A stretch of 32,000 bases of DNA from NCBI GenBank assembly GCA_030606485.1, contig JAUWGH010000009.1, forward strand, positions 1-32,000. Reading direction: 5' to 3'. Under the pieces are notes generated by a model that saw nothing but the letters and a program-made list of their open reading frames with translations, was not told the DNA's origin and did no database searches. A program made the position numbers and the translations under genes. Shown piece by piece: positions 1 to 32,000 of the stretch. Source of the DNA: Promethearchaeota archaeon (GTDB lineage Archaea > Asgardarchaeota > Lokiarchaeia > Sigyniarchaeales > SOKP01). Position 1 is the first letter of the stretch. The number at the start of each line of letters is the position of its first letter.

Positions 1-1320
1 AATATCATCTGGATGTATTAAATCTAATCGGGTTTTTCCCAACATATCATCGTTAGAATAACCTAGAATTTTCAAATAAGTTTCCTCATTAATATATTCG
101 TGTTCGAATTTTTGATTAAGAATTGTGATTAAATCATTTGCATTTTCAGAGATAAGGCGATATTTCTTTTCAGATTCTTTTAATTTTTGTTCTGTCTTCT
201 TACGCTCAGTAATATCACGAACAATGGTGATGATTTGGGAGACTTCTCCCTTGCTTAAAATAGGTATCTTTATTGTTTCAGTAAAGATTTCCATGTTCTT
301 GATTTTAATGCTATCAATTATTAGTAGAGGCTCCCCAGTAGCAAAAACTTGTTTATATTCATTTATAGAGCGATCTAGCAGGAAGGGAAAAGCATCAAAT
401 ACTTTTTGACCGATTATCTCTACATTAATATCCAATTCATTAATCCATTGTTTAAATGCAGTGTTAGTCCAAATTATCCGTAAATCTTTATCAACGACAT
501 GTATTGGGTCCATCATTGAGTTGAGAATTGTGCGATATTGCTGTTCCGACTCAATTAACTTAATTTCAATCATCTTGCGCTCGGTAACATCACTAATCAC
601 ACATCTTAATCCCGTAATTCTTCCTTCTTTATAAATTGGTCGAGAATTTATTCTACCATAAAATTTAGTACCATCCTTTTTTAATAGTAGATAATCGATA
701 GGTTCGATAATTTCTCCATTAAAAACTTTTTTCATATTTTTACTTGCCTTTTCCAAATCTTCGGGAGCAATCATTTGAATTACTTTCAAACCTTTATTAA
801 AATCTTCTTGGGAATACCCAAATAGTACAAATGCAATTGAATTAGCATATGTTATCTCTAATTTAGTATTGATCTCGGCAACTATATCAGGTAATAATTC
901 GACCAATTCTCTATATTTTTCTTCGGCTTCTTTTAATTTTTGCTCAGTATTCTTACGCTCGGTGATGTCTATAATGACTTCAGCAACTTTATCAATGGTT
1001 CCATCAGGATTTGGAAATGGAGATGAAATCAATTCATAACTTTTTCCATCAGGTGTTGTTATTTCTGCATTCTCTACCTGATTATTTTTTATTGCTTTTA
1101 CCATGGGACAGAAATCGCATGGTTTTTCAAGGTCCATATATTTTTCATAACATTTTTCTCCTGTAAAATCACCATATCTTTCTATTAAAAATTGATTTTG
1201 AAACAGAATTTTATAATCAATACTAACAATATCAATACCAATCCCTACATAAGTTAATCCTTCTATTAAAGAACGATATTTTTCTTCTGATTCTTCTAAT
1301 TTTTTCTCTCTATTATTCAT
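1..1320 (-). CDS. Multi-PAS (PAS S-box) sensor protein, N-terminal 440 aa; continues past the left edge; missing from the ORF track
   Basis: Manually translated from ATG at 1320 with no stop down to base 1: MNNREKKLEESEEKYRSLIE...DITERKNTEQKLKEAEEKYRELVE...DVTERKMIEIKLIESEQQYRTILN...DITERKKTEQKLKESEKKYRLISENANDLI...HPDDI. Repeated DITERK..E..L.ESE..YR PAS/PAC linkers give 3 full PAS domains plus the start of a fourth. Confidence 0.92.
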   Translation of the reverse strand, partial: MNNREKKLEESEEKYRSLIEGLTYVGIGIDIVSIDYKILFQNQFLIERYGDFTGEKCYEKYMDLEKPCDFCPMVKAIKNNQVENAEITTPDGKSYELISSPFPNPDGTIDKVAEVIIDITERKNTEQKLKEAEEKYRELVELLPDIVAEINTKLEITYANSIAFVLFGYSQEDFNKGLKVIQMIAPEDLEKASKNMKKVFNGEIIEPIDYLLLKKDGTKFYGRINSRPIYKEGRITGLRCVISDVTERKMIEIKLIESEQQYRTILNSMMDPIHVVDKDLRIIWTNTAFKQWINELDINVEIIGQKVFDAFPFLLDRSINEYKQVFATGEPLLIIDSIKIKNMEIFTETIKIPILSKGEVSQIITIVRDITERKKTEQKLKESEKKYRLISENANDLITILNQKFEHEYINEETYLKILGYSNDDMLGKTRLDLIHPDDI

Positions 1321-1430
1321 TTTTAAACACAAATTTTGACTTTAATAGAATTTATGGAATTCTTCCTTCCCTTAAAATAAATTAAGATTAGACTATTATA
1401 TAGATTCATAATTAATTTTCAAATATTGTC

Positions 1431-1462
1431 TTAAGATTATAAATTTAAGAATATAATCTTAA
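1431..1462. promoter_or_regulatory. 11-bp inverted repeat (TTAAGATTATA-N10-TATAATCTTAA); possible operator or terminator
   Basis: Perfect arms at 1431-1441 and 1452-1462, between the HEAT gene stop and the PAS gene start. AT-rich, so a chance match is possible. Confidence 0.35.
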
Positions 1463-1551
1463 TTTTTACTTAAATAACTATTTAAAAGGAGTTGCAAAAT
1501 GGCTTAAACGCCTTATATCATTTGTTCTTAAAAAAATTATTTTTAAATTAT

Positions 1552-2007
1552 TTATAAATTAGTCATTTCTTTTTCAATGTTATCTTGCCAATGTGGATCA
1601 ATGCAGTCAAATGCTTCTAGAGTTAAACTTTTAATCTCTGTATCGTTTGAATTAAATAAAATATTTAAATATGCTAAAGCCCTTTTATCACCAATTTTCA
1701 TTAGGCTTTCAATAATATAAAATAAGCGCATTTTATCTATAAATTCTCTATCAACTTCCCTTTTTAAAACTTCTATAATACTCATCGTTGCCTTGGGATT
1801 CCCAATTCTGCCCAATGCTTCAATAATTCTATTTATTACCGAAGGATTCTTTTCGGATTTAAGTGCTTTTACTAATAAATTAACGGCTCGCCCATCTCTC
1901 ATATAGCCGAGGTTTCTTGCAGCATATGCTCTATCTTCCCATTTTTCTTCATTGAAAAGTCTCCTTAGATTTTCATTGAAATCATGATCTCGCGGTTTTT
2001 TATTCAA
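1552..2007 (-). CDS. HEAT/PBS-lyase-like repeat protein
   Basis: Repeats such as RAYAARNLGYMRDGRAVNLLVKAL, INRIIEALGRIGNPKAT and IIESLMKIGDKRALAYL; TTG start. Confidence 0.85.
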   Translation of the reverse strand: MNKKPRDHDFNENLRRLFNEEKWEDRAYAARNLGYMRDGRAVNLLVKALKSEKNPSVINRIIEALGRIGNPKATMSIIEVLKREVDREFIDKMRLFYIIESLMKIGDKRALAYLNILFNSNDTEIKSLTLEAFDCIDPHWQDNIEKEMTNL

Positions 2008-2143
2008 CTCAGATCAACTATCTCATTAAAACAATTAGAATTTCGTATTTATAATTTATAAATTATATAAAATTGGAAAATAACAGATAAATATTTTACG
2101 GGATTTTTGGATTATTTTAATTACTAGAACATAATAGGGCAAG

Positions 2144-2164
2144 AGTATTAAAATTTTTAATACT
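2144..2164. promoter_or_regulatory. 21-bp palindrome AGTATTAAAA-T-TTTTAATACT in a divergent promoter region
   Basis: Perfect 10-bp arms with a 1-nt spacer between the divergent HEAT and lpdA genes. Confidence 0.4.
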
Positions 2165-2391
2165 ATCATGGAATATTTGGATTATGTCAATTTATTATTA
2201 TAAGTAAAAATTGTTATTTTTCTGAAATTTTCTTGAAAATAAAATAAAATTGTTGATGAAATTGAAAGCTTTACTGTATTTTTTAAAAATATCTTTTTAC
2301 AAACCAATTAATTGCATTATCTAAATTAAAAAAATATTTTATTGATTCTTAATTATTACATATAAATTAAAATATTTATACAGTAGGGAGT

Positions 2392-3879
2392 TTGGATAAT
2401 TTGAGTGAAATTTTTGATATTATTATTATTGGAGCTGGCCCAGGAGGTTATCATACTGCAATTAGAGCTTCTCAATATGGAGCTAAAGTAGCTATTATCG
2501 AGAAAAACAAAGTTGGAGGCACATGTCTTAATGTTGGATGCATACCTACAAAAGCACTTTATGCTTCCGCAAAACTTATTGAAGATATTGAGGAAAAAGG
2601 AGCGAATTTTGGAATAAATATTAGTGATGTTTCATTAAATTTTGGACAAGCGGTAAAACGAAAGAATAAAGTTGTAGTGGAATTAGTTCAGGGTATAGAA
2701 GGACTTTTAAAAATGTGGAAAGTCGAAATCTATTACGGATTTGGTTCTTTAAGCGGAGGAAATCCAGAAAGTGGTTATCTAGTTTCGGTGAAGAGTGATG
2801 ATTCGATTATAACAATTAAAGGAAAGAGAATCATAATTGCTACTGGAAGCTGCCCTGCAATGATTCCGGCATTTAATATTGATCATGAGCGAATTTTATC
2901 TAGTGATGATATTCTTGCTCCAAATTTTAAAATAGTTCCCAAAAGTCTTTTAGTAATTGGAGGCGGAGTGATTGGTTGTGAATTTTCAAATATATTTAAT
3001 CAATTTGGCTCAAAAGTTACTATTCTCGAATATTTGCCCACAATTCTTGCAACAGAAGAACCGATGATTGTGAAAGAATTAAAATCAAAATTTAATGAAT
3101 TAGGTATTGAAATTTATCAGAATCAAAATGTTATTAATATAGAGAATACAGGTTCTGGAGTAAAAGCTACGACTTGTTCCGCTTCTGTTCCTAGAGATCA
3201 AATTGAATCTGCAGAAAAATCATATTATGAAGCAGAATATTGTCTCGTTTCTATAGGCAGAGCTAAATTGTCTGCTAATTTGGGTTTAGAAAAATTCAAA
3301 ATAGAAATCGAACGAGGTGCAATTAAAGTAGATCCAAACACTTTAGAAACAAGTGTAAAAGGAATTTATGCTATTGGTGATGTAATTCCTGGGATCATGC
3401 TTGCACATGTTGCAAGTTATGAGGGAGATATCGCCATTGCAAATGCATTATCAAGCCTCGGAGGTTTCGATATACATCCCAGAGAAACAGATTATTCTAT
3501 TGTACCTGCTACCATCTTTACGAGCCCGGAAATTGGTTCAGTTGGAATGAGGAGAAAGTCGCTGAAAGATAGAGGATTAGACACTTTTATGGGACGATTT
3601 ACCTATGCTGCTTTAGGAAAGGCAAAATGTATGGGAGAGGATAAAGGTTTCATTATGGTGCTTGCCGATAAAGAAACAGATGAAATTTTGGGGGCATCTT
3701 GCATTGGTGCTGAAGCACCAGAACTGATTGCTGAAATCACCCTCGCTATGAAAAATAATTTAACTACTCATCAAATTGCCGAGACAATTCACAGTCATCC
3801 AACAATTTCGGAAATGGTTCTTGAAGGTGTTGAAGATGTCCATGGTATGGCTGTGCATAAAAAAGGACGAAGAAGATAA
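2392..3879 (+). CDS. lpdA: Dihydrolipoamide dehydrogenase (E3)
   Basis: FAD motif GAGPGG, redox disulfide GGTCLNVGCIP, NAD motif GGGVIGCE, C-terminal HSHPTISE; AGGGAG SD-like sequence before the TTG start. Confidence 0.93.
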   Translation: MDNLSEIFDIIIIGAGPGGYHTAIRASQYGAKVAIIEKNKVGGTCLNVGCIPTKALYASAKLIEDIEEKGANFGINISDVSLNFGQAVKRKNKVVVELVQGIEGLLKMWKVEIYYGFGSLSGGNPESGYLVSVKSDDSIITIKGKRIIIATGSCPAMIPAFNIDHERILSSDDILAPNFKIVPKSLLVIGGGVIGCEFSNIFNQFGSKVTILEYLPTILATEEPMIVKELKSKFNELGIEIYQNQNVINIENTGSGVKATTCSASVPRDQIESAEKSYYEAEYCLVSIGRAKLSANLGLEKFKIEIERGAIKVDPNTLETSVKGIYAIGDVIPGIMLAHVASYEGDIAIANALSSLGGFDIHPRETDYSIVPATIFTSPEIGSVGMRRKSLKDRGLDTFMGRFTYAALGKAKCMGEDKGFIMVLADKETDEILGASCIGAEAPELIAEITLAMKNNLTTHQIAETIHSHPTISEMVLEGVEDVHGMAVHKKGRRR

Positions 3880-3996
3880 TGCAGAAAAAACGTAATGGTT
3901 GTTTTTTAAAATAAACTTTTTTAATTTTTATTTTAAAATTTTTAAAAATAATTAATTACTTTTTATTACAATCTAAAAAAAAATTGGAACCAAAAA

Positions 3997-4887
3997 ATGG
4001 ATTCTTCTCTCTATTTGGTGGGTATTTCATTTGCAATATTATCAGGGATTATTAATAATTTCGGTATAATATTACAAAAAAAAGTTGTAAATGAAATTAG
4101 AGCTGAAGTAAAATTTGGAAGAGCTCTAATTAAAAATCCGCTATGGTTATTTGGATTAATTATTCAGTTGGGAATAGGAACAATCTTTTTTCTATTAGCA
4201 CAAGTTTATATTGGTCCCGCTCTAATTCCTGGATTAATGGCTTCTGGTTTAATTATTCTTGCATTTGGCTCTGTTAAAATTATTGGAGAGACTCTAAAAA
4301 GAGATGAAATTATTGGAATATTACTAATGATTGGAGCAATTTTCTTACTCGGAATTAGTGGATTATCTATAAATATATCTGAACAAAATTTATTGGATCT
4401 GATGTTTCTCATCAGAATAATTATTTTTACTTCAATAATAATCATTTCTGCTATAATTTGTGAAATTCTTCAAAGAAAAATTGAAAAATATAGTGGGATT
4501 TTGCTCTCTATTTTCTCAGGATTAATGTTTTCTCTCTCCAATTTTTGGGTAAGCCTATTATTGGGGACCATTATTAATGTATTTCAAGGTATTTATAGTC
4601 TAGGAGAATTAATATTGTTTATTTGTTCCTCATTGATTTTAATAGCAACCAATTTTGTTGGTATATTAAAAATACAGGAATCTTTTAAAGTTGCTCAGGC
4701 TAGTAATATGATTCCAATTCAACAAGTTCCAATTCAAATTACATCTATATTTATATATCTCTTAATTTTTCTCTTACAACCCCCAAGTATCATGTCTATT
4801 ATTTTTTTAATCTTAGGGATTTGTCTTATTCTTATAAGTTCGTTTTTATTGGGAAAGCGACAGGCTCAATTAGAAAAAATCAAATAA
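3997..4887 (+). CDS. DMT-superfamily (NIPA/EamA-like) membrane transporter
   Basis: About 9 hydrophobic segments; ILQKK, LIKNPLWLFG and GETLKRDEIIGILL patterns typical of NIPA-like DMT proteins. Confidence 0.7.
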   Translation: MDSSLYLVGISFAILSGIINNFGIILQKKVVNEIRAEVKFGRALIKNPLWLFGLIIQLGIGTIFFLLAQVYIGPALIPGLMASGLIILAFGSVKIIGETLKRDEIIGILLMIGAIFLLGISGLSINISEQNLLDLMFLIRIIIFTSIIIISAIICEILQRKIEKYSGILLSIFSGLMFSLSNFWVSLLLGTIINVFQGIYSLGELILFICSSLILIATNFVGILKIQESFKVAQASNMIPIQQVPIQITSIFIYLLIFLLQPPSIMSIIFLILGICLILISSFLLGKRQAQLEKIK

Positions 4888-4900
4888 TTACTTGGATCTA

Positions 4901-5056
4901 TTATGGTGCCGTTATTTTCTTTCTAACATAATTTTTTAGAATTCGCTCCCATTTTTGAGCCAAATCATCTAAACCTGTTTTTCTAAAAAGTATTACAGAA
5001 TCAGCAAGTATTTTCCTTACTGAGTTATTAAAATAAAACTTTTCTTGATTAATCAT
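4901..5056 (-). CDS. Small hypothetical protein (51 aa), not in the ORF track
   Basis: ATG 5056 to TAA 4901: MINQEKFYFNNSVRKILADSVILFRKTGLDDLAQKWERILKNYVRKKITAP. Fills an intergenic gap without overlap; amphipathic helical composition. Confidence 0.5.
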   Translation of the reverse strand: MINQEKFYFNNSVRKILADSVILFRKTGLDDLAQKWERILKNYVRKKITAP

Positions 5057-5155
5057 GTAGAAAAAATTAAGACAATCTTAAAAAAAATAAAATATTATTT
5101 AGGTAATACTTTTAATTTAACTCATTAATTATTACAATAAATAAATAATAGAAAT

Positions 5156-5593
5156 ATGGTTAAAATGGGAAGAACAATAGAATTTGAAACAGTTACAAGA
5201 GATCTAAATTTTTCTAATGAAATGATTCAAAAAGGCTTTTTTAATAATGTTGCTTTTGAGAAAGAAGAAGAAATTACTCATGACTTTATTCATTCTCTCG
5301 ATATTTTGTCAGATAATTTATTGGATAAAATAGAAACAAAAGTATATTTCCATTTTAAGTTAAAAATAGAACCAAATGTAGCTGTAATTGATTTTGATGG
5401 AGATCTTATATTGGAATCAGAACAGCAACGTAAAATTGATAAATTAATAAAAAAGAGGGCAGATTTTCTAAAAGATTTTCTGAATAATTTTATACTAAAA
5501 AATTCATATTATCACCCTGAAAAAATCGCAAATCTAAACGCCATTCCTTTTCCCCAAGCTGATTTAATATTGAAAAGTTTAGGAATTTCCTAA
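5156..5593 (+). CDS. Hypothetical protein (145 aa)
   Basis: Clean ORF with normal composition; no family recognised with confidence. Confidence 0.75.
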   Translation: MVKMGRTIEFETVTRDLNFSNEMIQKGFFNNVAFEKEEEITHDFIHSLDILSDNLLDKIETKVYFHFKLKIEPNVAVIDFDGDLILESEQQRKIDKLIKKRADFLKDFLNNFILKNSYYHPEKIANLNAIPFPQADLILKSLGIS

Positions 5594-5663
5594 TATCTTC
5601 CAATGAAATTTATCGGAATGATTTTTATATTAAGGTGCAATATTGAAGAAAAATAAAAATTTT

Positions 5664-6797
5664 TTAAAGAGGAAGATGTTTTAAAGCATCTTCCGCCCTT
5701 TTGGTTTTCATTCGGCTAAAACTAATTATTTTTGCAAGCATTTTTGATTTTTCTACGGATGTATTGAGTTCTGGAGGCTCTTCAATATATCCTTTATCTA
5801 TTGCAAGTTTATATATTTTTTCACCTAGATCTGTGCGAATTATTGAAGTAGTAAAACCATCTTTAGAACCTAAGCCACCGAATGATATGTCTGAATAGAA
5901 ATTAGAGAAATTCTTACACACTGAACATGCGTGGCGCATAATATCATGAAGTTCAGAAAATTCAATGTATAATGGCTGGTCTTTTCCTTTAAGATTAATA
6001 ATCAAATAGTCTTTTATATTCATTTTTTCAACATCATTAAAGGAAAAATCAAACTGTTCTTCCATTTTTTTTCTTGCTGTCTCATTAAATTTAAAATTTT
6101 CATAGCAAAATAATCCAAGAGTGTATTTTATTATATGAGCGGGCAAAATGCTTAACTCTTGCATCTTTCTAATAGAGTGAATTTGACACGGAACTCCCAC
6201 TACAGCGATATTCATAAGATCTCTATCAACAACATGTTTTAATTTAGATATTGTAGGAACAAAAGTATTATATTGTCCTAGCCCAGAAATAGGTCCCATT
6301 AAATCAAATTTTGTTCCTGCAGCTTCTATTAATTCTTCTTTTGTTGTTGCAAGGAATGGTTCTCTCTGAAATGGATTTATCCTTTTTGAAACAAGAGCAC
6401 CGTCAATTAAATTATTTTCCAACATCGCAATAAGAATGGAAGTCACAACTCCTCCATCGGTTCCTGCTTTTTGAATTTCTAGATTCGTAGCCTTACCCGT
6501 AACAATTTTAAGCCAATTTCCTATTGGTAGTTTAAACTTATATCTCTCATTTAACTCTTTGTTTAACTCGTGAATCTCTGGACAAATTAGATAACAAATA
6601 CCACAATGTAGGCAATTATCTTTATCGATATATTGTGGAGGACCATCCTCACTCATTTTAATTGCACCTAAATCAGCAGCAGAACAAAAACTGACGCAAC
6701 CTCCACATTCTCCACAAATTCCTATATCATGAACCTCCTTTATAAGGTCTTCAAAAGATTTAGGAACAACTTCCTTTGTATTTAGATTTTCATTCAT
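5664..6797 (-). CDS. FrhB/FdhB-family coenzyme F420-reducing hydrogenase/dehydrogenase beta-like subunit with N-terminal 2x[4Fe-4S]
   Basis: CGECGGCVSFC and CLHCGICYLICP ferredoxin motifs; TDGGVVTSIL, VGVPCQI, GLFC and CSVC FrhB motifs. Confidence 0.85.
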   Translation of the reverse strand: MNENLNTKEVVPKSFEDLIKEVHDIGICGECGGCVSFCSAADLGAIKMSEDGPPQYIDKDNCLHCGICYLICPEIHELNKELNERYKFKLPIGNWLKIVTGKATNLEIQKAGTDGGVVTSILIAMLENNLIDGALVSKRINPFQREPFLATTKEELIEAAGTKFDLMGPISGLGQYNTFVPTISKLKHVVDRDLMNIAVVGVPCQIHSIRKMQELSILPAHIIKYTLGLFCYENFKFNETARKKMEEQFDFSFNDVEKMNIKDYLIINLKGKDQPLYIEFSELHDIMRHACSVCKNFSNFYSDISFGGLGSKDGFTTSIIRTDLGEKIYKLAIDKGYIEEPPELNTSVEKSKMLAKIISFSRMKTKRAEDALKHLPL

Positions 6798-6818
6798 AAT
6801 TCATTTCATTTTTTTCTT

Positions 6819-7664
6819 TTAATATTCTTTTGGTAATTTATTTAATTCTGCTTGGGAAAATACAGGTCCATCTAAACATACAAATTTATTCCCTACGTTA
6901 CATCTTCCGCACTTACCTATCCCACATTTCATTCTCATCTCTAAAGATAATAATATTTGCTCATCGGAGAATTTTAACTCTTTTAAAACATCTATTGTAG
7001 TTTTTATCATAATAGGTGGGCCACAAACTATTGCAACGGCATTTTCTGGGGCTGGTGATACTTCTTTAACGATAGGCGCAACAAAGCCAACTTTTCTCGT
7101 CCAACCTTCTTGTTCCCTATCTATAGTTAAAACGACATTAATATCATCTCTTTTTTCCCATTCTTCTAAAATGTCTCCATACAAAACCTCACCAGACTCT
7201 CGATTTCCATAAATAACGGTTATATCACCATAATTTTTCCTGTTATCTTCGTGTGATGCAAATATAGTTAGGGATCTTAATGTGGAAAATGCAAATCCAC
7301 CTCCAATTATTACTATGTTTTTTCCCTTCATTTCTTCAACGGGCCAGCCATTTCCTAGGGGACCTCTTATTCCGACAATATCTCCTACTTCTAAATTATG
7401 AAGTGCTGTTGTAACCTCGCCTGCTTTTTTTACTGTAAATTTTATCGAACCTATTTCTGTGGGAGATGAAGCTATTCCTATAGGGCATTCTCCTACTCCA
7501 AATACACTTAATTCTGCAAACTGACCAGCAACATAATCGAATTTTTTATAGTCCTCTTCATTATTGAAAACAAATTCAAATGTCTTTATATCATTTACTT
7601 CATTTTCTCTAACGATTGACTTTATTGTGGTCAATACTGGTATATACAGACTTTCTAATTGCAT
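6819..7664 (-). CDS. FAD/NAD(P)-binding [2Fe-2S] subunit (FlxA/AsrB/HydG-like)
   Basis: AGQFAELS, GIRGPLGNG, IGGGFA, CGPPIM and RMKCGIGKCGRC...CLDGPVF. Confidence 0.88.
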   Translation of the reverse strand: MQLESLYIPVLTTIKSIVRENEVNDIKTFEFVFNNEEDYKKFDYVAGQFAELSVFGVGECPIGIASSPTEIGSIKFTVKKAGEVTTALHNLEVGDIVGIRGPLGNGWPVEEMKGKNIVIIGGGFAFSTLRSLTIFASHEDNRKNYGDITVIYGNRESGEVLYGDILEEWEKRDDINVVLTIDREQEGWTRKVGFVAPIVKEVSPAPENAVAIVCGPPIMIKTTIDVLKELKFSDEQILLSLEMRMKCGIGKCGRCNVGNKFVCLDGPVFSQAELNKLPKEY

Positions 7665-7714
7665 TTTTTAAATCATCTTTTTTTCTATCTTGTAATTTGA
7701 ATTAAGTTTTTTAT

Positions 7715-8755
7715 TTATACCTCTGTTTTAGAGGATATATTTTCAACAGATGTGAATATATTTCTAATATCACTATTCACAGGACAGTTAATGATACATC
7801 TCCCACATCCAACGCACCCAATTATATTGTAATTTTTCGGATAATAGTTAAATTTATGATAAATTCTCTGTCTTACTCTAGGTAGTTTAGTTGTTCTGGG
7901 ATTATGTCCAGAAGTCTCAAGTGTAAATAAAGGAAATTGGCAAGTATCCCATATTCTGATCCTTCTTCCGGATCCATCTTGCTTATTTTCATCGAGTACA
8001 TCAAAACAATGGCATGTAGGACAAAGATAGGTACAAGTTCCGCAACCTATACATCCTTGAGATTCTATTTTCCACATTGGATGGTCAAATAAACCTTCTA
8101 ATTTGGTATGAATACTATCTAAACCTTCAATAACGGGAATTGCACTTTCGATATCCTTTTGTAATTTTTCTATCTTAGCTAAATCACCCTTGTCCGCCTC
8201 TGTTAGTGATTTAATTTTTTTAATTAATGCTTCTCCTTTATCTGTACTTGATTCGAGATAATAATTATCTTTAAATTCTGTAATTAGGATATCTACGGAC
8301 TCTTTATTGAAAGGACCTCCATTAACTGAAGTGCAGAAGCATGAAGTTCGTGGTTCCAAGCAACCCATTCCAATTAAAGTTATGTTTTTTAATCGATTCA
8401 AAACATTTGGGTCTTTATATTTCCCAAATGAGAAGAAATTCTTGAATAATGAAAAACCCATAGAATCACACGGTCTTATTCCAAATATTACTGTCTTTTC
8501 GTATGGTGGGTTTTCTATAATCTTTACGCCTTTTCCCTCCTTTTTATAGGAAAACAGAGTGTCAATCATGGGAAAAAGCACGCTTTTTGCAGGAATTTTC
8601 GAATTTGAATAATCTAAACAAATTTCTTTTGCATCAGTAATCTCCTTAAACAATACTACACCTTCTTCTTTAACTGGACCAAATACTTTGAACTCTTTCT
8701 GTAATTCTTTTATGAGATCAGATATTTTTTCTTTTGATATCATTTTTTGCACCAT
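7715..8755 (-). CDS. 4Fe-4S subunit (FlxB/AsrA/HydB-like)
   Basis: GIRPCD, CLEPRTSCFC, CIGCGTCTYLCPTCHCF and CVGCGRCIINCPV; GGAGGT SD upstream. Confidence 0.85.
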   Translation of the reverse strand: MVQKMISKEKISDLIKELQKEFKVFGPVKEEGVVLFKEITDAKEICLDYSNSKIPAKSVLFPMIDTLFSYKKEGKGVKIIENPPYEKTVIFGIRPCDSMGFSLFKNFFSFGKYKDPNVLNRLKNITLIGMGCLEPRTSCFCTSVNGGPFNKESVDILITEFKDNYYLESSTDKGEALIKKIKSLTEADKGDLAKIEKLQKDIESAIPVIEGLDSIHTKLEGLFDHPMWKIESQGCIGCGTCTYLCPTCHCFDVLDENKQDGSGRRIRIWDTCQFPLFTLETSGHNPRTTKLPRVRQRIYHKFNYYPKNYNIIGCVGCGRCIINCPVNSDIRNIFTSVENISSKTEV

Positions 8756-8769
8756 TTCTTTACCTCCAT

Positions 8770-9747
8770 TTAATCCTCTTCTATCATAAATTCCTGTTTA
8801 TCGTCAAATTTATGAGTGCCCATAGGTGGAGGGGCTTCTAAATTTATTCCACTTTCGAAATCAAATCTCTCCTTAACAATTTTTTCTAACTTTCTCGTAA
8901 TAAAATTCAAGTCTATACCCATGGGGCAGACGCTACTGCACGCTCCACAAGAAACGCATCTTCCAGCAACATGAAAGGCGCGAATCATGTGGAAAATGAA
9001 ATTATCGGAAATATCTGCGGTTTTTCCAAACCAAACTGGTTTGTTCTGATCAATAAAACATAAGCTACAATAACACATAGGGCATGCTTCTCTGCACGCA
9101 TAACATCTAATGCATCTGTTTAATTCTTTTTTAAAGTATTCCATTTTATCATTGGAACTTTTTGACTCGATCTCATTTAAATCCTTGAAATCATCTTTTG
9201 GTGGTTTTTCGGGTTTTTTATTCCCAATAATTATGTCAGAAATTGGTGGGATTTTATAGTGGCAAGTTATACATAGTTGATTTATATAATCTTGTAAAGG
9301 AAGTGTTTTATTGAAGTCTTTTCCCTTAATGATAATTTTATTATCTTCAATATTGGCTTCAATTATTTCTTTATCTCCAATTTCAACCATGATTTTTGCT
9401 CTATTTAAAACACCTTCGCATGGTATTCCAATTATTGTGATATTTTCTTTGTTTAGCTGTTTTTCTACTATTAAATGAACAATAGCGCGTCCTACGCAAC
9501 CTTTTGAAATTATCCCAATCTTTCTATCATCGTTCTTCGCTAGATACTTTGCGAGGTTTAAATCACAACTTTGGTTCCAAACTAGCATATCTGTTTGGCT
9601 TGCATCAGTAATAAAACAAGGTCCAGAGCGAAGTGGAATAGATCCTTTTGTGTATCCAATAATTAGATCAACTTTTTCTTCTTCCAATAATTTCTTTGCA
9701 GTTTCTCTAATAGATTTTTCTATGTCGTCTATTATGTTTATCACCAT
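8770..9747 (-). CDS. 4Fe-4S dicluster protein (FlxC-like)
   Basis: KGCVGR, GIPCEG, CIRCYACREACPMCYCSLC and AGRCVSCGACSSVCP; located between the MvhD-like and AsrA-like genes, as in flxDCBA. Confidence 0.8.
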   Translation of the reverse strand: MVINIIDDIEKSIRETAKKLLEEEKVDLIIGYTKGSIPLRSGPCFITDASQTDMLVWNQSCDLNLAKYLAKNDDRKIGIISKGCVGRAIVHLIVEKQLNKENITIIGIPCEGVLNRAKIMVEIGDKEIIEANIEDNKIIIKGKDFNKTLPLQDYINQLCITCHYKIPPISDIIIGNKKPEKPPKDDFKDLNEIESKSSNDKMEYFKKELNRCIRCYACREACPMCYCSLCFIDQNKPVWFGKTADISDNFIFHMIRAFHVAGRCVSCGACSSVCPMGIDLNFITRKLEKIVKERFDFESGINLEAPPPMGTHKFDDKQEFMIEED

Positions 9748-10187
9748 TTTTTATTAAATATTTTATTAGGACCTACTGATTTTACATTTTCAACAGTTTT
9801 TCGTACAATTTTTGCAAATCTTTCTCCTTCAGCAGCAGAAACCAAGGTAAAATTGAGTCTTTCGGGTTCAATTCCTAAAAATATCATTAAATCTCTTAAA
9901 ATCGCAAACCTTCTTCTTGCAATATAATTACCAGAGATATAATGACAATCGCCAGGATGACATCCTGAGACAAGAATACCGTCCCAACCATAAGCTAGGC
10001 TTTTTATTATGAAGAATGGGTTAATTCGACCTGTACAAGGCACGCGAACAACTCTAATGTTTGGAGGATATTGAATTCGACTGACTCCCGCTAAATCGGC
10101 ACCTGCATACGAACACCAATTGCATAAGAAAGCAATTATTTTAGGTTTCCACTCCTCTGTTGATTTTTCTTTACTTTTATCAGTCAT
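9741..10187 (-). CDS. mvhD: MvhD/FlxD [2Fe-2S] subunit
   Basis: AFLCNWCSYAGADLAG, VPCTGR, GCHPGDCHY and WKPKI; all ligands are Cys codons. Confidence 0.92.
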   Translation of the reverse strand: MTDKSKEKSTEEWKPKIIAFLCNWCSYAGADLAGVSRIQYPPNIRVVRVPCTGRINPFFIIKSLAYGWDGILVSGCHPGDCHYISGNYIARRRFAILRDLMIFLGIEPERLNFTLVSAAEGERFAKIVRKTVENVKSVGPNKIFNKKW

Positions 10188-10190
10188 TTT

Positions 10191-13100
10191 TTATTCCCTC
10201 CCCATTATCATAGCAAATATTTGCTCACCTGTAAATCCTAATATATCGATTGCGGAGCATCTGCAATTCCCAGAACATGCTCCACAACCTTTACATAGAG
10301 CTTCATTAATAACTGCAATTGTTCCAAATCGACGATCTTCTTGAAGCTCAATTGCGTTATAAGCACAGTTGAGAACACACAGACCACAACCAGTGCACCT
10401 AGTTGGATCTATTCGAGCAATCTTTCCTTCAGCCTCAATTTTATCTTTTGATAATATTGTACATGCTCTTGAAACAGTTGCTTTAGCTTGAGAAATACAA
10501 TCTTCTATCGGTTTTGGTGCGTGAGCTAAACCTGCTACAAAAACTCCTTCGGTAGCAAAATCAACAGGTCTTAACTTAACATGAGCCTCTAAAAAGAAAT
10601 TATCATCATTCAATGGTACCTTTAATTGCATTGCTAACTCTTCATTTTCATCTCTCGAACAGACAATACCTACACTTAATGCCAATAAGTCTGCCTTAAT
10701 CGAAATATCCCCAATATCTGGTTTTTTAACAATAATATTCAAATCTCCATTCTCTATCTTTACTTCAGGTTCTTGATTATCATTGTATTGAATAAATAAA
10801 ACTCCCGCTTGACGAGCTTTTTGATAATACTTCTCTTTAAAACCATAAGTTCTAATATCTCTAAATAAAATGGTAATGTTAATTTCTGGGTTCAATTCCT
10901 TTATTTTTAATGCATTCTTAATTGCTTCAGCACAACACATTTTACTACAATAAGGATGTTCTTCATTTCTTGAACCTACACATTGAATCATTACAATTGA
11001 TTTAACATCTTTAAGTTCATTTGGACTTTTATAGATTTTTTCTTCTAATTCTGATTGTCTTATTATTCTTGGATCTTTACCATATAGATATTCAGTTGGT
11101 AAATATTCACTCGCACCTGTAGCAACAATAACCACGCCATGATCAAATTCCGCAGGAATCTTTTTCTCTCCATGTGTTATTGTAGTATGAAAGTTGCCTA
11201 CAAATCCATCAATGGCTTCAATATGGGTACTTGTATATAAATTGAGATTCTTTTGGCTCTTTACTTTCGTGATTAAATCATTTAGATATTCTTGTACATT
11301 CCCTCCTTCAAGTGTACTATAGATTTCGCGAGAAATGCCTCCTAATTCGTTTTTCTTTTCGATTAGATAAGTTTCATAACCTTGTTTAGCGAAATCTAAT
11401 GCAGCAACCATTCCTGTGATTCCTCCACCAATTACTAAGACCTTTTTTATAACATCTAAGGTCATTCTTTCCAACGGAAAAATTCTTCTTGCTTTATTAA
11501 CTGCCATTCTAACTAAATCTTTTGCTTTTTCAGTTGCATTTTCTGGTTCATGCATATGAACCCAAGAACACTGATCTCTAATATTTGTCATTTGAAAAAG
11601 GTATCTGTTTAATCCAGCTTCTCTAATTGTTTCTTGAAATAATGATTCATGGGTTCTAGGAGTACAGGATGCAACAATAACGCGATTAAGATTATGCTCC
11701 TTTATCTTTTCTTTAATAATTGTCTGAGTATCAGCTGAGCAAGTATATAAATTTCTATCTGCCATAACTACATTATGAAGCTTACTTGCATATTCTGTGA
11801 CAGCAGGAACATCCACATACCCACCAATATTAATTCCACAATGGCAAACAAATACACCTATTCTTGGTGGCTGTCCTCTTACGTCAATTTCATCTGGGAG
11901 TTCCTTTTTTGTAATTAAGGTATTTTTTACATCAGATAATAATACATTAACTGCTCCTGCAGCAGCACTTGCTTGAGTAACAGTTTCAGGAATGTCTTTT
12001 GGTCCTTGAAAAGCTCCACATACATATATTCCTGGCCTTGATGATTCTATTGGGTTAAATAAATTAGTTTCGCAAAAATTATATTCATTTAATTTAATAT
12101 TAAATGCCTTAGCAATCTTTTTCGCATCTTTAGGGGGATTTAATCCTACAGATAAAACTAACATATTAAAGATTTCTTCAACAACTTCGCCATTCTCAGT
12201 CTCATATCTAATTTTTAGATCCTTGGATTCTGGAATCTCTAAAATTGAAGATATTCTACTTTTTATATATCTAACGCCATATTGATGTTTCGCCCTTTCT
12301 ATATATTTATCAAAATCTTTACCATATGCCCGAATATCCATGCAAAAAATTGTTGGGTTGATTACATTAAAATGTTCCTTAGCAATTACTGCTTCTTTTG
12401 CAGTATACATACAACAAACTGAAGAACAATATGGTTGCCCTCTTTTTAAATCTCTCGAACCAACACATTGAAGAAATGCAATTTTTTCTGGAATATCTCC
12501 ATCAGATAAACGCAAAACTTTTCCTGCAAAGGGCCCACTTGCACTTAAAATACGTTCAAATTCGATACTGGTTACTACATTTTTATATTTTCCATAACCA
12601 TATTCCTTTATTGATTCTGGTTCAAATTCATCAAAACCTGGTGCTAAAATGATGGCTCCTACATTAATCTCGTTTTCCCTATCTTCTTGATCATATTCTA
12701 CTGCTCCTGCTTTACAGACACCTTCACATACTCCACAACCAATACATTTTGCAAGATCTATTGAAAAAACCAAGGGAACTGCTTGGGGGTATTCAACAGA
12801 AATTGCTTTACATTTAGCTAATCCTTCATTAAACACATCTATAGCTTCTATAGGACATTTTGATGCACATACTCCACATCCAGTACATTTTTCTTGATTG
12901 ATATATAATGCCCTTTTTAATAATTTTACAATAAAATTACCAGCTTCTCCACTAACCTCTTTAATATCAGCATTAATAATCAATTCAATATTATGATGTC
13001 TTCCTGTTTCAACCAATTTGGGTGAAACAATACACATAGCACAGTCATTTGTTGGAAAAGTTTTATCTAATTGAGCCATTACACCACCAATACTTGTGGT

Positions 13101-13208
13101 AGATTCTACCAAATAAACTTTATAACCAGATTCACCTAAATCTAGAGATGCTTGACTTCCACCTATACCTGCTCCAATGATTAACACAGATCCAATTTTA
13201 TCCATCAT
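10191..13208 (-). CDS. hdrA: Large HdrA-like flavoprotein (1005 aa) with two FAD modules
   Basis: GAGIGG...DKTFPTNDC, inserted ferredoxin, CVGSR/YCSSVCC, then RIGVFVCHCG...SCTPRTHE, GGGITG, CVGSR/YCSKMCC and a C-terminal 2x[4Fe-4S]. Confidence 0.9.
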   Translation of the reverse strand: MMDKIGSVLIIGAGIGGSQASLDLGESGYKVYLVESTTSIGGVMAQLDKTFPTNDCAMCIVSPKLVETGRHHNIELIINADIKEVSGEAGNFIVKLLKRALYINQEKCTGCGVCASKCPIEAIDVFNEGLAKCKAISVEYPQAVPLVFSIDLAKCIGCGVCEGVCKAGAVEYDQEDRENEINVGAIILAPGFDEFEPESIKEYGYGKYKNVVTSIEFERILSASGPFAGKVLRLSDGDIPEKIAFLQCVGSRDLKRGQPYCSSVCCMYTAKEAVIAKEHFNVINPTIFCMDIRAYGKDFDKYIERAKHQYGVRYIKSRISSILEIPESKDLKIRYETENGEVVEEIFNMLVLSVGLNPPKDAKKIAKAFNIKLNEYNFCETNLFNPIESSRPGIYVCGAFQGPKDIPETVTQASAAAGAVNVLLSDVKNTLITKKELPDEIDVRGQPPRIGVFVCHCGINIGGYVDVPAVTEYASKLHNVVMADRNLYTCSADTQTIIKEKIKEHNLNRVIVASCTPRTHESLFQETIREAGLNRYLFQMTNIRDQCSWVHMHEPENATEKAKDLVRMAVNKARRIFPLERMTLDVIKKVLVIGGGITGMVAALDFAKQGYETYLIEKKNELGGISREIYSTLEGGNVQEYLNDLITKVKSQKNLNLYTSTHIEAIDGFVGNFHTTITHGEKKIPAEFDHGVVIVATGASEYLPTEYLYGKDPRIIRQSELEEKIYKSPNELKDVKSIVMIQCVGSRNEEHPYCSKMCCAEAIKNALKIKELNPEINITILFRDIRTYGFKEKYYQKARQAGVLFIQYNDNQEPEVKIENGDLNIIVKKPDIGDISIKADLLALSVGIVCSRDENEELAMQLKVPLNDDNFFLEAHVKLRPVDFATEGVFVAGLAHAPKPIEDCISQAKATVSRACTILSKDKIEAEGKIARIDPTRCTGCGLCVLNCAYNAIELQEDRRFGTIAVINEALCKGCGACSGNCRCSAIDILGFTGEQIFAMIMGRE

Positions 13209-13978
13209 AAAGCCTCCTTTAATGCATGATAGTAAGGGGTAATCCCATCTATTCTATTAAAATCGATAAGATTTCTAGCCTTTAATGAAACAATATGTTC
13301 TAAAATTAAACTTGATTCGATACTCAATGATTTTGATAAATTTTTTACTGAAAGTGGTTCCTTTTCAAGTTTTATTAATATTTTATTACGTAAAAATTCT
13401 GAATTGAGAGCATCATCTATTATTTTTTCATATTCTTCAAATTCAATGATTTCTTCATAGACATTTCCAAACTCTGTAATAGCTCGTTCCCTTCCAACTA
13501 AAGTACGTAATCTATTATCAGATAAAGTTCTTTTTATAGCTTCTAAATCTTCTTTTAATTTTTGATTAGGTTTTGAACCACTAAATGGAGAAGGTCCTTC
13601 ATTTTTAATTTGTTTAGTAAATTCTGATACAACTTGACCAAATCTTACACCTTCAGAAGCAGAAACCCACTCAAGGCGAAATCTACCAGAAAGACCAATT
13701 AATTGTAATGCTTTAGAAAGCAAATCTAATTTCATTTTTTCTTCATAATTTCCATCTATATAATGGCAGTCTCCAAGATGACACCCCATTACAATGACCC
13801 CATCTAATCCAGTAGCCAAAGCTTCAATTACAAATACCGGGTCAACTCTTCCACTACACATCACCCTAATAACTCTAATATTGGGTGGATATTGGACTCT
13901 ACTCACCCCTGCAAGATCTGCTCCTGCATACGAGCACCAATTACATAAAAAGCCTAATATATTTGGTTCAAAGCTCAT
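13205..13978 (-). CDS. mvhD: MvhD-like subunit with about 115-aa C-terminal extension ending in a winged HTH-like segment
   Basis: GFLCNWCSYAGADLAG, VMCSGR and GCHLGDCHY; tail LSVKNLSKSLSIESSLILEHIVSLKARNLI. AGGAGGT SD upstream; ATGA overlap with the next gene. Confidence 0.88.
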   Translation of the reverse strand: MSFEPNILGFLCNWCSYAGADLAGVSRVQYPPNIRVIRVMCSGRVDPVFVIEALATGLDGVIVMGCHLGDCHYIDGNYEEKMKLDLLSKALQLIGLSGRFRLEWVSASEGVRFGQVVSEFTKQIKNEGPSPFSGSKPNQKLKEDLEAIKRTLSDNRLRTLVGRERAITEFGNVYEEIIEFEEYEKIIDDALNSEFLRNKILIKLEKEPLSVKNLSKSLSIESSLILEHIVSLKARNLIDFNRIDGITPYYHALKEAL

Positions 13979-13981
13979 TTT

Positions 13982-15637
13982 TTATTTACCTCCTGAAGCT
14001 AAAATTTGAGCTAAAATTTGTTTAGTAGTGAAATGGTGATTAGTTATTGCCTTTTCAGGACAAGTAGCCCCACATAGGCCACACCCTTTACAGCTTGCTT
14101 CTGTAACATGAGCTATTCCATTATCATCCATAGAAATTGCATTATATGGACAAATTTTGATACAAATTCCACAACCTACGCATAAATCCTCATCTACTTC
14201 AGCAATAGCACCTTCGACCTCTAAAACATCCTTTGATATAATAGTGCTTGCTCTAGATGCTGCTGCATAAGCTTGAGAAATAGCCTCTGGAATATCTGCT
14301 GGCCAATGAGCAGAACCACAAACATATATTCCATCCGTAGCAAAATCTACGGGACGTAACTTTACATGAGCTTCTAAAAAAAAGTGATTTTCTTCTAATG
14401 GGACCTTTAACATTTTTGCTAAATCTTCTGAATCAGGGTTTGCAATTAAAGGAGTTGATAACACGATCATATCATATGGTATGCTAATATCCTGATTCAA
14501 ATAATCATTATATACTTCAATATTGCTTTCTTTAACAATTGGAACTTTTTCCGGTATATATCTAATAAAAGTAATCCCTTTTTCTCTTGCTTTTCTATAA
14601 TATTCTTCATAAGTGGTTCCTTGAGTTTGAATATCTCGAAATATTATGGATATATTGGCATCTGGTTTCAGTTCCTTAATTAACATAGCATTTTTTAATG
14701 CAGTCATGCAACAAATATTGGAACAATATCGTCTTTCTTCATTTCTAGCCCCAACACATTGAATCATTACAATATTTTTAACATTAATTTTATTTTCTTT
14801 TAATAATTGTTCTAATTCTAATTGAGTAATGATTGTTGAGCCATTATACCCAAATAATCCTTCCGGTTTAAGAACTTGAGCTCCAGTAGCCACTATAATA
14901 ATACCTGTATCTATGTCATAAATTCCATCTCTCCTTTTTACTGAAACTTTATAATTTCCTATAAATCCTTCAATTTTTACTGGTTCAGTAGAAGTTATTA
15001 CTTTAATTTTTTGATGATTTTCAACCAAATTCCTTACTTCTAATACCTTTGATGCATCATCATGAGTTGGATACAATTTATAGAGGTATCTTAGTAATCC
15101 CCCCAATTCTGGCTCTTTTTCAATTAAAATTACCTTAAATTCTTGATTTGCTAAATTAAGGGCGGCCGTCATTCCAGCAATACCTCCTCCAATAATTAAA
15201 GCAGTTGGATTTATATCTATCTGAAATTTTTCTAATGGTTGCAATAATAATGCTTTGGCTACCCCCATTTCAATTAAAATCTTTGCTTTTTCAGTTGCTG
15301 CTTCCGTCTCTTTCATATGAACCCAACTGCATTGATCACGGATATTAACCATTTCAAATAGATAAGGATTTAAACCAGCTTCCTGACAAATACTTCTAAA
15401 TAAAGGTTCATGAGTTCGAGGAGTACAAGAGGCAACTATTACACGATTTAAGTCATGTTCTTCTATTTTTTCTTTAATTAGAGATAAACCAACCTCTGAA
15501 CAAGAATAAAGATTATCTGTGGCAAAAGTTACATTTGGTAAGGTTTTTGCATATTCCACTAAACTTGGAACATCCAAAAACCCTCCTATATTTGTTCCAC
15601 AATGACAAATAAAAACACCCATTTTTATATCTTCCAT
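13982..15637 (-). CDS. hdrA: HdrA-like subunit (N-terminal cluster domain + FAD domain + C-terminal ferredoxin, no inserted ferredoxin)
   Basis: MGVFICHCG...SCTPRTHE, GGGIAG, CVGAR/YCSNICC, CVGCGICIKICP and CKGCGLCGATCP. Confidence 0.88.
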   Translation of the reverse strand: MEDIKMGVFICHCGTNIGGFLDVPSLVEYAKTLPNVTFATDNLYSCSEVGLSLIKEKIEEHDLNRVIVASCTPRTHEPLFRSICQEAGLNPYLFEMVNIRDQCSWVHMKETEAATEKAKILIEMGVAKALLLQPLEKFQIDINPTALIIGGGIAGMTAALNLANQEFKVILIEKEPELGGLLRYLYKLYPTHDDASKVLEVRNLVENHQKIKVITSTEPVKIEGFIGNYKVSVKRRDGIYDIDTGIIIVATGAQVLKPEGLFGYNGSTIITQLELEQLLKENKINVKNIVMIQCVGARNEERRYCSNICCMTALKNAMLIKELKPDANISIIFRDIQTQGTTYEEYYRKAREKGITFIRYIPEKVPIVKESNIEVYNDYLNQDISIPYDMIVLSTPLIANPDSEDLAKMLKVPLEENHFFLEAHVKLRPVDFATDGIYVCGSAHWPADIPEAISQAYAAASRASTIISKDVLEVEGAIAEVDEDLCVGCGICIKICPYNAISMDDNGIAHVTEASCKGCGLCGATCPEKAITNHHFTTKQILAQILASGGK

Positions 15638-15639
15638 TT

Positions 15640-16938
15640 TTAACCCTCTCTTATAGCATTTTCAGCTGCTTTAGCTGCAGCACCACTTGCATCTATAACT
15701 GAATTTGGAATGTCCATCGGCCCTCTACAACATCCACATATATAAATTCCTTTTTTAGAGGAATCTAATGGTAAATATGCATTAGAAAGAAAGAAATTAT
15801 TTTTATCTAGATCAATTCCCAAAATGTTAGCCAATTCAGGTGTATCTTTATTAGGAATCATACTAGTTGCTAATATTACTAAATCAACAGGAAACTTTTT
15901 CATTTTTGAAGTATTCATATCTTCATAAATAATAATTGGGTTTTTATCATCATCCTCAATAATTTTTGCTACCTTTCCTTTAATGTATTTAATTCCATAT
16001 TCTTTTTGCCCTCTTTCAATATATTCCCGAAAACCTTTACCCCCTGCCCTTAAATCTATATAAAAAATAAAAGATTGAATTGAATTATCATGCTCGTAAG
16101 CAATCATGGCTTCCTTTGTTGTATACATACAACAAACAGAAGAACAATAAGGATTATATTTCATGTCTCTTGAACCTACACAATTTATAAAGGCGAGTTT
16201 CTTCGGTTCTTTTCTGTCTGAAGATCTTATCAAATGTCCCTTTAATGGCCCAGATGCACAAATCATTCTTTCAAATTCTAAACCAGTAACTACATTTGGT
16301 AAATGTTTATAACCTAGATTTACCAATGGAGAAGGGTCAAAAGGCTCGTATCCAGTCGCAACAATAATTGATTTTACATTAAGATTGACTTCAGAATCCT
16401 TTTGTTCAAAATCGATTGCTTCTCTCTCACATACTTTTTCACAAATTCTGCATGCATCCTTAGTTAAATATAAACATTTTTCTGGATCAATAGCCATTAT
16501 TGAAGGGACACCTTGAAGAAAATAGATATAAATTGCCCTTCTTTTTCTTAAAAATACATCAAATTCATCATCAACTCTCATTGGGCATTTTTCAATACAA
16601 ATACCACAATTAATACATTCTTCCGCCTTGATATAACGTGCATGTTGAAGTAATTTTGCTTTAAAATTTCCAGCCTTTCCTGTAATTTCTTTTACCTCAG
16701 CTAATGTATGTAATGTTATATTTGGGTGACGATAACATTCTGCGAGTTTTGGAGCCAAAATACAAATCGAACAGTCATTTGTTGGGAATGTTTTATCAAG
16801 TTGGGCCATTCTACCGCCAATACAAGGTTTTTTTTCAACTAATTCAACTTTTATTCCTCTTTCAGCGAGATCAAGAGAAGCTTGAATCCCGGCTATTCCT
16901 CCACCAATCACTAAGACACTATTTGAATTTTCTCCCAC
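15640..16938 (-). CDS. hdrA: HdrA-like subunit (FAD domain + inserted ferredoxin, no N-terminal domain or C-terminal ferredoxin)
   Basis: GGGIAG, GGRMAQLDKTFPTNDCSICI, CINCGICIEKCP and CVGSR/YCSSVCC. Confidence 0.88.
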   Translation of the reverse strand: MGENSNSVLVIGGGIAGIQASLDLAERGIKVELVEKKPCIGGRMAQLDKTFPTNDCSICILAPKLAECYRHPNITLHTLAEVKEITGKAGNFKAKLLQHARYIKAEECINCGICIEKCPMRVDDEFDVFLRKRRAIYIYFLQGVPSIMAIDPEKCLYLTKDACRICEKVCEREAIDFEQKDSEVNLNVKSIIVATGYEPFDPSPLVNLGYKHLPNVVTGLEFERMICASGPLKGHLIRSSDRKEPKKLAFINCVGSRDMKYNPYCSSVCCMYTTKEAMIAYEHDNSIQSFIFYIDLRAGGKGFREYIERGQKEYGIKYIKGKVAKIIEDDDKNPIIIYEDMNTSKMKKFPVDLVILATSMIPNKDTPELANILGIDLDKNNFFLSNAYLPLDSSKKGIYICGCCRGPMDIPNSVIDASGAAAKAAENAIREG

Positions 16939-16960
16939 TATAATGCACCATAATAAAAAT

Positions 16961-17851
16961 TTATTTATTTGGAGATTCTAAAATATTAATTTTTTGTAAT
17001 AAATTATTAACCCTTACACGGTGAAATTTGAGACCGATTTCTTCACCTTTAATTCCTAAGGCAAGAGCTATTAATTCAGTTAAATAAAAAACTGGGAACT
17101 TAAAATCTGTATTAAGATTTTTATTAAGTTCTCTTTGATTGAAATCAAATTGTTGATAACATGCAGGACAAACACAAACTATACAATCAGCACCAGACTT
17201 TTTTATGCTCTCAAGTTTATTTAATAATAATTTTTGTGAAAGTTCTTTATCACTTTTTTCAAGTGGATTTCCACAACAATCTTTTTTTAATTCATAATCT
17301 ACTGGTTCGGCTCCAAGTGCTTCAACTATTACATCCAAGGTTGTTGGCTCAAATGGATCATCCCATTGTATGATCTCAGATGGACGTAGATAATGACAAC
17401 CAGGGTGACATGCAACTTTCAAATCCTTTAGTGGTTTAATTATATTCTCTTTAATTAAATCAAGATTCTCAAATAATACTTGGGCAAAATGCTTAATATT
17501 AATATTACCTTGATATTTTTTACCAATCTTATTTAATATTGAATTAATTTCTTTCTTTTCTTCAGGGTCATTATTTAAAATATGTTGCACAGTTTTAAGA
17601 GTTTCTGTACAACCCGAGCATAGACTTAAAACATCACTATTATCATTCTCATAAAGACTTAAATTTCTGGCTCCTAGAGCTAACCAACTCTTATGGTCTA
17701 GTGCAGCAACTCCTGTTGGATCAGGACAACAGGAATATTGAGTCTGATCAGAAACATTAATACCAAGTTTATCAAATATTTTTCGAGCTGAGGCTTCTAA
17801 ATAAGGTAATCTTCCTGGAATAACACAACCAAAAAAATATTTATATGTCAT
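16961..17851 (-). CDS. hdrB: Heterodisulfide reductase subunit B
   Basis: Two CCG-type domains: FFGCVIP, SCCPDP, LCSGC, HPGCH, DCCGN and CPAC. Confidence 0.92.
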   Translation of the reverse strand: MTYKYFFGCVIPGRLPYLEASARKIFDKLGINVSDQTQYSCCPDPTGVAALDHKSWLALGARNLSLYENDNSDVLSLCSGCTETLKTVQHILNNDPEEKKEINSILNKIGKKYQGNINIKHFAQVLFENLDLIKENIIKPLKDLKVACHPGCHYLRPSEIIQWDDPFEPTTLDVIVEALGAEPVDYELKKDCCGNPLEKSDKELSQKLLLNKLESIKKSGADCIVCVCPACYQQFDFNQRELNKNLNTDFKFPVFYLTELIALALGIKGEEIGLKFHRVRVNNLLQKINILESPNK

Positions 17852-17857
17852 TTTTTA

Positions 17858-18388
17858 CTACATCCCTCCTTTTTCTGTTTTTGAATATCCATTTGTATTA
17901 ATTTTCTTTTCAAAATTTGTAGCTTCTAATAATTTTCCTATTTCTTCTATGTTTGCTGATTCAACACTTGGAAGCCCCAATTGCTGTCTTCGCCTAATTA
18001 TCGGTGTAGTTAAAGGAATTGCTAAACCATACTCTAAAATTGCATTTCCTTGAACATTATAAGCTTCGGGATAATTTCCTGTTAGAACAATTTTATTTTT
18101 TAGATTATCAAATATTTCTGTTAAAAATACGTTTTGAGGACATTCCTCTACACACATCTGGCATGTACTACATAACCATACATTTGGCTTTTGATCTTTT
18201 ATTAATAATTCTTTCAGACCTAATAATGATTCTTCAATAATTTTTCGAGGATTATATTCACCTTCAGTGACTAAAGCAACAGGACACGCACTTGAGCATG
18301 TTCCACATTGATAACAATAATTTAAGGAGAAATCATCTTTTACAATCTCTTTACGAAATTCAAAATCTACCTTTAACATAACCATCAA
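17858..18388 (-). CDS. hdrC: Heterodisulfide reductase subunit C
   Basis: CYQCGTCSSACP and WLCSTCQMCVEECP, ending RRRQQLGLP. The true start may be ATG at 18385 or 18379. Confidence 0.9.
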   Translation of the reverse strand: MMVMLKVDFEFRKEIVKDDFSLNYCYQCGTCSSACPVALVTEGEYNPRKIIEESLLGLKELLIKDQKPNVWLCSTCQMCVEECPQNVFLTEIFDNLKNKIVLTGNYPEAYNVQGNAILEYGLAIPLTTPIIRRRQQLGLPSVESANIEEIGKLLEATNFEKKINTNGYSKTEKGGM

Positions 18389-18460
18389 ACTTAATTCTAT
18401 TAATTTTTGATTAAATATTATTTAGGAAATTCACAAATACAATTATTGCATATTTTTTTT

Positions 18461-18487
18461 AAAACTCTTTTAATATTAAAGAGTTTT
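18461..18487. promoter_or_regulatory. Palindrome AAAACTCTTT-N7-AAAGAGTTTT upstream of the hdr/flx operon; candidate operator
   Basis: Perfect 10-bp arms at 18461-18470 and 18478-18487, about 75-100 bp upstream of hdrC. Confidence 0.45.
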
Positions 18488-18918
18488 ATTATTTTTGATA
18501 AAATATCTTTTACATTTATTTAATTTTTATATTTTTATTATTTTAGATTCTTCTATTTAATAGTTTTGTGTAATTATATATATATTTTTCTTAAATATTA
18601 ATGAACTCCATATACAAATTTATGGAAATTACTGAGATCGTACATTCTTTTTAGCAAATAGTTTCTAATTTTTACTTTTTTAATTATTTTGAAGGAAATT
18701 TTAAATTATTATAAAAAACAAATATATTATAAAGATTAATGATAGAAATCCAAAAAATACTCGTTTGAAATTCTTAGCATTTTAATTGGTATATTATTGA
18801 TAAGATAATAAAAACATTAGAAAAAAATTATAATAAACTAAAATACAAATAAATAAAATAGTTAAAATTATTATTTTCTTGATTTTTATAAAAAATACTT
18901 AAAATAAACAAATTTAAT

Positions 18919-19881
18919 ATGGATATCAAAAAATTACAAACAATTCTTAAAAATTATCGAGCGGATCTTAATCTCATTGCTGTTGCAGTAGTTGATCAAA
19001 ATGGATTCATCATTGCTTCTGAGATGAAAAATGCAGACGAAGATGATACTGTAATTGGTGCAACGACAGGTTTAATTGATTCTTATTTTGAAAGAATTAA
19101 AAAGGAGTTTGGATCTAAAGCAGGATTTTTTAATATTACTTCAACAGAAGATAAAAAATTCGCATATTGTGGTGCTGGAACCGATGTAATATTAACCAGT
19201 ATTTCATTTAAGGATATTCCTGATATTAAATTGAAAGTCTATTCGCTACATATCGCTGAAAAGGTTAAAAGGATACTTAATGGTGAGGAAAATATCTCAA
19301 CAGAAATTTCAGAAATTGTAAAAGTAATGGGGAATATGAAAGAGGGGAAATTACCAAAGGGAGTATTTACATCGAAACTTATTGTTACTGGTGATTTTCA
19401 AGTTGGAAAAACTAGTTTGATCAGACGATATGTTGAAAATAAGTTTTCAGAAAGTTATATATCTACTATTGGTGTTGATATATCGAAGAAATCAGTAAAT
19501 TTAAGTGGAGACTGTACGATAAATTTTATTATTTGGGATATTGGAGGTCAAATTACTCAGATGGCCCCCTATAGAAGTAGATTCTATCATGGGACTAACA
19601 CAGTTTTTATTGTTCTTGATCGTACAAGAAGGTCAACCTTGGATGGTATAAATAAATGGTATAAAGATATGAAAAACACAATTACTGACATAAAAAAGAT
19701 TCCTATAGTTCTCATTGGTAATAAATCAGATCTAATAGAAAATATTGAAATTACGAGTGAAGATATGAAAAGAAAAGCTGAAGAGTATGGTTTTTATTTT
19801 ATTGAAACAAGTGCTAAAACTGGAGAAAATGTTTCTGATGCTTTCAATTATATTGCTTATCGTATTATGGAGCGCATTTAA
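18919..19881 (+). CDS. Roadblock/longin-like domain fused to a Rab-like small GTPase
   Basis: N-terminal LIAVAVVDQNGFIIAS roadblock-like domain; G1 GDFQVGKTS, G2 YISTIGVD, G3 WDIGGQ, G4 NKSD, G5 TSAKTG; no C-terminal Cys prenylation motif. Confidence 0.9.
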   Translation: MDIKKLQTILKNYRADLNLIAVAVVDQNGFIIASEMKNADEDDTVIGATTGLIDSYFERIKKEFGSKAGFFNITSTEDKKFAYCGAGTDVILTSISFKDIPDIKLKVYSLHIAEKVKRILNGEENISTEISEIVKVMGNMKEGKLPKGVFTSKLIVTGDFQVGKTSLIRRYVENKFSESYISTIGVDISKKSVNLSGDCTINFIIWDIGGQITQMAPYRSRFYHGTNTVFIVLDRTRRSTLDGINKWYKDMKNTITDIKKIPIVLIGNKSDLIENIEITSEDMKRKAEEYGFYFIETSAKTGENVSDAFNYIAYRIMERI

Positions 19882-19959
19882 TTGTGTTTTTTTCATTCTA
19901 ATAAACAATTTTATTATTTTTATAATTAATTATATATATAAGGCTTATCAAAAAAAATT

Positions 19960-19966
19960 GGAGGTG
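19960..19966 (+). promoter_or_regulatory. Shine-Dalgarno GGAGGTG for GTG at 19978
   Basis: Strong SD 11 nt before an in-frame GTG, preceded by a TATA-rich tract at about 19927-19941. Confidence 0.6.
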
Positions 19967-19977
19967 GATTAAAGAGA

Positions 19978-20895
19978 GTGCTGAAAGTTCTTTTTAACAA
20001 CATTTGCATAACTTGAGATAACCGGGGATATTTATTCGGATTTTCTATTAGAGAAATTTCATATAAGGGGAGACGGTTATTTTATCTGGGGAAGGAAGAA
20101 TTTTCAGGTCCTTGGTTAAGATTTAAAAGATCTGATCTTAAAGGAACTGAGGCTTCAGTATTTTTGAAAAACGTCGAGCCAACTCCAATTTATAAGTTAA
20201 TAAACACAAAAACGGGGGGGTCAATTGATCGAGTTACTATAGATCTAGATCTCAATGAATACTTAAAAAAGAAGATACGTGATACAAATAGATTAAGGAA
20301 TAATTTAGATCTTTCTAAATCCATCTATATTAGAAAATATATTGATGTATTTCAATTTAAACAACCTTATAATATCGCTTTTTTCACGTTTAAAAATATT
20401 GCTCCATTCAAATTGGACGATGTATCTTTCTATATGTTTCTCGATTTTGATATCAATGGATTAGATGGATTTGATAATGATTTAGGCGTATTCGATGAAG
20501 AAGAAGGAATTATTTTCCAATATGATGATACCAATACTTATGCTGGTTTCTGTTCTATTAAACAACCTAGTAGTTTTGAAGTGTCAAATTCCAATAAAAT
20601 GTTATCGCGAGCAAAATCAATTCAATTAAATAATATTATTGAAGATAAACCTGGTGAAAAAACTTCTGCACTTGCATGGAATTTAGGAACATTGAATAAG
20701 GGAGAATTACTACAAATTCCTATTATTATATCTGGTGGATTAAGCAAGGAAGAATTATTGTCAAATCTAAAAGAAGGCAAAAAAAGAGCTAACTCATTAA
20801 TTCCACAGGTATTAAAATCGATAAATTCGCGAGTAAGACAAATTCAAGATGAAAAATTTGTAAAAATGAATGAAACCACTACAGAAGAGTGCTAA
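19978..20895 (+). CDS. Beta-sandwich hypothetical protein, 305 aa if TGA13 (20014-20016) is recoded; candidate CxxU selenoprotein or nonsense allele. The ORF track gives only 20164-20895.
   Basis: Same frame as the tracked ORF and open from GTG 19978 except for one TGA: MLKVLFNNICIT*DNRGYLFGFSIREISYKGRRLFYLGKEEFSGPWLRFKRSDLKGTEASVFLKNVEP... Confidence 0.65.
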
Positions 20896-20905
20896 GGTTT
20901 TCAAG

Positions 20906-20992
20906 TTTATAAAAAATCCAATTAATGATTCAATTAATTAAAACATTTGTATTTAATTGATAAAAGGCTGGCCTAGCTCTGGATTTTATAAA
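20906..20992 (+). other. Nested stem-loop in the 3' UTR of the TGA-containing gene
   Basis: Outer helix AAAATCCA(20913-20)/TGGATTTT(20980-87) plus TTTAT/ATAAA; inner helix TCAATTAA(20930-37)/TTAATTGA(20953-60); ATGA at 20925-28. Confidence 0.4.
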
Positions 20993-21153
20993 AATTTTCT
21001 TTTTTATAAATTAAATTTTTTTTCTCAAAATTAAAAATAAATACTGTGTTGATTTAAAACAGCAAAAATAATATTTATCAAGTAACAATTTTAAAGTATT
21101 AAATAGAAGGTGAATTAATAAAAATTTAAATAATTGACAAGAGTTAATTTAAG

Positions 21154-22092
21154 ATGAAAAAAAAATATCCGGCAATTTTGTCTATTTTAATTACTCTATT
21201 TATATTATGGATATATTTTTTCTCAAATTGGGATCAAATTCTTGTTAATTTAATCATTTTAAATGTCATAATTTTTATATTACGTTTTGTTTTTATTCGT
21301 TTAGCAAATTTAGTTTTAAAACGTCGTATTTACATAGTTGTTATTTCAGCTAGTTTTAATATTGTTTGGATCTTCTTCATATTCTGGTTATTGTTTGTAA
21401 TATCTTCTGATCTTGTAGTTTCTCTTGTTTCTTTTTTAGTAGTTGCAATTTCTTTAACTTTAAAAAATATAATTAACAATATTGCATCTGGTGCAATAAT
21501 ATTGGCAACAGAACCATTTGATGTTGGTGATTTAATCGAAACAAGTGAAGTTCAAGGAGCAGTAAATGAAATTTCATTGAATTATACTAAAATTAAGGAG
21601 TTTGATGGTGTAATTACGTATATACCAAATAAAGATGTTTTAAATAAATCTTTAAAAAAATTTACTTATAGAAAATTAAAGCCAATTGAACAATTAATGG
21701 ATGAAGAAACTCAAACTAAGAAGAAAAAATATAAAAAATATTTGAAGAACATTGATAAGTTATTATTGAGGGAAGAAAAGATAACAAAATATACTAAAAC
21801 TGTAGAAATATTATCTAAAATAGATCCAAATAAACTTGAAAATTTATTATCACCAGTTTTTGACAAATATGAAAAAATTTTTGGGATTAGGCCAGAATAT
21901 ATTATTGAAACCACTGGTTTTCGATGTGTTACAACATTTTATTTAATGGCTAAAAGACCCCTGCTAATTTTGCAATACACAGATAATTTTCTGAAAGAAT
22001 GCATTTTTCAATTATATCACGATGATGTTTTTGATGGGTGGGAATCTTATATACAAGATGAACTTAAATTGAAATCTAAAGGGGGGGGCTAA
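21154..22092 (+). CDS. MscS-family mechanosensitive channel-like protein
   Basis: TM helices, then NNIASGAIILATEPFDVGDLIE...GAVNEISLNYTKIKEFDGVITYIPN (MscS TM3/beta domain). Confidence 0.85.
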   Translation: MKKKYPAILSILITLFILWIYFFSNWDQILVNLIILNVIIFILRFVFIRLANLVLKRRIYIVVISASFNIVWIFFIFWLLFVISSDLVVSLVSFLVVAISLTLKNIINNIASGAIILATEPFDVGDLIETSEVQGAVNEISLNYTKIKEFDGVITYIPNKDVLNKSLKKFTYRKLKPIEQLMDEETQTKKKKYKKYLKNIDKLLLREEKITKYTKTVEILSKIDPNKLENLLSPVFDKYEKIFGIRPEYIIETTGFRCVTTFYLMAKRPLLILQYTDNFLKECIFQLYHDDVFDGWESYIQDELKLKSKGGG

Positions 22093-22099
22093 ATAATTT

Positions 22100-22999
22100 A
22101 TGGCGATTTTCAATTCTGATTTAGAAGCAATTATTTTTATTATAATTATTACTATTTCATTGATTTTTATTGATAAAGTTATTTCTTTTTTTCTGGATAA
22201 AAGTAAAAAGGTATCTATTCAACAAAAAAATGGAATCTATTTTATTATAAGGACCATTTCGGTAATTATAGTAATTTTCTTTGTTCTAGAAGGATTTCCT
22301 TCATTTGAACTTATTGATCCAACTTATAAGGCAATCCTTACAAGTGTCACAAGTACAGCGATAGCATTTGCATCAAGTGAAATTTTTGCTAATTTTATGG
22401 CTGGATTTGTTTTAATCGCGATCGGACCATTTGATATTGGAGATATTGTAAAAATAGATACTGATAAAGGAATAGTAAGATCTATATCTATGACTAAAGT
22501 TATTCTTGAAACTTTTGACAACATATTTATTGTAAAATCAAATAGTGAAGTTATTTCTTCAAAAATTGTCAATTATACAACTAAATTAAGGAATATTAAA
22601 CGATATGTGGATTTTAAAAAGAAAGTTCAAAGCCCCCAAGATAAGGGAGATATTCGTATAAAAATGAAAACAAATATGGATGAAATAGTTGAAAAAAATA
22701 CTAACTTAATGGCTTTTTTTAGATCATTTTCTAGGAGACAAAATCCAGATTTACATACCTATACATTTAGAATGCATTTTCAATATGAAAAATTTCGAAT
22801 AAAATTAGATAAAGTCGAAGGATTATGTACAAAATATAAAAAAAAATTTGGTTTTAAACCAAGATACAATATCATTGGTTTTAGCTCTCACATCATTATT
22901 AAATTTCGAATATTATCTTTAGATCCAAAAAAGATTCTTGAAAATAAACCTAAATTTACCAACGACCTCTATAAAATCATTTTTAGTCATAATATGTAA
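22100..22999 (+). CDS. MscS-family mechanosensitive channel-like protein (tandem paralog)
   Basis: ANFMAGFVLIAIGPFDIGDIVKI...GIVRSISMTKVILETFDNIFIVKSN. Confidence 0.85.
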   Translation: MAIFNSDLEAIIFIIIITISLIFIDKVISFFLDKSKKVSIQQKNGIYFIIRTISVIIVIFFVLEGFPSFELIDPTYKAILTSVTSTAIAFASSEIFANFMAGFVLIAIGPFDIGDIVKIDTDKGIVRSISMTKVILETFDNIFIVKSNSEVISSKIVNYTTKLRNIKRYVDFKKKVQSPQDKGDIRIKMKTNMDEIVEKNTNLMAFFRSFSRRQNPDLHTYTFRMHFQYEKFRIKLDKVEGLCTKYKKKFGFKPRYNIIGFSSHIIIKFRILSLDPKKILENKPKFTNDLYKIIFSHNM

Positions 23000-23089
23000 T
23001 TGCTTATTGTAAAAAACACGCTTTAAAGAAAAATTGAGAGGAACAAAAAATTATTTAAAATTTAATTATACTTCTCTTCATTATTCTAA

Positions 23090-23097
23090 TTATATAA
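23090..23097 (+). promoter_or_regulatory. Archaeal TATA box (TTATATAA) for a probably leaderless GH38 transcript
   Basis: Located 25-32 nt upstream of ATG 23122, the spacing expected for a transcription start at or near that ATG. Confidence 0.5.
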
Positions 23098-23121
23098 TAA
23101 AATTGACTAAGAATTTTCATT

Positions 23122-25929
23122 ATGAATGCTAAAAAAATTGTAATAACTCCTGAAACTCATTGGGACCGTGAAACTTTATATATTTGAGATATAAAGCACG
23201 ATTGGTATCTTCCTTTTCAGGAATATCGAGCAAGGCTTGTTCAGCTTATGGATCGACTATTAGAAATTTTAAGGAAGGATAAAAATTATTCTAATTTTAC
23301 ATTAGATGGACAAACCATCCCAGTTTTAGATTATTTAGAAGTAAAACCCCAAAAGAGAGAAGAAATAGAAAAATATGTAAAAGAAGGGCGATTATCAATA
23401 GGCCCATTCTTCATTCTACCAGATGAGTTTTTAATTAGTGGAGAATCATTGATAAGAAATTTAATGTTAGGGCATAAAATTGCCAGATCTTTCGGAAGAA
23501 TAATGAAAGCAGGATATATTCCAGACCCATTTGGGCACATTGCACAGCTTCCACAAATTTTAAGCGGTTTTGAATTACCATCCTTTTTATTTATGAGAGG
23601 TTTTGGTAATGAATTTGAAGAAAACAACCTTAATATGGAATTTAATTGGCAAGCTCCGGGTAATGCTGCCTCAATTTTAGCGATACATTTAATAATGGGC
23701 TATGGTTCAATTGCCAATATAAATACAAATATATATAACGGAAAATATAAAAACGCTCTAAGACAAATTAGAAGGCGAGTTAAGAATTTAGAAAAGTATA
23801 TTGCTTCTGATGTAGTTTTATTGAATAATGGTTCAGATCATTTGTATGCACAACCTGAAATCTCTACAATTGTGAGTCAATGGAATGAGGAATATGGTAA
23901 AGATAAAGTTTTAGTCCAACAAGATTTCGAATATTATATTAATGAAGTCTTAAAATTCAATCCTAAATTGAACACATATCAAGGAGAATTGAGATGGGGG
24001 AGATATTTTCATTTATTATCAGGTGTTTTTTCAGCCAGAATGTGGATAAAGCAACAAAATACTGAAATTGAATATTTATATGAAAAATACGCAGAACCAT
24101 TCTCTACAATGGCTTGGGCATTGGATAATACTAGTTCTTTTGAATATCCAAAGGATTATTTATGGACAGGATGGAAATGGTTGATAAAAAATCATCCACA
24201 TGATAGTATTTGTGGGTGTAGTATTGATGAAGTCCATCAAGAAATGAAAACAAGATTTCAATGGGCAGATCAAATTGGAAATGAAATTTTAAAGGACTCC
24301 TTTTTAGAAATTGTTAAACAAGTAAATTTGGACAAAACCAGGGATAAAAAAATTGCTTTATTTGTTCTTAATCCTCTCCCATGGCATCGAAAGGATATTA
24401 CATTTTTTGATTTAATAATTCCTATAAAGGAAAAGTCAGAACAATATCCAGATCCTGTGAGATTAATTGATAATAACGGAAAGGAAATTCCGACACAGAA
24501 CTTTTTGATTGAAGAACAACCAAGATACACAGAAGAACATAATAGTACTTATCGTTTCACATTTTTAGCAGATGTCCCGGCATTAGGGTATAAAGTTTAT
24601 TATTTTATTTTGGGAGAAAGTCCAAAAGACCAAAATAATCAAGGAAATTCACTCTTAAAAGCAGAAAAGAACGCTTTAGAAAACAAATATTATAAAATTA
24701 CAATCAATGAGGATGGAGCATTAGATGTATTAGATAAAGAATGTGGTAAAGAATATAAAAATATATGTATCTTCGAAGATGTTGGAGATTGGGGCGATGA
24801 GTATGATTATTCATGGCCAAAAAGTGGCACAGGAGATAGACGAATATTATCAACTAGTTTTAAAGATTGGAAATATAATCTTGTTGTGAAAGGACCTACC
24901 CAAATAACTGGTAAAATTGAATACACTTTCAATCTTCCCGTATCATTATCTAAAGATCGTTCTGAACGAGCCAAGGAATTAATTAACAATCAATTGTCTC
25001 TCTATATTACTCTTTATGAAGATATAAAGAGAATTGATTTCAAGGTAGAATATAATAATGATAGCAAAGATCATCGATTACGAGTTCTCTTTCCCACAGG
25101 CATTAAGAGTAAGGTAGTTCATGCAGATGGACATTTTTATGTAGTTCCAAGAAATGTGGAGTTACCTAATGATGAAAGATGGGCCCAAAAAGCACTTGGA
25201 ACCAATCATGAAAAAGATTTTGTTGCTGTTAATGATAATAGGACATGTATAGCTGTTTTGAACAAGGGTTTACCTGAATATGAGGCAATACAGAATAAAG
25301 ATGGAATAATAACTCTTGCAATAACATTACTAAGGTGTGTTGAGTGGTTATCAAGGACAGATTTAGCTACTCGTGCATCAAATGCAGGTCCCGATTTAAA
25401 AACACCTGAAGCACAGTGTTTAGGAGACCATACTTTTGAATTTTCACTGGTAATCCAAGAAGGTTTAGGTGATTGGTTAAATTCAAGAATTCACATTTAT
25501 GGTAAAGAATTCAATTGTCCCTTAATTACATTTCTTCCTTCAAGTGTAAATTCAATGTATCATGCATTAAATAAAATCCTTTTCTTAGGAATGACTTTTT
25601 TAAAATTGGAATTACAACATAAATCAAAAAATCTTCCTTTAAGCTTTAGCTTTCTAAAAATTGACAACCCAAATGTGCAATTATCTGCCTTAAAAAAGGC
25701 TGAAAATGGAGATTATTTAATAGTTCGACTTATAAATATATCAAACAATACTGAAAAGGCAAAACTTAGTTTTTATAATAATATTAAAAATATTGAAATT
25801 CTAAATCTTTTAGAAGAGCAACCAACTAATAGAATAAAAGCAACAATTTTTCAAATCGACACAAATCAATTGGAAATTATATTAGAACCCCATGTATTAG
25901 CTAATATTAAGGTAATAATTTCAAAATGA
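23122..25929 (+). CDS. GH38 alpha-mannosidase/mannosylglycerate-hydrolase-like enzyme, two exons (23122-23172 + 23203-25929), 925 aa after splicing
   Basis: Exon 1 MNAKKIVITPETHWDRE joined to exon 2 WYLPFQEYRARLVQLMDRLL restores the GH38 THWDREWY metal-binding motif. Nucleophile region GYIPDPFGH, NGSDH and HPHDSICGCS are intact. The tracked ORF (23248) is N-terminally truncated. Confidence 0.9.
23173..23202 (+). other. Candidate 30-nt bulge-helix-bulge (BHB) mRNA intron ACTTTATATATTTGAGATATAAAGCACGAT
   Basis: Central helix CGTG(23167-70)/CACG(23197-200); 3-nt bulges AAA(23171-73) and ATT(23201-03); inner stem CTTTATAT/ATATAAAG (8 bp, 7-nt loop); in-frame TGA at 23185-87. Cutting after the second nucleotide of each bulge gives GAA|TGG. 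Confidence 0.88.
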
Positions 25930-25974
25930 ATTTCTTATAATTCTCTTTTTATAATATATAACTAGAGGAGGAAT

Positions 25975-27519
25975 ATGTCAAAAAAGAAACCTATGTCTAA
26001 CGTCAATCAGTTTATTTCTTTTGTTGAAACTCCTCCTGAAATATCTAAATTAATGGTAACATTAACTAATCAACCCAAAGATTGTCATATCTTGGATAGT
26101 GGTTGCGGTAAAGGCATTTTTTTAAAGAATTTAATATCATCTGGCTTTACTAACATTGATGGAATTGAAATAGATCCGGGTTTATGTGATTATCTTAGGT
26201 CATCTTTTAAGGACATTGAGTTATATAATGAAGATTTTTTAATTTGGAAAAGTCCTAAAAAGTATAATGTGATTATTGGAAATCCCCCTTATTCACATTA
26301 TAATTCTTTACCAAAGAAAATTCAAAAAGAAGTTTTTTCTTTAACAAAAACTGGAGAATCCGATATTTATTATGCCTTTATTATTAAATCAATTGAATTA
26401 CTCAGGGAAAATGGAGAATTGATCTATATAGTTCCTTATCAATTCTTTTATAATACTCATGCAGAAATTGTAAGGAAAAAAATTTTAGAAAATGGCTATT
26501 TTGAAATTTTAATTGATCTTGACGAAGTTAGACTATTTGAGGGGGAATACCCCGAAACTATTATTTTTAAATTTGTTAAAACAGAAAATAGAAGTTATAA
26601 AAACATTGAAGTATTTCGAATAAAACATAGGAAAGCAAGACCAGAAAATATTTTTAAGAAATTTATTGAATCTCTCAAAGAAAAAAAGGAGAATGAACTT
26701 TTTTTCTACTACACTAAACTAAATTTTGGTAATTATAGAGAAATTTGGTCTTCATATCCTTCAATTGATATTCCAGAATATAAGAAATTAAAAGATCTTG
26801 CCTTTGTTGGAGTTGGATTAGTTTCTGGTTTTGATAAGGCGTTTAGGATTAAAATAAATGAAGATAAATATTATAATGAAAGAGAAAAGAACTTAATTTT
26901 TAATTTTATTAAAGCTATGAATTGTAAAGGTTTTAGGGTCGAAGGTTTTGAGAAATATATTCTGATGGATGAAAAAATAAAAGATGAAATATATCTAAGT
27001 AAAAATTATCCAAATATCTATAAAAAGATGGTTGAATTTAAAGAACAAATGTCCACTAGATATATGCCGAATCATAAAAAATGGTTTCATTGGCAAGCCT
27101 TGAGAAATAAAATGACTTTAGATAAATATATGGAATTGCCAAAAATTTTTGTCCCAACATTGGATCGAAGTAAAGTAAATAGATTTAGTTTTAGTGATAT
27201 GAAAGCTTATCCTTCAGGTGATGTGTTAGTGATTATTCCGTTTAAAATAGATCCCTACTTTTTACTTGGATATTTGAACAGTGTTTTTTTTCGACAGTAT
27301 TATTTATCTCACGGTGCGAAAAGAGGTTATAGAATTGCTTTTACCCAGAGAATTATGTCAAACATAAAAATTCCTGTATTTGAAAATGAAGAATTAAAAA
27401 ATATAGCGAATTTAACTAGAGAAATACTTAATAACAATGATTTTAATAAACGAAAATCTATTGATGATATTATTAATAATGCATTGGAAAAAATGAAGCA
27501 ATTAGACAAAAGTAAATAA
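25975..27519 (+). CDS. N6-adenine DNA methyltransferase, Eco57I/TaqI-like (gamma class), apparently orphan
   Basis: Motif I ILDSGCGKGIFL, motif IV IIGNPPY, GELIYIVP and a C-terminal TaqI-like target-recognition region (YLLGYLNS...KIPV); GAGGAGG SD. Confidence 0.87.
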   Translation: MSKKKPMSNVNQFISFVETPPEISKLMVTLTNQPKDCHILDSGCGKGIFLKNLISSGFTNIDGIEIDPGLCDYLRSSFKDIELYNEDFLIWKSPKKYNVIIGNPPYSHYNSLPKKIQKEVFSLTKTGESDIYYAFIIKSIELLRENGELIYIVPYQFFYNTHAEIVRKKILENGYFEILIDLDEVRLFEGEYPETIIFKFVKTENRSYKNIEVFRIKHRKARPENIFKKFIESLKEKKENELFFYYTKLNFGNYREIWSSYPSIDIPEYKKLKDLAFVGVGLVSGFDKAFRIKINEDKYYNEREKNLIFNFIKAMNCKGFRVEGFEKYILMDEKIKDEIYLSKNYPNIYKKMVEFKEQMSTRYMPNHKKWFHWQALRNKMTLDKYMELPKIFVPTLDRSKVNRFSFSDMKAYPSGDVLVIIPFKIDPYFLLGYLNSVFFRQYYLSHGAKRGYRIAFTQRIMSNIKIPVFENEELKNIANLTREILNNNDFNKRKSIDDIINNALEKMKQLDKSK

Positions 27520-27527
27520 TTACTTAA

Positions 27528-27695
27528 AAACATATTGATATTATTGGACATGCATCAAAAAAGGATATTAGTTTAGCAATAGAAACAATTAATCCATATA
27601 TTATAATTCCTGTCCATACAGATAATCCTATTTGATTTGTTGACAATTTTGATAAAGTAGTCCCTGTAAAAGAAGGTTATTCTTTTAAATTATAA
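27528..27695 (+). pseudogene. C-terminal remnant of an RNase J/beta-CASP metallo-beta-lactamase gene
   Basis: Reads KHIDIIGHASKKDISLAIETINPYIIIPVHTDNPI*FVDNFDKVVPVKEGYSFKL*, matching the SGHA...INP..IPVHTE C-terminal motif. No start codon; internal TGA at 27633-35. Confidence 0.7.
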
Positions 27696-27864
27696 AGTAA
27701 TTGCTAATTACCAAAAAATAAAATTTAATCTTGGATATTATTATTATAATCTTAAAAATGTTTTAAAATTGTAATCCAAAAAAAGCATTTATTAAAAATA
27801 AAAGTTAAAAACTTATATGAAAAGGAATTTATTACTATAAAGCGTTAAGGATTAAAAGGTTAAT

Positions 27865-29727
27865 ATGTCACAATCTCAAAATATAGCTAGATTGGATTTT
27901 ATAAATTTTCCTCAGAAAATTTTAATTCCTAATCAAGATTTTCAGTTGAATTTTCAAATTACAAATAATTCTGCAAATTCAGAACTTTATAAATTAATTA
28001 TTAGTGTAGAGAATTTAGATATTATACAATCCGAAGAGTTTGCTAAAGGTTTACAATTTAAGGGGAATGAAACTCAGCAGTTTAAAATAAATTTACGCCC
28101 TAAAATTGATGGACAAGGTAAAATAACATTTAATATAACTCATCTGAAAACTGTTCAATACACCGTTAAAGTGCAAAAAATAAGAGAGATTGTATCAATA
28201 AGTAAAATTAATGAGATTTTTGGTAAAGAATACATTTCTTCATCAGATATGGAGGATCTTTTCTTCAAAGATGAGTTTGTAGTAAATATGAGTGATATTG
28301 AAATTCAAGAAGCTCTTAATATATTGGATCTACCCGATGAACCCCCTGTTGCATCAGAATATAGTGAAGAACTTTCCTCTCCATTTTGTCCTCCCGAACA
28401 AAAAAATATCATAATTAAAAAAATTGCAAAAGCCTACTTTACGAAAAAGGAACTTGTAAAATCATTTAAAATAATTGAAAGATTATCAGATGTTAATGAG
28501 CGATGGAATTTATACTCTGATTTGGTTAGAGCATATGCATTTATTAATGTTAAAGAAGCCGTTGATTATGCTGGTGTGATTCCTGATAAGAAAAAAAAAG
28601 ATAATTTGCTTAAAAATATTGCATTAGATATAATTTCAATTGATGCTGAACAAGCAAGTCAAATTGCATTACTAATTGATGACTCTAAATTAAAAGAAAC
28701 ACTCTTATCAGAAATATTATTCAAATGTGTAAAGGGAGAACCTTTATTAGCTATAAAAATATCAAATCTTATTGAAGATTTAACTTTAAGGATATTAGTT
28801 TTATTTGAAATTTGTTCTGCATTATTAGCGCAAAATAATAAATCAAAAGTATTAGAACTTTTACAACTAATTTTAAAGACGCTTCTTATTGAAAAATCTG
28901 TTAATTTAGCAGAAAATAAGTTTAATAATTTTAATTTTCATCTATTTATAAATTCTATTCATGCTATTGCTGAATTGGATTCTCCAAAATCTGCTGATGC
29001 CTACATAAAATCACTTAAAGATAAAAAATTGAGAAAAAAAATCAAAAAGGATCTATTTGAGGTAATTTATAAAATGGTTGATGAGACACGCACAAGAATT
29101 GATCCAATCATTGTGATTAATCAATATTTCCTGATAAATACATATTCTTCAACTATTTTTGGGGAATTATCAAATTTTGCAAATATGGATGGTAATATAA
29201 GTGAAAATATATTATCTAAAAATTTTAATTTTAAAATATTAGTATTTTGTCTATTTGGGTATTCATTTCATACATTTCCCTTTTTTGATAGGATTTATAA
29301 TGAATTAAAGAAAGAAAACAGTAATTTATTTGCATATTACACATTACCCGTAAAAGGAAAGCATAATGAAAGTGATTCTATCATAATAAAAAAAACAATT
29401 AAACATTTTTTCAAATCAAATTTTTCACAAATGAATAATGATATTTATCTTTTCAATTTGGATTTCATTCCGTATTTAAATGCACCCACAATTATTATGG
29501 AGTCTGATCCCACTATAAATAATTCGATTCAATCAAAAATAAACAGTAAATTGGGAAATAAAATAAGTTTTATTCTCGATAATGGAGTTTTTAAAGGTGG
29601 GGATATCCCAAAAATTTTAAAATCCATATTTACTAACAACAATTTTAAAATTATCAATTTAGTATTATCTTATGAAATACTAAATAATTATATTTTATTT
29701 AAGGACTTTCTTAAGGCATTGTTATAA
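27865..29727 (+). CDS. Hypothetical protein: N-terminal Ig-like beta-sandwich, central helical repeats, C-terminal alpha/beta region
   Basis: N-terminal FQLNFQITNNS...FKGNETQQFKINLRPKIDGQGKITFNI pattern (CARDB-like), followed by alpha-solenoid-like repeats. Domain calls are inference. Confidence 0.75.
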   Translation: MSQSQNIARLDFINFPQKILIPNQDFQLNFQITNNSANSELYKLIISVENLDIIQSEEFAKGLQFKGNETQQFKINLRPKIDGQGKITFNITHLKTVQYTVKVQKIREIVSISKINEIFGKEYISSSDMEDLFFKDEFVVNMSDIEIQEALNILDLPDEPPVASEYSEELSSPFCPPEQKNIIIKKIAKAYFTKKELVKSFKIIERLSDVNERWNLYSDLVRAYAFINVKEAVDYAGVIPDKKKKDNLLKNIALDIISIDAEQASQIALLIDDSKLKETLLSEILFKCVKGEPLLAIKISNLIEDLTLRILVLFEICSALLAQNNKSKVLELLQLILKTLLIEKSVNLAENKFNNFNFHLFINSIHAIAELDSPKSADAYIKSLKDKKLRKKIKKDLFEVIYKMVDETRTRIDPIIVINQYFLINTYSSTIFGELSNFANMDGNISENILSKNFNFKILVFCLFGYSFHTFPFFDRIYNELKKENSNLFAYYTLPVKGKHNESDSIIIKKTIKHFFKSNFSQMNNDIYLFNLDFIPYLNAPTIIMESDPTINNSIQSKINSKLGNKISFILDNGVFKGGDIPKILKSIFTNNNFKIINLVLSYEILNNYILFKDFLKALL

Positions 29728-29742
29728 AGGCGTAATAAAAAA

Positions 29743-31494
29743 ATGGCAAAAGGGAAAAAAGAGAAAAAGAAAAAGAAAGAAGATGAAGGACCCTCAAGTG
29801 CTGGGTTATTTTCAGCTCTTAGTGGAGGGGCAGAAAAAAGAGATATTTCTGACTCAAATACTCTATTTCAAGCCAATATAGCATCTTTCTCAGATTTTAA
29901 AAAAGGAAAAAAGCATGTTGATGCAAAAAGCATTTCTAAAGTTAAACGTGCAACATTTGGCTCTAAAGTTGAAAAAAAAGATAAATTATCTGTTGGAACT
30001 GATTATCAAGAAGTTATTCTTCCAGAGATCCCATGGGGTGAAATGCTTGCAGATATAAGTAATTGGACGCCACTCCCTTTTACGCATGGGATCGAGATGG
30101 AGCTTATAATCTGTGATGATGATGGGAATTATCCTCCTGGTGATGAAATGGTTTTTAGAATGAAAGAAATTGTTAAAGAATCTATAAAAATAATGAATGA
30201 AATTATCTATGAGGGGCGAGAGGATTTTTTACCAATGCCTGATTATATTCGAGGGAAAATCATGCAAGCTCCCTTTGGAAAGGATGATATCGAAAAAGGG
30301 CATGTAATGAATATTTCATATAATCTTCAAGGAACCGAATTAAATATTGATAGTTTTGGAAGAGATGGAAATGTCACTGCCATTACTTATATTTTAGAAT
30401 TAGTCACTCCCCCCTGTGAATACGTCGAAGAATTAGCTTATTGGTCCTCAACATTATTTTTATTGGCAAAAAAAACACTTCCCAGAGATTTGCATATAGT
30501 AGCTTCTGCCATAAATCCTACATCAAAAGAATATCAGAGAGGTTTATCGCAAGCAGATCATCATCATTTAGGTGATTTTAGTTCCGAATTAGAAAAAATG
30601 CAAATTTATTGTATGATAAGAAATTTCATACCTCATCTTATTGCATTATCAACTAATTCCCCTATTATGAATAATAGGCCTACAGATGTTATCAAAATAA
30701 TCAATAATAGAATAACTGCTCCTAACTGTGTTCGTTCTTTAAGATTAAAATATAATTTAACTATGTTGTCCAGTAACGATCCCAATTTTTTTATGCCTTA
30801 TCTTAGTGAAGGTGGTGAAAAAGGGCTTAATTACTTTTTACAAGTAGTTAATAAAGCTAGTAGAGAAGATGGACGATTTCAAGATATTTTTCCATTTACT
30901 GATTGGGGAACTATTGAAATAAGAGCAATGGATGCACAGATTTCAATTTGTAGAAGAATTGGATTAGGATTACTTGTTCAAGCACTATGTTATAAAGCTA
31001 GAAAATTATATCAAAACAAACAATGGGTTCCAGATGCAGGTTCTGAAACACTTGCCTTTAATCGTGCGAGCGTAATTAACAGAGGGTTAATCGCCCTATT
31101 TAAACCAATAAATCTAACAAAGGAAACACTAGTAGAATATGATCCTGAATTTGCTGAAGCATATCTTGGACCTGATGATAATCCTAATCGCTATATGTTT
31201 CAAGCAGTTCAAAGGATGTTCATATATCTTAAACCGGAATTGAAAGAATTGGGTTTTTTATATTCTCCTTTTTTAAAGCCACTCTTACAATCAGTTTTTG
31301 GAAATGTTTCATATGCTGAACCCCCAATAACTGAAGCAGAATATCAATTAAGTCTTTTTCAGTATAAAATAGATAATGACCAATTTCCAGATGTTCTTGA
31401 AGATTTAATCTATTTTACTATTGAATATTGTCAAGATCCCTTAAATCAGCCTTTAACGGGAACTTTAATTCTACCGAAAGAAATGAGAGAATAA
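29743..31494 (+). CDS. Glutamate-cysteine ligase family 2 (YbdK/GCS2-like carboxylate-amine ligase) with Lys-rich N-terminal extension
   Basis: THGIEMELII, ILELVTPPC, HHHLG, HLIALSTNSP and WGTIEIRAMDAQ. Confidence 0.8.
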   Translation: MAKGKKEKKKKKEDEGPSSAGLFSALSGGAEKRDISDSNTLFQANIASFSDFKKGKKHVDAKSISKVKRATFGSKVEKKDKLSVGTDYQEVILPEIPWGEMLADISNWTPLPFTHGIEMELIICDDDGNYPPGDEMVFRMKEIVKESIKIMNEIIYEGREDFLPMPDYIRGKIMQAPFGKDDIEKGHVMNISYNLQGTELNIDSFGRDGNVTAITYILELVTPPCEYVEELAYWSSTLFLLAKKTLPRDLHIVASAINPTSKEYQRGLSQADHHHLGDFSSELEKMQIYCMIRNFIPHLIALSTNSPIMNNRPTDVIKIINNRITAPNCVRSLRLKYNLTMLSSNDPNFFMPYLSEGGEKGLNYFLQVVNKASREDGRFQDIFPFTDWGTIEIRAMDAQISICRRIGLGLLVQALCYKARKLYQNKQWVPDAGSETLAFNRASVINRGLIALFKPINLTKETLVEYDPEFAEAYLGPDDNPNRYMFQAVQRMFIYLKPELKELGFLYSPFLKPLLQSVFGNVSYAEPPITEAEYQLSLFQYKIDNDQFPDVLEDLIYFTIEYCQDPLNQPLTGTLILPKEMRE

Positions 31495-31513
31495 ATATTA
31501 GGTATCTTTAAAA

Positions 31514-32000
31514 ATGTTAACTGTTAAAATTGAAAGCACAAAAAGAACACATATAAAAAATTTATTTGTTATAGATGCACATTCACACATTGGCGAAGAT
31601 GTAGATGGAGCCACAATGATGAATCCTCTTGCTCCTGGTTCTGGAACTTTTGATTTCTGGGCAAATGTACAAGCAAAATTAATTGAAGAATGGAATAAAA
31701 CAGGAGAAAAAACTTTCCAAACTATATTAGACGGTGAATCAGTTAAATTAACTTTCGATTTTGAACCTATACCTTTTATTAAAAAAACTTTTGAAAATTT
31801 ACAAACGTTAAATGGAAATTTTTCGGATATTAAAGAAAAAATAAGATATGCTACATTTATTGACCAAGCTGTAGTTTTTCCCTTTCAGGATACTTTTAGA
31901 AATAAGCGACCAGAAGCCATGTATCGCGCAAGTAATATTAATACATCAAGATTCACAACACGTTTTCCATTTTCATTTAAATTGATTGGATATTGTCGTG
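31514..32000 (+). CDS. Amidohydrolase-superfamily protein, N-terminal part; runs off the right edge; missing from the ORF track
   Basis: ATG 31514, open to the window end: MLTVKIESTKRTHIKNLFVIDAHSHIGEDVDG...IDQAVVFPF...YRASNINTSRF...KLIGYCR; HxH metal motif. Confidence 0.82.
   Translation, partial: MLTVKIESTKRTHIKNLFVIDAHSHIGEDVDGATMMNPLAPGSGTFDFWANVQAKLIEEWNKTGEKTFQTILDGESVKLTFDFEPIPFIKKTFENLQTLNGNFSDIKEKIRYATFIDQAVVFPFQDTFRNKRPEAMYRASNINTSRFTTRFPFSFKLIGYCR

What the first reader, a model, noticed from the sequence alone, without database searches (positions are those of the whole stretch)
23122..23247. Candidate bulge-helix-bulge micro-intron interrupting a protein-coding gene (GH38) in an Asgard-like archaeon
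Seen in sequence: ATG 23122 is in frame with the tracked ORF, but a 30-nt insert (23173-23202) with a TGA splits HWDRE|WY. The insert and its flanks fold as CGTG/CACG (4-bp helix) with two 3-nt bulges (AAA, ATT) and an 8-bp inner stem. The intron carries the exact complement (CACG) of the last exon bases. Established: archaeal tRNA-splicing endonuclease (EndA) cuts after the second nucleotide of each BHB bulge and RtcB ligates. Applying that rule gives exactly GAC CGT GAA|TGG TAT (D-R-E-W-Y), restoring the GH38 zinc-binding segment and a 925-aa protein. Archaeal mRNA introns of this type are best known from crenarchaeal cbf5. Inference: the tRNA-splicing machinery splices this metabolic mRNA, which may gate its expression, since the unspliced message encodes only a 21-aa peptide. 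Similar micro-introns could be hidden genome-wide as 'truncated' ORFs. Caveat: the outer helix is weak (one C-G pair, then mismatch and wobble).
Basis: partly seen in the sequence, partly recalled or inferred. Interest (0 to 1): 0.95.

Follow-up and report, generated by a model that had tools for sequence, protein, structure and literature searches.

The report
tRNA-type mini-intron splitting Asgard mannosidase gene
A 30-base hairpin shaped like an archaeal tRNA intron interrupts the metal-binding motif of an alpha-mannosidase (GH38) gene in a Loki-type Asgard archaeon. About 30 related alleles keep the same fold through compensating base changes, so the mRNA is very probably cut and rejoined by the tRNA-splicing enzymes, which in print is known for only one archaeal protein gene (cbf5).

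Summary
ATG 23122 opens a 17-codon exon, a 30-nt insert (23173-23202, in-frame TGA) follows, and the frame then runs 908 codons to 25929. Cutting after the second base of each 3-nt bulge joins HWDRE to WYLPF, which is continuous in 18 of 19 orthologues and in solved GH38 structures.

The insert is not an artefact or a dead insertion:
- Independent assemblies of a 97.5%-identical strain carry it.
- 29 distinct alleles from 16 of 135 species genomes of one Promethearchaeota family, plus sediment metagenomes, hold it at the same site.
- Both exons are intact wherever the contig allows. One allele has a 29-nt, frame-shifting version.
- The 4-bp central helix pairs in 100% of cells, and 6 of 8 inner-stem pairs show double compensatory changes.
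- The exon end GACCGTGAA is invariant only in intron-bearing alleles.

The genome encodes a two-subunit EndA and RtcB. No RNA data exist, so splicing is inferred, not shown. Presence and absence are patchy, even within the genus.

My own scan found at least two more such introns in this genome (MoxR, DnaG). This scan has noted similar mRNA introns before on other DNA; in print only cbf5 is documented.

The parts
23090..23097 (+). TTATATAA, a TATA-box-like element about 25 nt upstream of ATG 23122. It suggests a leaderless or very short-leader mRNA starting at exon 1 (inference only).
   Evidence: Read directly. Not tested further, and not conserved in sequence in the G001 orthologue.
23122..23172 (+). 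Exon 1: 17 codons, MNAKKIVITPETHWDRE. It carries the His and Asp of the GH38 HWDREW motif.
   Evidence: Exon 1 peptides are conserved in all intron-bearing alleles, with mostly synonymous variation: 1422 synonymous against 306 non-synonymous codon differences. Exon 2 alone begins at position 14 of the Pfam GH38 N-domain profile; the intron-less orthologue, which has these residues, begins at position 1.
23162..23166 (+). 5' strand of the outer (exon-exon) helix. GGGA pairs with 23210-23213, and C23166 pairs with G23204.
   Evidence: RNAalifold consensus on 29 alleles: these four pairs are formed in all but one cell. C23166:G23204 is paired in 29 of 29. The columns are nearly invariant, so there is no covariation test. 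Support comes from synonymous-site bias: GAC in all intron alleles; Leu codon CTY in 27 of 29 (28 of 29 end in C or T) against 5 of 17 intron-less alleles.
23167..23170 (+). Central 4-bp helix, exon strand (CGTG).
   Evidence: Pairs with 23197-23200. 100% of cells are paired in 29 alleles, with G-C/G-U and U-A/U-G exchanges on the intron side. CGT is invariant in intron alleles, whereas intron-less alleles use AGA, AGG, CGA, CGC, CGG and CGT.
23171..23173 (+). 5' bulge AAA. The predicted cut is between 23172 and 23173.
   Evidence: Geometry read. The cleavage rule (between the 2nd and 3rd bulge residue) is as stated for cbf5 introns in PMC2738675. The first two bases are invariant and the third is A in 28 of 29 alleles.
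23173..23202 (+). The intron, 30 nt, with in-frame TGA at 23185-23187.
   Evidence: Absent from 18 of 19 orthologues first sampled. Present at the same site in 16 species genomes and 13 further metagenome alleles. Present without gaps in independent contigs of a 97.5%-identical strain.
23174..23196 (+). Inner hairpin: an 8-bp stem (23174-23181 with 23189-23196) and a 7-nt loop (23182-23188).
   Evidence: 6 of 8 pairs show changes on both sides that keep pairing; 92% of cells are paired; 0 of 500 shuffles reach the covariation score. RNAalifold recovers it independently.
23197..23200 (+). Central 4-bp helix, intron strand (CACG).
   Evidence: CACG, CATG or CGCG in all alleles, each able to pair with exon CGUG.
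23201..23203 (+). 3' bulge ATT. The predicted cut is between 23202 and 23203.
   Evidence: The cut places TGG (Trp) directly after GAA (Glu), restoring HWDRE|WYLPF as in orthologues and in PDB 3LVT, 5KBP and 2WYH.
23203..25929 (+). Exon 2: 908 codons plus stop. It holds the rest of the GH38 alpha-mannosidase (N, middle and C domains).
   Evidence: Pfam PF01074, PF09261, PF07748 and PF17677. Exon 2 is intact at 907-920 aa in every allele whose contig reaches the stop.
23204..23213 (+). 3' strand of the outer helix: G23204, a 5-nt bulge at 23205-23209, then UUCC at 23210-23213.
   Evidence: See the 5' strand entry.

Best explanation
The 30 nt at 23173-23202 are an archaeal bulge-helix-bulge (tRNA-type) intron inside the coding sequence of a GH38 alpha-mannosidase.

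Proposed mechanism:
- In the pre-mRNA, the last exon bases CGUG pair with intron CACG to form the 4-bp central helix. A 3-nt bulge lies on each strand, an 8-bp intron hairpin lies on one side, and a weak, interrupted exon-exon helix lies on the other.
- The host's two-subunit splicing endonuclease, probably (alpha-beta)2, cuts after the second base of each bulge (after 23172 and after 23202).
- RtcB joins the exons and probably circularises the 30-nt intron.
- The spliced mRNA encodes a 925-aa enzyme with an uninterrupted HWDREWY motif. The unspliced mRNA yields only a 21-aa peptide.
- The intron is an old, presence/absence-polymorphic element of one Promethearchaeota (Loki-type Asgard) family. 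It is passed on vertically and by homologous recombination. Selection maintains the fold because losing it would kill the gene.

Shown here: the anatomy, conservation, covariation, intact exons and the presence of the enzymes. Inferred: the cleavage and ligation themselves, and the circular intron.
For: 1. Exact geometry and exact restoration of the frame and of the conserved motif. Chance of the core fold at the fixed boundaries is about 1e-5.
2. The same 30-nt insert at the same site in 16 of 135 species genomes of family f1, and in no other family: the five other pattern hits among about 265 further genomes of the phylum are a chance match (L026, no GH38 similarity) or short inserts without this structure. 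The reversed-pattern control gave 0 hits. Thirteen more alleles come from sediment metagenomes.
3. Covariation on 29 distinct alleles: 95% of cells paired; central helix 100% paired; 6 of 8 inner pairs with double changes; 0 of 500 shuffles reach the score; slid registers fall to 31-60% paired. RNAalifold finds the hairpin on its own. The 102-nt minimum-energy folds of two of the three alleles folded, the window's included, contain the central helix, the AAA bulge and the hairpin.
4. The exon end GAC CGT GAA is invariant in all intron alleles, although the search pattern left those synonymous sites free. Only 4 of about 86 intron-less alleles in the family have it.
5. The exons look translated and the intron does not. 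Exon variation is concentrated at third codon positions, intron variation is spread evenly (8/8/9), and every intron has an in-frame stop.
6. Allele L068 has a 29-nt intron, so its two intact exons lie in different frames. This is compatible with excision but not with read-through.
7. This is the genome's only orthologue of this GH38 subfamily. Its paralogues are about 28% identical.
8. The machinery is present. One EndA has the Tyr/His/Lys catalytic residues, with the A. pernix catalytic subunit 3P1Z_B as best PDB match. A second EndA paralogue lacks the His. RtcB is also present. Asgard EndA is reported as (alpha-beta)2 with the L1 loop that widens specificity (PMC5829648).
9. Independent contigs of a 97.5%-identical strain span the site without a gap.
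10. Further introns of the same design restore the MoxR Walker A motif (GEPG|TGKT) and DnaG (GAIFGQ|TEGLL) in the same genome.
Against: - There is no RNA-level evidence: no spliced read, circular intron or peptide. No RNA run holding this sequence was listed.
- The outer exon-exon helix is weak next to the bulge (1 bp). Its proposed extension rests on nearly invariant columns, so the motif is a relaxed rather than a strict hBHBh' form.
- A 76-nt minimum-energy fold does not give the BHB.
- Transcription and translation may be coupled, and the intron lies only 51 nt into a possibly leaderless mRNA. It is unclear how often splicing would win the race against ribosomes.
- The alleles are phylogenetically related, so the shuffle statistics overstate independence.
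Confidence: 0.85

Rival explanations
1. The fold is real and conserved, but it is processed differently. One possibility is that EndA or another nuclease cuts without productive ligation, so the hairpin acts as a switch that destroys or silences the mRNA. Another is that the piece is removed by an unknown pathway.
For: Nothing here shows ligation. The fold is conserved, which any RNA-level function would explain. The Haloferax 5' UTR intron shows that EndA sites in mRNAs can affect expression (PMC7714728).
Against: A pure kill-switch would not explain why exon 1 stays under protein-level selection. It would not explain why the cut sites fall exactly so that the conserved motif and frame are restored in every allele, including the 29-nt one. 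RtcB is present.
Confidence: 0.06
2. It is a tolerated dead insertion. The gene is a pseudogene, or it is translated from Met 23248 as an N-terminally truncated protein, and the hairpin is just an inserted palindromic element.
For: An ATG at 23248 gives an 893-aa ORF that a gene caller would annotate. The element is polymorphic among close relatives.
Against: - The 893-aa ORF begins at position 53 of the 270-position GH38 N-domain profile and lacks the HWDREW motif.
- Exon 1 keeps its start codon and peptide in all alleles whose contig covers it, with mostly synonymous change.
- Exon 2 is intact in alleles about 55% identical in protein.
- Covariation preserves a fold that a dead insertion would not need.
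- The element is unique in the genome, so it is not a repeat family.
Confidence: 0.04
3. Translational recoding: the ribosome reads through the stop or hops over the 30 nt, as in T4 gene 60.
For: A stable hairpin directly after the last exon 1 codon, followed by a stop, superficially resembles a bypass signal.
Against: - Take-off and landing codons do not match: GAA against GAT, GAC or GAG in most alleles.
- The stops differ in kind, number and place.
- Read-through would insert 10 residues into the metal-binding motif.
- The 29-nt allele would also need a frameshift.
- The conserved CGUG:CAYG pairing and the two 3-nt bulges have no role in bypassing.
Confidence: 0.03
4. Assembly or sequencing artefact.
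For: None found.
Against: Contigs from four runs of another strain carry the insert without gaps. So do 16 independent species genomes and many metagenome contigs.
Confidence: 0.01

Closest known systems
BHB intron in the cbf5 (pseudouridine synthase) pre-mRNA of Crenarchaeota (Watanabe 2002; Yoshinari 2006; Yokobori 2009, PMC2738675)
   Same: - A short EndA-type intron inside a protein-coding sequence, next to a catalytic motif.
- Cut sites between the 2nd and 3rd bulge residues restore the frame.
- The BHB is relaxed and handled by a hetero-oligomeric endonuclease.
- Gain and loss are patchy among relatives.
   Different: - Different gene (GH38 mannosidase; cbf5 here is uninterrupted).
- Different phylum (Asgard, Promethearchaeota).
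- Presence or absence varies even within one genus and between alleles 94% identical.
- It is one of several such introns in the same genome.
- Splicing is not yet shown experimentally.
Archaeal tRNA introns (hBHBh' motif, canonical 37/38 and non-canonical positions)
   Same: The same core: a 4-bp helix, two 3-nt bulges on opposite strands, and the same cut positions. This genome's own tRNA introns fit the same rule when scanned. The same enzymes are expected.
   Different: In tRNAs the outer helix is the strong anticodon stem (5-8 bp). Here it is 1 bp plus an interrupted 4 bp, and the inner hairpin (8 bp) carries the stability. The exons encode protein.
BHB intron in the 5' UTR of Haloferax volcanii HVO_1309 (PMC7714728)
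   Same: An EndA substrate within an mRNA. The excised piece was found as a circle and cleavage was confirmed in vitro.
   Different: That intron is in the untranslated leader (46 nt), so it does not interrupt a reading frame.
HAC1/XBP1 unconventional mRNA splicing in eukaryotes (Ire1 cleavage, with ligation by RtcB in animals)
   Same: Spliceosome-independent removal of a short intron from a coding mRNA, with cuts in paired stem-loops and ligation by a tRNA ligase. The unspliced message gives a different, short or inactive product.
   Different: The nuclease is Ire1, not the tRNA-splicing endonuclease, and splicing is stress-regulated. No regulation is shown here.

Membership tests
Archaeal bulge-helix-bulge (EndA-type) intron | Two 3-nt bulges on opposite strands, separated by a 4-bp helix | tested here: met
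   CGTG/CACG with bulges AAA and ATT. The central helix is paired in 100% of cells of 29 alleles, and the bulge lengths are invariant.
Archaeal bulge-helix-bulge (EndA-type) intron | Cutting between the 2nd and 3rd bulge residue yields the functional, contiguous product | tested here: met
   The cut gives HWDRE|WYLPF, identical to 18 intron-less orthologues and to PDB GH38 sequences. This holds for the 29-nt allele too. The rule is as stated in PMC2738675.
Archaeal bulge-helix-bulge (EndA-type) intron | Flanking helices on both sides of the core (h and h' of the strict hBHBh' form) | tested here: inconclusive
   The inner helix is 8 bp with covariation. The outer helix is only C:G next to the bulge, plus GGGA:UYCC behind a 5-nt bulge. 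That extension is supported by synonymous-site bias but not by covariation. This is a relaxed form.
Archaeal bulge-helix-bulge (EndA-type) intron | Host encodes the splicing endonuclease, of a type that accepts relaxed motifs, and the RtcB ligase | tested here: met
   Two EndA paralogues: one with Tyr/His/Lys (closest to crenarchaeal catalytic subunits) and one lacking His. One RtcB. The Asgard (alpha-beta)2 type with the L1 loop is described in PMC5829648. I did not inspect the L1 loop itself.
Archaeal bulge-helix-bulge (EndA-type) intron | Excision and exon ligation observed in RNA (spliced transcript, circular intron) or in vitro | not testable with these tools
   No RNA run holding the sequence was listed. 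The runs laid are contigs that behave as DNA.
cbf5 pre-mRNA intron of Crenarchaeota | Intron lies in cbf5 at the catalytic Asp codon | tested here: not met
   cbf5 of this genome is one uninterrupted 326-aa frame, and the intron studied lies in GH38. It is the same kind of intron but not the same intron family.
Glycoside hydrolase family 38 (alpha-mannosidase) | GH38 N-terminal, middle and C-terminal domains, with the N-terminal HxD metal-binding motif | tested here: met
   PF01074, PF09261, PF07748 and PF17677 are all over their cut-offs. The motif is present only when exon 1 is joined. That the His and Asp are metal ligands comes from general knowledge of GH38 structures and was not tested here.

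The most novel reading that the evidence does not exclude
This family of Loki-type Asgard archaea runs a general, spliceosome-independent mRNA splicing system. Many protein genes would carry roughly 30-nt BHB mini-introns placed inside catalytic motifs. In this genome that includes GH38, MoxR and DnaG, and, according to other first-stage notes, ychF, uppS and a B12 mutase subunit. These introns would be gained, lost and exchanged by recombination between close relatives. Because they sit near the 5' end of possibly leaderless mRNAs, they would make protein output depend on EndA/RtcB activity. That would be a functional precursor of obligatory mRNA splicing in the lineage closest to eukaryotes.
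Probability: 0.4. Interest if true: 0.9.

Novelty: new member of a known kind. Interest (0 to 1): 0.72.

Why it matters
In the literature I could search, endonuclease-type splicing inside an archaeal coding sequence is documented for one gene only, cbf5 in Crenarchaeota. One further mRNA intron lies in a Haloferax 5' UTR (PMC2738675, PMC7714728; no other case in searches).

A well-supported case in a metabolic gene of an Asgard archaeon would matter in four ways:
- It would show that tRNA-type splicing of mRNAs is not a crenarchaeal oddity but is used in the closest prokaryotic relatives of eukaryotes.
- It would explain 'truncated' or 'pseudogene' calls in Asgard genome annotations. Gene callers would give an 893-aa protein without its metal-binding motif.
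- It offers a system in which intron gain and loss can be watched between alleles 92-96% identical.
- It offers short, defined substrates for testing the specificity of Asgard EndA.

Tried and rejected
- **RNA evidence.** The look-up of sequencing runs listed no RNA holder. Three cold-seep metatranscriptomes of another study held next to none of the words. The four runs laid are contigs of unknown kind that behave as DNA. They confirm that the insert is in DNA and say nothing on splicing.
- **Short fold.** The minimum-energy fold of a 76-nt piece did not give the BHB and was not more stable than shuffles (z = -0.7). Thermodynamic folding alone is a poor detector of this motif. The 102-nt folds of two of three alleles did contain the central helix, bulge and hairpin.
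- **Genome-wide, homology-free scan.** I looked for BHB motifs whose excision fuses ORFs. It is limited by noise: counts equal those of frame-shifted controls at every loose threshold (for example 7438 against 7387-7642). Only the strictest filter gave 8 hits against 4-6 in controls, and of those GH38 and MoxR are convincing. I therefore make no claim about the total number of mRNA introns.
- **Aragorn with introns.** The output is noisy (38 tRNAs, several implausible). I used it only to show that clear tRNA introns fit the same geometric rule.
- **Chance match.** Pattern hit L026 (G036, 27-nt insert) has no GH38 similarity and is a chance match. About one such hit is my own rough expectation for 154 genomes.
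- **Hits outside the family.** Four are short inserts of 9, 9, 12 and 36 nt. Three of them are in-frame stretches without a stop, and none has the structure.
- **Rfam.** Nothing relevant; one sub-threshold riboswitch hit upstream on the other strand.
- **Ribosomal bypass or read-through.** Considered and rejected (see rival explanations).
- **Homing-endonuclease cassette.** I did not examine the neighbours systematically. Mobility by simple homologous recombination fits the mosaic pattern seen.
Full report
**1. The observation**

The window is contig C7:1-32000 of a 3.75-Mb, 13-contig, 29% G+C genome. From ATG 23122 the frame reads MNAKKIVITPETHWDRE. It then enters 30 nt (23173-23202) that contain an in-frame TGA at 23185-23187. 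It resumes in the same frame with WYLPFQEY... and stays open to 25929. The ORF list shows a 21-aa ORF (23122..23187) and an 893-aa ORF from ATG 23248.

- exon CGTG (23167-23170) opposite intron CACG (23197-23200);
- 3-nt bulges AAA (23171-23173) and ATT (23201-23203);
- an 8-bp inner stem (23174-23181 with 23189-23196) and a 7-nt loop.

Cutting after the second base of each bulge removes exactly 23173-23202. The insert occurs once in the genome. With the boundaries fixed, only 10 of a million shuffles of the insert reproduce the 4-bp central helix plus eight inner pairs.

**2. The gene**

The downstream frame is a GH38 alpha-mannosidase with N, middle and two C-terminal Pfam domains.
- The 893-aa ORF a gene caller would pick starts at position 53 of the 270-position N-domain profile.
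- Exon 2 from 23203 starts at profile position 14.
- The uninterrupted orthologue of a same-genus genome (94% identical) starts at position 1.
- Solved GH38 structures (3LVT, 5KBP, 2WYH) read ...SHWDREWYLP... without a break across the junction.

Exon 1 therefore supplies the first strand and the HxD of the metal site. The ligand role of these residues is from general knowledge of GH38 and was not tested here. The genome has no second copy of this subfamily; its other GH38 genes are about 28% identical.

**3. Relatives**

Of 19 orthologues in 40 relatives, 18 read ETHWDREWY without a break. One, from another genus and 55% identical in protein, has a different 30-nt insert at exactly the same site.

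I then searched with a pattern that left the Asp, Arg and Glu codons free and allowed 9-39 nt before TGGTAY.
- It found the insert in 16 of 135 species genomes of family f1. The reversed-pattern control gave no hit.
- One further hit has no GH38 similarity and is a chance match.
- Extending the search to 400 genomes of the phylum added only four short inserts (9-36 nt) without the structure.
- Scans of the public genome and metagenome collections added more alleles. All archaeal records are titled Promethearchaeota or carry submitters' Asgard names, or come from sediment metagenomes.

In total there are 29 distinct 30-nt alleles and one 29-nt allele. Every allele has a start codon and a conserved exon 1 peptide. 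Every contig that reaches the end of the gene has an intact exon 2 of 907-920 aa. The 29-nt allele puts its two intact exons in different frames. Excision explains this; read-through does not.

**4. Structure conservation**

On the gap-free alignment of 29 alleles, the named BHB structure behaves as follows:
- It is paired in 95% of cells, against 31-60% when the 3' partners are slid by 1-3 columns.
- The central helix is paired in 100% of cells, with G-C/G-U and U-A/U-G exchanges on the intron side.
- 6 of the 8 inner-stem pairs show changes on both sides that keep pairing.
- No shuffle of 500 reaches the observed covariation score.

RNAalifold, given no structure, recovers the hairpin and proposes an exon-exon helix GGGA:UYCC. 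For its outer part it pairs exon CCG with UGG instead of forming the central helix. I prefer the BHB for two reasons. Only the BHB explains the invariant third base of the Arg codon (CGT). Only the BHB explains the conservation of intron CAYG.

The exon end GAC CGT GAA is invariant in intron-bearing alleles. Only about 4 of 86 intron-less alleles in the family have it; the others use AGA, AGG, CGA, CGC or CGG and mostly GAT. The Leu codon two codons into exon 2 is CTY in 27 of 29 intron alleles (28 of 29 end in C or T) against 5 of 17 intron-less ones. This fits the G:Y pair of the outer helix.

Variation in both exons is concentrated at third codon positions, with 1422 synonymous against 306 non-synonymous codon differences in exon 1. 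In the intron it is even over the three positions. The alleles are related to one another, so these statistics overstate independence. Even so, the pattern is the one expected for a spliced intron and for no rival.

**5. Reality of the DNA**

Four runs of one study hold a strain 97.5% identical over 22702-24200. Their contigs cross the site without any gap. A second organism's contig in two of the runs carries a near-identical intron in a different exon 1 context. The insert is therefore not an assembly artefact. No RNA run holding the sequence was available, so splicing itself is not observed.

**6. Machinery**

The genome encodes two EndA paralogues.
- One keeps the catalytic Tyr/His/Lys. 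Its best matches are the catalytic subunits of the crenarchaeal heterotetramers (3P1Z_B, 3AJV_B, 2CV8, 2ZYZ_B).
- The other lacks the His. Its matches are weaker (best 5X89 and 1A79) and include the structural subunit of Nanoarchaeum (3IEY_B).

[quoted passage not shown] PMC5829648 reports that type for Asgard archaea, with the L1 loop that confers broad substrate range. RtcB is present. cbf5, the one gene with a documented archaeal mRNA intron, is uninterrupted here. The host's clear tRNA introns fit the same geometric rule, but with a strong outer helix, the anticodon stem.

**7. Evolution**

On a tree of 44 GH38 sequences, intron presence needs at least 7 changes on well-supported branches. 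Five close sister pairs differ in it. The sampling favoured intron-bearing alleles.

Within the window's own genus the four alleles are 91-96% identical and visibly mosaic. The window's gene is closest overall to an intron-less allele. In the first 200 nt after the intron, however, it is far closer to the other intron-bearing allele: 5 differences against 19. The intron is thus exchanged, or lost, by homologous recombination among close relatives. A few intron-less alleles that still read GACCGTGAA|TGGTAY may be recent precise losses.

**8. Mechanism and rivals**

The best explanation is EndA cleavage at the two bulges followed by RtcB ligation. My confidence is about 0.85.
- A dead insertion with translation from Met 23248 conflicts with selection on exon 1, with the missing catalytic motif and with the covariation.
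- Read-through or ribosomal hopping conflicts with the 29-nt allele, the varying stops, the mismatched take-off and landing codons, and the conserved exon-intron pairing.
- Cleavage without ligation remains a minor possibility. It does not explain why the cut sites always restore the protein.

The intron lies 51 nt into what may be a leaderless mRNA (TATA-like box at 23090-23097), so a race between ribosomes and the endonuclease is conceivable.

**9. Known and new**

In print, the cut-site rule and hetero-oligomeric EndA dependence are established for cbf5 introns (PMC2738675). A 2020 study states that cbf5 is the only coding-sequence case and adds a Haloferax 5' UTR intron (PMC7714728). Five full-text searches found no report of such introns in Asgard protein genes. 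A 2026 preprint on Asgard tRNA introns does not discuss mRNA introns (no 'mRNA' or 'cbf5' in its text).

This scan has noted the same kind of intron before on other DNA and elsewhere in this genome. Of those, I confirmed the MoxR case with my own scan: GEPG|TGKT, 31 nt, C1 near 76173. I saw the DnaG case directly: GAIFGQ|TEGLL, 32 nt, C2:142589-142621.

I class the finding as a new member of a known kind. It is a new gene, a new phylum and a remarkably polymorphic intron, with the same mechanism as cbf5.

Noticed in passing
G000 contig C1, + strand, exon 1 end near 76173 (outside the window): A 31-nt BHB insert (CTGG / AAA / 10-bp stem / CCAG / AGC) splits the Walker A motif of a MoxR-type AAA+ ATPase. 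Excision by the same rule gives LLVKGEPG|TGKTLLAHAI. It was one of two convincing hits of my strict genome-wide scan.
   Followed up: partly
G000 contig C2, + strand, 142589-142621 (outside the window): A 32-nt insert lies between GAIFGQ and TEGLL of DnaG. By eye it reads GGGC / AAA / GATA...TATC / GCCU / AAA, the same design with a shorter (4-bp) inner stem.
   Followed up: partly
L068:3500-3600 (metagenome contig Ga0180438_10022590): A 29-nt version of the GH38 intron (one base shorter, giving a 1-nt bulge in the inner stem). Exon 1 and a 907-aa exon 2 are both intact in different frames.
   Followed up: partly
L002, L003, L083 against window 23203-25929: Within the genus, the two intron-bearing and two intron-less GH38 alleles are 91-96% identical and mosaic. 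Blocks of 200 nt switch their nearest relative, so recombination is frequent in this gene. The block next to the intron groups the two intron-bearing alleles.
   Followed up: partly
G015:C22:20257, G082:C37:6368, G145:C21:9719, G147:C63:6361: These intron-less alleles still read GACCGTGAA|TGGTAY, the exon sequence otherwise typical of intron-bearing alleles. They may be recent precise intron losses.
   Followed up: no
window 23152-23230, runs X1 and X3: A second, less abundant organism in the same samples has a contig whose GH38 exon 1 differs (loose end reads ...VKANCIIIVP) but whose intron region is nearly identical (3-4 differences, including 23186 G>A, which turns TGA into TAA).
   Followed up: no
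G105, G121, G148: These three genomes hold both an intron-bearing and an uninterrupted HWDREWY copy. This could be a paralogue, a second strain in the bin, or a true heterozygous-like state.
   Followed up: no
window 23090-23097: TTATATAA lies about 25 nt upstream of ATG 23122. If it is the TATA box, the GH38 mRNA is leaderless or nearly so, and the intron begins only about 51 nt from the 5' end.
   Followed up: no
window 21154-22999 and 25975-27519: Two tandem MscS-type mechanosensitive channel genes (312 and 299 aa) lie directly upstream of the GH38 gene. An Eco57I/N6-methylase-like gene (514 aa) lies downstream.
   Followed up: no
whole genome G000: Aragorn finds only 38 tRNA genes in a genome rated 100% complete, 24 of them with predicted introns, many at non-canonical positions. 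This fits the heavily interrupted tRNA genes reported for Asgard archaea, and some tRNAs are probably missed.
   Followed up: no
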